Part shown: piece after piece, positions 1-64,000 of the stretch
How positions within the stretch are numbered: the stretch's first letter is position 1
Layout: each line of letters starts with the position of its first letter
Source of the DNA: Escherichia coli
GTDB lineage: Bacteria; Pseudomonadota; Gammaproteobacteria; Enterobacterales; Enterobacteriaceae
Direction: 5' to 3' (one strand)
NCBI RefSeq assembly: GCF_048403405.1
Contig: NZ_CP183129.1
DNA length: 64,000 nucleotides
Notes under the pieces: generated by a model
What the model was told of the DNA's origin: nothing
The model's input: the letters and a program-made list of their open reading frames with translations, nothing else
Database searches by the model: none
Translations under genes and position numbers: made by a program

Positions 1-1919
1 CGCTCACGCTCCAGCAACTGTTGCAGATATTCAGTGACGTCCTGGCTGGAGGTGAACTCTTCGCCGCACTGTTCGCTCAACTGGTTGAGACTGTTTTGCG
101 CTGCCAGCCAAACCGGCGCACGCTGCATCAAACTCTGAATGCGAGACTGCAGCTGTTCCTGTTCCTGGCGCAGTGCCATGCGCTCTTCGCGGGCGTTAGA
201 CACGCTATCGGAAAGAGAGGCAATGCGTGCTTCCAGCTCCTGATGCAGAGCTTCCAGTTCATCAATATCAAAATTCTTGCCCTGACGTTTGCAGAAATCT
301 GCCAGCAGGCGTTCGGCTTCTTGCTGCTCGCGCAGACGCTGTTCCAGTTCGCTTAAGCGCATCCGCAACGGTTGAACCTGCTCTGCCAGGTGACGCTGAT
401 CGACCCCTTCGCGCAATAGTTCGCGAGCGACATCCCACGCCTCGTTACGCGCCAGCGGGCCATTAATTGCCACCACCAGCTGATAAGCCTGCTCAAACTG
501 GCTGTGTGCGGTTTGCGCCATGCTCATTTTCTGCTCAAGAGAGAGCATTTTTTCAGTCGCTTCCAGCTCTTTCGCCTGGAAGGTTTCCAGCCATTCGGCG
601 GCGCTGTCGGCGGTTAAGTCCGGCAGATGGCACAGTTCTTTGGCACGATTAAGCGCAGCAATCGCCTGGTTATACTGGATCGCGCGCGTTTGCTGGACGT
701 CCAGCGCCTGCTGATAGTCAGCAAGCTGGCTTTTCAGCTCGTCCACTTCCAGTTCGGCAGCTTCCGCACGAGCCTCGTTCTCTTCCTGGCGTTCGATGGC
801 TTCTGCCACCACTTCGTTTTGCTCTTCCAGACGGATCTGCAGCTCATCGAGATCCGCTTCGTAACGTTCGATCTTCTCCTGCTGACGCAGTGCGGTTTGC
901 ACCAGGTTCAGGTGATCGCTGGCCGCCTGATAATCCGCTTCCAGATCGCCTTCGGCACCGTTGTGCTCTGCCAGCTCACGCGCCATATCGACGTGTTTGT
1001 ACTGCTCAGCCGCCAGTTGCTGACGCGAAGTGTGTAGCTCGCGACGAAACTCCAGGGCTTTGTCGAGATGGACACGGCGCTCGTTGGCGTGACGCATGTA
1101 GTCCGCCGCCACGTAGTTGGTGGCTTCGCTGATCAGATGCTTAAACAGGTCACGGTCCGACTGGGTGACACGAATCGCTTCCAGCGTCATGCGGTTTTCG
1201 CGCAGCGCCGCTTCCATGTCCTGGAACGCTTTCCGCACGCCGCTGTTTTCCGGCAACAGGTAGTCGCGCAGAGAGCGCGTAATGGCGCTGGAGATCCCGC
1301 CGTACAGCGAAGCTTCGATCAGACGATAGAATTTGCTACGGTCAGACGCTGAGCGCAGACGACGCGCGATGATGCCCAGATCGAACATCAGCGAGTGGTA
1401 ATCGGTAATGGAGTTGAACTGCTTAAACTGCACGCCTTCCATCGCCTCGAGCTTGTCTTTCAGCTCGTTCAGCGGCAGTACACGCGCCTGGCGTTCGTTG
1501 AGGGTTTCGGTCACCAGCTGCGTCGGCAGCACCGACATCGGCAGGCCCTGAATGGCAAACGGTTTGATATCGACTTTACGATCGCGTCCGGCAACCTGTT
1601 GCAGACGCACACCGACCACCACACGCTGGTGGCGCGAGTTAATGGTGTCGAGCATCGAATAACAGACACCCGCTTTCAGCTTACCGTGCAGACCTTTATC
1701 GCGCGAACCGCTGGTGGCCCCGGCTTCCGTGGTGTTACGGAAATGCAGCAGGGTCAGGTCGGGGATCAGCGCCGTAACGAACGCCGCCATGGTGGTGGAT
1801 TTACCCGCCCCGTTACCGCCGGAGAGCGTCGTAACCAGCTCATCGAGGTCAAAAGTTCGGGCAAAAAAGCCGTTCCAGTTAATCAGCGTCAGTGAGCGAA
1901 ATTTACCGCGTTCAATCAT
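1..1919 (-). CDS. mukB: MukB chromosome partition protein (SMC-like), N-terminal ~639 codons; remainder lies beyond the left edge
   Basis: The minus-strand frame is open from ATG 1919-1917 to the window edge, so it is truncated and absent from the ORF track. My reverse-complement translation starts [19 protein letters not shown]. It contains Walker [12 protein letters not shown] (~1790-1822) and ends in-window with ...[20 protein letters not shown]. The ATG overlaps the mukE stop (TAATG). The mukF-mukE-mukB synteny supports the call. Confidence 0.95.
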
Positions 1920-2623
1920 TATTCTTCCTCTCCGCTATCTGGCTGACTCTCTTCGGTTTCATCGTTGAGTTGCAGATGATTTTCAATCGGCATTGCTTCG
2001 CCATCACGAATCAGGCGACGCTGTGCTTCACGGGGATCGTCGCCAGCACGCACATCGGCTCCGAAGCGGAACACCGATTCGGTAATGCGGAACTTGCTGC
2101 TGTCGTGGCCCATAAACCACACCATGCCCAAACGACGCAGACGGTTGAGCGAAGAACGTACTTTCTCCTGCAACTTCTGCCGGTCAACGTCTGAACCGGT
2201 TGAACGGTTGTTCACCAGTTTCAGCAGTTTCGCTTCATCGGCCAGGGTGAGCAGTTCGTCGTACAGTTCCTGTTGAGTAAAAATCCCCTCATTCGCCAGC
2301 CGTTCCGGGCTGAGATAGAGATAACAGAGGATTTTCCCGACCATCATATCCAGTTCCGACAAGACAGAACGAGGGATCAGCGTGGTGGAACGTGGGCGTA
2401 AATAGAAGAACCCTTCCGGTGCACGAATAAGCTCAACGTTATAACGCGCGTAAAACTCTTCCAGATATTCCTGAAAATCCATCAGGAATGCATGATTATC
2501 CAGTTCGTCGAGGCCAATATGGCGGCCTGAACGTAAGGCGCTATCCAGCGCCGGAAATAACGGATTCGCCAGCGCCTGCGCCAGCTTAACCGGCATCACT
2601 TGTTCAATATTTGTCGATGACAT
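1919..2623 (-). CDS. mukE: MukE chromosome partition protein
   Basis: ORF 1919..2650 was trimmed to the Met giving [23 protein letters not shown] (234 aa). It has an acidic C-terminal tail and overlaps the mukF 3' end. Recognised as E. coli MukE; the exact start is less certain. Confidence 0.9.
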
Positions 2624-3926
2624 GCGCCTGTACCTTGGCTCCGTAATCATTAATCGGCTGCCATTTCGCTGGCAGTCCGGTGAAATCTGCTTGCGCTACG
2701 CCAAGACGTACCGCCTGATCAATAACAATGCGCGCAACGTCAAAGTGACGTGCACGCGGATACTGTGACAGATATTCGCGTACCACCAGACCAAGATCCA
2801 GCGGCACTTGTCTGGTTTTGTACACGGCGAGTTGTTCTTCGATGATCGCCGCCAGCTGTTCGCGGATCTCGTTAAACTCTTCGTATTCCAGATCCTCAGG
2901 AAGTTCCCCAGTCACTTCTTCATCGCGCAGTGCCATCTCTTCGTCACGCATATCCAGCAGACGATCGGCATTGGCATAAGTTAGCGCCCACGGCTCATCA
3001 AAATAGGTTTGTACCGACTGACGTAACCGCTGAGCAAAGACACGGTTTTTATCCATATCGATAGCGGTACGGATAAATTTATGTACGTGGCGGTCGTAGC
3101 CAATCCACAAATCGATGGATTGCTGGCCCCAGCTGATAATACGGTCAAGTTTGCTCTGCAGATCGAATACCAGACGATCGACAAAATGCAGATCGTCATG
3201 GGTCATCGTCGCATCCTGAATGCGCAACAGATTAGCCTGCAATTTGTCGCCTGCCGCTTCCAGCGTATCCTGCAATTCACGCAGCGTTCCGGAAGTTTCC
3301 GAAAGCAACAATTCACAGCTGGAGATCGCCGCCCGCCAGTCTTTGTTCAGCAACTGGGCGATATCGTCCTTCACCTGCTGCTGCTGTTCGTCCATCAGAC
3401 GTTGCGTCAGGTCGATACTGTCGAAAATTTCTGCTACCGAATATTTCAGTGGCGCATAAACATTACGGTGCCAGTGAAATTCATCACCGCCCTCTTCGGC
3501 GGCATCTGCCGCGCGTTTGAGCTCACCCGCCACAATCGACAACTGCATAGAAAGGCGCAGCGTAGAAAACTCGCGCTGACGGATGTAATAGTCAGTAATG
3601 CCGATGCCGAGCGGCGTCAGACGGTAAATTGCGTTCCCTTCCGCCTGCTCGCTGGTAAAGCGGTTCAGCAGACGTTGACGCACCATGTCGTTGATCGCGT
3701 TGTTGGCGCGCACGCCGATGGTTTCGCTGGTTTGCTCAAACGCATCACTCACATGGCGGAATGCATCCACCAGCTCGCCTTCACTCATCTCACCATCCAG
3801 ACGCTCGCCGTTCAGCGTGGCAACCGCCAGCAGAAAAGAGAGTCGGTCTACCGGCAGCGAGATGGAGAAGTCATTTTTTCTGGCCCAGGCAACCAGTTCG
3901 GGGACTGTCTGGGAAAATTCACTCAT
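2604..3926 (-). CDS. mukF: MukF kleisin-like chromosome partition protein
   Basis: 440-aa [36 protein letters not shown]... The ATG overlaps the cmoM stop (ATGA, 3923-3926). Recognised as E. coli MukF. Confidence 0.95.
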
Positions 3927-4708
3927 ACTTTATCCTTGCTCTGCGGTTTGCGCGCGGTGACATGAATATAACGCCCCAGGGTAATATACGGTTCCTGACG
4001 GCAATAACGCGTTTCTAATTCAAGTAATGCTTCATAGCAGTCGCGCTGCTGGTGCTTCTCGCGCAGATAATCATGAAACACGCGAACGCCTGTCTTACCC
4101 ATAATTTGCCAACCAGCTTCTTCCAGCCACAGATAAACCTGCGCCGGGTCGCGTGGATAATCTGGCGAAAGCGTCCGTTTTTTCTTTTTCGGCATTCCCG
4201 CCTGCACGTAATCAAAATTCCCGGCGACCATGTTATGCATCAGCAAGCCGTGCGCATTGTAGAACATTAACGACAACACACCGCCTGGACGCAACACTGA
4301 CCACAGGGTCTGTAATACGCTGCGGGGATCGGCCACCCACTCGAGCACCGCATGGAACAATATCAGATCAACGGGCGTTTCCAAATGCGAAGCAACATCC
4401 TGAGCGGCGCAATGTATAAATTGCATGTTGTCGCTCACACCTTTTGCTTCTGCCGCCTGTTTTGCGCGGTCGATCATCTGCGCAGAAAGATCGCATAAAA
4501 TGACCTGATGCCCACGCTCGGCCATTTTGATTGCGGTCTGCCCTTCTCCACCGCCAGCATCCAGCACACGCAGTTTTTGCGGGCCCATTTCCGCCAGCAC
4601 GCGATCGAGATCCTGCCACAGAATAGCCTGTCGAAGCTGCCCTTTGGTGGTGCCGTAAATGTTACGGGAAAACTTTTCCGCAATATCATCAAAATTGCGA
4701 TCCTGCAT
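3923..4708 (-). CDS. cmoM: SAM-dependent tRNA cmo5U methyltransferase (SmtA/CmoM)
   Basis: ORF 3923..4720 was trimmed to [19 protein letters not shown] (261 aa). It carries the SAM-binding motif VLDAGGGEG and lies upstream of mukFEB as in E. coli. Confidence 0.9.
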
Positions 4709-4843
4709 TGCTTTCTCCACCGGTTGGCTAAGACGTTTTCTGATAAAGACGCTATTTTGTCACAGCCACGGCGAGAATGAACCCGTCTGGTGTAATATCG
4801 CTGGCGATCCCTTGCTATATGGTTAAAAAAGGAACCAGAAAGG

Positions 4844-5623
4844 ATGCTTTTTACACTGAAAAAAGTGATTGGCAATATGTTGCTGCCACTTCCGCTGATG
4901 TTGTTGATTATTGGCGCTGGCCTGGCGCTGCTGTGGTTTAGCCGTTTTCAAAAAACCGGGAAGATTTTTATTAGCATTGGGTGGCTGGCGCTCTTGTTAT
5001 TGAGTTTGCAACCGGTAGCCGACCGCCTGCTGCGTCCCATCGAAAGCACCTATCCGACATGGAATAATTCGCAAAAAGTGGACTATATCGTGGTGCTCGG
5101 AGGTGGTTATACCTGGAACCCGCAGTGGGCACCAAGCTCGAATTTAATCAATAACAGTCTGCCCCGCCTGAATGAAGGTATTCGCTTATGGCGCGAAAAT
5201 CCGGGATCAAAACTGATCTTCACGGGAGGCGTAGCAAAAACCAATACGGTGAGTACAGCCGAAGTAGGTGCCCGAGTTGCGCAATCGCTGGGCGTGCCGC
5301 GCGAGCAAATTATCACTCTGGATTTGCCAAAAGATACCGAAGAAGAAGCTGCGGCAGTGAAACAGGCGATTGGTGACGCCCCTTTCCTGCTGGTGACATC
5401 CGCGTCTCATTTGCCGCGGGCGATGATCTTTTTTCAGCAGGAAGGGTTAAATCCGCTGCCAGCCCCGGCGAATCAGTTGGCCATCGACTCGCCGCTTAAC
5501 CCGTGGGAACGGGCAATCCCTTCTCCGGTCTGGTTGATGCATAGCGATCGTGTTGGCTATGAAACGCTTGGCCGTATCTGGCAGTGGCTAAAAAGTTCGT
5601 CAGACGAGCCACGGCAAGAGTGA
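4844..5623 (+). CDS. elyC: Envelope biogenesis factor ElyC (YcbC), DUF218 membrane protein
   Basis: 259-aa ORF with N-terminal hydrophobic segments (LLPLPLMLLIIGAGLALLWF, IGWLALLLLSL) followed by a DUF218-like body. Its position between cmoM and ycbJ fits. Confidence 0.9.
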   Translation: MLFTLKKVIGNMLLPLPLMLLIIGAGLALLWFSRFQKTGKIFISIGWLALLLLSLQPVADRLLRPIESTYPTWNNSQKVDYIVVLGGGYTWNPQWAPSSNLINNSLPRLNEGIRLWRENPGSKLIFTGGVAKTNTVSTAEVGARVAQSLGVPREQIITLDLPKDTEEEAAAVKQAIGDAPFLLVTSASHLPRAMIFFQQEGLNPLPAPANQLAIDSPLNPWERAIPSPVWLMHSDRVGYETLGRIWQWLKSSSDEPRQE

Positions 5624-6493
5624 TTTTGATGCCAGATCGAAGTTGCGCCGACTAAATCGTCCGGTATTAACCAGTTGCGCAACTTCATCCCATAACACAT
5701 ACAACCAACGCCGCCAGATGAATGACTCCGCCACTGGCGCGCGTTGCAGGTAACTCCAGAGCAAATCTTCCGCCAGAGAATTATCCATTAGTCGGAACAG
5801 TTCGTATTCTCGCGGTGCCCAAAGCATTAGTCCCGGCCCGACCATCGCCAGTAACTGATCGCTGCGCGAATCTTTCAGCATGCTGCGTAAACAGAAGTTA
5901 CCGTGAATCAGCACACAATTGTCGTTAAAGCCTTCAAATAATGCCGGGAGACATTCGCGAGTACGAAACAGGATCCGCTTATCCTGCATCGTTAGCCCGG
6001 TGTTATTGAACTGATTGAGCGTAGTCCATAGCACTTCAACATGTTGCCGGTACCATGAGGGCCAGAAATTTTCCTGAGTATTGTCGACCGCGCCGACGCA
6101 ACCGCGACTGTCCTGACGGTGCCAGGCCAGTAAGGCTTCAACGATTTGATCTTTGAGTTGTTCCCAGCGTTCTGGTGTTCGGGCTGGTGCCTCCACCGAA
6201 ACACCACGCATCCGCTCCAGTAGCAGGACATCGGGGCCGGGGTGTTCTTCATGCGTCATCACACCATAAATAGTCGGCATACGGACAGTTCCACTTCTTG
6301 CCAGCATGGTGGTTTTCCATGCCAGTTGTCGGGCTTTTCCGGGCGTACTAAAGCTTCTTGCCATTAACGGCATTGGGTTTCCCTGGCTGTCATACAAAGC
6401 CCACAACGCCGTATCCGCTTTTTCATTGACGCACTCAATACGACTGAGTTTTTCGCCCAGTAAATGGCTTAATTCGGCACGCAGCTGTTCCAT
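5600..6493 (-). CDS. ycbJ: YcbJ, putative phosphotransferase/kinase-like protein
   Basis: 297-aa ORF MEQLRAELSHLLGEKLSRIECVNEK... Its 3' end is convergent with and overlaps elyC. Recognised by sequence and synteny. Confidence 0.85.
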   Translation of the reverse strand: MEQLRAELSHLLGEKLSRIECVNEKADTALWALYDSQGNPMPLMARSFSTPGKARQLAWKTTMLARSGTVRMPTIYGVMTHEEHPGPDVLLLERMRGVSVEAPARTPERWEQLKDQIVEALLAWHRQDSRGCVGAVDNTQENFWPSWYRQHVEVLWTTLNQFNNTGLTMQDKRILFRTRECLPALFEGFNDNCVLIHGNFCLRSMLKDSRSDQLLAMVGPGLMLWAPREYELFRLMDNSLAEDLLWSYLQRAPVAESFIWRRWLYVLWDEVAQLVNTGRFSRRNFDLASKSLLPWLV

Positions 6494-6603
6494 TCAGATT
6501 ACCCTCATAAAAGCTACTGCTTTCATAATGAGCGCCAATATAAAAGATGTCACCTGAATGAGATCAATTGTTGAAAAGAAAAATTGAGGAAAATCGTAAC
6601 GGT

Positions 6604-6637
6604 ACGACACTCCTCCCAAAATTGGCTGGAGTGTCGT
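6604..6637 (-). terminator. Stem-loop immediately downstream of kdsB (possible terminator)
   Basis: Perfect 10-bp inverted repeat acgacactcc (6604..6613) / ggagtgtcgt (6628..6637), 10 nt after the kdsB stop. There is no clear U-tract, so confidence is low. Confidence 0.35.
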
Positions 6638-6646
6638 GAAGTGAAA

Positions 6647-7572
<926 letters not shown>

Positions 7573-7623
7573 AGTTCCTCCAGATGGATCGGGTTATGAA
7601 TGCATAAATCTTATCATAATCAT

Positions 7624-8856
7624 TTATGCGACGGGGTCTATTTCCCAGCCGGTGCGGCAATCAGTAAAGAGGCCTTGCGGGCAGCGTCCTAATGTCACCC
7701 GCGTTGCCTGCTGCCAGTTAGCGAAATCAGTAATCGCCTGACGTAACCCTTTTTGCAGCGTTGTCGTTGGTTTAATGCCTTCTTGTAACCACAGAGAGAT
7801 AACTTCAAGGATGCCTGTCTGGCGATGCATTTTGGCATCCATTCGCCCAACTAATTGCCCACGATGTAATAACGGCAGAACAAAATAGCCATACTGGCGT
7901 TTCGGCGCTGGGGTATAGCACTCCAGCCGGTAGCTAAAATCAAAAAGCTGCTCTGCGCGTTTGCGATCCCAGACAACAGGATCAAAAGGCGAAAGTACCG
8001 CGCTGTGCGTTGCAGTGAGCTTTCCGGCCAGCGCACGCTCGAGTAGCGGCAGCAAATCAGCATGCAGCCAAAGATTGCCCAATTTTTCAACATGCACAGC
8101 AATGATTTGCTGCTGTTCAGCCCTCGCTTCGCGCCAAACCGCCAGTGCCGGACGTTTCAGCCGATAGTAATCTGCCAGCCACTGTTCGCGGAATATGCCA
8201 AGGCTACGCGCACTGTTATCCAGCATGATGATTTCTGCTTCTGTTTGCGAAACGAGATCGCGCTCATCATCCCAGTCAGGCATGACACGATGGGTTAAAT
8301 CATAAACGCGCTGGAAGTTGCGCCGTTCAATCACCATCACTTTCCCGGCAGTAAATAAACCTTCCAGATGCCGTTTATGCGGCTTCCATTCCCACCAGCC
8401 GCTTGCACCTTTACGAGGATGCTCAAAATCGGCTGAACGTACCGGCCCCTTATCATGAATATGCTGAATTAACTGTGCAATTTCCGCCGCATGTTCCTGC
8501 ATCCAGGCGTCTTTGTATTTCCAGCCCATTTTTTCAGGTGCCAGCATGCGGTGGCGAATAAGACGAAAGTCGCTACGCGGCATAAAGCAGGCTTCATGCG
8601 CCCAGTATTCCATTAATTCGCCACGCGCCAGAGACTCATCCAGCCACTGGGCAGGATAATTTCCCAGACGACTGAAAAGCACCAGATATGGACTACGGGC
8701 AACAATATTAATGGTATCGATTTGCAGCAAGGACATTCGGGAGATCGTTGCCGGAATATCCTCCAACGACGCTCGACGGCGGGGTTTGTTTAACAGGCCT
8801 TGCGCGGCGAGGTGAAGATTACGCGCATCAGCAAGAGAGAGGTGCGGCAGCGACAT
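7624..8856 (-). CDS. ycaQ: YcaQ, winged-helix DNA glycosylase family protein
   Basis: 410-aa ORF MSLPHLSLADARNLHLAAQGLLNKP... Synteny between lpxK and ycaR supports the call. Confidence 0.9.
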   Translation of the reverse strand: MSLPHLSLADARNLHLAAQGLLNKPRRRASLEDIPATISRMSLLQIDTINIVARSPYLVLFSRLGNYPAQWLDESLARGELMEYWAHEACFMPRSDFRLIRHRMLAPEKMGWKYKDAWMQEHAAEIAQLIQHIHDKGPVRSADFEHPRKGASGWWEWKPHKRHLEGLFTAGKVMVIERRNFQRVYDLTHRVMPDWDDERDLVSQTEAEIIMLDNSARSLGIFREQWLADYYRLKRPALAVWREARAEQQQIIAVHVEKLGNLWLHADLLPLLERALAGKLTATHSAVLSPFDPVVWDRKRAEQLFDFSYRLECYTPAPKRQYGYFVLPLLHRGQLVGRMDAKMHRQTGILEVISLWLQEGIKPTTTLQKGLRQAITDFANWQQATRVTLGRCPQGLFTDCRTGWEIDPVA

Positions 8857-8892
8857 TCATGACTCCATCAATCGAACGCTGCCGCGGCGTAA

Positions 8893-9879
8893 CTAGTTGC
8901 CAGAAGCCAGCGAGGTTAGTTGCGCAAGCAGTTTCGCTGGTTCATCACCTGAAAGCTGTGCGTCTACAGGCAAATACCACCAATTTTCTTCTGCAAAGGC
9001 CCGGCATTTCACCGCATCTTTTTCAGTCATTACCAGCGTTTGCCCGGCGTTTACCAACGCACTAACATCCGCATGGTTCAAAGACTGATGATCGGCCAGT
9101 GGTACACATTTTTCCGGTTGTACGCCGCACATCTTCAGCGTGGCAAAAAAGCGCGGCGGATGCCCAATCCCTGCCATCGCCACCACATGTTCAAGCTGAG
9201 CAACGTCACAACGCATACCGGTACGCAAATTCACCGCCTGACCCGGCAGCAGATGCATGGGGATTTCACCGCTGCGTGGGACACCGCCGTTGACGATTAC
9301 CGCATCAACCGACTTTAAGCGCCCCGCTCGCTCACGCATTGGCCCCGCCGGCAACCACCAGCCATTGCCAAAGCGACGCACACCATCAATAACGACGATT
9401 TCCATATCACGCGCCAGACGATAATGCTGTAAACCGTCGTCGGTTACGATGATCTGCACATCAGGGTGTTGCGCCAGAATGGCTTTTACCGCATCAGAAC
9501 GCACGGGAGAAACCGCAACAGGCGCATCAGTGCGTTGATAAATCAACACAGGTTCATCACCCGCCTGTGCTGTGGTGGTATCTGCCGACAATAACAGCGG
9601 ATAAGATTCAGCCTTACCACCATATCCCCGCGATACGACCCCCACGCGAATACCGCGCTGTTGCAGCTGTTCCACCAGCCAGATAACGACCGGGGTTTTT
9701 CCGTTGCCGCCTGCGGTGAGATTACCAACCACGACAACCGGTACGGGGGCACGCCAGGCGCGCTTCAGTTTTAGTTTATAGCAAAGACGGATCGCGCCAC
9801 TCACCAGGCCATACAACCAGGAGAGTGGCAGCAATAGCCGCCACAAAGGGGATTCACCAGACCAGATTTTTTCGATCAT
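8893..9879 (-). CDS. lpxK: Tetraacyldisaccharide 4'-kinase (lipid A biosynthesis)
   Basis: 328-aa ORF with P-loop [12 protein letters not shown]. Its start overlaps the msbA stop (9876-9879). Confidence 0.95.
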
Positions 9880-11624
9880 TGACCAAACTGCATTTTGTGA
9901 AGTTGCGCGTAAACGCCACGGTGCTCAAGCAAATCGTTATGCGTACCGCGTTCCACAATGACACCATCCTCGACGACCACGATTTCGTCTGCCTTTTCAA
10001 TGGTAGACAAGCGGTGGGCAATCACCAGAGAGGTACGGTTTTTCTGCAACTCATCCAGTGCCGCCTGAATCGCACGTTCGGATTCGGTATCCAACGCCGA
10101 GGTAGCTTCGTCCAGAATCAGAATCGGGCTATCACGCAACAAGGCTCGAGCGATAGCAATACGCTGACGCTGACCGCCAGAGAGCAGCACGCCGTTTTCA
10201 CCAATCACTGTATCGAGACCGTTATCCATCTTATTGATGAAGTCCATGGCGTAGGCCATACGCGCCGCTTCTTCAATTTGCTCACGGCTGTACTGTTCAG
10301 TCCGTGCGTAAGCAATGTTGTTAGCAACCGTATCGTTAAACAGATGGACATTCTGCGACACCAGAGCAACCTGGTTACGTAACGACGCCAGGGTATACTC
10401 GCGCAGATCGTGACCATCCATCAGAATTTCGCCTTCATCAATATCGTAAAAACGCGTGATCAGGCTGGCGATGGTTGATTTACCCGAACCAGAGCGTCCA
10501 ACCAGAGCAACCGTCTTCCCTGCCGGAATTTTCAGGTTGATGTTACGCAATGCGGGTACGTCACGTCCCGGATAAGTAAAGGTGACATTGCGGAATTCCA
10601 CGTCGCCAGTCGCACGCTCGATCACGCGCTTACCTTCGTCTTTCTCCTGCTCACTGTCCAGAATGGTAAACAGCGTCTGACAAGCCGCCATACCGCGCTG
10701 GAACTGGGCGTTAACGTTGGTCAGCGATTTCAGCGGACGCATCAGTGCAATCATTGAAGAGAAAACAACGGTAATCGTACCGGCAGTCAGGTTATCCATA
10801 ACACTTGGGAAGCTCGCCGCATACAGAACAAACGCCAGCGCCAAAGAGGCGATCAGCTGAATGATCGGATCAGAGATGGAAGAGGCTGAAACCATTTTCA
10901 TCCCCTGAAGACGCATTCGGTTACTGACTTTATCGAAGCGTTTCGTTTCCACTTCCTGACCACCGAAAATCAATACTTCTTTGTGGCCCTTCAGCATTTG
11001 TTCTGCGCTGGTGGTTACCTGCCCCATGGTGTTCTGCATGTTTTTACTGATATTGCGAAAACGCTTCGATACAACGCGAATCGCAATCGAAACAATCGGT
11101 GCCAGCACAATCAAAATGATCGACAGTTGCCAACTGTAATAGAACATCATGATGAACAGGCCGATGATCGACGCACCTTCACGCACAACAGTAATCAGTG
11201 CGCCGGAAGAGGAAGAAGCAACCTGTTCGGAATCGTAGGTGATACGTGACAACAGCGTACCCGTTGACTGTTTGTCAAAGAATGAAACCGGCATTCCCAT
11301 CATGTGACCAAACAGGCGGCGACGCATGGTCATTACCACCTTTCCTGATACCCAGGAGATACAGTAGCTGGAGACATAGCTGGTGATACCACGTAAAATC
11401 ATCAGCCCGATCACCACCAGCGGCATCCACACCAGCACGGAGCGATCTGTTTTACCAAAGCCATCATCAAGAAGTGGCTTAAGGAGCGATAACATGAAGG
11501 TATCGCTGGCTGCGTTGAGGATTAACGCTACGCCCGCCACGATCAGACCCGCTTTGAAAGGCGCAATGGTTGGCCACAGTCGGCGGAATGTCTGCCACGT
11601 AGAGAGATCTTTGTCGTTATGCAT
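9876..11624 (-). CDS. msbA: Lipid A/LPS flippase, ABC transporter MsbA
   Basis: 582-aa ORF with an N-terminal 6-TM domain, Walker [13 protein letters not shown] signature LSGGQRQR and Walker [10 protein letters not shown]. Confidence 0.97.
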
Positions 11625-11660
11625 TCAAAAAACCAGCATTTGTTGAAATAGCCGCATATT

Positions 11661-13925
11661 CTACCCGTTATCCACTGGCACGCCAAACCACTGATGATAC
11701 CAACGAGGTAAAATTTGCTCCCTGAAGCTGCTAATCCGCCAGCCTTGCGCTGAAAAATTGACCGTCATTTGCCCCTGATGAGGAGTATCAAGCCACTTAT
11801 AACCCTGTTGTTGATAGCGATGTTTAACTTTGCTTGAGGGCAGTCGCCATGCGTTATAGCGCGATGCCGATGCGAGTGCCACTTTTCCATTCACTCGCTG
11901 AATTAATGGCAACGATGATGAGGTATTACTGCCATGGTGAGGTACCTGAAGTAATGTTGCCTGCATTTGCTGCCAGTAACGGCTTAGCATCTTTTGTTCA
12001 GCGGGGGCTTCAATATCACCGGTTAGAAGAATGCTATTCGTCCCGTCATCAATCTTAACCACACAGGAATGGTTATTTCCTTTATCGTTGCTACCTTGTA
12101 AAGGCCAGTGCGCGCTGAAACTCAATCCTTGCCATTGCCACGCTTCGCCACGCACACAGGGCTGATGATGTTCCCAGTTTAACGGACTTCTGATCCATAA
12201 CATCGGCCATGTATGCAATATTGAGTCCAGCCCTCCCCGGTGATCCAGATGTTCATGACTCAGAATAACGCCTTCCGGTTCAAGATTATGCCAGTGGAGC
12301 CAGGGGATAATCAGTTGTTGCCCACTATCCCCTTCGGGCCAGGCCAGTCCCGTGTCATAGAGAATCGCTTTGCCGTTTCTGGCTATCACCATTGCCAGCC
12401 CTTGCCCGACATCAAGCATGTACACTTGCCACTCGTCAGGTCGAGGTTTTTGCCACAGCGGCCAGCACATCAGCAAGCCTACAGCCACACACATTGCTGG
12501 CAACGTTCGCCAGGCGTTTAATCGCCATACCACCAGTAAGAACCATGGGGAAAATGTTAGCCATTGCCAACGTTCAGCAATGTTGATCCACCCTTCCGGC
12601 AAACTCTTTAACCCCCAGAAAAGTAAAGCCAAAGACCGGTCGGCAAGAAACCATAATCCTTGTTCCAGAATAAGCGGCCCGCTTAAATGCACAACCATCG
12701 CGGCGAGGATCAACGGAACCGTGATAAATGTCACCAGGGGAATTGCAAAAAGATTTGCAATAAACGAGGTCAGACTAATGCCATGAAATATGACGATTTG
12801 CACGGGCATAAGCAGGAGGGTGATTCCCAGTTGCAGATGGATGAGGGAAACAACCGCACGCAATACCGGCGGCAGCTGCCACTCAGGACAGGGAAACCAC
12901 TGATACCAAAAAATCAGTGCCGCGACCGCAGCGGCAGAGAGCCATAAACTTTGCGAGAGAATGGCAACAGGATCCATCAACAAAATTGCCGCCAGACAAC
13001 ATATCCATACATCCCAGCCACTCCATTGTCGCCCACTTAACTTAAGCATTCCCCACATGGCAAGCGCCACCACGGTACGCAATGCAGGAGGTTGCATCCC
13101 AGTCAGCCAGGCATAAAAAGCAGCACAGCAGATTCCGCCAATTAATGGCATTTGCCATTGGATCCAGCGCCCGGGCAGAAAAACTTGCCCACCGCGAATG
13201 AGTCCGGCAGCCAGCAACGCCGCAAAAGCGATATGCAATCCCGATATCGCCATTAAATGCGCCGTTCCAGTATCGCGCATGATATTTTTGATTTCTTTGG
13301 GAACGGATAACCGTTCCCCCATACCTAAACCAAGAATAACCGCATTCCACATATAGGGTTGCAGCGTTGTTTGTAGTGACGCCAGATACTGTGCACGCAG
13401 GCTACAATTCGGTTCAATGACACTTGCCTGCAGAAATCGGCCGGTGAGCGGCTGATGCTGGGCAATGGCATAACGCTGGCTATCAAAGCCGCCATCATTA
13501 AGTTGGCCATGAACTGCACGAACTTTGAGTTTCATTGACCACAGTTGTCCAGCACAAACCGCTTGCGGAAGATATTCGCCATACAGCACGAGGCCTGGCG
13601 CAGGGAATATACGTCGACCTTGTAGATGAGTAATTTGACCGTAATGAGTGGTCATACCGTCAGTAGCAGTGATCTCAACAATTGCATCCTGCGTCGCGCC
13701 AGTTAACGTTTCTCCTGCCCACAAAATTTGCTTTGCTGCTAATATGCCCCAAACGAAAAACAGCAACGTCAGCGCGATATAACGGACAGTTTTAAAAGGG
13801 ATAAATACCAGTACGCAGGCGAAGACGGTCAGAGACGCAAGGGTTAATGTCCCAGGCAATTGTGGCAAAACCAGCAACGGAAAAATTCCGCAAATTATGC
13901 ATACGCCGACTGTCGTTATTTTCAT
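11661..13925 (-). CDS. ycaI: YcaI, ComEC/Rec2-family inner membrane protein with metallo-beta-lactamase domain
   Basis: ORF 11661..14003 was trimmed to MKITTVGVCIICGIFPLLVLPQ (754 aa). It is polytopic and carries a C-terminal HxHxDH-type motif (SHEHLDHRGG). Confidence 0.85.
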   Translation of the reverse strand: MKITTVGVCIICGIFPLLVLPQLPGTLTLASLTVFACVLVFIPFKTVRYIALTLLFFVWGILAAKQILWAGETLTGATQDAIVEITATDGMTTHYGQITHLQGRRIFPAPGLVLYGEYLPQAVCAGQLWSMKLKVRAVHGQLNDGGFDSQRYAIAQHQPLTGRFLQASVIEPNCSLRAQYLASLQTTLQPYMWNAVILGLGMGERLSVPKEIKNIMRDTGTAHLMAISGLHIAFAALLAAGLIRGGQVFLPGRWIQWQMPLIGGICCAAFYAWLTGMQPPALRTVVALAMWGMLKLSGRQWSGWDVWICCLAAILLMDPVAILSQSLWLSAAAVAALIFWYQWFPCPEWQLPPVLRAVVSLIHLQLGITLLLMPVQIVIFHGISLTSFIANLFAIPLVTFITVPLILAAMVVHLSGPLILEQGLWFLADRSLALLFWGLKSLPEGWINIAERWQWLTFSPWFLLVVWRLNAWRTLPAMCVAVGLLMCWPLWQKPRPDEWQVYMLDVGQGLAMVIARNGKAILYDTGLAWPEGDSGQQLIIPWLHWHNLEPEGVILSHEHLDHRGGLDSILHTWPMLWIRSPLNWEHHQPCVRGEAWQWQGLSFSAHWPLQGSNDKGNNHSCVVKIDDGTNSILLTGDIEAPAEQKMLSRYWQQMQATLLQVPHHGSNTSSSLPLIQRVNGKVALASASRYNAWRLPSSKVKHRYQQQGYKWLDTPHQGQMTVNFSAQGWRISSFREQILPRWYHQWFGVPVDNG

Positions 13926-14089
13926 GCACCCCTCCCTGTTTATGGAAAGTGTGCAACTTTGTTGAGCGGTTGTCTGGTGGGAGTTTTGCGTTCCCCGAGG
14001 CACGTTCAGAAGAATTTAACGAGAGGGTGAAAACTGTTCAAAACTCTGCGAGGCTGCTTCCAGTTCCAGATTAGAGAAATGAAAAAAGC

Positions 14090-14114
14090 ACCCGACAGGT
14101 GCTTTTCTCGCGTT
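14090..14114 (-). terminator. Rho-independent terminator after ihfB
   Basis: The minus strand reads AAAGCACC-TGTCG-GGTGCTTTTTT directly after the ihfB stop. Confidence 0.7.
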
Positions 14115-14131
14115 CAAGTTTGAGTAAAAAC

Positions 14132-14416
14132 TTAACCGTAAATATTGGCGCGATCGCGCAGTTCTTTACCTGGTTTAAAGTGAGGAACGTATTTTCCTTC
14201 CAGTTCTACTTTATCGCCAGTCTTCGGATTACGTCCGGTACGTGGTGCGCGGTAGTGCAAAGAGAAACTGCCGAAACCGCGGATTTCAATACGCTCGCCC
14301 TGCGCAAGAGTCGAGGCCATATGCTCCAGCATCTCTTTTACTGCATCTTCAACCGTCTTGGCGGGAATGTGCGATTGCTGGGTGGCAAGTCTTTCTATCA
14401 ATTCTGACTTGGTCAT
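14132..14416 (-). CDS. ihfB: Integration host factor beta subunit
   Basis: 94-aa [54 protein letters not shown]... Recognised as IHF-beta. Confidence 0.97.
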
Positions 14417-14575
14417 GATTCCTCCGGTTCCTTAAAGGCAAATTAAGCGGCTGCTGTTGCTGCATTGATTAAGGGCGGCCGTAGCCGCCCTTAGTGCTTG
14501 ATTACAGGACGAAACCTGCAATCTGTCAAGTAAACTCAACAAACTTCGGAATAAAAATCCCGAAGAGTCAGAGAA

Positions 14576-16249
14576 TTACTCGCCTTTAGCTGCTTTGAAA
14601 GCTTCAGCCATTGCGTTGTTGGAGAAGTTTGCATCTTCCTGTTTGTTAACAGTTGCGATTGCATCTTTCTCGTCAGCTTCGTCTTTCGCACGAACAGACA
14701 GGCTGATTGCGCGGTTTTTACGATCAACGCCGGTGAATTTAGCTTCAACTTCGTCGCCAACGCTCAGAACCAGGGTAGCGTCTTCAACGCGGTCACGGGA
14801 TGCTTCAGAAGCACGCAGGTAACCTTCAACGCCGTCAGCCAGTTCTACGGTTGCGCCTTTAGCGTCAACTGCAGTTACTTTACCGGTTACGATAGCGCCT
14901 TTCTTGTTCAGAGCAACCCAGTTGTTGAACGGATCTTCTGCGAGCTGTTTAACGCCCAGGGAGATACGTTCACGTTCTGCGTCAACCTGCAGAACAACTG
15001 CAGCGATTTCGTCGCCTTTTTTGTATTCACGAACTGCTTCTTCGCCTGCAACGTTCCAGGAGATGTCAGACAGGTGAACCAGGCCGTCGATGCCGCCGTC
15101 AAGGCCGATGAAGATACCGAAGTCAGTGATAGACTTGATTTTACCTTCAACACGGTCACCCTTGTTGTGGGTTTCCGCGAACTGCTGCCACGGGTTAGCT
15201 TTGCACTGTTTCAGACCCAGGGAGATACGACGACGTTCTTCGTCGATATCCAGAACCATAACTTCCACTACATCGCCAACGTTAACAACTTTGGACGGGT
15301 GGATGTTTTTGTTGGTCCAATCCATTTCGGAAACGTGTACCAGGCCTTCAACGCCTTCTTCGATTTCAACGAAGCAGCCGTAGTCGGTCAGGTTGGTCAC
15401 GCGACCAGTCAGTTTGGTACCTTCCGGATAACGTTTAGCGATAGCTACCCACGGATCTTCGCCCAGCTGTTTCAGGCCCAGGGATACACGGGTACGTTCG
15501 CGGTCGAACTTCAGCACTTTAACAGTGATTTCGTCGCCAACGTTGACGATTTCGCTCGGATGCTTAACGCGTTTCCAGGCCATGTCAGTGATGTGCAGCA
15601 GGCCGTCAACGCCGCCCAGATCAACGAATGCACCGTAGTCAGTGAGGTTCTTAACGATACCTTTAACTTCCATGCCTTCCTGCAGGTTTTCCAGCAGCTG
15701 ATCGCGCTCTGCGCTGTTTTCGGATTCGATAACGGCACGACGAGAAACAACAACGTTGTTGCGCTTCTGATCCAGCTTGATTACTTTGAATTCAAGCTCT
15801 TTGCCTTCCAGGTGCAGAGTGTCACGCACCGGACGAACGTCTACCAGAGAACCTGGCAGGAACGCACGAATACCGTTCAGCTCAACAGTGAAGCCGCCCT
15901 TAACTTTGCCGTTGATAACACCGGTAACAGTTTCAGCATCTTCGTAAGCTTTTTCCAGCGTGATCCAGGCTTCGTGACGTTTAGCTTTCTCACGGGACAG
16001 CAGAGTTTCACCGAAGCCGTCTTCTACTGCGTCCAGAGCAACGTCAACTTCGTCACCTACCTGGATTTCCAGCTCGCCCTGGGCGTTTTTGAACTGCTCA
16101 GCCGGGATGGCGGACTCAGATTTCAGACCAGCGTCAACCAGTACTACGTCTTTGTCGATAGCAACAACAACGCCACGAACGATAGAACCCGGGCGGGTTT
16201 CGATTTCTTTTAAGGACTCTTCAAAGAGTTGAGCAAAAGATTCAGTCAT
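14576..16249 (-). CDS. rpsA: 30S ribosomal protein S1
   Basis: 557-aa ORF with six S1 repeats, [34 protein letters not shown]... Codon usage is strongly biased, which also produces the long antisense ORF 15074..16213. Confidence 0.98.
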
Positions 16250-16359
16250 GTTTAATCTTCAGGTTTATATTTAACGTCCACCTGGCTCCATGCCGGATGG
16301 GGTTGTTTAACATACCCGCTGTCATTCCATTGCAACGGGGGTACTGCAAATTCGGTCGC

Positions 16360-17043
16360 TTATGCGAGAGCCAATTTCTGGCGCGCGTATTGTAGCGCTT
16401 TTTCAATCACTTGCTCAATGCTTAAGGTGGTGGAATCCAACACTAAAGCATCGGCTGCCGGAACCAGTGGCGCTACCGCTCGGTTACGATCGCGGTCGTC
16501 GCGTTCTTTGATCTCGGCCAAAAGGCGCTCAAAGTTAACACTAAAGCCCTTCTCCTGCAACTGTAGCATGCGGCGATGCGCACGTTCTTCCGAGGAGGCG
16601 TCAAGGAAAATTTTCACTGGCGCATCAGGGAATACCACCGTTCCCATATCGCGGCCATCGGCAATCAAGCCTGGTAATTCGCGAAACGCGCGTTGGCGAC
16701 GCAATAATGCTTCACGAACGCGTGGGAATGCCGCGACTTGTGAAGCAGCATTCGCCACTTCCTGAGTACGAATTTCGCCGCTGACATCTTCCCCTTCGAG
16801 GATCACTTCCAGATTGCCATTGGTCGACACAAAACGTACATCCAGATGGGATGCCAGCGGCACGAGCGCATCTTCCGATGCAACATCAACATGGTGATGT
16901 AATGCCGCCAGTGCCAGTACGCGATAAATTGCACCCGAGTCCAGCAGATGCCATTGCAACGCTTCCGCCATAGCCTTACACAAGGTGCCTTTCCCTGCAC
17001 CGCTTGGGCCATCAATGGTAATAACCGGGGCAATTGCCGTCAT
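16360..17043 (-). CDS. cmk: Cytidylate kinase
   Basis: 227-aa ORF with P-loop GPSGAGKGT, located upstream of rpsA. Confidence 0.97.
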
Positions 17044-17215
17044 CTTTATCTCCTTAAAACAGGCGTACCGTTAACATAACCGCGCGCATTATACGCGCCG
17101 ACGCCCCAAATCGTTAACGTTGTGTGCAAAAACCAGTTTTGTCTGTATTCAGATGGGGATTTATTGCGCAATTATAGCGGGCTGGCAGAAGACCAGCCCG
17201 AAAGATGACAATGAT

Positions 17216-17980
17216 TTACTTACCAGAGGCGATACGATCACGGATGTGTTGCGCACGCTCTGTTGATGGTGGGTGAGAGTCAAACATGGACTGGGTACGA
17301 CCGCCATCCAGGCTGGCCAATTTTTCAAAGCTGCCAACCAGCCCCTGGGTGCTGATGCCACGTTTCTTCAACAGATCAAAGGAGAAATCATCTGCTTCGG
17401 ACTCTTTATCGCGGGAGTATTTAGCATTGATCGCGCCTTCTGCGATATCACCTAATTGTGAGCGAGAAAGCTGGGAAGCCACACCGCTGGTAGCGGAAAT
17501 CGCATCACGTGCGGCAACGATCGCATAAGAAGCTTTCATTTCAGCCAGCGAGTGACCCAACGCGACGTGGCCCAGTTCATGACCCAGAACGCCTTCAATT
17601 TCGTTGTCGTTCATCATGTCCATCAGGCCACTGTAGACACGAACACAGCCGTTCGCCATCGCCCATGCGTTGACGTCGCTGGTCATATAAACCTTATAGT
17701 TGACCGGCGTGCCATTAATATTGTTACCCAATGCTTTGGCGATTTTTGCCAGACGTTTACCGTACTTGCTGGATTTACTTGCGACTTTATTGCCGCTGTC
17801 CATTTCGACACAGCCCTGATTGGCAATCGCTTTTGCATCAGCATCGCTTAACGTTGCTGCTTTATAGGCATTTAAACCTGAGCTGATAGCCATATTGGTA
17901 TCAATACCGTGGGTATTTTGACACCCTGTCAGTAATGCTGCAGAGGCCGCAATCGCCAGCAGTAATTTAGTATTCTTCAT
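17216..17980 (-). CDS. ycaL: YcaL, M48-family zinc metalloprotease lipoprotein
   Basis: ORF 17216..18004 was trimmed to MKNTKLLLAIAASAALLTGCQN, a lipobox LTGC (254 aa). HELGH zinc motif is present. Confidence 0.9.
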   Translation of the reverse strand: MKNTKLLLAIAASAALLTGCQNTHGIDTNMAISSGLNAYKAATLSDADAKAIANQGCVEMDSGNKVASKSSKYGKRLAKIAKALGNNINGTPVNYKVYMTSDVNAWAMANGCVRVYSGLMDMMNDNEIEGVLGHELGHVALGHSLAEMKASYAIVAARDAISATSGVASQLSRSQLGDIAEGAINAKYSRDKESEADDFSFDLLKKRGISTQGLVGSFEKLASLDGGRTQSMFDSHPPSTERAQHIRDRIASGK

Positions 17981-18078
17981 GTGAATCATCCGTTGATTAA
18001 TCATATATAAATATTATGTATCAACAACTTACATTGACAAGCGACGCTACCATTAATCAAAATGACTCACAAGGTCCG

Positions 18079-18105
18079 AAAAAAAACGCCGACAATGTGC
18101 CGACG
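18079..18105 (-). terminator. Rho-independent terminator after aroA
   Basis: The minus strand reads CGTCGGC-ACATT-GTCGGCG (7-bp stem including G-U pairs) followed by a T8 run, about 45 nt after the aroA stop. Confidence 0.6.
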
Positions 18106-18148
18106 TTTTGATAAAGAAAGATTTGGCTATTTATTGCCCGTTGTTCAT

Positions 18149-19432
18149 TCAGGCTGCCTGGCTAATCCGCGCCAGCTGCTCGAAATAATCCGGAAATGTT
18201 TTGGCCGTACATTTGGGATCAAGAATCGTCACTGGTGTATCTGACAACGCCACCAGCGAGAAACACATCGCCATCCGGTGATCATTGTATGTCGCGATCT
18301 CGGCAAAGTTCAGTTTTTCCGGTGGAGTGATACGAATGTAATCGTGCCCCTCTTCTACTTCCGCACCAACTTTACGCAGTTCTGTTGCCATCGCAAACAG
18401 GCGATCGGTCTCTTTAACACGCCAGTTATAGATATTGCGCAGCGTGGTGGTGCCTTTTGCAAATAACGCCGCCGTGGCAATGGTCATCGCCGCATCGGGA
18501 ATATGGTTCATATCCATATCAATAGCGTTCAGTTCACCACGCGTGCAGGAAATATAATCGTCGCCCCAGCAAATAGTCGCGCCCATTTTTTCCAGCACAT
18601 CAGCAAAGCGAATATCACCCTGCATACTGTTGCGTCCAATGCCGGTCACTTTTACAGTGCCGCCTCTGATTGCTGCTGCTGCCAGGAAGTAAGAAGCCGA
18701 AGATGCATCGCCTTCGACCAAATAAGTACCCGGAGACTGATAAGACTGCCCGCCTTTTACGACAAATTGTTGATAGTGCTGATTTTCAATTTCAACACCA
18801 AACGTCTTCATCAGATTGAGTGTGATGTCGATATAAGGTTTAGAAACCAGATCGCCTTTAATACGAATAACCGTATCTTCCGGCGCAAGAGGCGCAGTCA
18901 TTAATAGTGCGGTGAGGAACTGGCTGGAAACGGAGCCATCAACGTCAACGTTGCCGCCAGTAAAGCCGCCCTGTAAACGCAATGGTGGATAATTTTCTTG
19001 TTCCAGGTAAGTGATCTTCGCTCCGCCCAGGCGCAGCGCATCCACCAGATGACCAATCGGGCGCTCTTTCATACGCGGCTCACCAGTCAGCACAATATCA
19101 TTGCTACCCAGACAAAGAGCTGCCGCCAGCGGGCGCATTGCCGTTCCGGCGTTTCCGAGGAACAACTCCAGGGCACCTTCTGCGTGTAATGGACCGCCGT
19201 TACCGATAATTTCGCAACGCGTACGATCAGCTGAAAGCGTATAGCTTACCCCTAACGCTGTTAATGCATTCAGCATATGGCGCACGTCATCGCTATCCAG
19301 CAGATTGGTTAATACTGTTTTGCCGTGTGCTAATGCCGCCAGCAATAAAGCGCGGTTAGAAACGCTCTTGGAACCGGGCAGATTAATAGTGCCATCGACA
19401 CGAGCGATGGGTTGTAACGTCAGGGATTCCAT
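18149..19432 (-). CDS. aroA: 3-phosphoshikimate 1-carboxyvinyltransferase (EPSP synthase)
   Basis: 427-aa [38 protein letters not shown]... Recognised as AroA. serC-aroA operon arrangement. Confidence 0.97.
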
Positions 19433-19502
19433 GAACTCAACTCTCTACAACAGAAATAAAAACCCCACAGGCTGGCTGTGGGGATTATGCAAAATTTCGA
19501 CA

Positions 19503-20591
19503 TTAGCCGTGACGGCGTTCGAACTCAATCATGAAGTCTGTCAGCGCTTTAACGCCTTCCAGTGGCATGGCGTTATAAATGGACGCGCGCATTCCGCCGA
19601 CCACACGGTGACCTTTCAGTGCATGAAGGCCAGCAGCAAAAGACTCTTCAAGGAACAATTTGTCAAGCGCACTGTCCGCCAACTGGAACGGCACGTTCAT
19701 CCGCGAACGGTTAGCTTTCGCCACGTCATTGCGGTAGAAATCGCTGTTATCAATCACCCCATACAGCAGTTCTGCTTTTTGCTGATTGATTTTATCCATT
19801 GCAGCTACACCGCCGTTCGCTTTCAGCCATTTAAAGACCAGACCAGACAGATACCAGGCAAATGTCGGCGGCGTGTTAAACATGGAGTCGTTATCGTTGA
19901 GAATGGAATAATCCAGAATCGACGGACACGCGATATTCGCTTTGCCCAGCAAATCTTCACGAACGATGACGATTGTCAGGCCAGCCGGGCCGATATTTTT
20001 CTGCGCGCCAGCGTAAATTACACCATAACGGCTGACGTCAATCGGACGGGAAAGAATGGTTGAAGAGAAGTCGGCGGCGACCACCACATCTTTGCCGAAG
20101 TCTGGCGTTTCGTCGATAGCGATACCGTCGATGGTTTCATTCGGGCAGTAATGCATATAAGCAGCATTATCAGAGAGTTGCCATTCGCGCATTGGCTTAA
20201 CCGCGCGCAGACCATCAACAGTCACTTTGGCGTCGAAGACATTAGGCGTGCAATATTTTTTCGCTTCTTTAATGGCACTTGCCGCCCAGTAACCGGCATC
20301 AACATAATCTGCGGTGGTTTTATCACCGAGAATATTCAGCGGAACAGCAGCAAACTGACCGCGACCGCCGCCATGGCAGAACAATACCTTGTAGTTGGAG
20401 GGGACATTAAGAAGATCGCGAAAATCCTTCTCGGCTTCCTCTGCAACCTGAATGAACTCTTTGCCACGGTGACTCACTTCCATCACCGACGTACCAAGAC
20501 CGTTCCAGTCGCGCAGTTCCTGTTGAGCCTGTTTAAGCACCTCTGCCGGTAGCATTGCCGGACCAGAACTAAAATTGAAGATTTGAGCCAT
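19503..20591 (-). CDS. serC: Phosphoserine aminotransferase
   Basis: 362-aa [49 protein letters not shown]... Recognised as SerC. Confidence 0.97.
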
Positions 20592-20789
20592 TTCCCCTCA
20601 CCACGTTGCGTTGCTATTAACCCGCGGTCAATCGATTGCGACCACAGGTAATACATTATTCCTGTGGCTATCGGTTTTATCATTCAGTGACACACATCGC
20701 AATGAGTAAAACCGTTGAGGGCAAAAATGTGGCTTGCATCACACAAAAGAATCTCTTGGATTATTAGCAAAAAGCCGATGTTTTTACTG

Positions 20790-21482
20790 TCACGTCACCC
20801 GTTTTGCCCGACTTGCCTTCGTCCATTCTGGATTTGCACAGCGCGGACATAATTGTTTTTCCCCCGCGTTCATATGAATGATTTCACTGCAACGAATGCA
20901 GGCATAGTCCGCCGACTCGGGTACCACTTTGTAACGCTGAGTACAGTCACTGGGTAAAATAAGTAAGCCCGGTTTCACCTTGTCATCTTCAAAGAAATAG
21001 ACACTGATTTGCCCGTTGGTTTCGAGAATCGCCAGACGTACTTGCCCCAACTGCTCTACACCGCGCAATCGTAGCTCCATAAAGAACTCAAATTCCGTCA
21101 TGTTGGAGTTATTGAGTTTCGACCAGGCCAGCTCGCCATCTTCAATAATGACAACCGGCTTACCTTCCAGAAGATCTTCCAGTTTTTCACTGTGTGCCAT
21201 CAACCACATTACCAGGCGGTATAACAACGCCAGAGTAATAAAGACGATAAGTACCGGGACCATCGGCACATCATCATAAAACGCCACATCTCCCGCCGCT
21301 GATCCCAGCGTCAGAATGATTAACACTTCAAAAAGCGACATCTGCCGCACACCGCGTCTTCCGGTCATTTTGAGGAACAAAAAAACCAGTACAAAGGTAT
21401 AAAGACTACGTAGTGCCACTTCGCCAAGGAAATCAAAAGGCACTTTATCAAATGCCATACGGTGGAGATCAAACGCCTTCAT
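20790..21482 (-). CDS. ycaP: YcaP, DUF421 membrane protein
   Basis: 230-aa ORF with N-terminal TM segments and a C-terminal CxxC...CPRC pattern. Synteny between serC and ycaO supports the call. Confidence 0.85.
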   Translation of the reverse strand: MKAFDLHRMAFDKVPFDFLGEVALRSLYTFVLVFLFLKMTGRRGVRQMSLFEVLIILTLGSAAGDVAFYDDVPMVPVLIVFITLALLYRLVMWLMAHSEKLEDLLEGKPVVIIEDGELAWSKLNNSNMTEFEFFMELRLRGVEQLGQVRLAILETNGQISVYFFEDDKVKPGLLILPSDCTQRYKVVPESADYACIRCSEIIHMNAGEKQLCPRCANPEWTKASRAKRVT

Positions 21483-21611
21483 TTTTATGCTCTTATCGTG
21501 GTTTATCCACTAAAAGCATAGTCAACAGTTCATCGGCATGGCGGCGGTGATAGCGCCTTTGAGATAAAACCCGTATTATTGCGCGCTTTCCGTACGACTA
21601 AAGTGATTTTC

Positions 21612-23372
21612 ATGACGCAAACATTTATCCCCGGCAAAGATGCCGCACTGGAAGATTCCATCGCTCGCTTCCAGCAAAAACTTTCAGACCTCGGCTTTCA
21701 GATTGAAGAGGCCTCCTGGCTGAATCCGGTGCCTAACGTCTGGTCTGTACATATTCGCGACAAAGAGTGCGCACTGTGTTTTACCAACGGTAAAGGCGCA
21801 ACCAAAAAAGCGGCGCTGGCTTCTGCACTCGGTGAATATTTCGAGCGTCTCTCAACCAACTACTTTTTTGCTGATTTCTGGCTGGGCGAAACCATCGCCA
21901 ACGGTCCGTTCGTGCATTATCCCAACGAAAAATGGTTCCCACTGAGCGAAAATGACGATGTGCCAGAAGGGCTGCTCGATGACCGTCTGCGCGCATTTTA
22001 CGATCCGGAGAATGAATTGACCGGCAGTATGCTGATTGACCTGCAATCCGGTAACGAAGATCGTGGTATTTGCGGTCTGCCGTTTACGCGCCAGTCCGAC
22101 AATCAGACCGTTTATATTCCGATGAATATCATTGGTAACCTGTACGTTTCTAACGGTATGTCCGCTGGCAATACCCGCAACGAAGCACGCGTTCAGGGGT
22201 TGTCCGAAGTTTTCGAACGCTACGTGAAAAACCGCATTATTGCTGAAAGCATCAGCTTGCCGGAAATCCCGGCAGACGTGCTGGCGCGTTACCCAGCGGT
22301 GGTTGAAGCCATCGAAACGCTGGAAGCAGAAGGTTTCCCAATCTTTGCTTATGATGGTTCGCTTGGCGGCCAGTATCCGGTGATTTGCGTGGTACTGTTT
22401 AATCCTGCTAACGGCACCTGCTTTGCCTCTTTCGGTGCGCATCCTGATTTTGGCGTAGCACTGGAACGTACCGTGACCGAGCTGCTGCAAGGTCGTGGCC
22501 TGAAAGATTTGGATGTGTTTACTCCGCCAACCTTCGATGATGAAGAAGTTGCTGAACATACCAACCTCGAAACGCACTTTATCGATTCCAGCGGTTTAAT
22601 CTCCTGGGACCTGTTCAAGCAGGATGCCGATTATCCGTTTGTGGACTGGAATTTCTCCGGCACCACGGAGGAAGAGTTTGCTACGCTGATGGCTATCTTC
22701 AACAAAGAAGATAAAGAAGTTTATATTGCCGATTACGAGCATCTGGGCGTTTATGCTTGCCGAATTATCGTGCCTGGCATGTCCGATATTTATCCGGCTG
22801 AAGATCTGTTGCTGGCGAATAACAGTATGGGCAGCCATTTACGTGAAACGATTCTTTCGTTACCAGGCAGCGAGTGGGAAAAAGAAGATTACCTGAACCT
22901 CATCGAGCAACTGGATGAAGAAGGTTTTGATGACTTTACCCGCGTGCGTGAGCTGTTGGGTCTGGCGACCGGGTCGGATAACGGTTGGTACACCCTGCGT
23001 ATCGGTGAATTAAAAGCCATGCTGGCGCTGGCTGGTGGCGATCTGGAACAGGCTCTGGTCTGGACCGAATGGACGATGGAGTTTAACTCATCAGTATTTA
23101 GTCCGGAACGCGCCAACTATTATCGCTGCCTGCAAACGTTGTTATTACTGGCGCAGGAAGAAGATCGCCAGCCGCTGCAATATTTGAATGCGTTTGTTCG
23201 CATGTACGGCGCAGATGCCGTGGAAGCCGCCAGTGCGGCAATGAGCGGCGAAGCGGCGTTTTATGGCTTGCAACCAGTAGATAGCGATCTGCACGCGTTT
23301 GCAGCACATCAGTCGTTGTTGAAGGCCTACGAAAAGCTGCAGCGCGCCAAAGCAGCATTCTGGGCAAAATAA
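21612..23372 (+). CDS. ycaO: YcaO-domain protein (ribosomal protein S12 methylthiotransferase accessory factor)
   Basis: ORF 21579..23372 was trimmed to MTQTFIPGKDAALEDSIARFQQKL (586 aa). Recognised as E. coli YcaO. Confidence 0.9.
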   Translation: MTQTFIPGKDAALEDSIARFQQKLSDLGFQIEEASWLNPVPNVWSVHIRDKECALCFTNGKGATKKAALASALGEYFERLSTNYFFADFWLGETIANGPFVHYPNEKWFPLSENDDVPEGLLDDRLRAFYDPENELTGSMLIDLQSGNEDRGICGLPFTRQSDNQTVYIPMNIIGNLYVSNGMSAGNTRNEARVQGLSEVFERYVKNRIIAESISLPEIPADVLARYPAVVEAIETLEAEGFPIFAYDGSLGGQYPVICVVLFNPANGTCFASFGAHPDFGVALERTVTELLQGRGLKDLDVFTPPTFDDEEVAEHTNLETHFIDSSGLISWDLFKQDADYPFVDWNFSGTTEEEFATLMAIFNKEDKEVYIADYEHLGVYACRIIVPGMSDIYPAEDLLLANNSMGSHLRETILSLPGSEWEKEDYLNLIEQLDEEGFDDFTRVRELLGLATGSDNGWYTLRIGELKAMLALAGGDLEQALVWTEWTMEFNSSVFSPERANYYRCLQTLLLLAQEEDRQPLQYLNAFVRMYGADAVEAASAAMSGEAAFYGLQPVDSDLHAFAAHQSLLKAYEKLQRAKAAFWAK

Positions 23373-23703
23373 AATCAAATAGCCTACGCAATGTAGGCTT
23401 AATGATTCGTCTGAGTTATATTACGGGGCGTTTTTTTAATGCCCCGCTTTACATATATTTGCATTAATAAAATAATTGTAATTATAAAGTTAAATGTCGG
23501 TAATTTGTATTTAATAAATACGATCGATATTGTTACTTCATTCGCCTGGTGCTCCCTTTTAATTAACTGTTTTAGCGGAGGATGCGGAAAAAATTCAACT
23601 CATTTGTTAATTTTTAAAATTTATTTTTATTTGGATAATCAAATATTTACTCCGTATTTGCATAAAAGCCATGCGAATTACGGGCCTATAAGCCAGGCGA
23701 GAT

Positions 23704-23717
23704 ATGATCTATATCAA
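23704..23717 (+). promoter_or_regulatory. Candidate FNR box of a focA-pflB promoter
   Basis: aTGATctatATCAA matches the FNR consensus TTGAT-N4-ATCAA at 9/10 positions. A possible -10 TAGTAT (23740..23745) would place the box near -41.5. The focA-pflB operon is known to be FNR-activated. Confidence 0.5.
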
Positions 23718-23777
23718 TTTCTCATCTATAATGCTTTGTTAGTATCTCGTCGCCGACTTAATAAAGAGAGAGTTAGT

Positions 23778-24635
23778 GTGAAAGCTGACAACCCTTTTGA
23801 TCTTTTACTTCCTGCAGCAATGGCCAAAGTGGCCGAAGAGGCAGGTGTCTATAAAGCAACGAAACATCCGCTTAAGACTTTCTATCTGGCGATTACCGCC
23901 GGTGTTTTCATCTCAATCGCATTCGTCTTCTATATCACAGCAACCACTGGCACAGGAACAATGCCCTTCGGCATGGCAAAACTGGTTGGCGGCATTTGCT
24001 TCTCTCTGGGGCTGATTCTTTGTGTTGTCTGCGGAGCCGATCTCTTTACTTCCACAGTGTTGATTGTTGTTGCTAAGGCGAGTGGGCGAATCACCTGGGG
24101 TCAGTTGGCGAAAAACTGGCTAAATGTCTATTTTGGCAACCTGGTCGGCGCACTGCTGTTTGTACTTTTAATGTGGCTTTCCGGCGAGTATATGACCGCG
24201 AATGGTCAATGGGGACTAAACGTCCTACAAACCGCCGACCACAAAGTGCACCATACTTTTATTGAGGCCGTCTGCCTTGGTATCCTGGCAAACCTGATGG
24301 TATGTCTGGCAGTATGGATGAGTTATTCTGGCCGCAGCCTGATGGATAAAGCGTTCATTATGGTGCTGCCGGTCGCGATGTTTGTTGCCAGCGGTTTTGA
24401 GCACAGTATCGCAAACATGTTTATGATCCCGATGGGTATTGTAATCCGCGACTTCGCATCTCCGGAGTTCTGGACCGCTGTCGGTTCTGCACCGGAAAAT
24501 TTTTCTCACCTGACCGTGATGAACTTCATCACTGATAACCTGATTCCGGTTACGATCGGTAATATTATCGGCGGTGGTTTGTTGGTTGGGTTGACATACT
24601 GGGTCATTTACCTGCGTGAAAACGATCACCATTAA
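23778..24635 (+). CDS. focA: Formate channel FocA
   Basis: GTG start at 23778 gives (M)KADNPFDLLLPAAMAKVAEEAGVYKATKHP (285 aa), preceded by AAAGAGAGAG. The 113 extra upstream codons in ORF 23439..24635 lie in the AT-rich pfl regulatory region and are not credible coding sequence. Confidence 0.93.
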   Translation: MKADNPFDLLLPAAMAKVAEEAGVYKATKHPLKTFYLAITAGVFISIAFVFYITATTGTGTMPFGMAKLVGGICFSLGLILCVVCGADLFTSTVLIVVAKASGRITWGQLAKNWLNVYFGNLVGALLFVLLMWLSGEYMTANGQWGLNVLQTADHKVHHTFIEAVCLGILANLMVCLAVWMSYSGRSLMDKAFIMVLPVAMFVASGFEHSIANMFMIPMGIVIRDFASPEFWTAVGSAPENFSHLTVMNFITDNLIPVTIGNIIGGGLLVGLTYWVIYLRENDHH

Positions 24636-24689
24636 TGGTTGTCGAAGTACGCAGTAAATAAAAAATCCACTTAAGAAGGTAGGTGTTAC

Positions 24690-26972
24690 ATGTCCGAGCT
24701 TAATGAAAAGTTAGCCACAGCCTGGGAAGGTTTTACCAAAGGTGACTGGCAGAATGAAGTAAACGTCCGTGACTTCATTCAGAAAAACTACACTCCGTAC
24801 GAGGGTGACGAGTCCTTCCTGGCTGGCGCTACTGAAGCGACCACCACCCTGTGGGACAAAGTAATGGAAGGCGTTAAACTGGAAAACCGCACTCACGCGC
24901 CAGTTGACTTTGACACCGCTGTTGCTTCCACCATCACCTCTCACGACGCTGGCTACATCAACAAAGCGTTGGAAAAAGTTGTTGGTCTGCAGACTGAAGC
25001 TCCGCTGAAACGTGCTCTTATCCCGTTCGGTGGTATCAAAATGATCGAAGGTTCCTGCAAAGCGTACAACCGCGAACTGGACCCGATGATCAAAAAAATC
25101 TTCACTGAATACCGTAAAACTCACAACCAGGGCGTGTTCGACGTTTACACTCCGGACATCCTGCGTTGCCGTAAATCCGGTGTTCTGACCGGTCTGCCAG
25201 ATGCTTATGGCCGTGGTCGTATCATCGGTGACTACCGTCGCGTTGCGCTGTACGGTATCGACTACCTGATGAAAGATAAACTTGCACAGTTCACCTCTCT
25301 GCAGGCTGATCTGGAAAACGGCGTAAACCTGGAACAGACTATCCGTCTGCGCGAAGAAATCGCTGAACAGCACCGCGCTCTGGGTCAGATGAAAGAAATG
25401 GCTGCGAAATACGGCTACGACATCTCTGGTCCGGCTACCAACGCTCAGGAAGCTATCCAGTGGACTTACTTCGGCTACCTGGCTGCTGTTAAGTCTCAGA
25501 ACGGTGCTGCAATGTCCTTCGGTCGTACCTCCACCTTCCTGGATGTGTACATCGAACGTGACCTGAAAGCTGGCAAGATCACCGAACAAGAAGCGCAGGA
25601 AATGGTTGACCACCTGGTCATGAAACTGCGTATGGTTCGCTTCCTGCGTACTCCGGAATACGATGAACTGTTCTCTGGCGACCCGATCTGGGCAACCGAA
25701 TCTATCGGTGGTATGGGCCTCGACGGTCGTACCCTGGTTACCAAAAACAGCTTCCGTTTCCTGAACACCCTGTACACCATGGGTCCGTCTCCGGAACCGA
25801 ACATGACCATTCTGTGGTCCGAAAAACTGCCGCTGAACTTCAAGAAATTCGCTGCTAAAGTGTCCATCGACACCTCTTCTCTGCAGTATGAGAACGATGA
25901 CCTGATGCGTCCGGACTTCAACAACGATGACTACGCTATCGCTTGCTGCGTAAGCCCGATGATCGTTGGTAAACAAATGCAGTTCTTCGGTGCGCGTGCA
26001 AACCTGGCGAAAACCATGCTGTACGCAATCAACGGTGGCGTTGACGAAAAACTGAAAATGCAGGTTGGTCCGAAGTCTGAGCCGATCAAAGGCGATCTCC
26101 TGAACTACGATGAAGTGATGGAGCGCATGGATCACTTCATGGACTGGCTGGCTAAACAGTACATCACTGCACTGAACATCATCCACTACATGCACGACAA
26201 GTACAGCTACGAAGCCTCTCTGATGGCGCTGCACGACCGTGACGTTATCCGCACCATGGCGTGTGGTATCGCTGGTCTGTCCGTTGCTGCTGACTCCCTG
26301 TCTGCAATCAAATATGCGAAAGTTAAACCGATTCGTGACGAAGACGGTCTGGCTATCGACTTCGAAATCGAAGGCGAATACCCGCAGTTTGGTAACAACG
26401 ATCCGCGTGTAGATGACCTGGCTGTTGACCTGGTAGAACGTTTCATGAAGAAAATTCAGAAACTGCACACCTACCGTGACGCTATCCCGACTCAGTCTGT
26501 TCTGACCATCACTTCTAACGTTGTGTATGGTAAGAAAACTGGTAACACCCCAGACGGTCGTCGTGCTGGCGCGCCGTTCGGACCGGGTGCTAACCCGATG
26601 CACGGTCGTGACCAGAAAGGTGCAGTAGCCTCTCTGACTTCCGTTGCTAAACTGCCGTTTGCTTACGCTAAAGATGGTATCTCCTACACCTTCTCTATCG
26701 TTCCGAACGCACTGGGTAAAGACGACGAAGTTCGTAAGACCAACCTGGCTGGTCTGATGGATGGTTACTTCCACCACGAAGCATCCATCGAAGGTGGTCA
26801 GCACCTGAACGTTAACGTGATGAACCGTGAAATGCTGCTCGACGCGATGGAAAACCCGGAAAAATATCCGCAGCTGACCATCCGTGTATCTGGCTACGCA
26901 GTACGTTTCAACTCGCTGACTAAAGAACAGCAGCAGGACGTTATTACTCGTACCTTCACTCAATCTATGTAA
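24690..26972 (+). CDS. pflB: Pyruvate formate-lyase (formate C-acetyltransferase 1)
   Basis: 760-aa [47 protein letters not shown]... It has the glycyl-radical motif RVSGYAV near the C-terminus and the active-site CC (IACCVSPM). Confidence 0.98.
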
Positions 26973-27012
26973 TTAGATTTGACTGAAATCGTACAGTAAA
27001 AAGCGTACAATA

Positions 27013-27040
27013 AAGGCTCCACGAAAGTGGGGCCTTTTTT
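27013..27040 (+). terminator. pflB rho-independent terminator
   Basis: aggctccac-gaaa-gtggggcct followed by tttttt, about 40 nt after the pflB stop. Confidence 0.8.
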
Positions 27041-27165
27041 AGCACGAGAGCCTTTTTTGTCAGCTATCTATACTTTAAGGTGACTGCCAAAACAGACTCG
27101 ACGTAGCCTTCGAGCTGCGCACCAACACGGCCTCAGATGGGCCACATCTGGAGAAACACCGCAAT

Positions 27166-27178
27166 GTCAGTTATTGGT
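27166..27178. repeat. Prophage junction core, pflB-side copy (att core gtcagttattggt)
   Basis: Exact 13-bp direct repeat of 62789..62801; the flanking bases differ on both sides. It is preceded here by the native pflA ATG (27164..27166) and the native pflB-pflA intergenic DNA. Confidence 0.85.
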
Positions 27179-27253
27179 GACATTTTTTGATATCTAATTA
27201 CATGAAATAAAAGGATTTATTTCTTGTCACGTCCACACATTGACCACATCGAC

Positions 27254-27278
27254 AAAAAAGCCCCTCGACTGAGGGGCT
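27254..27278 (-). terminator. Rho-independent terminator after ogr
   Basis: The minus strand reads AGCCCCTC-AGTC-GAGGGGCTTTTTT, 13 nt after the ogr stop. Confidence 0.75.
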
Positions 27279-27290
27279 TTCTGTTTGTAA

Positions 27291-27509
27291 TTACATCCAC
27301 ATAATTTGCTGTCCTGATGGCAACGGGTGCGGCCTTACGGCGTGGACTTCTCCCGGCTTCACGATGTATCGCTGTACCGACTCATAAGTGATGAACGTGG
27401 CGCTGCAATTCACGTTCTGGCACTGATGATAACGCTCTTTTGTCGTGTCAGTGATATAGCGACTTGTACGCGCATGTGCGGCATGCTGGCATAAAGGACA
27501 ATGAAACAT
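27291..27509 (-). CDS. ogr: Ogr, zinc-finger late transcription activator
   Basis: ORF 27291..27572 was trimmed to MFHCPLCQHAAHARTSRYITDTTKERYHQCQNVNCSATF (72 aa). It has a C4 zinc-finger pattern and matches P2 Ogr as I recall it. Confidence 0.93.
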   Translation of the reverse strand: MFHCPLCQHAAHARTSRYITDTTKERYHQCQNVNCSATFITYESVQRYIVKPGEVHAVRPHPLPSGQQIMWM

Positions 27510-27590
27510 CGCGAGCACCTCTTCCGGTTTTGTTGATGGTGCCATTTTAGTTAATTTATCCTTACAAAACAAACAGATAAAACAAAAACA

Positions 27591-28754
27591 TCACTCATCA
27601 TCTTCTGTTTCGTACTCCACATCAGAAAGCCTGACCTCAAGCTCTAAGGACGTCGTGAAGCCGCTATTATTCAGAAAATGTGTCACCTTAGTGATTGTCC
27701 AGTCCTGCTCGTCTATGACGCGCTTAAAGCCAGACACTTTGACCGGTGTTTCCGTGTAAATATCTGCCCGACCGGTAGCCAGGCTGATGGAGAACTCCGC
27801 AACGCCCCGTTGCAGTTTATCCCACTTCGCCTGAGCGGCGCGCATGGCCTGCGCTTTCGTGGCATATACCGTGGTCAGGGCAAAAACGTTGTCAGCCTCA
27901 CCGGCCATGTATTCACCTTCACGCGCTTCCGGTACTTTAGGCGCTTTCTTCTGCCTGACCGGTTTCGCTTTCGGGTGCTCCAGTGCGCGCAGGTGTTTCT
28001 CTTTCTTTTTGCGTTTCAGTTTTACCTTCTGCTTTTGAGGCTTCGGGTCTTTGGTGTGTAGCCATTTTGCCGTTACACCGGTGTAGGCTCCACGGTCAGC
28101 AATCGCAAAATGATGGCGGTCGCCGTCGCTGCGGGTTATGGTGACCTGCGGGATTTTTTTACCGCTGGCCGTCACTCCCTGCCCCGCTTTGAGAAACAAC
28201 AGTTTTCCCATTTTTACCGACACCTCCCCGCCGTTGCGTTCAGCAAGGCGGGTCAGGAATTTTGCATCAGACTCCTGCGACTGGTCGATGTGCGGGATTT
28301 TAATTCCGGCCAGTGACGGCGCGACACTGGCTTCCAGCCTGTTACGGGAGGCTATCACCTCAACAATCGCACCGAGCGTGGTGTCATGCCAGGAGCCTTC
28401 ACTGCGGGAATTGAGCGTCCCGCGAAAATCTGCACTCCGGGCGCGGATGGTAACCACATCCGGCGCGCCCCGGTGTTCAACCTCATCAACGGTAAATTTC
28501 CCTTTGCATACCAGGGCAAAACCTTTCCAGCCGATATACACCGTCAGGACAGCGCCACGAACCGGCAGCCCGACCTGCCCGTCGGCATCGTTCAGTTCAA
28601 TATCAAGCTGGTCAGCCTCAAAGCCCCGGTTATCCGTCAGGGTCATGCTCATCAGACGGTCGCTGATATTGCCGGTAATATCCCTGCTGTCGAGCATCAG
28701 CATGTAATCCGGCGTCAGCGTACTGCCTGCATCAAATGTCAGCGCATCCAGCAT
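27591..28754 (-). CDS. D: Tail protein gpD (late control D family)
   Basis: 387-aa ORF MLDALTFDAGSTLTPDYMLMLDSRDITGNISDRL... Same length and position as P2 D. Confidence 0.93.
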   Translation of the reverse strand: MLDALTFDAGSTLTPDYMLMLDSRDITGNISDRLMSMTLTDNRGFEADQLDIELNDADGQVGLPVRGAVLTVYIGWKGFALVCKGKFTVDEVEHRGAPDVVTIRARSADFRGTLNSRSEGSWHDTTLGAIVEVIASRNRLEASVAPSLAGIKIPHIDQSQESDAKFLTRLAERNGGEVSVKMGKLLFLKAGQGVTASGKKIPQVTITRSDGDRHHFAIADRGAYTGVTAKWLHTKDPKPQKQKVKLKRKKKEKHLRALEHPKAKPVRQKKAPKVPEAREGEYMAGEADNVFALTTVYATKAQAMRAAQAKWDKLQRGVAEFSISLATGRADIYTETPVKVSGFKRVIDEQDWTITKVTHFLNNSGFTTSLELEVRLSDVEYETEDDE

Positions 28755-29233
28755 TATCCCGCCCCCGTCATACCCGTGAATCTGGTCGCCATACTGCCAG
28801 CCTTACCGATGAGCGATTCCGCCTGTTTACCGATATCGCCATAAAGCGCGGCCAGTGATTCATCAACGCGGGTGAGCGACAGCGTAAAATCAATTTTCCG
28901 GGGTGTGCCGTCTGCAAAGAAAATACTCCCTGTTTCACTCACCCTGCTGATGACATACATGCCGTAAATCATGCCGGTGCCATCCAGCAACGGCCACGCC
29001 CGACCTTCCTCTGCCATCAGCCTGAGCGTGGTCATCGTCAGCTTTCCGCCTGTCAGTTCGGGATAAAGCACACCGGCAAGCGTAATGTTTTCCTCACCCA
29101 CACCGAGAAACTGAAAGGCATCCCGTTTACCGATACGGGAATTTGACGGCCAGCGATAATCTGATTCACGCTGCATGGTCTGGTGTGGCAGCGTCTGGCG
29201 CATAAAAACAAACATACCTAACGCGAGCATCAT
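28754..29233 (-). CDS. U: Tail protein gpU
   Basis: 159-aa ORF. Its stop overlaps the D start. P2 U length and position. Confidence 0.9.
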   Translation of the reverse strand: MMLALGMFVFMRQTLPHQTMQRESDYRWPSNSRIGKRDAFQFLGVGEENITLAGVLYPELTGGKLTMTTLRLMAEEGRAWPLLDGTGMIYGMYVISRVSETGSIFFADGTPRKIDFTLSLTRVDESLAALYGDIGKQAESLIGKAGSMATRFTGMTGAG

Positions 29234-29247
29234 TTTTCGTCACCTCC

Positions 29248-31695
29248 TTAACCGTCATGCATCATGCTGGCACGGGCGCGCGCACGTTTATCCCGCTCGT
29301 ATTTTTCGAGCGCATCCTGTAACTGGCGGTCGAGCTGAGTCCCCGGTGCAGTACCGCCCGTCAGACTGATGTGATATTCGTTTTTACTCTGGTCCACATA
29401 AGAGCGGCCAGCCGGTGCCGTAACCGGCTGATAAGCCTGATAGCCTGCATAAGAGCTGGTCGCCGGAATATAACCACCGCTGCCATACGTGGCGGCTTGA
29501 GTTCTGGCGGCGGTCTGGTCAAGTGCGTCAGACTCTTTGTTGATGACCCCGAGCTTTTCCAGTACCCAGTCAATACCGCTGCGCAGTTTGTTGAACGCAT
29601 TAAGCGGCAGCATCAGCGCGTCAGCCAGTGCCTGCCCGAACATGACGCCCGTGTCACGGCAACGATTCAGGGTGTCCTGGGTGGCTTTAACCGGGGCAAT
29701 CAGGTTTTTAAACCACTGCCACGCGGCCTGTAACTTTTCGCCCAGCCAGTCAAACACCGGTTTCAGTGGCGTGAACAGCTCCCCCACCGGCGCAAATGCC
29801 GCTTTCAGCCCTTCAACCACACCGCCAAAGAATGCGCTGACAGGCTCCCAGTATTTACGGATAAGCAACGCCCCGGCGACAATGGCAGCCACCACGGCCA
29901 CAACCGGCCAGCTAATCGCCCCGATGGCCGTCATAATGGCACTACCAACCGTCGTGAAGATTGCACCCATTGCGCCTGCTGCCGCGATGATGGCATTGAT
30001 GCCGGTGATAACCGGCCAGGCTACGAGGCCAATGGCACCGATGACACCAGTCAGCGCCAGTGCACCACCGACAATGATGCCGATGGTTGACGCCAGTGAT
30101 TTGTTTTTCTGTATCCAGCCGTCGAGTTTTAACACATACTTTGTGGCCGTCTGCGTGAGCTTACGCAGCGCGCCTTCCTGCTGGTCAAACAGGTCAGTCC
30201 CCACCGCCTCATAAGCGGACTGAAACTCCTTAAAGTCACCGCCGAGGTTGTCCTGCATGATATTTACCAGCTCCGCGGTCTTCCCGTCTGAGGCTTTAAA
30301 CGCAGCGGTCAGTTTGTCCAGCTTTCCGGTTGAGGCGGCAGTCATCAGCACGGCGGCGGCTGAGCTGGCCTCCTCCCCGAAAATGGTTTTCATGTATTCA
30401 GCCTGCTGGGCAGTACCGAGCCGGTTTTTCTCAAAACTGGCCTGCATTTCTTTCAGAATTGTAAATACTGGTCGGGTGTTTCCCTTGCTATCTGAGGTTT
30501 TCACTCCAAGCTCTTTGAGTGCATCCCATGCTTTTCCCGTCGGTGCCTGCAGGCGACTTAACACGGCACGGCTTCCCGTCCCCGCCATTGAACCGGTAAT
30601 TTTTGCATCATGCAGCGCCCCGACCATTGCGGCGGTTTCTTCAATGCTGACACCGGCATTTTTTGCCACAGGTGCGGCATAGGTCAGCGCATCGCTCATA
30701 CCGTCAAAATCGGCGGCGGTTTTGTTCATCGTCATGGAGAGAACATCCCCGATATGAGCGACCTTATCGTTTGAAAGCTGAAAGGCGGATTTCATCCCCA
30801 TCAGCAGGGCGGCGTTTTCTTCCATCGTGCGACGGTTCGCCAGCGCCATATTCAGCGTGACCGGCGTTGCCGCCTGAATGGCATCAACATCCCCACCGGC
30901 TTTCGCAATAATAATCTGAGCACCGGCTGCATCATCTGCCGAGGCTGCGGTATTGTCGCCGAGCTGGCGCGCCTGCTTGCGGAGCGCGGCCATTTCGGCG
31001 GAGTCTTTTGCCACACCGAGCACGGCCTGCAATTCTGAGTTTTTCTGCGCAAACTCATAACCGGGCATCAGCAACTTAACTCCGGCCATCGTTCCCGCAG
31101 CAGCAATCCCCACACCGGCAGCGCCCACTGAGGCCATATTTCCGGCCAGTTCCTTTCCGGCCTGATAACGCTGTTTGACTGCGTTAAGTTTTGCCTGTTG
31201 CGCACTGACACGCGCCAGCGCGTCACGCTGCCGGTTAAGCTGGGCGGTGGTTTCACTGATACGGTTTTTCAGTCCCTGCTCATCATGTGCAAGATTGCGG
31301 GTATTAATTCCCACAACGGCCAGTTCCCGCTGCTGGCGTTTAACGGAATCCGTCAGGCGGTAATATTTCGCCTGTAAGTCCTCCGCCGCACGCTTCGCGG
31401 ATTCCAGCACTTTCGCCTTAGCACGTGTCGGACGTTCGGTGTTTTTAAACTGTGTTGCAAGGGCTTCGGCCTCCTGCCGTGCCTTTTCAAGTGCATGACC
31501 AGTCACGGCGAGCTGTGCACTGGTCTTGCGAAATCCCTCAATACGGGATGCGTGACCGTTCAGCTCGCGCAGTGATTTTTGTGTTTCCCGGATATCCCCC
31601 GACAGCGATTTGCTCGCTGTGCGGATGGATTTAAACGGGCGGGATGCCTGGTCAACAGCCCTGAGCAATACCTGTAATTTTACATTGTTACTCAT
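29248..31695 (-). CDS. T: Tail tape measure protein gpT
   Basis: 815-aa ORF, Ala/Gly-rich with a central hydrophobic glycine-zipper region, downstream of E/E'. P2 T length. Confidence 0.93.
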   Translation of the reverse strand: MSNNVKLQVLLRAVDQASRPFKSIRTASKSLSGDIRETQKSLRELNGHASRIEGFRKTSAQLAVTGHALEKARQEAEALATQFKNTERPTRAKAKVLESAKRAAEDLQAKYYRLTDSVKRQQRELAVVGINTRNLAHDEQGLKNRISETTAQLNRQRDALARVSAQQAKLNAVKQRYQAGKELAGNMASVGAAGVGIAAAGTMAGVKLLMPGYEFAQKNSELQAVLGVAKDSAEMAALRKQARQLGDNTAASADDAAGAQIIIAKAGGDVDAIQAATPVTLNMALANRRTMEENAALLMGMKSAFQLSNDKVAHIGDVLSMTMNKTAADFDGMSDALTYAAPVAKNAGVSIEETAAMVGALHDAKITGSMAGTGSRAVLSRLQAPTGKAWDALKELGVKTSDSKGNTRPVFTILKEMQASFEKNRLGTAQQAEYMKTIFGEEASSAAAVLMTAASTGKLDKLTAAFKASDGKTAELVNIMQDNLGGDFKEFQSAYEAVGTDLFDQQEGALRKLTQTATKYVLKLDGWIQKNKSLASTIGIIVGGALALTGVIGAIGLVAWPVITGINAIIAAAGAMGAIFTTVGSAIMTAIGAISWPVVAVVAAIVAGALLIRKYWEPVSAFFGGVVEGLKAAFAPVGELFTPLKPVFDWLGEKLQAAWQWFKNLIAPVKATQDTLNRCRDTGVMFGQALADALMLPLNAFNKLRSGIDWVLEKLGVINKESDALDQTAARTQAATYGSGGYIPATSSYAGYQAYQPVTAPAGRSYVDQSKNEYHISLTGGTAPGTQLDRQLQDALEKYERDKRARARASMMHDG

Positions 31696-32115
31696 TCGTG
31701 TTTCCGCTTCGCCGGAGCGCCTTTTCGCGCCATGTGATGAGTTCGGTCAGGCTCATGGGATACAGTTCTGATGGCGGCCAGTGAAATATCACTGCCACAT
31801 CCGCCATCAGGTCATCGACCGAGAGATTTTTCGGAAACGTCACTGCACCGAGTTCGGTGACAAAAAACCGACCACCTTACCGGCCAGCGCCACAAGGTCA
31901 GGCAGTTCCAGTGCGGCGACTTCCTGCTCGGTCAGCATCGGTGCCGTCATGCGCGGCAACACCTTAATCAGTGCATCGACTTCGGAGTTTGCGACCGCTG
32001 CCAGACTGACACCGCGCAGCGTCCCGGCACTGGGTTTCATCAGCGTGACCTGTTCGATAACCTGCTCACCACGTTTGACCGGATTGTCCAGGGTAATCAC
32101 ATTTTCTTTGTTCAT
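31688..32115 (-). CDS. E: Tail assembly chaperone E+E' (product of -1 programmed frameshift)
   Basis: After slippage at T TTT TTG (31867..31861), the -1 frame stays open: ...GFFVTELGAVTFPKNLSVDDLMADVAVIFHWPPSELYPMSLTELITWREKALRRSGNTNE*. The stop TAA at 31690..31688 overlaps the T start. I translated this by hand. Confidence 0.8.
31840..32115 (-). CDS. E: Tail assembly chaperone gpE (unshifted product)
   Basis: 91-aa ORF MNKENVITLDNPVKRGEQVIEQVTLMKPSAGTLRGV... P2 E length and position. Confidence 0.92.
   Translation of the reverse strand: MNKENVITLDNPVKRGEQVIEQVTLMKPSAGTLRGVSLAAVANSEVDALIKVLPRMTAPMLTEQEVAALELPDLVALAGKVVGFLSPNSVQ
31861..31867 (-). other. Slippery heptamer TTTTTTG for the E/E' -1 frameshift
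   Basis: The plus strand reads caaaaaa. In E's frame the sequence is GGT TTT TTG TCA. The arrangement is conserved in tail chaperone genes upstream of tape measure genes. Confidence 0.8.
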
Positions 32116-32171
32116 GGTTTTCTCACTTATGAATCGGGGTTAACCGGTCAGCCAGGCTGACCGGATGAAAA

Positions 32172-32690
32172 TCACAGGCCGATATTGCGGCGGTGTTGCT
32201 CCAGCCGGTCGACGCCGTTCACCTTCTCAATCATGTTGATGGTGTCGATTTCGACCAGCTCCTTACCGTCCATCGTCAGCCGGAAATAGGTGCAGACCAC
32301 GGAGATTTTCGACTCGGTGTCTTCTCCCTGTTTACCCTCGCCGGTGTCGATTTCTTTCTGACGTCCACGCATGACCACCTCGACGGCCACCGTTTCGCCG
32401 GTATCGTCACGCTGGTAAGAGCCTGCAAAACGAATCGGCACAGCATCCACACCGGTTGCGGCGTAAAGCTCCCAGATAACCGAATCCGGGAAGCCACCCA
32501 GCGACCACTCCATTGACAGCGCATCGTCATCAAGGCCGAGGTCTACCGGTGCGCTGCCGTTCATTCCCGCACCGCGATAGTTTTCGAGCTTACGGGTCAG
32601 TTTTGGCAGCGTGACGGACTTTGCAACGCCCTGATAGCTGTAGCCGTTCAGAAAGACGTTCATTAATTTGAGTTTGCGCGGCATTGCCAT
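32172..32690 (-). CDS. FII: Tail tube protein gpFII
   Basis: 172-aa ORF MAMPRKLKLMNVFLNGYSYQGVAKSVTLPKLTRKLENYRGAGMNG... P2 FII. Confidence 0.93.
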   Translation of the reverse strand: MAMPRKLKLMNVFLNGYSYQGVAKSVTLPKLTRKLENYRGAGMNGSAPVDLGLDDDALSMEWSLGGFPDSVIWELYAATGVDAVPIRFAGSYQRDDTGETVAVEVVMRGRQKEIDTGEGKQGEDTESKISVVCTYFRLTMDGKELVEIDTINMIEKVNGVDRLEQHRRNIGL

Positions 32691-32702
32691 CGGTCAGGCT
32701 CC

Positions 32703-33893
32703 TTAATTGCTGTTAACCGAGGTGACCAGATTTGCCAGGTATTTATCGGTAATACGCTGGCGCAGGGTCAGGTTTTCGAGAGGAGGCACCGGTGTATAGT
32801 CGTAGTCGATATACAGTTTTCCGGCCTTGAGGGTTTCCGCATCGTTGGATTCTTCGCTGAACCAGCAGGTCGCATCCACGATATAGCCGTTTGTTTTCAG
32901 CTCACGGAATTTGGCATTGATACCGTCAACGATGTCGCGAATCAGCGTTGCGGTGATGGGCTTGTCCACCGCCCACATGTGCGCCTCAGCCATCGTGTCG
33001 GCCAGCACCTGCGCGGTGCGGGTGTAGTTTTCAAAGAGGAACAGCGGGTCATCAGAGCAGGTACGGTTACCCCAGAAGCGGAAACCGTCGCGGCGAATCA
33101 GCGTAGTGACGCCTGACTCGTTAAGCAGGTCAGCATCGGTGCCGGACTCCTGCAAATCCCAGAATACAGATGCACTGATGCCGGTAACACCGTTCACCCC
33201 AACGTTGGACAGCGTTTTATGCCAGCCCTGCTCCTGGTCGATTTTAGCGCGCAGCCCCAGCGCACGGGCAGTGGCATACGCGGTGGCGGTGGTACTGGTG
33301 ACCGTATCCCATGCGAGGAAATCCGGCCAGATGACCATCAGCTCACGCTGGCTGAAATTCTGGCGGTAGGCTTTCACCTCAGAAATGGTTTTACAGCCCC
33401 ATGCGCTGATATACCCGAAAGCGCGCAGCTTCTGACAGACTGATGCCAGTGCAACAGCCACCTCTTTGGTATCCAGTCCCGGCACGCCGAGAATACGCGG
33501 TTTAACACCGGTTACCGACTCCGCCGCCAGCAGGGCTTTCAGTCCGGTGTACTGACCGTTTTCGTCGGTGGTACCGATGATATTGGAAACGGTCTGCGCA
33601 AGTTTCGTTTCTTCGTCGTCGCCGGTGCCGTCTTCCACGCGCACAACAACGGTGACCGGTTTTGACTGGTCAGCGATGGCCTGTAACGACGCCGCCAGCG
33701 TGCCTTTTTTACCGGCCTTTGCAATTGCGCTCTGCACATTGGTAATCAGCACCGGTTTATTGAGGGGGAAGGTTTCCGCATCTGCATCGCTGGCCGTGCA
33801 GACCATGCCGACAATGGCAGTGGATACGGTGGAAATGACGCGGGTGCCGTCGTTAATCTCCAGCACCTGCACGCCGTGATGATAGTCACTCAT
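32703..33893 (-). CDS. FI: Contractile tail sheath protein gpFI
   Basis: ORF 32703..34007 was trimmed to MSDYHHGVQVLEINDGTRVISTVSTAIVGMV (396 aa), with GGAG 8 nt upstream. P2 FI. Confidence 0.93.
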   Translation of the reverse strand: MSDYHHGVQVLEINDGTRVISTVSTAIVGMVCTASDADAETFPLNKPVLITNVQSAIAKAGKKGTLAASLQAIADQSKPVTVVVRVEDGTGDDEETKLAQTVSNIIGTTDENGQYTGLKALLAAESVTGVKPRILGVPGLDTKEVAVALASVCQKLRAFGYISAWGCKTISEVKAYRQNFSQRELMVIWPDFLAWDTVTSTTATAYATARALGLRAKIDQEQGWHKTLSNVGVNGVTGISASVFWDLQESGTDADLLNESGVTTLIRRDGFRFWGNRTCSDDPLFLFENYTRTAQVLADTMAEAHMWAVDKPITATLIRDIVDGINAKFRELKTNGYIVDATCWFSEESNDAETLKAGKLYIDYDYTPVPPLENLTLRQRITDKYLANLVTSVNSN

Positions 33894-33966
33894 CCGTCTA
33901 ACTCCGTGGTTAATGGGTGAGTGGTATTTTCTGTTGTGCAGAGCATGAGACGCTATTTGACCTGGC

Positions 33967-33987
33967 TGGTCAGTGGATGAAACAACA
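33967..33987 (-). promoter_or_regulatory. Candidate Ogr-responsive element of late promoter PF
   Basis: The minus strand reads TGTTGTTTCATCCACTGACCA, about 84 nt upstream of the FI ATG. It shares the TGTTGT-N12-(C/A)CA pattern with the sites upstream of V and O. P2 late promoters carry a TGT-N12-ACA-like dyad near -55. Confidence 0.4.
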
Positions 33988-33990
33988 GAT

Positions 33991-34013
33991 AAAGAAAAGG
34001 CGGACAATCCGCC
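33991..34013 (-). terminator. Rho-independent terminator closing the V-to-G / cargo transcription unit
   Basis: The minus strand reads GGCGGA-TTG-TCCGCC followed by TTTTCTTT, located between the Z/fun-position cargo and the PF element. Confidence 0.6.
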
Positions 34014-34223
34014 CGCCTGTCATGATTTGTACTCACTTATTTCCCGACTGACAATTTACATAGCCAAAACGCTATCAAATCTGACAGTCTGCTTTGAGCG
34101 AGGAGCGGAAGTTAAGGGGCGGTTTAGTATCTAACATGATCTATATGAAATAGTGATTCTTGGCGTATTGCTAATACAACCCCGATTTGATGTAACTCTT
34201 GTCCACTTTCATCTAACTTCCTC

Positions 34224-34253
34224 TTGTTCAGGTTCATTTTTAACTGCTAATAT
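34224..34253 (+). promoter_or_regulatory. Candidate sigma-70 promoter for the HNH cargo gene
   Basis: TTGTTC (34224..34229), an 18-nt spacer, then TAATAT (34248..34253), about 100 nt upstream of ATG 34354. Pattern match only. Confidence 0.3.
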
Positions 34254-34353
34254 GCAGTATATAAAGGAACATGGGTTTACCGTTGTAAGATGCTGCTGAA
34301 AGGTAAGCATAATTATATTGTTAGGTGTCTTTTTATTTTTAAAGGCTTTAAAC

Positions 34354-35460
34354 ATGTCTAAAACACGCGATGATTTCAGCTCAAAAACTGTAAGAGCTCT
34401 AGCACTACGGGCTGGTTATAGGTGCTCATTCCCCGGTTGTAATCAGCTTACAGTTGGCCCCAGTGATGAATCCTTAACATCTATCACAAATATTGGGGTA
34501 GCTGCGCACATTCATGCCGCAGCTCCTGGGCCATTAGCAAGACGATATGATCCTAATCAAACACCAGATGAAAGGAAAGATATAAATAATGGCATCTGGA
34601 TGTGTGTTAATCACAGCGTTGAAATTGATAGAGATGAAATTAGATATACAGCAGAAATTCTTAAAGAAATGAAGAAAGCCCACGAAGAAGAGATTAAAAA
34701 AGAGGTGAGCAATGGTTCTTCATCAACCAAACATAATGATTTCATTGCAATAGGTATAGACATTATCGTTTTCGGAGAGCTTACCGGAATCTCAACCAAT
34801 GAGTGGACTATAAAATTTGCAAACTTCTTTACTGGCGATTTATCTAAGTTAATATCTTTCAACGAAAGATTCCACTCCATCCCTACCGAAGAAAAATTTA
34901 TTCTAGTTAATCAACTTGGTGAGGGGCGTTTGTTATCAGCACCAATAAAATTAAATAAATTACCAGATAGCTATGAAGTAATCGTCCCTGTTGAAATAGA
35001 CACTCCGCGCATCAATTGCAATAGCCTCCCAATGGATTTAGATATTTTCACGACAGGCGATTTATTTGTAAATAGTTCTGGTGATATAGCTACGATATCG
35101 GGGTTTGAAGCTTTACCACAAAAAATATATACTTCCCTTTCCACCATTAGAGGTGAGATTTATTCCCATCCAACATTGGGTTCCAGAATAAGACAGTTCT
35201 TCCATGACTTTGAAGGAACAATGTGGCTAGACAAATTAGTTAAATTAGAAGTTATACGCTTATCTTGTATACCAATTTTTGATTCAATCACAAAAAACAA
35301 ATACACTCCATTACATTGTGTAAAAAATGTCAAAAATATTCGGGTGATACCAACTGAATATAAAGATAGCAAATTACCTATTGAGTTCACCCTTGATATT
35401 GAAGGTTTCGGCATCTGGTCCAAAGAAATAAGTGTTTTCTCACCTAAATACGATGAATAA
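34354..35460 (+). CDS. Cargo protein: N-terminal HNH-type nuclease motif fused to a gpW/gp25-like C-terminal region
   Basis: ORF 34318..35460 was trimmed to ATG 34354 (MSKTRDDF, AAAGG 9 nt upstream; 368 aa). The HNH-like pattern is C-x4-C (CSFPGC) ... GVAAHIHAA ... NGIWMCVNHSVEIDRD. The C-terminal FEALPQKIYTSLSTIRGEIYSHPTLGSRIRQFFHD aligns by eye with this phage's own gpW LEHISQSIGDILRTPVGSRVMRRDYGSLLASMID. The gene is AT-rich and antisense to the flanking late genes. Confidence 0.6.
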   Translation: MSKTRDDFSSKTVRALALRAGYRCSFPGCNQLTVGPSDESLTSITNIGVAAHIHAAAPGPLARRYDPNQTPDERKDINNGIWMCVNHSVEIDRDEIRYTAEILKEMKKAHEEEIKKEVSNGSSSTKHNDFIAIGIDIIVFGELTGISTNEWTIKFANFFTGDLSKLISFNERFHSIPTEEKFILVNQLGEGRLLSAPIKLNKLPDSYEVIVPVEIDTPRINCNSLPMDLDIFTTGDLFVNSSGDIATISGFEALPQKIYTSLSTIRGEIYSHPTLGSRIRQFFHDFEGTMWLDKLVKLEVIRLSCIPIFDSITKNKYTPLHCVKNVKNIRVIPTEYKDSKLPIEFTLDIEGFGIWSKEISVFSPKYDE

Positions 35461-35929
35461 AATTGAAGTTCTTGAACCGCTATATTTGGCTCCGGTATTT
35501 ACTCCGTGAGTGGTATCCTAGGGCCCTGTGCGGAGGATTTCATTGTAATGCTCATACGCTGTAGCCAGGTTCATGTTTCTTCAGCAAGGCCATTTGGGCT
35601 AGTGGCCTGCTCCCCATTGCTCCACACAAAAAATTATTCGTTACGTCCGCTCCTGGCACACAGTAGACATCGAGAGACAGCTTCGAGCGATAATCAGAAG
35701 TTCGCAATTGTCATCACCCAAAAGTTGTTTATAACTTGTAGCAAGGTGCATTGTTCAACGTTGAGTTGGTCAAGTTCAGTTAATGATCGGACGATATCTC
35801 ACTCTGCCCAATAGCACATCTGTTTTACGGGAAGTGAGTTTCAACATCACGAGCTTTGTTAGTAAACATCACTTATTTATTAAGAATATGTTTCATAGAA
35901 CAGGGCCGGAGAACTTAATTTCATATTCT

Positions 35930-35954
35930 AAAAAGTGATGCGCAGACATCACTT
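35930..35954 (-). terminator. Rho-independent terminator after the HExxH cargo gene
   Basis: The minus strand reads AAGTGATG-TCTGCG-CATCACTT followed by TTTAG (TTTTT run), 30 nt after the stop at 35984. Confidence 0.65.
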
Positions 35955-35983
35955 TAAACTTTTTAAAGCGCGAAAACCCTACG

Positions 35984-36985
35984 TCAGAATTTGACAGTAG
36001 GAACGGTTGGCCAGATTCTAGCAATAGACTTAAACATAGTCTCCACAATATATTCGAGAACCTCATCATCAGGCTCTTTCATTAATGCTTTTACTTTATT
36101 TATTCTATCCTGAAGTGAAGGGTGAGATTTTGAAAAACCCCAGTTGTTTTTACCTAACATAGTAACGCTGAATAATGCACAGTATATAGAAAGTCTTCTT
36201 TTCCTGCTCACCAACACACGGTCATACATAGACTCTTCACAGTAATTATCTATATGGTCAAGGATGAATTTATTTGCAAACTCATCACATGAGAACTCTT
36301 CATTATGAGCTTGTTCTTGTGTGAATTCATTCATATCATAACTGGTACCTTCCTGCTGATGAATGATATGTCGGACTTCATGCAAAAATGCCCAAGCAGC
36401 AGCAATAATTGCTAATTCAGCTGTTGCTCTTTTAACTGGTTCGATTTTACTGTCAGGCATGGTGCCAGGTTCAGGAATTCCTATTGGTAGTGGTTTTTCA
36501 TCCGGTACCTCATCTTTAGCCGTGTTTTCAAAAGCGCAGATTAACTGTTCAAAGTTTACGAAGTCTGCCGAACTGAAATCAGCAAGTTCTTCCTGTAGCT
36601 CCTCGAGTAAAACATGTAATTCTGACTCGGTTGAGACTAATGATATTTTCTTTGAGTCAAAAAGATCTAAAATAGAATCCCTTTTATCGATAATGTCTTC
36701 AATTTTTTTATTTTGCTCAGTGTTTATTGCTTCGTAGCCCGCCATTGCAGCAAATGTTCCTATCCAGAACGTGCGCAAAACACGATGATTGAAGCGGATA
36801 AATCGATACATCCCCGCATCAAAAATAAATTTACCGTCTGTATGATTATCGCTATGATTTTGGAAGGTCATGTTAAATTTAGACCAGAACTCATCCAGTT
36901 CATTCTGACGCTCTGGAATAGAGGCTAAAAACATTTTTCTTACGCTGTCCTGAACTGTTTTATCTTCATTATGCTCTTCAAACAT
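35984..36985 (-). CDS. Cargo protein with C-terminal ImmA/IrrE-like (HExxH) metallopeptidase motif
   Basis: ORF 35984..37045 (TTG start) was trimmed to ATG 36985 (MFEEHNEDKTV, AGGTGAG 5 nt upstream; 333 aa). The motif FLHEVRHIIHQ followed about 25 residues later by EEFSCDEFANKFIL resembles the HExxH...ExxANxFA signature of COG2856/M78 peptidases. AT-rich. Confidence 0.55.
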   Translation of the reverse strand: MFEEHNEDKTVQDSVRKMFLASIPERQNELDEFWSKFNMTFQNHSDNHTDGKFIFDAGMYRFIRFNHRVLRTFWIGTFAAMAGYEAINTEQNKKIEDIIDKRDSILDLFDSKKISLVSTESELHVLLEELQEELADFSSADFVNFEQLICAFENTAKDEVPDEKPLPIGIPEPGTMPDSKIEPVKRATAELAIIAAAWAFLHEVRHIIHQQEGTSYDMNEFTQEQAHNEEFSCDEFANKFILDHIDNYCEESMYDRVLVSRKRRLSIYCALFSVTMLGKNNWGFSKSHPSLQDRINKVKALMKEPDDEVLEYIVETMFKSIARIWPTVPTVKF

Positions 36986-37248
36986 TTGCTCACCTATATT
37001 GCTGTTAATTTTATCTAATGATGAACCGAGTGGGTTGTTTACCAAGCCTCATGTTACATGTTTTTTGCTTTCCGAATATTTAAGCGTTAGAAGCAAGTAG
37101 GAAAAACGTAGAGCAGTTAACCAAGGCTTTCTACAGGCAGATTAACATAACTTGGTCAGGAATGTCCGCTCTTGGCACATAGCGGACTGTCAGATTAGGC
37201 TTTACTCTGTGCTATAGATATGTAAGCTCACACCAGAGATCATACAAC

Positions 37249-37776
37249 TTATTGCGGCATTTCCGGCCATTCGGGATTTGCAGGATCCACACGACTGACC
37301 AGAACGCTGTAGCGTTCCCATGCTTCCAGTCGGCTGCGTTCCTCATCCGTCGCCATATTCAGCCTGACAGCGCGTTCCAGCGGCAAAATCACGGATTCAG
37401 CTTCGGAAAGTAAAGCTGCCTTTTGTGATTCTGCCTGTTGCTCCTGTTCATCTGCCGTATAAATCCGCTTAATCACGGCACCATCCTTAAACATCCATTT
37501 ACCTGAGTCATCAGCACGTCGGTTGGAGGTAATATCAGGAACCTCGACAACGCTGAAACCTTCAGGGTTAAGCGTTGAAGCATCTCTGGTGATGCCGACA
37601 ATTATATTATTCTCGTCGTAAACAATCTTTATCGTGTCTTCCTGAAAATTACTTACTTCCTCATACCAGTTTTTTCCCTCTTCGGACCATAACCAGATAA
37701 CATCAAAATTTTTTGTCAGTTGATATTGGGCAACAGTTTTTGGATTACCCGCAGTAATATTTTTTAAATGCTGCAT
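37249..37776 (-). CDS. G: Tail fibre assembly chaperone gpG
   Basis: 175-aa [43 protein letters not shown]... Directly downstream of H. P2 G length. Confidence 0.9.
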
Positions 37777-37779
37777 AAA

Positions 37780-39825
37780 TTACACCTGTGCGACGTTATA
37801 CCATGTGCCATTGATGTATTTTTGTATTGGCCTGAATACTGCGGGGTCATCACCATCGACTTCACCGACAATACCAAGCCCGGTAATTACGTGCCCTGCT
37901 TTCTCATACATCACCCCTTTCTGCATGGTCTGGACAACACGTGTGCCAAGTCTGATATCTCTCACATAGCGGGAATCAAAGTTACCGTAATCCGAGGGAT
38001 TAACACGCCCCGTAATATTTATGGTCTTATTACTTTGAATGCTTCCGGAAACAAAGCGCATAACATGGACGTTATTAGCATAAACATCCAGATTACCATC
38101 GCCATTTTGTTTAAATCCGGTGTCGTTATCACCAAGAACAATAGAGTTCCCACCCAACGCGTTATTCGTGCCAAGTGCCAGCCCGCCATCAATCCTGGCA
38201 CCATTACCAACAGACACAACTCCTGTTCTTAAGTTGATGCCGAATGGCCTTAATGGCCCAATATCTCCATTTTCACCCTCATTTTCTCGTGTAGGAATGA
38301 TATACAGGTTTTCTTCAGAACGGCGAAAAATAGCACCAAAAGATGAATTAAATATCCTCAGCGCATTGACTGTAGATATTTTTACTTCACTGCTGAAAAG
38401 GGCTTTAACAAGAACATACAGAGCATCCCATTTAAGATTCATCAGGTCTTTTGTTGTGGTGCTCTGGCGACTTCTCCATTTGAAATATTCATTGCCGTTA
38501 TCCCCCGTTTCAAACCACATGTATGAATCAGTGTCACCATCGGCATCATTTTTAAATCCAATCTTCGCCCAGTCAGTATTTCGAATCCAGGCAAGGATTG
38601 AGTCGTTTTCAAAAGTAAGTCCACCGGACAAGGTATCGCCATTTTTTTGCACGGCGTTCCCGGCTCGGTTTACCGTTTCCTGTAAACCGAGATATTCGAT
38701 AACGGCGGCAACGGTCGATTTAGCCAGAATATCCCGCCCGACTTTTGTCAGGGTCGCCAGGCTGGCAACATCATTCCCCGTAAAATACGGAAACCTGTCT
38801 GCCGCAGTAGCAAGCCCCGCCAGCGCCGTCAAAGTGGCATCTTTCGGTTGCTTACCCGCAAGCGCATTAGTCATGGTGGTAGCAAAATTCGGGTCATTGC
38901 CCAGCGCCGCCGCCAGCTCGTTCAGCGTATTCAGTGCGTCAGGCGACGAGTCTACAAGGGCGGCAATCGCGGCCATAACGAAAGCCGTGTTTGCGATCTG
39001 AGTATTATTCGTTCCCTGTCGCGCAGTTGGCGTCGTTGGCGTTCCGGTCAGTGCAGGGCTGTTTAATGGCGCTTTCTTGTTCGTTTCATCCATTACCGTC
39101 TTAACGGCTTTTGGTGTTGCGGCGAGCGTTTCAGACGTGCTGTTGGTCGCACTACTGAGCTGGACAAGGCCTTTTCGCGCTATGGTGGCGTCCTGTGCGG
39201 TATATTTCCCGTTAGCAAGGTCATACGCGGCCTTTACCGCTTTCGGCGTTGCGGCCAGTGTTTCAGACGTGCTGTTGGTCGCACTGCTTAACTGAGTAAA
39301 ACCTTTTGCGGTCAGCGAGGCGTCAGGGTGACGTCGTGACTGTTCATGTTCTGCAATTTTGTCATCAACGTAATCCTGCGTTGCCATCACCGTTGTGGTG
39401 TCAATGGTCAGCTCCACTGAGGCCACACTGCTGACGATGATGACCATGCGGCAGGTCTGCGAACGCCCTGAGCCTTCGGCAAGGGCTGGCTTATAACTTT
39501 CGGCCATGTTCGCCACGGCAATTAGCGTTCCCGCATCATCGTACAGGCCAAGTTCACGCATCCAGAAACCGCCCACCTCCGGCGGAATAACCAGCTCTGC
39601 GATAATATAATTACTGTTTCGTTTGTCCTGGCTGATTTTGTTCAGCGCATGTCGCCAGACTTCGTGGATAAGCCCGGTCTGTCCGGCATCCGGGACAGGC
39701 AATTTACCACCGCCATCCCCGACGGCCATCGTGGTAATGTTGACCTTCCGCCCTCCCGGTGCGGTTGCCGCTGCCAGCTTTGCTGCACCGGCAGTGGTGA
39801 TAACGGTTTTGAATTTTGTGCTCAT
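37780..39825 (-). CDS. H: Tail fibre protein gpH
   Basis: 681-aa ORF MSTKFKTVITTAGAAKLAAATAPGGRKVNITTMAVGDGGGKLPVPDAGQTGLIHEVWRHALNKISQD... It has two tandem QLSSATNSTSETLAATPKAVK fibre repeats. Confidence 0.92.
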   Translation of the reverse strand: MSTKFKTVITTAGAAKLAAATAPGGRKVNITTMAVGDGGGKLPVPDAGQTGLIHEVWRHALNKISQDKRNSNYIIAELVIPPEVGGFWMRELGLYDDAGTLIAVANMAESYKPALAEGSGRSQTCRMVIIVSSVASVELTIDTTTVMATQDYVDDKIAEHEQSRRHPDASLTAKGFTQLSSATNSTSETLAATPKAVKAAYDLANGKYTAQDATIARKGLVQLSSATNSTSETLAATPKAVKTVMDETNKKAPLNSPALTGTPTTPTARQGTNNTQIANTAFVMAAIAALVDSSPDALNTLNELAAALGNDPNFATTMTNALAGKQPKDATLTALAGLATAADRFPYFTGNDVASLATLTKVGRDILAKSTVAAVIEYLGLQETVNRAGNAVQKNGDTLSGGLTFENDSILAWIRNTDWAKIGFKNDADGDTDSYMWFETGDNGNEYFKWRSRQSTTTKDLMNLKWDALYVLVKALFSSEVKISTVNALRIFNSSFGAIFRRSEENLYIIPTRENEGENGDIGPLRPFGINLRTGVVSVGNGARIDGGLALGTNNALGGNSIVLGDNDTGFKQNGDGNLDVYANNVHVMRFVSGSIQSNKTINITGRVNPSDYGNFDSRYVRDIRLGTRVVQTMQKGVMYEKAGHVITGLGIVGEVDGDDPAVFRPIQKYINGTWYNVAQV
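39104..39294. repeat. Tandem ~59-nt repeats (period 132 nt) inside H encoding the duplicated fibre motif
   Basis: Copy 1 is 39104..39162 and copy 2 is 39236..39294. They share an identical 26-nt core gtttcagacgtgctgttggtcgcact at 39128..39153 and 39260..39285. Confidence 0.85.
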
Positions 39826-39835
39826 TATTCCTCAC

Positions 39836-40366
39836 TTATCCGGGGTAAACCGTAATTACATCGCCGTCATAAGCCACACCACCGACGAACAGGTAGCCGG
39901 GAATGTCCCGGGTAATGTTCAGGCCAATAAGGTGGCGGCTTGCAGGTTTGGCATCAGCAATCAGCCGTTCCATTTCCTGATACATTGCCTCTGTGATACC
40001 GCTTTCCAGTACACCAATATCAAGCCGGAAGGTGCCGGGCGGGTCACTGGTTTCCCACCACTCCGTCACGTTGATGAGATAGCCCAGCGGCTCCACCACA
40101 CGCCGGATTGCACCTATAGTGCCTTTATGACAGTGGATGAAATAGGCATCGCGAATAACGGCGCGTTTGGTCGCTTCCGGCCACTTTTCATCCCATCTGT
40201 CGACCGAAAACGCCCACGCCAGCCACGGCAGCAGATTTGCCGGGCAGGTGTCCGGGTTCCACAGCTCACGAATACTGACCGGCGTTTTTTCAATTTCCGC
40301 ACAGGCTTTTGCAGCGGCGACTTCAAGCGGTGATGAGCCGGTCGGCAGCAGGCGCGAATCACTCAT
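39836..40366 (-). CDS. I: Baseplate assembly protein gpI
   Basis: 176-aa ORF MSDSRLLPTGSSPLEVAAAKACAEIEKTPVSIRELWNPDTCPANLLPWLAWAFSVD... P2 I. Confidence 0.92.
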   Translation of the reverse strand: MSDSRLLPTGSSPLEVAAAKACAEIEKTPVSIRELWNPDTCPANLLPWLAWAFSVDRWDEKWPEATKRAVIRDAYFIHCHKGTIGAIRRVVEPLGYLINVTEWWETSDPPGTFRLDIGVLESGITEAMYQEMERLIADAKPASRHLIGLNITRDIPGYLFVGGVAYDGDVITVYPG

Positions 40367-41267
40367 CCGAGCCTCCGGTCACGACGCGGTATTCGGTACA
40401 GAAAGACGCCTGCGTACTGTTGAGCACGATGTCGGCCAGCGGTGCAGCCAGTTCGACACGCTGCACGCCTTCCACATGCAAAGCGGCATAAATGGCAGAC
40501 AGTCGGATGTCGCGCCCCAGCCGGTGCTGTGCCGTGATATACGCTTCCAGTTTTTTCACGGCGGCAGCGCGAATGGGTTCGCTTTTGGGGCCAGGGTAAA
40601 GGTAAAGCATGGCATTTATCTGGTATTCAACGATGGCGGCAGACTGCACGGTCACACGGTCGGCCACCGGTCTGACGTCCTCGCCATTCAGGGCGTTGCG
40701 CACCACAGCCAGCAGGTCTTCAGATGCCACACCGTTATTTTCACGTGACAGCACAGAGATGGTGACACAGGCCGGAGACGGACTGGTGACAGAGATATCC
40801 GCGACACGCCCGTCGGCACTGCGACCATGATACTGATAGGCTCCCACCGACCCGGCGACGCTTAAGCCTTCAAACGCCTGCTGAATACGCAGACGATAAT
40901 CGGTGTCAGACTCCATCACTGCCGGTGTCGGCGGGATAGTCGAATCATCTGCCGGGGTGATAGTCAGGCGCGTGGTGTTGTAATTGGCACCAATCACATC
41001 AAGGTCATTACCGGCTGCACAGGCCAGCATCACCGCCCGTGCAGCCTCATTCACACGCTGACGCCAGATAAGCTCGCGATACGCATTTTCCTCCAGCAGT
41101 TTGACGAGAGGCTCGGATTCCAGCGTCAGGGTACGGGCGACCGCCTCCTGCTGGTCTTCCGGGTAAAGGGAAATCAGTGTCGCCTTGCGTTCGGCAAGAA
41201 TGGTTTCAAAGTCCAGCTCCTCGACCACATCCGGTGCGGGTAGCTGGTTCAGGTCGATAATCGGCAT
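40359..41267 (-). CDS. J: Baseplate wedge protein gpJ
   Basis: 302-aa ORF MPIIDLNQLPAPDVVEELDFETILAERKATLISLYPEDQQ... It overlaps the I start by 8 nt. P2 J. Confidence 0.92.
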   Translation of the reverse strand: MPIIDLNQLPAPDVVEELDFETILAERKATLISLYPEDQQEAVARTLTLESEPLVKLLEENAYRELIWRQRVNEAARAVMLACAAGNDLDVIGANYNTTRLTITPADDSTIPPTPAVMESDTDYRLRIQQAFEGLSVAGSVGAYQYHGRSADGRVADISVTSPSPACVTISVLSRENNGVASEDLLAVVRNALNGEDVRPVADRVTVQSAAIVEYQINAMLYLYPGPKSEPIRAAAVKKLEAYITAQHRLGRDIRLSAIYAALHVEGVQRVELAAPLADIVLNSTQASFCTEYRVVTGGSDE

Positions 41268-41271
41268 GGTT

Positions 41272-41619
41272 TCAACTCACAGGGATGGTTAATGAAAGTG
41301 GCTGGCCGGTGTCGTTGTGCTGGCCGGTTAACGTGACCGTCATTCGCCCGTCAAAGCTGCGCGCCGTGGTAACGGATGACAGGGTGACGCGGGGTTCCCA
41401 TTTCAGCACCGCCATGTAACAGGCGACCTTAATCTGCAACTCAAGCGCCGGGGTCTGCGGCTGGTCAATCATTGACGCCAGCAACGAGCCGTAATCACGA
41501 CGCATCACCCGTGAGCCGACCGGCGTGCGCAGGATATCGCCGATACTCTGGCTGATATGCTCAAGGTCAGTGACAGTCAGGCCATCACTGCGATTCATTC
41601 CGAGATAACGCGCTGTCAT
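41272..41619 (-). CDS. W: Baseplate wedge protein gpW (gp25-like)
   Basis: 115-aa ORF MTARYLGMNRSDGLTVTDLEHISQSIGDILRTPVGSRVMRRDYGS... P2 W. Confidence 0.92.
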   Translation of the reverse strand: MTARYLGMNRSDGLTVTDLEHISQSIGDILRTPVGSRVMRRDYGSLLASMIDQPQTPALELQIKVACYMAVLKWEPRVTLSSVTTARSFDGRMTVTLTGQHNDTGQPLSLTIPVS

Positions 41620-42257
41620 TTTGTCCCCTGCGTCCAGTTGTCACCTGACTTAACACCACCGTGACCGTGGTCATCCACCTGAACGCCGTTAGAAGTGAAT
41701 TTCCCGTCGGTATGCTCGATGTTGCCGTGCATCTTCCCGCCCTTCTGCACTTCCAGCGTGCCGGTAATCAGCCTGTTGGTGCAGACCACCTCCGGTGTGT
41801 CCAGGGTGACGCGGGTTGATGCTTTCACCATGACCACCGGCACCGTGGCAGTAACAGAATCAGAAGCCGTCACGCTGGCTGTTTTAATTCCGCTTACCGT
41901 GAGTGCACTGGTTTCGGGTTCATATTCAATCACCGCCCCGTCAGGGAAACGGATATGCAGGGCATCCGCCGACGCAGACGGCGCGGGGTTATCGCCGGAA
42001 TAAATCCCCGGCAGAACGAACGCCGTGTCGAGTTCACCGCCCACGGCCAGAATCAGCACCTGCTCCCCCACGGAAGGTGCCCACCATGTGCGCGAACGAC
42101 CGGCACGATGGGTCAGCCACTGAAGCCAGTCAGTGCACATGCCGCCGGTCTGCACACGGCAGCGACCGGCGTTAAGGTCGGTTTCGACGATAATGCCGGT
42201 GCGAATCATGTTGCGCAGTGCGCGCGCGAGTTCCTGAATATTTGCGAGAGTGTTCAT
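41616..42257 (-). CDS. V: Baseplate central spike protein gpV
   Basis: ORF 41616..42275 was trimmed to MNTLANIQELARALRNMIRTGIIVETDLNAGRCRVQTGG (213 aa). P2 V. Confidence 0.9.
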   Translation of the reverse strand: MNTLANIQELARALRNMIRTGIIVETDLNAGRCRVQTGGMCTDWLQWLTHRAGRSRTWWAPSVGEQVLILAVGGELDTAFVLPGIYSGDNPAPSASADALHIRFPDGAVIEYEPETSALTVSGIKTASVTASDSVTATVPVVMVKASTRVTLDTPEVVCTNRLITGTLEVQKGGKMHGNIEHTDGKFTSNGVQVDDHGHGGVKSGDNWTQGTK

Positions 42258-42304
42258 GCATGTGAGATTGCACAATATATAAAAGTTATGCTATCTGGAT
42301 TCAT

Positions 42305-42325
42305 TTGTAGAACTACCAGACAACA
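42305..42325 (-). promoter_or_regulatory. Candidate Ogr-responsive element of late promoter PV
   Basis: The minus strand reads TGTTGTCTGGTAGTTCTACAA, about 60 nt upstream of the V ATG. Same TGTTGT-N12-CAA/CCA pattern as the PF and PO candidates. Confidence 0.4.
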
Positions 42326-42340
42326 TTCAAGGAGAGCGTA

Positions 42341-43126
42341 ATGGTCAGCTATAATGTGACTAATGTGTGGGGGCTAATCGTTTTTTTCCTTTGTAGCTTT
42401 GCAGTATTAGCATTTTTTAGCTTTGGTAAAAGTAACCTTATGAGGCTTATTGCACATTATTTCAATTTTGGATATTCAGACAAAAAATTAAAAAGACTTG
42501 ACCGCGAGTGGCGCGACATTCAACTATTTAAAATAATTAATGGAATCAATGTATCAGGCATTGAAAATGTGAGAATGATACAGCAGGGACTGATTGATGG
42601 AAAACTAAAAACATCGTATTTTTTCCTTACTCGCATCTGGGGTGACATAACAAAACCACCACACATAATTAAAACAATAATTGTAATTCTGGCCAGTATT
42701 TTTTACATTCTCCTCGCATGTTACATACACAACGAACAATCCGTTATAGTAAGGGATGCCATAGGCATACCATATAAAAACATGATGTACTATGTTTATA
42801 GTGACAAAGTTCTTTTATCCTTCAAAAATAAAGCAGTTGAATTTAATAAAACTTATAGCCTTGCCGATTGCAAGAGACTGCAAAACGTATTTATAAAAGA
42901 CACACTTCCTGAGATCGCCTGCAATAAGCTCTTACAGCTAAACGAGGAGGACTCCGAATGGTTAAGCCAGGAGATTAAAGATAATAACAGTCACAAAAAA
43001 GCATTATTAATACTATCCCTCGTCTATTTCACTTCAGGTCTGGTTATATTCCTGTCATATACAAAATTCTTTTACGCCAATAAGAAGGTTTTAGAATACA
43101 AAGCATCAAATAAAAATCACTCATAA
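42341..43126 (+). CDS. AT-rich cargo membrane protein (3 predicted TM segments) at the P2 orf30 position
   Basis: 261-aa ORF with a strong SD (AAGGAG 6 nt upstream). Hydrophobic segments are VWGLIVFFLCSFAVLAFFSF, IIKTIIVILASIFYILLACYI and ALLILSLVYFTSGLVIFLSY. It is antisense to the flanking late genes S and V. Confidence 0.6.
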   Translation: MVSYNVTNVWGLIVFFLCSFAVLAFFSFGKSNLMRLIAHYFNFGYSDKKLKRLDREWRDIQLFKIINGINVSGIENVRMIQQGLIDGKLKTSYFFLTRIWGDITKPPHIIKTIIVILASIFYILLACYIHNEQSVIVRDAIGIPYKNMMYYVYSDKVLLSFKNKAVEFNKTYSLADCKRLQNVFIKDTLPEIACNKLLQLNEEDSEWLSQEIKDNNSHKKALLILSLVYFTSGLVIFLSYTKFFYANKKVLEYKASNKNHS

Positions 43127-43197
43127 ACCTCTAAACATTGAGCGACCAGCATGGCCGCTCAATGTTTAATTGCGCATCAGCCTCTGCCTGGATAAAA

Positions 43198-43650
43198 CTA
43201 ACGCTCAAGGTGAGTCAGGATAATCTCTTCAATCATCTGCACATCCTCACCGGTAAAGCTGAGCAGAGGACGCGCCGGATAATCAATTTTCTTACCGTCT
43301 TTCCGGGTTTCTTCCGACAGACCGAACTGATGCACACTGGCGATTTTCGGCGACTTCCCGCCGTAAAATTCCATTGATGCCTGTTCCGGGCTGGCGCGGA
43401 TATGCAAAAAACGACTGGTGATAAGTTTCGCAAACATTTTTCGCTTAACACGACCGGTCTTTTTTCTGGCGCTCTGCTGCTGGCGTGGCGCGTAGGGTGT
43501 GCCGTCCGGGGCTTTCTGTGCCATCACCCGACGCTGCTGACTCTGCCGCAGACGCTTCGCCAGCTCTGCACTCAGCCGCCGACGCCCTGACGGTGACAGC
43601 GACTCAATCAGTCCGGTCAGCCGGTCTTCAAAACGCTTAAACTCATTCAT
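43198..43650 (-). CDS. S: Tail completion protein gpS
   Basis: 150-aa ORF MNEFKRFEDRLTGLIESLSPSGRRRLSAELAKRLRQSQQRRVMAQKAPDGTPY... P2 S. Confidence 0.92.
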   Translation of the reverse strand: MNEFKRFEDRLTGLIESLSPSGRRRLSAELAKRLRQSQQRRVMAQKAPDGTPYAPRQQQSARKKTGRVKRKMFAKLITSRFLHIRASPEQASMEFYGGKSPKIASVHQFGLSEETRKDGKKIDYPARPLLSFTGEDVQMIEEIILTHLER

Positions 43651-44110
43651 CCCACTTGCTCACCAGTTCGCCATTGATATAAAGCTCCATCGGGCGGGTG
43701 ACCGGCTCCGGCGGCGGGGGTTCCGGGATATTCTTCACATGCAGTGCGCCGTCCACCTCACTGACCAGCGTTCGCTCGGTCAGCATCAGGCTGATGCTGA
43801 TATCAAAGCTGCTGTCATTGTTGATGTCCGCATAAAACGTGAAGCCCTTTTTCTGGCCTGCGTCGGTGGTCATGATGTCGGGCTGATTTTCCCGCAGCCA
43901 CGCCAGCACCGGCACAATGAGCAGGTCAAAATCACCGGTAAAGTCGGTCACAATCACATTGAGCGTGTAACGCTTTTCGAATGACAGCGACGTCGCCAGT
44001 GTGGAGGCAATACTCCCGTTATCCACGAATATCCGCAGCATATCGGGGTTAGTTTTCAGCACCGTGACGGCATCAGTCAGCGCCCTGCGCAGGCTGTCGG
44101 GTTTGAGCAT
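43643..44110 (-). CDS. R: Tail completion protein gpR
   Basis: 155-aa ORF MLKPDSLRRALTDAVTVLKTNPDMLRIFVDNGSIAST... P2 R. Confidence 0.92.
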   Translation of the reverse strand: MLKPDSLRRALTDAVTVLKTNPDMLRIFVDNGSIASTLATSLSFEKRYTLNVIVTDFTGDFDLLIVPVLAWLRENQPDIMTTDAGQKKGFTFYADINNDSSFDISISLMLTERTLVSEVDGALHVKNIPEPPPPEPVTRPMELYINGELVSKWDE

Positions 44111-44363
44111 CGTTTTCGTCCTGACAGTGTTTAATCATTTTTACCTGGCTGGCACAGCGTGCCAGCGCGTTCTCAAGCTGCCGGATATCGGCACTTAAAT
44201 CGCCGTTCGTCTCCGGGTCACTGCCCGGCATCGGGCAAAGACTCACTTTCGGGCAGGCGTTGTGGACAATCACTGGCGTCAGTGCAGGCCGGACGCTGGT
44301 GCAACCGGCGCACAGCATCAGGCAGGTCAGCGCCATACCAGCGGCGAAAATCTTCGTTTTCAT
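44073..44363 (-). CDS. lysC: LysC, outer-membrane lipoprotein spanin (Rz1-like), embedded/overlapping
   Basis: ORF 44073..44480 was trimmed to MKTKIFAAGMALTCLMLCAGCTS, a lipobox LCAGC (96 aa). It starts inside lysB in another frame and extends into the R start. Confidence 0.8.
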   Translation of the reverse strand: MKTKIFAAGMALTCLMLCAGCTSVRPALTPVIVHNACPKVSLCPMPGSDPETNGDLSADIRQLENALARCASQVKMIKHCQDENDAQTRQPAQGAD

Positions 44364-44643
44364 TGAGTAACCTCGTGATGGTTTTCTCGCGCTGTGCTTC
44401 ACGCTTCGCGGCGTTCTCCAGTTCCTGACGCAGTGCCACCTGCGCCAGCTCGTTTTTGTCTGCCCTGGTGAGCGCAACATGAAGCTGATTTTTCAGCATG
44501 GTGATGGTCGTCTGCTGCCCGCTGGCGACGTTGTTCGCCCTGTCCAGCGAGGCGCGCAGGCTGGCATTTTTGTGTTTCACCAGAAACAGACCGGCCACCG
44601 CCAGTGATAACAACACAACCAGCACAGTCATCAGCCTTGACAT
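44218..44643 (-). CDS. lysB: LysB, inner-membrane spanin (Rz-like)
   Basis: ORF 44218..44652 was trimmed to MSRLMTVLVVLLSLAVAGLFLV (141 aa). It has an N-terminal TM anchor followed by a coiled-coil-like region. Confidence 0.88.
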   Translation of the reverse strand: MSRLMTVLVVLLSLAVAGLFLVKHKNASLRASLDRANNVASGQQTTITMLKNQLHVALTRADKNELAQVALRQELENAAKREAQREKTITRLLNENEDFRRWYGADLPDAVRRLHQRPACTDASDCPQRLPESESLPDAGQ

Positions 44644-45056
44644 GGTTCCCACCCCTCAAAACGCTGACAGCAGGCCGTACGTATCAACCGGAAGAACACC
44701 GATGCCACAAGATAAATCAGCGCGGTAAAAATCCACCCGGCAGCGACCAGCGAGATAAACGTCGCCACCACCACTACCAGAGCCACTGCCCGTCTGCGCC
44801 ACGGCACCGGCTGCAAAAACAGCGACGTGACAATCTTCACGGCCAGCGATTCCGGCGGCAGCTCCCGTCCGTAGCGTTCCAGTACATACTCAGTGGCATA
44901 CATGCCGACACCACCGGCAACCACACAGATAACCGTCGCCAGAATCGCCCAGGTGGCGACAAAACTGACGGCCACGCTCTGCGGGTAAATCAGGGACAGT
45001 GCCAGCATCAGCGCCAGCGACACGTTCAGCATCAGTGAAAGGGATAATTTCTTCAT
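44631..45056 (-). CDS. lysA: LysA, membrane protein modulating lysis timing
   Basis: 141-aa hydrophobic ORF MKKLSLSLMLNVSLALMLALSLIYPQSVAV... P2 LysA length and position. Confidence 0.88.
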   Translation of the reverse strand: MKKLSLSLMLNVSLALMLALSLIYPQSVAVSFVATWAILATVICVVAGGVGMYATEYVLERYGRELPPESLAVKIVTSLFLQPVPWRRRAVALVVVVATFISLVAAGWIFTALIYLVASVFFRLIRTACCQRFEGWEPCQG

Positions 45057-45070
45057 GGTGTTTACTCCGT

Positions 45071-45568
45071 TTAAGCCGGTACGCCGCCAGCGGTACGCCA
45101 GACGGTGACCAGTTTTTCCAGTGAATGCTCACGCTGACCGTAACCGGCACCCGGCAGGGACGCCCAGATATTGCGACAGCGTGAAATGGCGCGTTCAATG
45201 CGTCCCGCCCGGATGTCATCCAGTGCACCGCGTTCGCGGATCAACTGAATGGCGAGTCTGTCCTGTGACAACGGACTGAAATCCGGCAGGGCAAGCTGTT
45301 TGCGGTAATGCGGCCAGAACAGGTAAAGCTGCTGATAGCGACCGGAGGCCGTTGATTTTTCACCGCGACGGTTAAACACCTTCGCCGGTCGGCCATGTGC
45401 GAACGGGTGGTCACTGTAGTCGGTGAAAATTTCCGGCTTTCCGTCCAGTCCGGTGACTATCACGTCATAGCCCCGGTTTTTCGTCAGCGGATGATTCGCC
45501 GTCCCTTCGGACACGGCCAGCATGTCGAGAAAGGCGGCGATATTCTGATGCGTGTTAATTACCGGCAT
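45071..45568 (-). CDS. K: Endolysin gpK (lambda R-like muramidase/transglycosylase)
   Basis: 165-aa ORF with FLDMLAVSEGT...GYDVIV...TDYSDHP...SGRYQ...NIWASLPGAGYGQ, closely resembling lambda R. Confidence 0.93.
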   Translation of the reverse strand: MPVINTHQNIAAFLDMLAVSEGTANHPLTKNRGYDVIVTGLDGKPEIFTDYSDHPFAHGRPAKVFNRRGEKSTASGRYQQLYLFWPHYRKQLALPDFSPLSQDRLAIQLIRERGALDDIRAGRIERAISRCRNIWASLPGAGYGQREHSLEKLVTVWRTAGGVPA

Positions 45569-45849
45569 TACGGTTTCCCCCTGCCCTTAAAGCGGCGCTG
45601 AATGGCAATCTCAATCACCTGATAACCGGCGATACCCAGCATGGAGCCGATGCCGCACACCGCAGGCAGTGACAGGTCAGGAAACTGCACCAGAACAACA
45701 CCGGCAACCATCGAGACAAAACCACCGAGTAACATGCGCCCGATAAACAGACGCGGGGTGATGGGTTCACCACCGGCAAGCACCTTGCCGACAACAATCA
45801 GCACCCCAATCATGAAAAGCGACAGGACGCTTTTTTCTTCTGCTGTCAT
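45568..45849 (-). CDS. Y: Holin gpY
   Basis: 93-aa ORF with hydrophobic segments and a basic C-terminus. Its stop overlaps the K start. Confidence 0.9.
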   Translation of the reverse strand: MTAEEKSVLSLFMIGVLIVVGKVLAGGEPITPRLFIGRMLLGGFVSMVAGVVLVQFPDLSLPAVCGIGSMLGIAGYQVIEIAIQRRFKGRGKP

Positions 45850-45852
45850 GCG

Positions 45853-46056
45853 TTACTCCCACAGATTGACAGTTTCAGCCACGGGCGCGGTCTGAACGTC
45901 GGGCAGTTCGACGGCGGTGCCGTGCGGCAGCACCGCACCCAGTTCAGCCAGTCCCGGATTTGCGGCGAGCACGGCCTCGACCACGCCCTCAGTGCGCCCG
46001 TAATACCGGACACAGATGGCGTCGAGCGTGTCGCCCTGTAGCGCAAAGGTCTTCAT
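45853..46056 (-). CDS. X: Tail protein gpX (LysM-like)
   Basis: ORF 45853..46125 was trimmed to MKTFALQGDTLDAICVRYYGRTEGVVEAVLAANPGLAELG (67 aa). P2 X. Confidence 0.9.
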   Translation of the reverse strand: MKTFALQGDTLDAICVRYYGRTEGVVEAVLAANPGLAELGAVLPHGTAVELPDVQTAPVAETVNLWE

Positions 46057-46565
46057 CAGATTTGACTCACAATGCAGCGCGGCTTGTCCTGGATTCGCGC
46101 CACTGCCCAGCGCATATCCCGCCACAGCTCATCAATGGTGCTGTCAATGCTGTCGGCCTTCTTGTCGCCTTTGGCACTGGCATCCACGCCGCGATAACGC
46201 TCATAAAGCGACGCGGTCGCCATCGCACACACGGCGCGCTCGTAGTAAAAAACTTTGATGCTTTCACCGTCGATGTCGTCCGCCGGGACTTCCGCCAGAC
46301 ACGTAAAACCGGCGGCAATTTTCTGTTCGCGGTACTCGTACAGCTCCGCATTCGTCTCCGCCATGCCTGACTTGATGGCCTCACGCAGACGGGCGGGGGC
46401 GACGGTCTGCTCAAGGCGCATACGTTCCCGGACGCGCTTCGGGTCGATATCGGGAAAAAAGAACGTGTTTTTAATCACCGGCTCGTCGCCTGCCGGTTGC
46501 GGGATGACCACCGTACCCTCACCGGACACGGGAGCCTCCTTTCGCGGAATAATCAGCGTCATCAT
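46056..46565 (-). CDS. L: Head completion/stabilisation protein gpL
   Basis: ORF 46056..46625 was trimmed to MMTLIIPRKEAPVSGEGTVVIPQPAGDEPV (169 aa). P2 L. Confidence 0.9.
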   Translation of the reverse strand: MMTLIIPRKEAPVSGEGTVVIPQPAGDEPVIKNTFFFPDIDPKRVRERMRLEQTVAPARLREAIKSGMAETNAELYEYREQKIAAGFTCLAEVPADDIDGESIKVFYYERAVCAMATASLYERYRGVDASAKGDKKADSIDSTIDELWRDMRWAVARIQDKPRCIVSQI

Positions 46566-46664
46566 GACTACCTCTGAAAAGTCGGGCGGTGGACGCCGGT
46601 GCAGTGTCAGGTGATTCACCCTCACTGACCGGCGTGCCGCCCTGGCGCGGGGCGCATTCGGTTG

Positions 46665-47408
46665 TTAACTGGCTTTCTTTTTCGGGCGTCCACGTTTTGC
46701 CGGTGTCACGCTCCGGGTCTTACGCGGGGCGCGGGTGGCCGCTTTGGGCTGCGGCTCCGGCTTCGGTTTCAGCTCCCGCTCCAGTCGTTCAATCTCTTTT
46801 TTGACGCCTGCCTGACAGTCGAGCTGTGTCGCACGTTGCAGGTGCGCCAGCGCGCCGGCGGCATCACCAGCGTCACGCAGAAACAGACCGGTGATTTTGT
46901 GCAGCTTTGCGCGCACTTCATCAGGCATGTCAGCCGTGGCGGTCAGTTCAAGGGTGTCCGTCAGCAGGCGGGGATCCACAGACTCACCGGCAGCGTGAGC
47001 GCGCATGGCCGCAAGCGCCACCTCCTCGGTGAACATGTACGGCGGGGTGCGGCGGTGTTTCCCCGGCATGGTCAGACCATACTTCAGGGCATAACGGGCA
47101 ATCTCCAGCGCACCGGCAATATCGCCGGTATCCAGACGCCACAGCATGACCGTCATCAGAATGTCATCCTGTGCACCTTTGCCCTGCTCCAGCACGCCGT
47201 TCACCCACGGCAACCAGAACGGCAGCAGTTCGCGTTTTTTCGCGGCCTTCAGCTCTTTTGAATAAATCGCTTTCAGTGTGCGCTGGTCTGCGGCCAGCTT
47301 GACCAGCATCTGCTCATAGACAGTTGCATGTCGCAGCGGGGCGGCTTCCCGCTGCGCGGTCATCGCTGCCGAGACCCGCATCATGTGGCGCTGTGCGGGA
47401 CTCGTCAT
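46665..47408 (-). CDS. M: Terminase small (endonuclease/DNA-recognition) subunit gpM
   Basis: 247-aa ORF MTSPAQRHMMRVSAAMTAQREAAPLRHATVYEQMLVKLAADQRTLK... P2 M. Confidence 0.92.
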   Translation of the reverse strand: MTSPAQRHMMRVSAAMTAQREAAPLRHATVYEQMLVKLAADQRTLKAIYSKELKAAKKRELLPFWLPWVNGVLEQGKGAQDDILMTVMLWRLDTGDIAGALEIARYALKYGLTMPGKHRRTPPYMFTEEVALAAMRAHAAGESVDPRLLTDTLELTATADMPDEVRAKLHKITGLFLRDAGDAAGALAHLQRATQLDCQAGVKKEIERLERELKPKPEPQPKAATRAPRKTRSVTPAKRGRPKKKAS

Positions 47409-47411
47409 CGG

Positions 47412-48485
47412 TTACGCTCCCGGCTCTGCGGTCGCTTTAGCCGGTGTGGAGAAATCACCGACCTTAATTTTTTCCACCAGACAACCGGCGGCGTAGTCTT
47501 CCACCACGTAATCAATGTTCATTGACTCGTAGTTCTCCACGCGGTCGAGTTTCGGGTTTTCCACAATCACGCGGCGATGGCTGTCATCCATGTAGTAGAT
47601 GGACAGGTTTTCCAGCTTCGTGATGAGCATCGCATCCGCCGGGAAGTACGGGACGCGTACCGCCGGCAGGTTGCCGATGCGTTTCTGGCTGATGATGACG
47701 TCAGCGGCCAGCATCTCGCTGTTGTCCTGCTCCTTGTTAACGATGGGGAAATACTTGTCCGCCAGTAGCTGACGCCCCACAATCACCACAAGGTCAGGGT
47801 CTTCCTGATACCACGGCTCAATCAGGTTGTTGGTCGCATCCATCACCAGTGCATCGAGGCTGGCATAATCACCACCCTTACCCACGCGGATGACCTCAGA
47901 GGTGGTGTGACCTTCCTCGTCAGTAACCTTGCTCATCACGCGCGCCGGGGCTTCATTGCGGTATTTCTGCAGCCAGCCGACCGCCACATCCTGCAGCATC
48001 GGATTGCTGCTGCGGTCAGAGGTTTCGGCACGCTTCACGCCGTTAAAACCGGCCATGATGAAATCAAGGGACTGGCGTTTGATAATGGCGTTACGGATAC
48101 GGAGCTGGAAATCCTGATAACGCGCCCACAGGTCCAGCGTTTTGTAGCGGATATAAAAATCGAAGTTAATCTGGTCGCATTCGTACTTGTTTGACGCCAG
48201 CTTCGAGAAGTCCTTCGGCTGACGCTCGGTGCCACCGGCGGTGTCGGTGGTGCTGGCGATGGAGCCGGTGACACCAATACCAATTTTTTCCCCTTTCATT
48301 TCGCTGACCGGCACAATGTTGATGCGGGTCAGAAAATCAGAGGACTCCTGCATGGTGTTCATCAGGATCTGGGTGACCGACGGTTCAACGGTGAATTTTT
48401 TCGACACATCACCGGCGTCGATGCCGTTCAGTTCGGCAACACGGGACAGGTAGGCATTAAATTTAAAGCGGGTTTCCTGGCGCAT
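47412..48485 (-). CDS. N: Major capsid protein precursor gpN
   Basis: 357-aa ORF MRQETRFKFNAYLSRVAELNGIDAGDVSKKFTVEPSVTQ... P2 N. Confidence 0.93.
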   Translation of the reverse strand: MRQETRFKFNAYLSRVAELNGIDAGDVSKKFTVEPSVTQILMNTMQESSDFLTRINIVPVSEMKGEKIGIGVTGSIASTTDTAGGTERQPKDFSKLASNKYECDQINFDFYIRYKTLDLWARYQDFQLRIRNAIIKRQSLDFIMAGFNGVKRAETSDRSSNPMLQDVAVGWLQKYRNEAPARVMSKVTDEEGHTTSEVIRVGKGGDYASLDALVMDATNNLIEPWYQEDPDLVVIVGRQLLADKYFPIVNKEQDNSEMLAADVIISQKRIGNLPAVRVPYFPADAMLITKLENLSIYYMDDSHRRVIVENPKLDRVENYESMNIDYVVEDYAAGCLVEKIKVGDFSTPAKATAEPGA

Positions 48486-48543
48486 AGTTTTTCCTGAAAT
48501 TAAGGGTTAATCGTGAAGGTTTTCCCGGACTGACTGACGCCGG

Positions 48544-49398
48544 TCAGCAGTTCGTCATCAGGGCGTCACCGCCACCGCCGGTGGCCTTGCTGCGGCGCTG
48601 CTGGGTCAGACTTTCGGTGTGGTCGAGGCTGTTTTTCAGGCGGGTGAATGCCTGGCTGGTTTCATCCGCCCTGTCAGTCACCTCCTGCTTAAGTGCGGAA
48701 AAGGCGGTTTCCATCTCAGCGAGGCGCTGCTCAGTGGCGCTCAGTTTTTCCTGCACATGTTCAGCAACAGCGGTCACCGCTTCATGCACGTCATTCAGAC
48801 GGGCGTCATCGCTGGCCTGTTTGCGGCCAAAAATGGATTTCACCTTTTCGGTCAGGGCGGTGAACACGGTTTCAGGCAGGTCTTCAAATTCCAGCTCAAC
48901 AGGCGTTGCCACTGAAATCAGGTTTTCAGGGCTTAATTTGAAGCGGTTCAGGGGGTTGTGTTTTGCCGTGCGGCAGAATTCCAGGTATTCCGTGCCGAGG
49001 CTTGCCGGGTCATCGGTGACGGCCAGACCCACCAGATAACATTTGCCGGTATTGGCAAAGTTCGGCTGAATTTCCATTGAGGTATAGACCTTCTGCGCGG
49101 CCTTGTTCATCGCGATAAGGTCATCGGTCGGGGTGATTTTCGCAAACAGCGCCCATTTGCCTTTCAGCGCCGAATCATCGTCAATCTTTTCGGCCTTCAG
49201 TTCGACCACATCGCCATAACGCTTAAAAATGCCGTCAGGCAGGATGCCGCGCAGATGTTCCAGGTTAATGCGGCAACCATAGACTCGCGGGTCAAAGGTT
49301 TCGGCCATTTCCTGAATATCCTGCGCACTGATGACACGCCCGTCACAGGTGTCACCCTCAACGCCGATACGAAAGAATTTTGAGACTTTTTTTGCCAT
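48544..49398 (-). CDS. O: Capsid scaffolding protein/protease gpO
   Basis: ORF 48544..49464 was trimmed to MAKKVSKFFRIGVEGDTCDGRVISAQDIQEMAETFDP (284 aa). P2 O. Confidence 0.92.
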   Translation of the reverse strand: MAKKVSKFFRIGVEGDTCDGRVISAQDIQEMAETFDPRVYGCRINLEHLRGILPDGIFKRYGDVVELKAEKIDDDSALKGKWALFAKITPTDDLIAMNKAAQKVYTSMEIQPNFANTGKCYLVGLAVTDDPASLGTEYLEFCRTAKHNPLNRFKLSPENLISVATPVELEFEDLPETVFTALTEKVKSIFGRKQASDDARLNDVHEAVTAVAEHVQEKLSATEQRLAEMETAFSALKQEVTDRADETSQAFTRLKNSLDHTESLTQQRRSKATGGGGDALMTNC

Positions 49399-49484
49399 TG
49401 TCAGGAGTCCTGAATAGTGATTAGAGGAGTCACATGTCGGCATCAGTTTCCCGACGATGCGCATCCTCCGCCATCAGTCCCGGA

Positions 49485-49505
49485 TGGCTTATCACTGACA
49501 CAACA
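49485..49505 (-). promoter_or_regulatory. Candidate Ogr-responsive element of late promoter PO (in the divergent P/O control region)
   Basis: The minus strand reads TGTTGTGTCAGTGATAAGCCA, about 100 nt upstream of the O ATG. Same pattern as the PF and PV candidates. Confidence 0.4.
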
Positions 49506-49571
49506 GCACCTTAGCGAATCGCAGGGCGCGACTCAGTAGCCTTGCCGTGTATTCATCACGGCGAGGTATTC

Positions 49572-51344
49572 ATGACCATCACCACAGACACCACTCTTTT
49601 ACACGACCCGCGTCGTCAGGCGGCGCTGCTGTACTGGCAGGGGTTTTCCGTGCCGCAGATTGCCGCCATGTTGCAGATGAAACGCCCGACGGTGCAGAGC
49701 TGGAAACAGCGCGACGGCTGGGACAGCGTTGCCCCCATCAGCCGTGTCGAAATGAGTCTGGAAGCGCGGCTGACCCAGCTCATCATCAAACCGCAGAAAA
49801 CCGGCGGTGACTTCAAGGAAATTGACCTGCTGGGACGCCAGATTGAACGACTGGCACGGGTCAACCGCTACAGCCAGACCGGCAACGAGGCAGACCTTAA
49901 TCCGAACGTCGCTAACCGCAACAAAGGCGGGCGGCGCAAACCGAAAAAGAATTTTTTCAGTGACGAGGCCATCGAAAAGCTGGAGCAGATTTTCTTTGAG
50001 CAGTCTTTCGAATATCAGTTGCACTGGTATCGCGCCGGGCTTGAGCACCGCATCCGCGATATCCTGAAATCCCGCCAGATTGGCGCGACGTTTTATTTTT
50101 CCCGCGAGGCGCTGCTGCGCGCCCTGAAAACCGGTCATAACCAGATTTTTCTGTCGGCCAGTAAAACGCAGGCGTATGTGTTCCGCGAATACATCATCGC
50201 CTTTGCCCGTCTGGTTGACGTTGACCTGACCGGTGACCCGATTGTCCTGGGCAATAACGGCGCAAAACTGATTTTTCTCGGCACCAACTCCAACACCGCG
50301 CAGAGCCATAACGGCGACCTGTACGTCGACGAGATTTTCTGGATCCCGAATTTTCAGGTACTGCGTAAGGTGGCATCAGGTATGGCCTCACAGAGTCACC
50401 TGCGCTCGACCTATTTCTCCACCCCGTCCACGCTGGCACACGACGCCTACCCGTTCTGGTCGGGTGAACTGTTCAACCGGGGACGCGCCAGCGCCGCCGA
50501 ACGCGTGGAAATCGACGTCAGTCATAACGCCCTTGCCGGTGGGCTTCTCTGTGCGGACGGCCAGTGGCGACAGATTGTCACCATTGAGGACGCCCTGAAA
50601 GGCGGCTGCACGCTGTTCGACATTGAGCAGCTCAAACGCGAAAACAGCGCCGACGATTTTAAAAACCTGTTCATGTGTGAATTTGTTGACGACAAGGCGT
50701 CGGTGTTCCCGTTTGAGGAGCTGCAACGCTGCATGGTCGACACGCTGGAAGAATGGGAAGACTATGCGCCGTTTGCCGCAAATCCGTTCGGCTCCCGACC
50801 GGTATGGATTGGTTACGACCCGTCACACCGTGGCGACAGCGCAGGATGCGTGGTACTGGCACCGCCGGTGGTGGCCGGTGGCAAATTCAGGATCCTTGAG
50901 CGTCACCAGTGGAAAGGCATGGACTTTGCCACTCAGGCTGAATCCATCCGCAAACTCACCGAAAAATACAACGTCGAATACATCGGTATTGATGCCACCG
51001 GCCTCGGTGTCGGCGTGTTCCAGCTCGTGCGCTCGTTCTATCCCGCCGCGCGCGACATCCGCTACACGCCGGAAATGAAAACCGCAATGGTGCTCAAGGC
51101 AAAAGACGTCATCCGCCGTGGCTGTCTGGAATATGACGTCAGCGCCACCGACATCACCAGCTCGTTTATGGCTATCCGCAAGACCATGACCAGCAGCGGA
51201 CGCAGCGCCACCTATGAGGCCAGCCGCAGCGAGGAAGCCAGCCACGCCGACCTCGCCTGGGCGACCATGCACGCCCTGTTAAATGAGCCACTCACCGCCG
51301 GTATCAGCACCCCGCTGACATCCACCATTCTGGAGTTTTACTGA
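49572..51344 (+). CDS. P: Terminase large (ATPase) subunit gpP
   Basis: ORF 49542..51344 was trimmed to MTITTDTTLLHDPRRQAALLYWQGFSVPQIAAMLQMKRPTVQSW (590 aa). P2 P. Confidence 0.93.
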   Translation: MTITTDTTLLHDPRRQAALLYWQGFSVPQIAAMLQMKRPTVQSWKQRDGWDSVAPISRVEMSLEARLTQLIIKPQKTGGDFKEIDLLGRQIERLARVNRYSQTGNEADLNPNVANRNKGGRRKPKKNFFSDEAIEKLEQIFFEQSFEYQLHWYRAGLEHRIRDILKSRQIGATFYFSREALLRALKTGHNQIFLSASKTQAYVFREYIIAFARLVDVDLTGDPIVLGNNGAKLIFLGTNSNTAQSHNGDLYVDEIFWIPNFQVLRKVASGMASQSHLRSTYFSTPSTLAHDAYPFWSGELFNRGRASAAERVEIDVSHNALAGGLLCADGQWRQIVTIEDALKGGCTLFDIEQLKRENSADDFKNLFMCEFVDDKASVFPFEELQRCMVDTLEEWEDYAPFAANPFGSRPVWIGYDPSHRGDSAGCVVLAPPVVAGGKFRILERHQWKGMDFATQAESIRKLTEKYNVEYIGIDATGLGVGVFQLVRSFYPAARDIRYTPEMKTAMVLKAKDVIRRGCLEYDVSATDITSSFMAIRKTMTSSGRSATYEASRSEEASHADLAWATMHALLNEPLTAGISTPLTSTILEFY

Positions 51345-52363
51345 TGAGCAAGAAAAAAGGGAAAACACCGCAACCTGCGGCAAAAAAAATGACCGCCAGC
51401 GCCCCGAAAATGGAGGCATTCACCTTTGGCGAGCCGGTGCCGGTACTCGACCGCCGTGACATTCTGGATTACGTCGAGTGCATCAGTAACGGCAGATGGT
51501 ATGAGCCGCCGGTCAGCTTTACCGGTCTGGCGAAAAGCCTGCGTGCTGCCGTGCATCACAGCTCGCCGATTTACGTCAAACGCAATATTCTGGCCTCGAC
51601 ATTTATCCCGCATCCGTGGCTTTCCCAGCAGGATTTCAGCCGCTTTGTGCTGGATTTTCTGGTGTTCGGTAATGCGTTTCTGGAAAAGCGTTACAGCACC
51701 ACCGGTAAGGTCATCAGACTGGAAACCTCACCGGCAAAATATACCCGCCGTGGCGTGGAGGAGGATGTTTACTGGTGGGTGCCGTCCTTCAACGAGCCGA
51801 CAGCCTTCGCGCCCGGCTCCGTGTTTCACCTGCTGGAGCCGGATATCAATCAGGAGCTGTACGGCCTGCCGGAATATCTCAGCGCCCTTAACTCTGCCTG
51901 GCTGAATGAGTCGGCCACGCTGTTCCGCCGCAAGTATTACGAAAACGGCGCTCATGCCGGATACATCATGTATGTCACCGATGCCGTGCAGGATCGCAAC
52001 GATATCGAAATGCTTCGCGAAAACATGGTGAAGTCGAAAGGCCGCAACAACTTTAAAAACCTGTTTCTCTATGCCCCACAGGGGAAAGCCGACGGCATTA
52101 AAATTATCCCCCTCAGTGAAGTGGCGACGAAGGACGATTTTTTTAATATCAAAAAAGTCAGCGCCGCAGATCTCCTGGACGCACACCGCATCCCCTTTCA
52201 GTTGATGGGCGGTAAGCCGGAGAATGTCGGGTCACTAGGAGATATTGAAAAAGTGGCAAAGGTCTTTGTCCGCAATGAACTCACTCCATTACAGGAGAGA
52301 ATAAAGTCAATAAATGAATGGTTAGATATGGAAGTCATAAAATCCCTTGATTATAACTTATAA
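51344..52363 (+). CDS. Q: Portal (capsid vertex) protein gpQ
   Basis: 339-aa ORF MSKKKGKTPQPAAKKMTASAPKMEAFTFGEPVPVLDRRDILDYVECISNGRWYEPP... Its start overlaps the P stop. The last ~30 codons switch to AT-rich composition. Confidence 0.92.
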   Translation: MSKKKGKTPQPAAKKMTASAPKMEAFTFGEPVPVLDRRDILDYVECISNGRWYEPPVSFTGLAKSLRAAVHHSSPIYVKRNILASTFIPHPWLSQQDFSRFVLDFLVFGNAFLEKRYSTTGKVIRLETSPAKYTRRGVEEDVYWWVPSFNEPTAFAPGSVFHLLEPDINQELYGLPEYLSALNSAWLNESATLFRRKYYENGAHAGYIMYVTDAVQDRNDIEMLRENMVKSKGRNNFKNLFLYAPQGKADGIKIIPLSEVATKDDFFNIKKVSAADLLDAHRIPFQLMGGKPENVGSLGDIEKVAKVFVRNELTPLQERIKSINEWLDMEVIKSLDYNL

Positions 52364-52375
52364 GTAAATATATAA

Positions 52376-52402
52376 AGTTGGCGGAATGCAATCCCGCCAA
52401 CT
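52376..52402. terminator. Bidirectional stem-loop between convergent Q and the 2-TM gene
   Basis: agttggcgg (52376..52384) / ccgccaact (52394..52402), a 9-bp perfect stem with a 9-nt loop and A/T-rich flanks. Confidence 0.55.
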
Positions 52403-52405
52403 TAA

Positions 52406-53113
52406 CTATATATACTTCCTTTTTACTCTACTTAATTCTATCACTGATGAGGAGTGACAAAATGACAAATTAATAGTATCGATATAATCCAAAATTTGAC
52501 TCTCAACCTCAATAAAAATATTTTTGGGCCCATTACTAATCGATATACCGATTTCATCCAAAACAGCCATCATTTTTCTCTGATGAGTTTTATATTTATA
52601 GTCTTTATTTTCCTCTGTAATATGTGCATTGGCTTCCTCAATAACACATTTGATTCTAGATATTATTTCTAGATAATCTCTCGAAACAGATATATCACCG
52701 CCTTGCGCTTCAGGGAACATAACCCTATACCATCTAAAAAAATTAACTTTCTCTGGATAGATGCTACTTCTTTTAGTTAACTCAGCACTTGCAAATTCTC
52801 TAAACATCGTCAGATGACTAGTGTAATTACTATTATTATTATTTTTAACTCCAGCGTTATATGTCATCAAAGCAATCATAACACCAAAAACGGTAACAAA
52901 AGTTGTTATAAGCCATCCAAACGCCTGAAAATACATTACTATACCAGATGTTTTTTCCGCAAAAAATTTTAAGCACTGGCTATCGAAGCATATATCACGC
53001 TCATATAGCTTTTCATTCTGAATAGTTTCAAAAAGAGAAATTAGCGAAAAAATCAAAAAAAGAGCTGACGACACACCGACAATATATTTGAGAAGTCTAA
53101 TATTTGCATTCAT
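52406..53113 (-). CDS. Two-transmembrane protein translationally coupled to the RT (candidate effector)
   Basis: 235-aa ORF. TM1 is YIVGVSSALFLIFSLISLF and TM2 is IVMYFQAFGWLITTFVTVFGVMIALMTY, followed by a soluble C-terminal ~150 aa. The ATG overlaps the RT stop (ATGA at 53110..53113). AT-rich. Confidence 0.7.
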   Translation of the reverse strand: MNANIRLLKYIVGVSSALFLIFSLISLFETIQNEKLYERDICFDSQCLKFFAEKTSGIVMYFQAFGWLITTFVTVFGVMIALMTYNAGVKNNNNSNYTSHLTMFREFASAELTKRSSIYPEKVNFFRWYRVMFPEAQGGDISVSRDYLEIISRIKCVIEEANAHITEENKDYKYKTHQRKMMAVLDEIGISISNGPKNIFIEVESQILDYIDTINLSFCHSSSVIELSRVKRKYI

Positions 53114-54300
53114 AATGGTTTTAAAGATGCCAATCTAGATTTAAAACACTCCAGTTTTTCTTTAAATGATTCAGAGCGAGTAAGAATAATCATCTTATAT
53201 CTCGTCAAATCATATTTTCTTTTATACCAATGTTTATTTTGATTACCTTTCGAATACGACAACTCTAAACTTTTTATAGCTGCATCAATCACAGCAACAT
53301 CTCTTTTAGATGGCATCGGTTTTATTGCCTGCAACTGTTTCTTGAATGATTCATATTTTTCATGCCCAACACGGCCAAGCTTATTCACTCTCCCCATACA
53401 TCTATTGAATTCTTTTCTGTATGCAACACTTGTTTTTGTGTTATTTTTTGCCGCCAGTAATTTCAAATTATGTATAGATGCCCTGATTCTTTTGACTTCA
53501 TCGGATGGTAGTCGAGGTGAGTCATAGTCAACTCTTAAACCATGTACTTTTATAGGTTCAGATGAACAGTGAAATATTTTTGTTTTGTGCTTATTTATCG
53601 GCAAGTCATGCTCAGAAAGCATCCTCTCTATATGGCTTTGCATTTGAGAAAAATCATAATTACTTATTTTAGATGACACGGTAATATCATCTACCAAACG
53701 CGTATAAACAAGTCCTTTCCTCTGCGCACGTCTTACCACATCCCCTTCAACAGCGAATAAACACAAAGTTGCTATATAGCTTGATGTTAAGGCCCCCTGT
53801 ACGACAAAATCATCCTTAGTACATATATCCACCAAGTATTCAAGAGCCTCATCCTTAATATGCAATATCTCCTCAAACACGCTCCTAACCAGATCTCTAT
53901 GGATATTATCGAAAAAATTACTTATATCCACCTTGAGAACTGTTTTTGCTCCACAATGAGCCTTTGCACATGAAACATAGTCACGTTTGACATTAGAATT
54001 TAAAACATCATTTTTACTGGGAACTGAACCAAACAAAAATGAAGGAAAAACAACCAATTCCTTAAAAATACGTTTATTAATTCTACTCTGTAATAATCTC
54101 ATTTTAGGATGTAGGGAGTAGACAATCCGTTTGCTTCCGTCAATTTTGGGAATTTCTTTTAGAGTATATTTCTCATCTAATGATAATTCTGCAATAGCTT
54201 TAAGCTCTTCAACAGAAATCGATAAAGCCTTTGACAACTTTTCAAGTGTTGTGATAGGAGCATTGGATTTGCTGTATGGTTTAAATTTATCCATAAACAT
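53110..54300 (-). CDS. Retron-like reverse transcriptase
   Basis: RT motifs read from the ORF: KIDGSKRIVYSLHP (motif 1), LLQSRINKRI (2), VLKVDISNFFDNI (A), QGALTSSYIATLCL (B), YTRLVDDITVSS (C, YxDD-type), INKHKTKIF (D/E) and VHGLRV (a retron VTG-like position). The N-terminal LEKLSKALSISVEELKAIA segment is as in retron RTs. The start is ambiguous: ATG 54300 or 54294 is favoured, with ATG 54336 or TTG 54384 possible. Confidence 0.8.
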   Translation of the reverse strand: MFMDKFKPYSKSNAPITTLEKLSKALSISVEELKAIAELSLDEKYTLKEIPKIDGSKRIVYSLHPKMRLLQSRINKRIFKELVVFPSFLFGSVPSKNDVLNSNVKRDYVSCAKAHCGAKTVLKVDISNFFDNIHRDLVRSVFEEILHIKDEALEYLVDICTKDDFVVQGALTSSYIATLCLFAVEGDVVRRAQRKGLVYTRLVDDITVSSKISNYDFSQMQSHIERMLSEHDLPINKHKTKIFHCSSEPIKVHGLRVDYDSPRLPSDEVKRIRASIHNLKLLAAKNNTKTSVAYRKEFNRCMGRVNKLGRVGHEKYESFKKQLQAIKPMPSKRDVAVIDAAIKSLELSYSKGNQNKHWYKRKYDLTRYKMIILTRSESFKEKLECFKSRLASLKPL

Positions 54301-54552
54301 ACCATTCAAATTCAAAGTTACGTACGGTCTTCCCATACTCAAGGGTGGAACAGCAGAGATGCTTACATCAACAATTGTCAGCAACAGCCTCTGCTATCTT
54401 TCGACCGTACGTAATGTCGTCGGCTACGGCACCATCGTAGTTGACGACGGTGGGGCCTCGCTGATAGGTCCATAGTGGACGCTTTTTTGTAAAAGCAAAA
54501 ACTGACAATTTAATGTTGTTGACTGCCGCATACCAAGCGAATCGCTGGTGCG
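54301..54552 (-). ncRNA. Candidate structured non-coding leader (possible retron msr-msd) upstream of the RT
   Basis: About 250 nt lie between a predicted promoter and the RT ATG, with no credible ORF and dense inverted repeats. These are a 12-bp perfect IR 54318..54329/54403..54414, a compound hairpin 54416..54448 (GTCGTC-AA-CTACG-loop-CGTAG-CC-GACGAC), a 9-bp IR 54373..54381/54502..54510 and a 7-bp IR 54352..54358/54389..54395. I could not assign a1/a2 or the branching G uniquely. Confidence 0.35.
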
Positions 54553-54558
54553 CTAAGA

Positions 54559-54587
54559 ATAATGCAACAAAAAAATAAGAATTTCAA
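54559..54587 (-). promoter_or_regulatory. Candidate sigma-70 promoter for the RT leader
   Basis: The minus strand reads TTGAAA (54587..54582), a 17-nt spacer, then CATTAT (54564..54559). The predicted start is near 54552, within ...TCTTAGCGCACC. Confidence 0.35.
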
Positions 54588-54625
54588 CCGGGTAACTGCA
54601 AGCCAGCGACATCGTTTAGCGCGCA

Positions 54626-54644
54626 GTGCTTTCCCCGCCTCGCC
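54626..54644 (-). other. cos cohesive-end sequence (P2-type 19-mer)
   Basis: The plus strand gtgctttccccgcctcgcc is the exact reverse complement of GGCGAGGCGGGGAAAGCAC, the P2 cohesive end as I remember it. It sits in a GC-rich block (about 54590..54780) with repeats ccgg[a/c]acatgcaa at 54720..54732 and 54735..54747. Confidence 0.8.
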
Positions 54645-54805
54645 CGCCCGCTTCGTGGGGCGGTTTTAATGCAGGTGCAATACCGCTTTTGAGCCACGCC
54701 CGTCCTGGCGGACGCACGGCCGGAACATGCAACTCCGGCACATGCAAAACCATGCACATATTGCACGCAGAAAGATAAATGCCAAAATACCTAAATCAAC
54801 TTCCA

Positions 54806-56644
54806 TTAATCAGCCAGATAAGGTTCAACTTTATCTTCCCATACACTAAATAAAGGCAAACAAGTTAAATAAAAGATAAAGACACAGGCAAAAACTGAAG
54901 TTGGTTGATAACAATGATTTACAGTATACCTGCCATGAGCCATCGTGTGTCTAATTGCAGCACCACCTTTCATATTGAACAATAAATCCATAGTCAATAC
55001 ATGATCACTATCAAAAACACCTTCCATTTCACTCCTATAATTTGCAAGCATTTGAGATAGGCTAGTAGCCTCCTCAAAAAGCGACACATCTATTTTCGTT
55101 GTTTCTTTTCTTCTTAATTCTAAAATCCATCTAATTGAATTCTCCAATTGCGGCAATAACAAATAACAGGCAGACACATAATCTCCCTGCCAAAGCTTAT
55201 AAAACCCCAAAGAAAATATTTCTGCATACCCAGGTGGAACAAATGCACTTTGTTGTGAGATTGGGTCAAATGTATTTTCATTTAATGAATACCTAGCCAA
55301 CACACTTTGCCTAACGACTTCAAACTCACCACAAACATAGACCTGATGCTCAATGTTACTAGTTCTTAAATAATTTGCACAAGCATCATTTAAACTTATA
55401 TCCCCCGCAGGATCCAAAGGTGAACGACTTGCTACAACGCGCCCTCTATCATCATAAACAACCGTTTCACTCATATTAAGAAAAAAATGTTTTTTAGCAT
55501 CGGAACGAGCTCTTTCCATAATTTCACTGGCACTTACAATCTTAAATCTAGCAATTAAAGTTTTAATTACCCTTGAGAAATCCAATTGATTATAAACATG
55601 CTCTTTCTGAGCGATAACATCACTAAGATCCATTGGTATTGCAAAGAAGTGCATTTCATCATTGATTTGATCTCGAATAGAATTCAATTCCTCTCTAATC
55701 TTTTTAATTTCTTCATTCATTCCACCAATTGCTCTAAATTCGCCAAGAGCAACTCTTAACCAATGAGCCTTCAATATTGAAGATGAAGACTGTTCAAATT
55801 GAGCCAATGTTATTTCTGACGCTTTAATTCTGCACCGTCTTCCTTGCTCTTCCATATCGTTTTTAACATATAATTCAGACGCAAAATAAAACAATTTTTT
55901 CACTGCATCAAAATAAGACGCTCCACAATGCTCATCAGCTATCTTTTCTGCATTCTCAGCCAATTGCAAGGGACACAATAAATTATTCTTATAAAGAATT
56001 TCAGAAACTCTTAATACACCGGTGAATATACCAGAGTCTATTAATACATGATATAACCTTAATGTCGAATCAACTATCCCCCCTTGTAGTTGTTTTTTCC
56101 TGCCAATAAGCATGCGCGATATTGCGATACCTCTATCCAAGCAGTCAACAACATCAAAAATATGGATATCACCTGACTCTTGTTTTTCTATTAAAGTATC
56201 GCAAGCATCATTAACCATTAGAGAATATGACTCTATTGCTTTATTGGCAGAGTCTATATCCTTACGGTTATTTATCCATAAAACATCACACACCCTAGAT
56301 ATAATATAAGGATTATCGGAGTTTTCTTTAATACAAGTTAATATTGTTGAAAAACTCTCCTTATAATCTGAAGGCCTATAGCCCCTCTCAGGATAGAGAA
56401 TGATTTTTGGCTCAAAACCGATAATATCACCAGACCTAGAAAATTTAAAATTAAACAACGCACGTAATAAATAGCAAAGCCGCCAAGAACTTACATCGTT
56501 TTTTAGCTTGTAAGATGACAACAACTGAACAAAATAAGACTCCATATCAAAATGAGAATAACTTCTTGGCGATGATAATATACTGGCGTATTCACTTTTT
56601 TTAAAATCATCAACTGAAATAGAAAAAACATCAAACTCGCTCAT
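54806..56644 (-). CDS. 612-aa cargo protein of unknown function with C-terminal R-x4-H (HEPN-like) motif; candidate anti-phage/abortive-infection effector
   Basis: Uninterrupted AT-rich ORF with a strong SD (AAGGTGAGGA immediately upstream of ATG 56644). It is largely helical by composition. I could not find a P-loop, so it is not Old-like. The C-terminus reads YLLLPQLENSIRWILELRR...GGAAIRHTMAHGRY. It occupies the tin/old position between A and cos. Confidence 0.55.
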   Translation of the reverse strand: MSEFDVFSISVDDFKKSEYASILSSPRSYSHFDMESYFVQLLSSYKLKNDVSSWRLCYLLRALFNFKFSRSGDIIGFEPKIILYPERGYRPSDYKESFSTILTCIKENSDNPYIISRVCDVLWINNRKDIDSANKAIESYSLMVNDACDTLIEKQESGDIHIFDVVDCLDRGIAISRMLIGRKKQLQGGIVDSTLRLYHVLIDSGIFTGVLRVSEILYKNNLLCPLQLAENAEKIADEHCGASYFDAVKKLFYFASELYVKNDMEEQGRRCRIKASEITLAQFEQSSSSILKAHWLRVALGEFRAIGGMNEEIKKIREELNSIRDQINDEMHFFAIPMDLSDVIAQKEHVYNQLDFSRVIKTLIARFKIVSASEIMERARSDAKKHFFLNMSETVVYDDRGRVVASRSPLDPAGDISLNDACANYLRTSNIEHQVYVCGEFEVVRQSVLARYSLNENTFDPISQQSAFVPPGYAEIFSLGFYKLWQGDYVSACYLLLPQLENSIRWILELRRKETTKIDVSLFEEATSLSQMLANYRSEMEGVFDSDHVLTMDLLFNMKGGAAIRHTMAHGRYTVNHCYQPTSVFACVFIFYLTCLPLFSVWEDKVEPYLAD

Positions 56645-56798
56645 TCCTCACCTTTAAAGCACTTAACAAACAATCATGGTAAACAATACCAAACTGCAAG
56701 CAACGATTAAATACAGAAAACTCTTTCTGTCGAGATTTTTCAATAACACTAAATATATACAGTACGAAATTATCTAATATTGCGTGAATTTTTGCCAT
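56631..56798 (-). CDS. 55-aa hypothetical protein coupled to A and to the 612-aa gene
   Basis: ORF 56631..56834 was trimmed to ATG 56798 (MAKIHAILDNFVLYIFSVIEKSRQKEF...). This ATG overlaps the A stop (TAATG). Its 3' end overlaps the 612-aa ORF start by 14 nt. It is AT-rich. Coding status is unproven. Confidence 0.4.
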   Translation of the reverse strand: MAKIHAILDNFVLYIFSVIEKSRQKEFSVFNRCLQFGIVYHDCLLSALKVRNERV

Positions 56799-59083
56799 TA
56801 TGTCCACTCCATTACTGTTGAGAATCCCGGCCACTCATCAATGACCGGATACGTGAATTTTTTCCCGCCATAATTTATGGTCGCTCCCCGAGCCAGCGCC
56901 TCAAGCTCCCATCGCTGTGGCCTGATACCGTTCTGAGCAAGGTCAACGCGGATACGGGTAATTTGCATTCGTTCCGACCGGGTCAGTCTGGCCGATGGCG
57001 CTATTTCATGCGGTTTTAACGGGCTTCCGTTTCTTTGCTGACGGTTTGGTCTTCTCAGACCGTGTTTTAATGCACCTCTGAGCGCCCTCACGACCTCCTG
57101 GTCATTCCATTCGATAACACCGTCATCTACCAGATTAAGCACTGCTACGGCGTGTTCAGAAGGCGTGGGAGCCGGTGACGAAGTATCACCACCGGTGAGC
57201 TTTCCACAGTTATTGACAGGACTCCGAGGCGCGGCGATGCCGCTTTTTAAAGTCAACGGCTCAACGACCGGAACTTTCGGCACAATGCGCCAGTCCGTCG
57301 TTCTGGTGATATGAATATGACGCGTGCCGAGATGCGGCGCGTAAATGCCGACCACTCTCTCGACTTCTTCCTCGTACTCGTTAACGTCATCCGACGGGCT
57401 ACGGGCGACCCTGACAGTCTGACAATCGCGCGGGACATTTGCCCCGCCCTGCGCGCTGATATACAACGCAAAATCACCACTGTCTGCGGCGGCGCGTGCA
57501 GCCTCGACGCGTTCGTCAAACTCATCAGCAATGCTGACGCCGCGAGGCAATTTGCGTAGTTCACGGTAAGCCCCCATTGTCGGCAGGCCAACCGTTTTAA
57601 ATTGCGGGATACGCCACGTTGACGCCCATGCGGTAACAGCCGCTGCAGTGTCTTTCAGCGGCCTGCCGGTATCGTTATCGAGCTGACCATCCAGTGCATA
57701 GCCGTCGATATTTTTTGAGATGTATTTCGCGATATATCCCGCAGCACCGCCCCGGTTAAGGTGTTTCGCCTGAAAACGGTTTCGCGCGGCTCCTCTTTCG
57801 TCGCCATCCTCTTTGAGCGCATAGCGACGCATGATTTCGATAATCTGGTTACGCTGGCGTGGATTACAAAAAAGCATCATATGCCAGTGCGGCGTTCCGT
57901 CGTGGTGTGGCTCGACGACTCGCAAACCGTAGACCTGTAAATCATTATCCTTGAATGCCGTGCGCATCAGGCTCCAGATACGGCAGAGATAACGCTGCGC
58001 ATCCTTCGGATTAAATGCCTCATCATTCCAGCCGTGATTAAGCTGCACGGTTTTACTTTCTCCTTTTCCGACCTGACGTGTCGGGTGATACTTTGACGGC
58101 GCGGTCAGCGTGATAAACATCCCCACATCACCCTCTGCGGCGGCGTAACGCTCAATACCGGCGATGGTGTTCATCAGCTCCATCCGGCGAATTTCAGGAT
58201 TAGAAATACTGCCCATCACCTTACTGATAAGGTCGATGCGCTCGCCGGTTTCCCTGTTTTCGAGGTCACACGATTTAAGAAATTCCAGATTTGCCTGGCG
58301 GCGTGCACGCACATCACGAATGGCGTGTTTACTGGCATAAGGAGAACGATCTTTATTGACCTCCCCGACAGCAATCAGTAACGCCTCATGCCAGCGCATA
58401 CGCTGGCCTTTAAGCTGATGAGTCCACCACTCATCGTTAAACAGGCGGGCAATGGCAGAATATGCCTGCCTCGTGGTCATCTGTCCTTTACGGTATTTTT
58501 TCCAGTAGAGCGGGGAAATATTGAAAGCACGTGCAGCGCCAGCAACATGACTATACAGGTGAGCCTGCGCCTCATCCGTAAACAGCGATTCTTTTTCGCC
58601 ATGCGCATCCACCCAGGCATCGCTGAGTTCCTCATACATCATGAAAAGCTGCGATGAGATACGGGCGGCAAACTTTTTCAGCTCCTTGTCATTCATTCCA
58701 GGCAGGCGCGCATAGTGGTCACGCTCTGCCAGAAACAGCAACGACGCGTCGGTGTTCATTTCATGGCGCTGATTCACGCGCTCAATGCGCGGCCATAAAC
58801 GACGCTGAAAAGTGGATGTGAGGAAATAAAACCCGTGTACCGGGCTTTTATTGCGCCGGATGTAGTCATAGCGTGAAGTAAACAGCGAGCGCAAAAAGTA
58901 AGGCAGGCGGTTAATCGTGGATAAAACCCCTTGCACCTGACGCATCTCGTCACGTGTAAGGGGTCTTTCGCGCCCGACGGCCTCGCGTGGCGCGTTCCAT
59001 GCATAAGCACCGGTAAACGTCTTACCGGTGCCTGCGGCAAATGCTGACGGAGGGACAAAACGCCCGGAGGCTTTAACGGCCAT
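56798..59083 (-). CDS. A: Replication initiation endonuclease gpA (rolling-circle, HUH-type)
   Basis: ORF 56798..59125 was trimmed to MAVKASGRFVPPSAFAAGTGKTFTGAYAWNAPREAVGRERPL (761 aa). It contains VEPHHDGTPHWHMMLF (HUH-like) and YIAKYISKNIDGY (catalytic Tyr pair). It matches P2 A closely as I recall it. Confidence 0.93.
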   Translation of the reverse strand: MAVKASGRFVPPSAFAAGTGKTFTGAYAWNAPREAVGRERPLTRDEMRQVQGVLSTINRLPYFLRSLFTSRYDYIRRNKSPVHGFYFLTSTFQRRLWPRIERVNQRHEMNTDASLLFLAERDHYARLPGMNDKELKKFAARISSQLFMMYEELSDAWVDAHGEKESLFTDEAQAHLYSHVAGAARAFNISPLYWKKYRKGQMTTRQAYSAIARLFNDEWWTHQLKGQRMRWHEALLIAVGEVNKDRSPYASKHAIRDVRARRQANLEFLKSCDLENRETGERIDLISKVMGSISNPEIRRMELMNTIAGIERYAAAEGDVGMFITLTAPSKYHPTRQVGKGESKTVQLNHGWNDEAFNPKDAQRYLCRIWSLMRTAFKDNDLQVYGLRVVEPHHDGTPHWHMMLFCNPRQRNQIIEIMRRYALKEDGDERGAARNRFQAKHLNRGGAAGYIAKYISKNIDGYALDGQLDNDTGRPLKDTAAAVTAWASTWRIPQFKTVGLPTMGAYRELRKLPRGVSIADEFDERVEAARAAADSGDFALYISAQGGANVPRDCQTVRVARSPSDDVNEYEEEVERVVGIYAPHLGTRHIHITRTTDWRIVPKVPVVEPLTLKSGIAAPRSPVNNCGKLTGGDTSSPAPTPSEHAVAVLNLVDDGVIEWNDQEVVRALRGALKHGLRRPNRQQRNGSPLKPHEIAPSARLTRSERMQITRIRVDLAQNGIRPQRWELEALARGATINYGGKKFTYPVIDEWPGFSTVMEWT

Positions 59084-59348
59084 ATGAGCCAAAAGCCTCT
59101 GAACAACGCTTGCTGAGTTGCTCAACCTGCGCGTTTAAATCAGCAAAAGACTTTGCGCTTCCGGTCAGAATATCGTGATGCATCAGGCCGGAAACGAGCT
59201 GGCTTAATTTCGGGTAATAACCAACCACCGCCAGCCATTCCTGACCGGCGTTTTTACCGCTTTCCGCTCTCTTTTTCTCGTGGAGAATAAACTGAAAGCT
59301 GTCACTGGTAACGACATAACGTTCGCCAATTTCAATACGAATGCTCAT
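59073..59348 (-). CDS. P2 orf83-like early protein
   Basis: 91-aa ORF MSIRIEIGERYVVTSDSFQFILHEKKRAESGKNAGQEWLAVVGYYPKLSQ... Position immediately upstream of A. Confidence 0.8.
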   Translation of the reverse strand: MSIRIEIGERYVVTSDSFQFILHEKKRAESGKNAGQEWLAVVGYYPKLSQLVSGLMHHDILTGSAKSFADLNAQVEQLSKRCSEAFGSYGR

Positions 59349-59569
59349 GCCATTCTCCGGTAATGTTTGTTTTTTGCTTCAAAGACTGACTGACAGGAAA
59401 CACAACGCGTGGCTGACGGATAAGCCGCACGACGGGCAGCAGGTATTGGCGCGTCACACTCTTCGCAAACCAGCGCAGAAGCACCGCAATGTTTTACCCT
59501 TGCCGCGTTAATCTGGCGCTCCAGTAATTCAGCCTGTTGTTCCTGAATAAAATCTACGTTGTCCGGCAT
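59345..59569 (-). CDS. P2 orf82-like TraR/DksA-family C4 zinc-finger protein
   Basis: 74-aa ORF with CEECDAPIPAARR...RCVSCQ. Confidence 0.8.
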   Translation of the reverse strand: MPDNVDFIQEQQAELLERQINAARVKHCGASALVCEECDAPIPAARRAAYPSATRCVSCQSVFEAKNKHYRRMA

Positions 59570-59571
59570 TA

Positions 59572-59874
59572 TCAGCTCCTTTTATCGTTAAGTTTCCTGG
59601 ATACATCAGCGCAATAACTGGCAAGTTCTGTCGTTAATTTTGTCAGTTCATCCACTGAGGAAATTTGCTTGTGGAATACAGCGCGTTTAACAAGTAAATT
59701 GACCACATCAGACAGGAGGTTTAATTCATTCTGATAAATCGCGATAACAGATTCAGTGATGTCGCGTTTTTCTTTATCAAGACAAAGTTGAATAAGAGAC
59801 AAATCGCCATTTTTCATAACGGCGATTTTTAAGGCGTTATTCAGTAATACAACTGAATGAGAACAGGACATCAA
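59572..59874 (-). CDS. P2 orf81-position early protein, function unknown
   Basis: 100-aa ORF in the early operon. Its start overlaps the upstream gene's stop by 4 nt. Confidence 0.7.
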
Positions 59875-60095
59875 AGTACCTCCCCGCGAGACAATCCGAT
59901 ATTGTGAAATTTTTCCGACTCCTGACTGAGCAGCTCGACTATCTCCACGCGGGATAACTCCGCCTTTGTGATATGGCGAATCATGGCGTCAAGATGAGAA
60001 GAAAAGCGCGTCGCAGCGTCGGCCTGTGCTTCGGTTCTGGCCTGTTGCAGCAGTAATGCGTATTTACCGCACTGATTTTCAGAAACTGTATGCAT
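59871..60095 (-). CDS. P2 orf80-position early protein, function unknown
   Basis: 74-aa ORF downstream of B in the early operon. Confidence 0.7.
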
Positions 60096-60158
60096 GACTT
60101 TCTCCAGGCAAAAAGAAGCCCCGCACGATTAAGTGCGTTAAAAACTCTGGTTAATTAC

Positions 60159-60659
60159 TTAATGCAGATATTGCTCTGGTTTTACCGACGTCAGAATTGT
60201 CGGTGCATACTCAAACAGACTGAATAATTCACGTAATGCACGGAATAAAGCATCACGCCAGTAACATGATTCTTCATTAATTCGCCAGTATGGCTGGTTA
60301 AATTCTTTTTCTGTCAGTCGTGCGTGCATAAATAAAGTGCGACGCTGACTGACTGTTAAAAAACTAATATATGCATACTCACTTGCGCCAACCTGACGGC
60401 GTTTTGAGAATGCCCCACGCAATTCATCAATTGCACAAACCAGCCGTTCACGTTCGACGTCGTTCATTTCTTCAAAACGCATCGTTGCGTGACGCTGTTT
60501 TAACTGCGCATGGAAGCAAACCGTTAGCCGTTCACGTTCCATCATCTGATTATAATAATCGCATGTCTCCTGCCAGCGAGGGACGGCCAGATGCTTACCA
60601 ATTATCCGGCGCATAGCTGCTGGCTGTTTTTCAACAAGATTGAGCGTCATCACTGTCAT
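60159..60659 (-). CDS. B: gpB, replication protein (DnaB helicase loader-like)
   Basis: 166-aa ORF MTVMTLNLVEKQPAAMRRIIGKHLAVPRWQETCDYYNQMMERERL... P2 B length and position. Confidence 0.88.
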   Translation of the reverse strand: MTVMTLNLVEKQPAAMRRIIGKHLAVPRWQETCDYYNQMMERERLTVCFHAQLKQRHATMRFEEMNDVERERLVCAIDELRGAFSKRRQVGASEYAYISFLTVSQRRTLFMHARLTEKEFNQPYWRINEESCYWRDALFRALRELFSLFEYAPTILTSVKPEQYLH

Positions 60660-60892
60660 TTCCAGACCCTCCGGCTTTTCAGAAAGGTCAGAGCCTTCTT
60701 TAACGGACTCTGTTTTTTGGTGCGGATAATGATTCCCTTACGCCCCTTACCGTGGGTAATGGTGAAGTCAATCGCCCTTGGGCTTTCGTTACGCAATAAC
60801 TGAGCAATACAACGAGGCTCGTTCATCCTTTCCACCTTAAGCCGCACGGCCATGTCTTGATTTGCTGTAACTAATGCGATTTTTCCAGTCAT
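60656..60892 (-). CDS. Small early protein between cox and B (P2 orf78 position), function unknown
   Basis: ORF 60656..60916 was trimmed to MTGKIALVTANQDMAVRLKVERMNEPR (78 aa). Its stop overlaps the B start (4 nt). The start is uncertain. Confidence 0.55.
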   Translation of the reverse strand: MTGKIALVTANQDMAVRLKVERMNEPRCIAQLLRNESPRAIDFTITHGKGRKGIIIRTKKQSPLKKALTFLKSRRVWK

Positions 60893-60896
60893 GCCA

Positions 60897-61193
60897 TTAT
60901 GTCGGAGCTTCATCAACTAGCTGGGCTGCGTACTTGTCCCACTCACGGCGATTAATCCATAACTCAGCATGACCGCCCGGCTTTAATGGGTCCGTCATAT
61001 AAAAGGCTGGTAACTTGCCTGCTTTCGCCATTTCAGCAACAGCGCGAGGCGTCTTACCGATGTAAAGAGCAAAACCCTCTTTCGAGAGCAAATCCGACGG
61101 TGCGGCTGCAAGTTTGATGTCACATTTTTTACTTTTTGTGAGATCAGATACTTTTTCTCCAACATCGTTATTCATTTCTGATCCAATACTCAT
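60897..61193 (-). CDS. cox: Cox-like excisionase / early-promoter regulator
   Basis: ORF 60897..61223 (TTG) was trimmed to ATG 61193 (MSIGSEMNN..., GAGGA 8 nt upstream; 98 aa). It is the first gene of the early operon, divergent from C. The segment FALYIGKTPRAVAEMAKAGKLPAFYMTDP is similar in pattern to the P2 Cox HTH region. Confidence 0.7.
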   Translation of the reverse strand: MSIGSEMNNDVGEKVSDLTKSKKCDIKLAAAPSDLLSKEGFALYIGKTPRAVAEMAKAGKLPAFYMTDPLKPGGHAELWINRREWDKYAAQLVDEAPT

Positions 61194-61297
61194 TTTGATA
61201 TCCTCAACTTTGGTGCCATTCAACCAGAGCTATTTGAAGCCGCTCTGCGTTGTTCTGGCGTGTCGCATACAACATAAATTACGAGATACGACAATTC

Positions 61298-61609
61298 ATG
61301 TCAAATACACAAATCACATCTCAAGCAGAGAAACTCGCACTTATTCGGGAATCAGAAAGAATGACAAGGAAGCAAGTTGCTGAATTAACTGGAATTAACT
61401 ACAACACCTATGCTGGATATGAGCAGGGAAAAGTAAAGATGTCTTTTGACGCAGGTATGAAATTTTTCAAGCCAGAAAGATTTCGCAAGTACCGTGACTG
61501 GTTCATGTTTGATGAAACTGATCCCGCTGGCGGACAAATAGCCCCGGCGCTCGCGCACATTGGGCAAGACTCAACAACCTTGCACCACTCAGACCAAAAG
61601 ACTGGCTGA
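61298..61609 (+). CDS. C: Immunity repressor C
   Basis: ORF 61250..61609 was trimmed to MSNTQITSQAEKLALIRESERMTRKQVAELTGINYNTYAGYEQGK (103 aa; HTH). The C-terminal GQIAPALAHIGQDSTTLHHSDQKTG is close to my memory of P2 C. It lies upstream of and co-oriented with int. Confidence 0.85.
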   Translation: MSNTQITSQAEKLALIRESERMTRKQVAELTGINYNTYAGYEQGKVKMSFDAGMKFFKPERFRKYRDWFMFDETDPAGGQIAPALAHIGQDSTTLHHSDQKTG

Positions 61610-61702
61610 CGATTTATTCAGCATATGTGTGCAGTAAATGTACGAAAGAAAATTGCATTAATTTTCAAGTAGTAGAAGTAAACAGCGTCATCGGAGGGCT
61701 TT

Positions 61703-62698
61703 ATGTCTATTAAAAAGCTCGATGATGGTCGTTATGAAGTGGACGTCAGACCGCAGGGTGCAGATGGAAAACGTATCAGGCGGAAATTTAAAACTAAAGG
61801 TGAAGCTCAAGCATTCGAACGTCATGTGCTGGTTAACTACCACAACAAAGAGTGGCTGGAGAAGCCAGCCGACCGCCGAACTCTTACAGAGTTGTTAGGC
61901 AGATGGTGGATATATCACGGAAAATCACATGAGCGTGGAAATATTGAACGGGGGCGTTTGACGACAATAATCGCCAAATTTGCAGAAATGGGGGTGTCCA
62001 GAGCTGACCAGTTAACAAAGAAAACGATAACTGATTATCGAGTTGTAATGATGAACGATGGTCTAAAACCAGCCAGCGTAAATCGGCATCTGGCAATAAT
62101 GAGCGGGATGTTCACCAAGTTAATTGACGCCGGTGAATACCACTCTCACAACCCGTTCCGTGAGGTTAAGCGGTTACGTGAAGCTGTTACAGAAATGGCT
62201 TTTTTGTCCAGTGAAGAGATTACGCGGCTGTTATCCATGCTTGATGGTGATGAGTTAAATGCAACTCTGGTCTGCCTTTCTACTGGTGGACGCTGGAGTG
62301 AAGTGTCTAATTTGAAAGCTGAACACATCATTAACCAGATGGTTACGTTTATGAAAACTAAAAACGGAAAGCGCAGGACAATTCCCGTTTCGCAGGACCT
62401 GATTAAAAGGATCAAGACCAAAAATTCAGGCAGGCTTTTTAATGCCAGTTACTACAAAGTGCGTAACGCTCTCAGGGAAGTAAAACCCGATTTACCTGAC
62501 GGACAAGCAGTACATGTTTTGAGGCATACATTTGCCACACATTTTATAATGAATGGAGGTAACATAATCACATTGCAGCGCATCCTGGGTCATTCTAACA
62601 TTCAGCAAACTATGACCTACGCACACTTTGCACCGGATTTCTTACAAGATGCTGTGACTCTTAACCCGGTGTCAGGAATGTCCATAATGCGTCCATAA
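61703..62698 (+). CDS. int: Tyrosine integrase (P2 Int family)
   Basis: 331-aa ORF MSIKKLDDGRYEVDVRPQGADGKRIRRKF... It has the catalytic signature GGRWSE...HVLRHTFATHF...TMTYAHF (R..HxxR..Y) and lies adjacent to the right junction. Confidence 0.93.
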   Translation: MSIKKLDDGRYEVDVRPQGADGKRIRRKFKTKGEAQAFERHVLVNYHNKEWLEKPADRRTLTELLGRWWIYHGKSHERGNIERGRLTTIIAKFAEMGVSRADQLTKKTITDYRVVMMNDGLKPASVNRHLAIMSGMFTKLIDAGEYHSHNPFREVKRLREAVTEMAFLSSEEITRLLSMLDGDELNATLVCLSTGGRWSEVSNLKAEHIINQMVTFMKTKNGKRRTIPVSQDLIKRIKTKNSGRLFNASYYKVRNALREVKPDLPDGQAVHVLRHTFATHFIMNGGNIITLQRILGHSNIQQTMTYAHFAPDFLQDAVTLNPVSGMSIMRP

Positions 62699-62729
62699 AC
62701 CAGAGTTAACTAGAGCCAATTGAAGCGAT

Positions 62730-63527
62730 ATGAGTAATTTAACTAATTGTAATACAACAGAAAATACCGCTACGGCGGGGGCTACCAAGTCAGTTATTGG
62801 TCGCATTCACTCCTTTGAATCCTGTGGAACCGTAGACGGCCCGGGTATTCGCTTTATCACCTTTTTCCAGGGCTGCCTGATGCGCTGCCTGTATTGTCAT
62901 AACCGCGACACCTGGGACACGCATGGCGGTAAAGAAGTTACCGTTGAAGATTTAATGAAAGAGGTGGTGACCTATCGCCACTTTATGAACGCTTCCGGCG
63001 GCGGCGTTACCGCATCCGGCGGTGAAGCAATCCTGCAAGCTGAGTTTGTTCGTGACTGGTTCCGCGCCTGCAAAAAAGAAGGCATTCATACCTGTCTGGA
63101 CACCAACGGTTTTGTTCGTCGTTACGATCCGGTGATTGATGAACTGCTGGAAGTAACCGACCTGGTAATGCTCGATCTCAAACAGATGAACGACGAGATC
63201 CACCAAAATCTGGTTGGAGTTTCAAACCACCGCACGCTGGAGTTCGCCAAATATCTGGCGAACAAAAATGTGAAGGTGTGGATCCGCTACGTTGTTGTCC
63301 CAGGCTGGTCTGACGATGACGATTCAGCGCATCGCCTCGGTGAATTTACCCGTGATATGGGCAACGTTGAGAAAATCGAGCTTCTCCCCTACCACGAACT
63401 TGGCAAACACAAATGGGTGGCGATGGGTGAAGAATACAAACTTGATGGTGTTAAACCACCGAAGAAAGAGACCATGGAACGCGTGAAAGGCATTCTTGAG
63501 CAGTACGGTCATAAGGTAATGTTCTAA
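62730..63527 (+). CDS. pflA: Pyruvate formate-lyase activating enzyme (radical SAM), with phage-derived start and 19-residue N-terminal extension
   Basis: From [38 protein letters not shown] onward the ORF is canonical PflA (native MSVIGRIH...). The native ATG is at the other junction (27164). The only upstream in-frame ATG is 62730, in phage DNA. Gene identity is high confidence; the actual start codon is uncertain. Confidence 0.85.
62789..62801. repeat. Prophage junction core, pflA-side copy (att core gtcagttattggt)
   Basis: Exact 13-bp repeat of 27166..27178. It is followed by native pflA codons (cgc att cac tcc...). Confidence 0.85.
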
Positions 63528-63537
63528 TTTCCCCGTA

Positions 63538-63568
63538 AAGCGGCAACTTTTTTGAGTTGCCGCTTTTT
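63538..63568 (+). terminator. pflA rho-independent terminator
   Basis: agcggcaact-tttttg-agttgccgct followed by tttttt, 11 nt after the pflA stop. Confidence 0.8.
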
Positions 63569-63736
63569 TATTCCGCTCTGCATAAATAATTCAGAGCTCT
63601 ATTTCTAACGCCCTTACAGCACAGCTTCCAAATGTATTACCCAAACCGCCAGTATATGTCCTGCGGCTTACGCGCATTTCTCGATTATGTAAAAACGGGT
63701 CAGATCTGCCAGAGTCAGCGTCACCGACCACAATAA

Positions 63737-64000
63737 TTATTTACCATTCGCTTTACGCGCCAGCAGCGGGAATATCAGTCCTAATCCTACCAACACAAAC
63801 GGCGTTGCAACATTCAGCGCCAACTGGAAGGTCCACTCTGCAGTGAAGGCTTCCATTTTCGGGAAAATACCAGTCAAACAGGCAAAGGCGGTAAAGGCAA
63901 AACACCAAATCCCGACGGTCATTGCCAGAGGCTTATTACGAATAAAGACATATTCTGGTTTATATTTCTGCGCCAGGCGAACGACTGCAATAAATGCAAC
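63737..64000 (-). CDS. C-terminal part of an inner-membrane transporter-like protein (5' part beyond the right edge)
   Basis: The minus-strand frame is open from the window edge to the stop at 63737: ...VAFIAVVRLAQKYKPEYVFIRNKPLAMTVGIWCFAFTAFACLTGIFPK...LIFPLLARKANGK, which is hydrophobic. It is possibly ycaM-like, but I cannot confirm that from memory. Confidence 0.6.
   Translation of the reverse strand, partial: VAFIAVVRLAQKYKPEYVFIRNKPLAMTVGIWCFAFTAFACLTGIFPKMEAFTAEWTFQLALNVATPFVLVGLGLIFPLLARKANGK

Follow-up and report, generated by a model that had tools for sequence, protein, structure and literature searches.

The Old protein of phage P2 is an ATPase plus Toprim nuclease, and the anticodon nuclease PrrC is encoded in the EcoprrI type Ic R-M locus, with the gene order hsdM-hsdS-prrC-hsdR. 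Both serve here as points of comparison for a cargo gene of a P2-like prophage and its relatives in type I R-M operons.

The A-to-Q interval of P2-like phages is a defence hotspot, although some of its cargo, for example partition systems and toxins, serves other purposes (Rousset 2022). In Table S5B of that survey, system #55 "DUF4209" consists of one gene and has 76 loci; about the first 400 residues are printed there, together with the flag "1 TM". A second system, #13 (pFR103), was expressed from its native promoter, and no activity was detected against eight coliphages (Rousset 2022). The DUF4209 / C6orf70 family was predicted to be a catalytically active HEPN family found in R-M related operons, and the eukaryotic C6orf70 has a TM segment (Anantharaman 2013).

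The locus and its cassette

The window analyzed in this study is a stretch of 64,000 nucleotides of Escherichia coli (NCBI RefSeq assembly GCF_048403405.1, contig NZ_CP183129.1). Its P2-like prophage carries a 612-aa ORF, hereafter ORF612, which takes up the space from gene A to cos. The features that define the locus are as follows:

56798..59125, (-): gene A, the P2 replication gene and upstream flank of the hotspot (Pfam Phage_GPA, E = 6.9e-124)
54626..54644, (-): cos cohesive-end sequence GGCGAGGCGGGGAAAGCAC, one exact match to the 19-nt P2 cos, with 0.02 expected by chance
54698..56782, (-): inserted AT-rich cassette of ~2.1 kb in place of P2 orf91-tin-old (from the P2 homology borders and the GC profile)
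56783..56798, (-): retained 5' stub of P2 orf91 (ATGGCAAAAATTCACG, encoding MAKIH), the upstream recombination breakpoint of the cassette, P2-identical up to here and divergent beyond
54806..56644, (-): ORF612, single-gene cargo whose protein consists, from N- to C-terminus, of DUF7380, a helical TPR-like part and a DUF4209-type HEPN domain (PADLOC PDC-S39)

The exact 19-nt match to P2 cos was found at 54626..54644; therefore, the interval is the A-to-cos interval. With the portal gene Q at 51344..52363, ORF612 belongs to the variable cargo that lies beside cos in the gpA-to-gpQ interval of P2-like prophages. The GC content is 0.31-0.35 over 54800..56800, versus 0.51-0.58 in gene A and ~0.54 in the flanks. 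An initial annotation of this DNA had described an AT-rich interval whose cargo takes the place of tin and old in the P2 hotspot, and both statements were borne out, the first by the GC profile and the second by the gpA match, the exact cos and the hotspot reported by Rousset 2022. ORF612 is a real gene that reached this prophage by horizontal transfer, as cargo of the A-to-cos hotspot.

The homology to P2 stops at 56783 and returns ~55 nt before cos, and the N-terminus of P2 Orf91 reads MMAKIHE. Recombination brought ORF612 into the A-to-cos half of the hotspot, one breakpoint falling within codon 6 of orf91 and the other ~55 nt ahead of cos. Homologues that are 88%, 77%, 52% and 35% identical take this slot in further P2-like prophages (of E. 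coli, Citrobacter, Enterobacter and a metagenome), and in ECC-1470 an identical ORF612 gene lies beside different cos-to-Q cargo. Of 5,426 complete E. coli genomes, 20 carry ORF612. An Rfam scan of 52000..57200 found no family, and the RNA fold of a presumed retron ncRNA region in the window was not exceptional (z = -0.89).

Domains and conserved residues of the ORF612 protein

The protein was divided into the following parts:

56093..56623, (-): DUF7380 domain (Pfam PF24098) at the N-terminus, residues 8-184; putative sensor/regulatory module
55475..56092, (-): TPR-like solenoid in the middle of the protein, helical throughout, approximately residues 185-390
54815..55225, (-): HEPN domain (DUF4209 / C6orf70 type) at the C-terminus, approximately residues 474-610; putative RNase effector
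55130..55153, (-): P498-Q-L-E501-N-S-I-R505, acidic helix conserved in the HEPN domain (translation and conservation)
54935..54952, (-): R565-H-T-M-A-H570, the HEPN R-x4-H catalytic motif, followed by the invariant G571 (translation and conservation in 49 sequences)

The Pfam model for DUF7380 (PF24098) matched residues 8-184 with 86.9 bits against a cut-off of 27. In this domain, R87, D93 and R171 are invariant, and R117, D120 and W123 are nearly invariant. The C-terminal part carries the R-x(4-6)-H motif of HEPN domains together with a conserved acidic/polar residue, E501, in the first core helix, and it is predicted to form an all-alpha, up-down helical bundle similar to solved HEPN domains. 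Across 49 relatives with 17-52% identity, R565, H570, G571 and E501 are invariant, and conservation is 90% or more at P498 and R505.

ORF612 itself does not match Pfam DUF4209 (PF13910) even at E <= 1, whereas 37 of the 49 relatives do, including a 51%-identical one (P0007) in which the match falls on the homologous residues 500-590. The HEPN assignment, made at first from the C-terminal R-x4-H, holds on the invariance of R565, H570 and E501 and on the DUF4209 matches of the relatives. The view that the protein is not an Old homologue was likewise confirmed, since Pfam and PADLOC found no P-loop, ATPase or Toprim family in it.

An NCBIfam search with ORF612 and with the 55-aa ORF upstream of it gave no match; sequence searches of the PDB, with ORF612 alone and with a profile, returned chance matches only, and Foldseek of the domain model against the PDB gave no significant match. 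Residues 581-603 (PTSVFACVFIFYLTCLPLFSVWE) are hydrophobic, with a mean Kyte-Doolittle value of 1.5. A C-terminal TM anchor was considered and judged unlikely.

Earlier records of ORF612

The DNA of ORF612, including the leader, is 99.9% identical over 2,029 nt to "ORF612" of P2-EC46 (GenBank AM157366, E. coli ECOR46), and the protein is 99.7% identical. The residues printed for system #55 in Table S5B are the ORF612 sequence, and Table S5A includes the exact arrangement of ORF612 + 2TM + RT seen in the window (Rousset 2022). PADLOC PDC-S39, a single-gene candidate, matched residues 8-599 with E = 2e-68, and relatives matched it with values down to 8.9e-247.

The locus had been put forward as an undescribed system, and this did not stand in view of AM157366, Table S5B #55 and PDC-S39. 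PDC-S39 appears only in genome-survey lists, and no validation of it was found in the searchable literature. Literature searches on DUF7380, P2-EC46, and ERMARD with HEPN found nothing, and no report of anti-phage protection by the ORF612 protein was found. As the gene, its hotspot, the HEPN prediction and the candidate status are already on record, the finding is modest as a discovery.

Selection and relatives

Calculated against two homologues with 88% and 77% protein identity, the dN/dS of ORF612 is 0.23, and ORF612 is under purifying selection. An exhaustive protein search at E <= 1e-3 placed its relatives in 2,111 clusters; nearly all of the best 150 of these have a length of 600-640 aa, and DUF7380 was found in 49 of 49 sampled relatives. 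PHROG 5183 matches ORF612 over its full length. A profile search of a word-indexed protein database returned the same 12 proteins only, and a 12-sequence alignment served as the query in the search for related loci.

The loci fetched with relatives came from many bacterial phyla and from Methanosarcina. The commonest neighbour family in 39 loci consisted of type I R-M subunits, and other neighbours were SLATT, PDC-S31, an integrase and mobilisation genes; no conserved partner or neighbour family recurred across 44 loci. In two distant relatives (L031 and L023), the gene is part of a type I R-M operon, flanked by hsdS and hsdR. By analogy with PrrC, this placement suggests a latent RNase that backs up restriction.

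A wider proposal can be offered tentatively, as something that may well prove wrong: DUF7380-DUF4209 proteins (PDC-S39) might form a large family of stand-alone HEPN Abi RNases, whose ancestral members, located in type I R-M operons, would be PrrC-like back-ups triggered by the disabling of restriction. The mobile copies would be autonomous and sense a phage trigger via the DUF7380/TPR-like part, and the nuclease domain would be homologous to that of ERMARD / C6orf70.

Proposed function

We consider ORF612 to be a stand-alone cargo gene that most likely encodes a single-polypeptide abortive-infection HEPN RNase, with a probability of roughly 0.6. RNase activity, a sensing step and defence are what we infer for this protein. 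The N-terminal two thirds would keep the HEPN RNase silent, and sensing of a signal from the infecting phage would release it. HEPN RNases are metal-independent and usually act as dimers; here, too, the domain, probably dimeric, would then cut cellular or phage RNA, and this cleavage would stop translation.

Several observations weigh against this reading. The only homologue assayed (pFR103, 28% identical) is listed without activity against the eight phages, ORF612 itself falls outside the DUF4209 matches described above, and P2 hotspots hold partition systems and toxins as well. Further, the orientation of the gene and its leader bear on the question, for which one more feature is needed:

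56645..56782, (-): AT-rich leader of ORF612 (138 nt), presumed promoter and 5'UTR (alignment and sequence)

ORF612 is co-oriented with the early operon, which is repressed in lysogens, and lies directly downstream of gene A in every P2-like locus examined, whereas P2 tin and old run antisense to A from a promoter of their own. The strong SD noted at the outset, AAGGTGAGGA, is present 5' of ORF612 at 56654..56645. A promoter and terminator scan gave 14 promoter-like sites versus 8.9 +/- 3.1 in shuffled sequences. Minus-strand sites occur in the leader, but not in numbers above the shuffled expectation; no promoter is taken as shown. No terminator-like site was found in the scan between gene A and ORF612.

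These data would also agree with a gene of the early lytic operon that benefits the phage itself, as an RNA-remodelling RNase, an anti-P4 factor or a counter-defence function, and the lack of defence by the assayed homologue from its native upstream region points in the same direction. Nevertheless, we regard this explanation as unlikely, since distant relatives are found away from phages, within type I R-M operons and on other mobile elements, a pattern that host defence fits better than a lytic-cycle role in P2, and since PADLOC treats the family as a defence candidate. In addition, the 138-nt leader, which aligns partly with a stretch of the Citrobacter locus where no ORF exists, is compatible with a promoter of its own.

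Some HEPN domains are non-enzymatic, and ORF612 could accordingly be a binding or scaffold protein, or an effector anchored in the membrane via its C-terminal helix. The hydrophobic residues 581-603, the "1 TM" flag in Table S5B (Rousset 2022) and the TM segment of C6orf70 (Anantharaman 2013) are in keeping with the latter; a non-catalytic HEPN domain of either kind nevertheless seems improbable to us. That ORF612 is a decaying or functionless passenger of the hotspot, as its rarity in E. coli and the inactive homologue might suggest, is very improbable in view of the intact 612-codon frame, the dN/dS of 0.23 against two diverged homologues, the full-length architecture in nearly all of the best 150 matches and the invariant motifs.

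The 55-aa ORF upstream of ORF612

The abortive-infection reading takes ORF612 as a single gene, and the short ORF that precedes it has to be accounted for:

56631..56798, (-): 55-aa ORF, a junction chimera in which the start of orf91 continues into the leader of the cassette; no conserved partner gene (from homology, absence in relatives and dN/dS)

The initial annotation described this ORF correctly in its length, in the TAATG at 56800..56796 that joins the stop of gene A to its ATG, and in the 14-nt overlap between its TGA (56633..56631) and the ATG of ORF612 (56644..56642). Read from an upstream GTG, it extends to 56834 and encodes 67 aa. The two ORFs were proposed to form a toxin-antitoxin or sensor-effector layout, in which the 55-aa protein would be the antitoxin, sensor or translational coupler of the 612-aa effector. 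Both overlaps are in line with such a module, as are the PHROGs family phrog_37811 for the small ORF and its remaining open in the 88% variant. In that variant, however, the ORF is still open because a deletion of 42 nt (14 codons) is in frame; having lost its stop, it reads on for 35 nt into ORF612.

The remaining evidence argues against a two-gene module. The ATG and the first five codons, MAKIH, belong to the orf91 stub, and the identity to P2 ends after ATGGCAAAAATTCACG. The co-occurrence of both ORFs expected across P2-like prophages was not observed: no such small ORF exists upstream of the 77% (Citrobacter), 52% (Enterobacter-type) and 35% homologues, and the 52% locus has only a 60-nt gap upstream of its ORF612 homologue. 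The small ORF shows 6 amino-acid changes from 8 nucleotide changes, with a dN/dS of about 0.73, and among 5.8 billion proteins it matched 3 clusters only, all from the ORF612 cassette. It is unannotated by PGAP in both RefSeq records inspected, no neighbour family recurs in the 44 loci, and Rousset 2022 and PADLOC both list a single gene. The two-gene layout is rejected as highly improbable. The 55-aa ORF arose incidentally at the insertion junction; it evolves almost neutrally and stands outside the system.

Implications

If ORF612 protects against phages, a defence candidate comprising > 2,000 clusters would become a validated system. This family is represented in prophage hotspots as well as type I R-M operons, and its nuclease domain belongs to a family in which Pfam and Anantharaman 2013 also place eukaryotic proteins such as human ERMARD. 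If true, it would also provide a second example of an RNase inside R-M operons, unrelated to PrrC outside the HEPN domain. For annotation, the locus should be labelled as a single-gene DUF7380/DUF4209 (PDC-S39) candidate, and the 55-aa ORF is an example of how recombination within orf91 can create what looks like a closely coupled partner gene.

Comparison with known systems

P2 Old and Tin share with ORF612 the A-to-cos position and a presumed non-essential exclusion role, but their proteins are unrelated to ORF612 and their orientation is opposite. While orf91 is kept in P2, only its first five codons are left in this prophage.

Among single-protein HEPN defence systems, no PADLOC model for ApeA, AbiD/F, AbiJ, RnlA/LsoA, PD-T7-4 or DefensePredictor DS-11 and DS-38 matches ORF612, and the N-terminal DUF7380 domain is specific to the ORF612 family in comparison with these Abi systems. 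Human ERMARD / C6orf70 (Pfam DUF4209; a HEPN family in Anantharaman 2013) shares the domain that 37 of the 49 relatives match, although it is eukaryotic and differs from ORF612 in overall architecture.

PrrC resembles ORF612 in having a regulatory N-terminal part and a C-terminal HEPN-type nuclease with R-x4-H, and its hsdS-to-hsdR slot is the one also occupied by the two distant relatives mentioned above. In contrast to PrrC, ORF612 has no ABC-type/P-loop NTPase domain, its N-terminal part consisting of DUF7380 and the TPR-like region; it stands alone in a prophage, with no adjacent R-M system in the window, and outside the HEPN superfamily the two have no detectable sequence relationship.

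The closest entries concern ORF612 itself or its family. P2-EC46 ORF612 and system #55 of Rousset 2022 are the same gene as that in the window, with no difference of substance, and neither source gives a function. PDC-S39 is a full-length HMM match and likewise a single gene, PDC entries being computational candidates. System #13 "DUF4209" of Rousset 2022 (pFR103, "Putative HEPN", from E. coli S88) is commoner, with 193 loci, and is 28% identical to ORF612 over the first 399 residues, but it agrees with ORF612 in family, in architecture, in being a single gene and in occupying the slot directly after gene A.

Results

Domain architecture and conserved residues of ORF612

The best-supported reading of ORF612, the 612-aa cargo protein of the P2-like prophage, is that of a single-polypeptide HEPN effector. 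DUF7380 was identified at residues 8-184 (Pfam, 86.9 bits), the protein matched both PDC-S39 models over its full length (PADLOC, E = 2e-68), and it falls into PHROGs family 5183, which is annotated as function unknown. An exhaustive HMMER search recovered 2,111 cluster representatives at E <= 1e-3, of which 1,103 remained at a cut-off of E <= 1e-10; among the best 150 of the 2,111, nearly all were 600-640 aa long and aligned end to end with ORF612.

In a conservation alignment of 49 relatives with 17-52% identity to ORF612, R87, D93, R171, E501, R565, H570 and G571 were invariant, the catalytic-type residues being E501, within PQLENSIR, and R565 and H570 of the R-x4-H motif. All 49 relatives carried DUF7380 and 37 of them Pfam DUF4209, and in the 51%-identical relative P0007 the DUF4209 match (residues 500-590) covers the ORF612 segment with PQLENSIR and the R-x4-H motif. 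The initial annotation had called a HEPN domain from this motif, and the invariant residues together with the DUF4209 matches show that the call was right. The sequence of ORF612 itself fell short of DUF4209 in the Pfam search; Rousset et al. labelled it DUF4209 nonetheless (PMC9122126). Anantharaman et al. 2013 (PMC3710099) placed DUF4209 in the HEPN superfamily, as a member of its C6orf70 family, predicted that it is catalytically active and noted its occurrence in R-M-related operons. Structure prediction agrees with this putative domain arrangement, with modest scores.

Within DUF7380 (window 56093..56623, minus strand), R87, D93, R117, D120, W123 and R171, which lie in the stretch of ORF612 residues 87-171, were invariant or nearly so, a pattern of charged residues that may point to the binding of a ligand or protein, or to a second active site.

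Position of the cassette in the prophage

The sequence features that had been claimed for the locus, namely the ORFs, the TAATG junction, the overlap, the SD and the drop in GC, were all found in the window:

54806..56644, minus strand: ORF612 (ORF listing)
56631..56798, minus strand: 55-aa ATG ORF (ORF listing)
56654..56645: AAGGTGAGGA, immediately 5' of the ORF612 ATG
56800..56796: TAATG, at which the upstream gene stops and the small ORF starts (ATG)
54626..54644: 19-nt P2 cohesive-end sequence (cos), single exact match, 0.02 expected by chance

The two ORFs overlap by 14 nt, and the GC content of the cassette is 0.31-0.35 versus 0.51-0.58 in the upstream gene, which encodes P2 gpA (Pfam Phage_GPA, E = 6.9e-124). 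With gpA upstream and cos at its other side, ORF612 therefore occupies the A-to-cos interval, which in P2 contains orf91, tin and old, and the proposed hotspot position was thus borne out. A terminator-like hairpin with a T-run lies about 40 nt past the ORF612 stop and before cos (window 54751..54767, minus strand); the number of terminator-like sites in the scan was not above that in shuffled sequence.

The 55-aa ORF as a relic of the insertion junction

The small ORF had been proposed as a partner of ORF612 in a two-gene layout, which turned out to be an artefact of the insertion junction. In a nucleotide search of phage genomes, matches to ordinary P2-like phages were confined to the initial 52 nt of the query, a stretch that combines the gene A 3' end with ATGGCAAAAATTCACG and is annotated in these phages as A followed by orf91, which encodes an ASCH/DUF3850 protein. 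Identity with P2 extends across the ATG and the five initial codons but no further (MMAKIHE at the Orf91 N-terminus versus MAKIHA in the 55-aa ORF). The start of the 55-aa ORF thus matches that of orf91, and its translational coupling to gene A is therefore inherited from orf91, and the other 50 codons extend into the inserted cassette's AT-rich leader.

Co-occurrence of the two ORFs did not hold, since the small ORF was missing or disrupted in the loci of the 88%, 77%, 52% and 35% homologues. The 88% variant, from E. coli, lacks 14 codons through a 42-nt deletion; its stop codon is also gone, and the reading frame continues into ORF612. In the Citrobacter locus (77%), part of the leader DNA can be aligned, but the 158-nt spacer has no plus-strand ORF of at least 20 aa; the 52% homologue begins 60 nt past the gene A remnant, and no gene was called in the 294-nt gap before the 35% homologue. 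Over 41 alignable codons, 8 nucleotide differences in the 55-aa ORF gave 6 amino-acid changes (dN/dS about 0.73), compared with 0.23 for ORF612, which is under purifying selection, and 0.09 for gene A. The peptide matched only three protein clusters, all from this cassette, in a 5.8-billion-sequence database, and was unannotated in both RefSeq (PGAP) records inspected. Further, an all-against-all comparison of neighbouring proteins from 44 related loci revealed no recurrent partner family. Judging from these sequence comparisons, the 55-aa ORF is a relic of the insertion junction that was not kept in homologous loci.

The same slot in other prophages

The 88%, 77%, 52% and 35% homologues fill the same post-A slot and are always co-oriented with A. 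They lie in P2-like prophages from E. coli, Citrobacter, Enterobacter and a metagenome, and a 32.5% homologue was found in the P2-like phage genome vB_EcoM-569R9. The cassette is rare: of 5,426 complete E. coli genomes, 20 contain it. In the window, a retron fills the hotspot's cos-to-Q half:

52406..54384, minus strand: Ec48-family (type IV) retron
53110..54384, minus strand: retron RT (PADLOC RT_IV, E = 1.1e-176)
52406..53113, minus strand: retron 2TM effector (NCBIfam retron_Ec48_2TM, 227 bits versus a cut-off of 65)
54385..54625, minus strand: presumed msr/msd region, 5' of the RT

No Rfam family was detected in the presumed msr/msd region at E <= 1, and its predicted fold was no stabler than shuffled sequence (z = -0.89). 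The combination of ORF612, 2TM and RT is also present in Table S5A of Rousset et al. 2022 (PMC9122126). E. coli strain ECC-1470 (CP010344) has the identical ORF612 cassette with different cos-to-Q genes; therefore, the A-to-cos and cos-to-Q halves assort independently. In place of the retron, this strain has a pair of short hypothetical genes between cos and Q, coding for 89 and 156 aa and giving no PADLOC match (L013 7843..8575). In two further P2-like hotspots, a PDC-S31 (DUF2971-like) candidate lies 3' of the ORF612 homologue (L004 7849..8760, at a distance of just 7 nt, and L009 10714..11532), and candidate genes appear to be stacked within the same hotspot.

Discussion

The module had been regarded as undescribed; it is already catalogued as AM157366 ORF612, Rousset system 55 and PADLOC PDC-S39. 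At the DNA level, ORF612 shares 99.9% identity with GenBank AM157366 ('Bacteriophage P2-EC46 proviral ORF612', isolated from ECOR46), a record in which only ORF612 and its RBS are annotated. In the study that defined the gpA-gpQ hotspot (Rousset et al. 2022, PMC9122126), Table S5B has an entry for this protein: system 55, named 'DUF4209', a single-gene system that occurs 76 times and is flagged '1 TM'. A relative from E. coli S88 (system 13, 'Putative HEPN', 193 occurrences), 28% identical to ORF612 over 399 residues, was cloned there as pFR103 and is placed among the 'additional tested systems' of Table S2B, with no activity reported against the eight-phage panel; validated systems stand in Table S2A (PMC9122126). 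In later literature, PDC-S39 was found only as an entry in defence inventories, and a survey from 2026 that covered P2 and P4 hotspots tested unknown loci from P4 only. No experimental validation of the ORF612 family was found in the literature, the four validated HEPN systems of DefensePredictor lying outside this comparison. ORF612 is thus a catalogued, unvalidated defence candidate.

As a single-polypeptide HEPN effector, ORF612 would use its N-terminal DUF7380 and TPR-like part as sensor and autoinhibitor; once a competing phage infects the cell, RNA cleavage by the HEPN domain would abort the infection. We infer that the protein may act as an RNase, presumably as a dimer, respond to a trigger, be expressed in the lysogen and contribute to defence. 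This defence role is carefully suggested, because the sole tested homologue was negative, the gene is oriented behind the early operon with its own promoter only presumed, and the structural scores are modest.

Distant relatives show links with mobile elements and with R-M operons. One genome per species was scanned, and the 44 loci obtained span Proteobacteria, Firmicutes, Actinobacteria, Cyanobacteria, Chloroflexi, Verrucomicrobia, Nitrospirae and Methanosarcina, and type I R-M subunits were the commonest neighbour family, followed by integrases and mobilisation genes (142 neighbouring proteins, 39 loci). On two metagenome contigs, the 22%-identical relative P0011 is followed by a 111-aa SLATT_5 gene that matches PADLOC RTasSLATT (L011 10028..10363 and L012 8558..8893).

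In a Leptolinea MAG (L031, 2835..10702), hsdM, hsdS, the homologue and hsdR follow one another with gaps of at most 30 nt, and in a Nitrospirae MAG (L023, 3075..11883) the order is the same, with hsdR about 1 kb further on. Both homologues, 22-24% identical to ORF612, are thus embedded in complete type I R-M operons, with hsdS on one side and hsdR on the other. In the EcoprrI locus, prrC holds the same place, although the N-terminal part of the ORF612-type protein is unrelated to the NTPase of PrrC.

Follow-up and report, generated by a model that had tools for sequence, protein, structure and literature searches.

Our analysis of a 64,000-nucleotide stretch of Escherichia coli DNA (contig NZ_CP183129.1; hereafter the window) suggests that a prophage inserted into the first codons of the PFL activase gene pflA has rebuilt this gene instead of breaking it, by supplying a phage ATG and a 20-codon leader. 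We interpret positions 62699–62801 as the P-arm-to-core part of attR of a P2-like (Peduovirus) prophage of the PhiD145 class (PhiD145 records AM158280, AM159077 and AJ298559), a class set here by att position. Taken as a whole, we consider this explanation to be likely.

There are exactly two copies of the 13-bp core GTCAGTTATTGGT in the window, one at 27166–27178 (attL) and one at 62789–62801 (attR), with a spacing of 35,623 bp, and this pair encloses a 35.6-kb P2-like prophage whose DNA is 96–99.8% identical to Peduovirus genomes. Joining the outer flanks gives the MG1655 pflA 5′ region, uninterrupted and exact, as the reconstructed attB, and joining the inner flanks gives a sequence with two mismatches in 232 nt to the attP of Peduovirus P24A7b, a free phage; because both sites can be rebuilt in this way, the junction is not a chance arrangement. 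A previous, sequence-only reading of the window had proposed that the core equals pflA codons 2–5 plus one base, and that the native start was left behind at the far end of the prophage, and both proposals hold. At attL, the severed native start (27164–27190, plus strand) runs from ATG 27164 through the core into phage DNA and now reads MSVIGDIF*. Upstream of it lies the stranded native pflB-pflA intergenic region (26972–27163, plus strand), recognised by its sequence and by the match of the rebuilt attB to MG1655; it includes the pflB terminator, and we take the native pflA promoter and ribosome-binding site to be located there as well. On the phage side of the attL core are the P′ arm (27179–27256), with the P2-type arm repeats GTCCACA (27231–27237) and GACCACA (27242–27248), and a terminator-like hairpin with a 10-bp stem (27257–27280, plus strand), which is also found downstream of attP in the free phage. 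The consensus of such P2-type arm repeats is tgTGGaCa (PMC3448106).

Towards pflA, the prophage genes are ordered cox (minus strand), C (plus), int (plus) and then attR, with cox divergent. The cox-like gene (60897–61223 as the listed open reading frame, with a likely start at ATG 61193; minus strand) is identified through homologues that are annotated as 'Cox family DNA-binding protein' in homologous prophages and match Pfam Phage_Cox. The immunity repressor gene C (61298–61609, plus strand) heads the Pc operon, in keeping with the published description of the repressor as the first gene in its operon (PMC3448106). Reading towards attR and pflA, int (61703–62698, plus strand) encodes a P2-type tyrosine integrase of 331 residues that shares 53% identity with P2 Int and 55% with Wphi Int, and whose homologues match Pfam Int_N and Phage_integrase. 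Its stop codon, TAA, occupies 62696–62698, and its last codons overlap the P-arm Int arm-type repeats TGTCCATA (62679–62686) and CGTCCATA (62690–62697), which are kept in relatives; arm-type direct repeats are therefore present on both sides of the core, at 62679–62697 and 27231–27248. The attR copy of the core sits within an inverted repeat, ACCAA-N8-TTGGT, presumed to represent the core-type Int sites.

Downstream of int, a 31-nt spacer (62699–62729, plus strand), almost unstructured and with an in-frame TGA at 62721–62723, separates the stop codon from the phage ATG at 62730, at just the distance given in the sequence-only reading. This ATG and the 19 codons after it (62730–62789, plus strand) form a leader that replaces PflA Met1, so that the rebuilt gene (62730–63527, plus strand) encodes 265 residues, of which the first 20 are phage-coded and the remainder are native PflA residues 2–246. 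The net addition of 19 residues from a phage start is thus as had been predicted, and the product equals RefSeq WP_000067979.1 of strains with the same junction. When ATG, GTG, TTG and CTG are all considered, ATG 62730 is, again in line with the earlier reading, the sole in-frame start ahead of Cys30 and the radical-SAM CxxxCxxC motif, whose cysteine codons are in place. Residues 21–265 are identical to residues 1–245 of crystallised E. coli PflA (3C8F chain A; E = 5e-173), and the native pflA terminator follows the gene at 63537–63566 (plus strand). The Shine-Dalgarno sequence, which had been described as weak, is effectively absent from the spacer: the best anti-Shine-Dalgarno duplex ahead of ATG 62730 reaches −2.1 kcal/mol, which is also the average for 20-mers drawn at random from the window, compared with −6.4 kcal/mol at the native pflA site and −10.0 kcal/mol for int. 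In an AlphaFold2 model, leader residues 1–18 have pLDDT values below 50, and the remainder of PflA is confidently folded. Providencia PflA has a native Thr/Ala/Glu-rich N-terminal extension, which is preceded by an ordinary ribosome-binding site. Together, the low leader pLDDT and this natural extension suggest that PflA tolerates an N-terminal tail.

The same junction is present in 404–424 of 5426 complete E. coli genomes (~7%, about one in fourteen). pflA is annotated as an intact coding sequence in every junction genome among the matches listed, and PGAP/RefSeq already calls the 265-residue chimeric PflA in junction strains. Among relatives whose Int is 73–100% identical to that of the window, found in at least nine genera, the distance from the ATG to pflA codon 2 is always exactly 20 codons, and in all 17 loci tested an ATG is found 23 codons ahead of Gly5. 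Prophages occupy the same place in E. albertii, Scandinavium, Pseudescherichia, Rahnella and Citrobacter, and also in Pectobacterium atrosepticum, where an ECA29-type Int, 74% identical to the window Int, is followed by a 265-residue chimeric pflA whose leader MNNSNTCFSTEKPDIAEAVK runs into SVIG. Klebsiella pneumoniae has a 265-residue PflA with a leader identical to the E. coli type, and unassigned metagenome contigs also carry a related prophage Int at pflA. Surveying prophages with a related int, as the sequence-only reading had advised, indicates that the pflA site is common to Int relatives of at least 73% identity, which delimits the pflA-site class in this small sample. A Hafnia relative (69% Int identity) adjoins a phosphoribosyltransferase gene, a Salmonella relative (64%) is not at pflA, and an Int relic in Salmonella houtenae (H75) adjoins cpxP at another att site. 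We also rejected a 6565-member protein cluster as a count for Salmonella, its members mixing 246- and 265-residue PflAs from many genera. IMG/VR gave 80 Int-related loci, but most predicted prophages end at the int stop and about ten gave arm sequence. A protein query with the 63-residue PflA N-terminus returned mostly short fragments and a few extra leaders.

In total, we obtained 33 distinct 60-nt leaders, encoding 24 peptides; the pattern used in the metagenome search itself required the leader length and several leader bases. Across these variants, the pflA frame contains no stop codon and the two remaining frames contain 78 and 89, counts that overstate independence since the variants are phylogenetically related. 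From base composition alone, the chance of an open frame is 0.12–0.32 per variant. The pN/pS ratio is 0.53 in the pflA frame, whereas the control frames give 1.20 and 0.96. Conservation is not uniform along the leader: in roughly the first 11 codons (~33 nt) it extends to the DNA itself, even at third codon positions, whereas the 3′ half (codons 12–20) is variable, yet open in all variants. As these first codons fall where a P2-type attP has accessory-protein sites, part of their conservation may be for recombination and not for coding, and the fixed 60-nt length could stem from spacing constraints in attP. Rahnella-type arms have a second ATG at the native pflA start position, and one decayed relic (L093) has a GTG there, so the upstream phage ATG may be dispensable in these two lineages.

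Decayed relics in Salmonella and other genera, in which C is missing and int is either absent or cut to ~190 bp (~150–200 bp of its 3′ end), still have the ATG, the leader and pflA intact. The Salmonella enterica relic is arranged as pflB, a SopD-family gene and pflA; the phage is gone and the leader, with the predicted tryptic peptide (M)SNLTDCITNESVAVTADK, is kept in two alleles that have diverged by ~25% without a stop or an indel. In this species, pflA appears to have been permanently re-headed, with the SopD-family effector gene at the former prophage position. Four further relic loci (L093, L095, L097 and L134) keep the leader-pflA arrangement. The relics suggest a ratchet, in which a host that has lost the native start region must keep the phage arm. 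Together, the fixed position of the ATG, the always-open frame, the weak purifying selection and the retention in relics indicate that ATG 62730 is very probably the working start of pflA, and we infer from the sequences that the 265-residue protein is made and active.

What we observe directly is the anatomy, the reading frame and the conservation of a gene-start cassette; from these a mechanism can be proposed. The prophage would recombine with the first pflA codons, its P arm carrying, 31 nt past int, a cassette of an ATG and 19 codons that leads in frame into the 13-bp core (pflA codons 2–5). Met1 would be exchanged for a hydrophilic, probably disordered leader of 20 residues, giving an activase of 265 residues that is otherwise wild type. 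Translation would begin at ATG 62730 in an AU-rich, almost unstructured initiation region lacking a Shine-Dalgarno sequence. In the intact lysogen, the Pc transcript would pass through C and int, making pflA the third gene of the operon, and a second, Pc-independent transcription route would also exist. The phage operon terminator, which lies beyond the attP core, would be moved to attL on integration, where its hairpin would stop host transcripts from entering the prophage. Excision would restore native pflA exactly.

How the rebuilt gene is transcribed is the part of this scheme with the strongest competitor. A scan of the window detected no plus-strand terminator-like site between C and 63537, the native pflA terminator being the first one downstream of C. 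Since the operon terminator relocates to attL, C-int read-through into pflA is plausible and, judging from the anatomy, the most likely route in the intact lysogen. The alternative is that pflA is driven by a promoter of its own at the 3′ end of int or in the P arm, which we regard as quite possible, if somewhat short of probable. It draws support from the relics, in which only the last ~150–200 bp of int and the arm are left and pflA is nevertheless kept, and from a promoter-like sequence, TTAACC-16-CATAAT, at 62661–62688. This sequence, however, scores 9/12 and is not conserved in relatives, and the region has fewer promoter-like sites than shuffled sequence; in the window and the relic loci alike, scanning for promoters yielded no excess over shuffled sequence and no site at a conserved position. 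Nor is there a terminator-like site to halt the C-int transcript before it reaches pflA. The two routes are not mutually exclusive. The proposal of the sequence-only reading that pflA expression probably depends on C-int read-through or on a promoter in the att arm therefore stands in part: no terminator-like site precedes pflA, but read-through is not required in relics without C. Indeed, because such relics have also lost most or all of int and still keep leader and pflA, a Pc-independent route must exist in those lineages. The link between formate metabolism and immunity-gene transcription that the sequence-only reading proposed is speculative; in a lysogen Pc is roughly constitutive, as is the native pflA promoter.

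A different kind of explanation, which we consider unlikely, holds that the arm is conserved for attP function only, through Int arm sites, IHF or Cox sites or the spacing to the core, or for a small phage peptide encoded across attP, the pflA fusion being a by-product. In line with this, the protein sites in the arms of a P2-type attP must be exactly spaced (PMC3448106), and the first ~33 nt of the leader are conserved as DNA. For IHF (consensus WATCAANNNNTTR), inspection of the arm by eye gave two-mismatch candidates only. The free phage does contain a 27-codon open reading frame across attP (MSNL...TKSVIGDIF*), as the peptide version would have it. Nevertheless, DNA binding does not predict stop avoidance in one frame (none against 78 and 89) or a lower pN/pS in that frame only, and the variable codons 12–20 stay open too. 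Recombination-dead relics, with int decayed or gone and attL gone, also keep the ATG and the open frame.

The leader may also alter how PflA is made or behaves, as a phage-evolved module and not a passive patch, although we think this improbable. Leader Cys7 is invariant across all 25 peptide variants, and one TGT-to-TGC change preserves it. On such a reading, activase synthesis would come under prophage signals, namely the Pc read-through transcript and the start lacking a Shine-Dalgarno sequence. If true, the phage would tune host fermentative metabolism via the leader, and the attR arm would be indispensable to the host, which would explain the fixation of relics, including the Salmonella enterica one with the SopD-family gene.

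We consider it very unlikely that the prophage plainly disrupts pflA, with the phage ATG being incidental and the host either lacking PFL activase or using another activase, even though a review lists ECA29 as disrupting pflA in Pectobacterium (PMC13492144). The removal of the native promoter and the lack of a Shine-Dalgarno sequence at the phage ATG are in line with disruption. Against it, an intact 265-residue reading frame is present at every junction examined, the ECA29-type included; the pflA frame is never interrupted in the 33 variants and both other frames always are; in relics whose phage decayed long ago the leader is still there and pflA is intact; the two S. enterica leader alleles have diverged by about a quarter with neither stop nor indel; and some 7% of E. 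coli genomes have the junction, with pflA intact in all matches listed. Initiation at a non-canonical ATT near the native position (Ile4 at 62796 or Ile7 at 62805), with the upstream reading frame untranslated or irrelevant, is highly improbable, since initiation at ATT in E. coli has an efficiency of about 1% that of ATG or lower, neither codon has a Shine-Dalgarno sequence ahead of it, and, while the Rahnella-type ATG and the L093 GTG suggest some pressure for a start there, the conservation of the upstream ATG and open frame in every lineage, including those with a native-position ATG, would be left unexplained.

The rebuilding of pflA that we favour has consequences for annotation: a prophage inside a gene should not be read as a knock-out by default, the published ECA29 case included, and 265-residue PflA annotations should not be treated as mis-called starts. 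About one in fourteen E. coli, together with Klebsiella, Citrobacter, Pectobacterium, Rahnella and others, would have a central enzyme of anaerobic metabolism that relies on phage-derived signals for its translation and probably for its transcription as well. The integration position (PhiD145/PhiD160, ECA29) and the RefSeq annotation of the 265-residue protein were already known; new here is the conserved phage ATG with its 20-codon open leader across at least nine genera, kept in relics. Literature on pflA in combination with P2-like, prophage, attB, sopD2 or Peduovirus yielded no paper on a rewritten start, and the pro147 paper makes no mention of a pflA att site.

The closest known elements are PhiD145, PhiD160 and prophage PhiECA29 of P. 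atrosepticum, whose att is listed at MG1655 position 950293, ECA29 being given the same site identity as PhiD145 (Nilsson and co-workers, PMC3448106, which cites Karlsson et al. 2006 and Mandali et al. 2010). In NC_000913.3, pflA occupies 950340–951080. The listed position fits the core only if it refers, as we presume, to an older MG1655 version with an offset of about +777, and would then fall ~10 nt inside pflA. Independent support comes from this shared site identity together with the ECA29-type Int that sits at pflA. These elements have in common with the window prophage a P2-type integrase beside att, arm repeats of the P2 type and, probably, the chromosomal position; the accessible literature on PhiD145 and ECA29 gives the site as a coordinate, and ECA29 as a pflA disruption, and describes no phage-supplied start or leader. 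The insertion of phage 21 and e14 into icd is the classical example of a prophage that brings its own replacement for a gene end. There, too, insertion is inside a metabolic gene that stays functional through a replacement end, but in icd the 3′ end is replaced by a near-identical copy, whereas in pflA it is the 5′ end, with start, ribosome-binding site and promoter context, that receives a replacement that is not a copy. Integration of HK022 swaps the torS promoter for a phage promoter (PMC13492144), again placing a host gene downstream of att under phage-derived transcription signals, although the torS coding sequence is not rewritten; at pflA, promoter replacement would be part of the proposed scheme. 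In dusA, islands and prophages exchange the 5′ coding sequence for an in-frame substitute, with putative promoters after insertion (Farrugia et al. 2015, PMC4482086). As at pflA, insertion is in the 5′ coding region and the element supplies an in-frame start and N-terminal codons, but the two systems use different integrase families and target genes, the window Int being of P2 type, and the dusA substitute mimics the native N-terminal β-strand, whereas PflA loses Met1 only and gains a non-homologous 20-residue tail. By analogy, the pflA element would work like the dusA elements, with no membership of the DusA-associated integrase family claimed, and on this comparison the pflA case parallels those known from dusA and icd.

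The 13-mer GTCAGTTATTGGT occurs exactly twice in the window, at 27166–27178 and 62789–62801, with a spacing of 35,623 bp. The left copy joins the native pflB-pflA intergenic region and the pflA ATG (27164) to phage DNA, so that only MSVIGDIF* is encoded there, and at the right copy phage DNA leads into the body of pflA. Joining the outer flanks restores uninterrupted MG1655 sequence with an exact match, and joining the inner flanks reproduces, but for 2 mismatches in 232 nt, the attP of the free phage Peduovirus P24A7b; the two copies are a genuine attL/attR pair, excluding a chance repeat. A TGA at 62721–62723 closes the pflA frame upstream of the right junction, and the sole in-frame ATG, GTG, TTG or CTG 5' of Cys30 in the CxxxCxxC motif is the ATG at 62730. 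The rebuilt pflA (62730–63527, + strand) encodes 265 aa, with Met1 swapped for 20 phage-coded residues (the leader) and residues 21–265 identical to the crystallised E. coli pyruvate formate-lyase activase (PflA, 3C8F). PGAP calls the protein (WP_000067979.1) from the same ATG. The core pair, the MSVIGDIF* remnant and the ATG at 62730 had been proposed in the sequence-only reading, and these junction coordinates were borne out. Directly downstream (63528–63737), the usual pflA followers ycaK and most of ycaN are absent, placing ycaM almost directly after pflA; strain EFF60 shows the same loss, with an annotated LysR-family pseudogene that has no N-terminus, and strain EC10 has both genes.

Judged by its sequence, the 35.6-kb segment bounded by the cores is a prophage of the P2-like (Peduovirus) type. 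Its genes are ordered as in P2 (cox(-), C(+), int(+), att), its DNA is 96–99.8% identical to phages pro147, pro483, P24A7b, D8, 11W, S164 and several Yersinia pestis-plating phages, and its integrase is 53–55% identical to those of P2 and Wphi. P2-type arm repeats, with a published consensus of tgTGGaCa (PMC3448106), overlap the end of int at 62679–62697 (TGTCCATA and CGTCCATA) and lie on the opposite arm at 27231–27248 (GTCCACA and GACCACA). The core is enclosed by an inverted repeat, ACCAA-N8-TTGGT, taken to be the core-type Int sites, which may account for the phage copy having AAG rather than ATG at the native start-codon position. The usual P2 variable regions hold probable anti-phage cargo at 52406–56644 (-), 34318–35460 (+) and 35984–37045 (-), including a type IV retron-like pair (RT_IV, E = 1e-176; 2TM_IV, E = 4e-85), a PDC-S39 candidate (E = 2e-68), a protein whose N-terminus is endonuclease-effector-like, and a weak Lit-like hit.

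Relatives were gathered by Int similarity, PflA similarity and a DNA pattern. Prophages with an Int 73–100% identical occupy this position in E. albertii, three Scandinavium species, Pseudescherichia vulneris, Rahnella, Citrobacter portucalensis, Pectobacterium atrosepticum (ECA29 Int) and several metagenome contigs, and a 265-aa PflA with a leader identical to the E. coli type is found in Klebsiella pneumoniae, with 336 contigs listed. More distant integrase relatives are located elsewhere: one in Hafnia paralvei (69% identity) adjoins genes for a phosphoribosyltransferase and a SlmA-like TetR-family regulator, and one in Salmonella enterica (64%) lies at a site other than pflA. Locus L086 carries a different sequence 3' of int, with a 5-codon ORF only, and in S. 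enterica subsp. houtenae a decayed P2-type int adjoins cpxP.

The leader is conserved as a reading frame. Its ATG lies exactly 23 codons before PflA Gly5 in 17 of 17 loci examined. We compared 33 distinct 60-nt sequences, encoding 24 peptides, plus the ECA29 leader; the DNA pattern used for metagenome leaders fixed the length and a few bases beforehand. No variant has a stop in the pflA frame, against 78 and 89 stops in the other two frames, each variant being hit in both, and base composition alone gives each variant a chance of 0.12–0.32 of an open frame, the variants being related and hence not independent. Pairwise pN/pS was 0.53 in the pflA frame, and the two control frames gave 1.20 and 0.96. 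Conservation lies in the 5' third of the leader (MSNLTxC...E), which may double as an attP protein-binding site. The remainder varies but is hydrophilic in every case, with many Thr, Asn, Ala, Ser, Lys and Glu residues and neither aromatics nor Arg. Cys7 (62748–62750) is invariant in 25 of 25 peptide variants, with a synonymous TGT-to-TGC change in one locus that has lost its prophage (L093), and its invariance may reflect either an attP constraint at the DNA level or a property of the peptide. Rahnella-type arms (L008, L057, L058, L061, L066, L107, L112) have, besides the upstream leader ATG, a second ATG where native pflA starts, and L093 has a GTG at that position; in this group, most of the variable sites fall at third positions of codons (ACT/ACC/ACA, GGA/GGT/GGG, CAT/CAC/CAG).

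Relics, in which leader and pflA persist and the prophage is gone, bear on whether attP function could explain the open frame. In Salmonella enterica (L091 970–2560; L102–L104), the order is pflB, a SopD-family gene on the opposite strand (presumably sopD2, by position) and a 265-aa pflA; neither int nor C is present. The arm and a decayed int 3' end, with 69% identity to the Scandinavium prophage across 157 nt, immediately precede the leader ATG, and no canonical start follows that ATG. Two Salmonella alleles have the relic, with flanks ~91% identical and leaders that differ at ~25% of positions but contain neither a stop nor an indel. A PhiD145-class prophage thus seems once to have held the site where the SopD-family effector islet now lies. 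A truncated protein from S. bongori looks like the native upstream region translated in a shifted frame, which suggests that this species retains the ancestral pflB-pflA arrangement. In L093, pflB and pflA are separated by 431 bp, of which ~190 bp are int 3'-end sequence sharing 92% identity with the Rahnella prophage; L095, L097 and L134 are additional relics. Since relics can no longer recombine, attP function cannot explain their persistent open frame, and selection for pflA translation can. The phage start codon and the 19-residue net extension of PflA, as first read from the DNA, are well supported by comparative sequence data.

The enzyme appears to tolerate such a tail. In an AlphaFold2 model of the 265-aa PflA, built from a 64-sequence alignment, residues 1–18 have pLDDT <50, the rest is confidently folded (mean 88.6) and the first strand begins at residue 24. 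A Thr/Ala/Glu-rich N-terminal extension is native to Providencia PflA, where it follows an ordinary GGAG ribosome-binding site in an ordinary pflB-pflA intergenic region. Together with the low-pLDDT tail of the model, this indicates that N-terminal tails of such size and composition are tolerated in nature. Salmonella is a formate-producing, gas-forming fermenter, so leader-bearing PflA is evidently functional. The Providencia extension (L145 1361–1580), MSAEIITTTDITKTEAPATL before GRIH, resembles the phage leader in composition, and some leaders also contain its stretch ATTACAACA; the leader cassette could conceivably have come from a host.

The phage ATG is without a Shine-Dalgarno sequence, its best anti-SD duplex (-2.1 kcal/mol) equalling the mean of random 20-mers, compared with -6.4 for native pflA and -10.0 for int. 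The surrounding region is AU-rich and predicted to be nearly unstructured (-2.7 kcal/mol over 63 nt), consistent with low-level initiation independent of an SD. We found no + strand terminator-like site from C to the native pflA terminator (63537–63566), and the hairpin located after attP in the free phage sits at attL in the lysogen (27257–27280), where it would block host transcripts arriving from pflB and the old pflA promoter. Anatomically, this makes pflA the third gene of the operon transcribed from Pc, the C-int promoter; in PMC3448106 the repressor is described as the first gene of its operon. The attL hairpin looks bidirectional and lies between att and ogr, directly 3' of the severed pflA start, and would shield this late-gene activator from host pflB/pflA transcription. 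Promoter scans gave a single weak site (62661–62688), which the relatives do not share, and no consistent signal among the relics, where another source of transcription must exist since they have no Pc. Expression of pflA had been suggested to depend on read-through from C-int or on a promoter in the att arm; read-through is plausible and probably the main route in intact lysogens, but not every lineage can require it.

Of 5426 complete E. coli genomes, 404 carry the int-pflA junction, with pflA annotated as intact in every match listed; a query limited to the int 3' end, arm and core detected 424 genomes, 393 of them at >=95% identity. The integration site of coliphages PhiD145 and PhiD160 is placed at MG1655 coordinate 950293, and the Pectobacterium atrosepticum prophage ECA29 was assigned the same site (PMC3448106). 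In the current MG1655 record, pflA spans 950340–951080. We take the offset between MG1655 sequence versions to be ~+777; if this holds, the published coordinate lies in the core, ~10 nt into pflA. According to a recent review, ECA29 disrupts pflA (PMC13492144), and in the accessible literature we found no paper describing a phage-supplied pflA start codon. The att site was known beforehand and the 265-aa chimeric protein is already annotated; what appears new is that a gene-start cassette is conserved across genera, that ECA29-type prophages should not be read as disrupting pflA, and that a relic is fixed in Salmonella enterica.

The module belongs to the P2-type integration systems and, by site, probably to the PhiD145 class. 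At icd, phage 21 and e14 replace the 3' end of the gene, an arrangement that the pflA case mirrors. By analogy, the promoter swap would resemble that of HK022 at torS (PMC13492144). Unlike in known systems, the substitute at pflA is not a copy of the host N-terminus, but an unrelated 20-residue tail with its own start codon.
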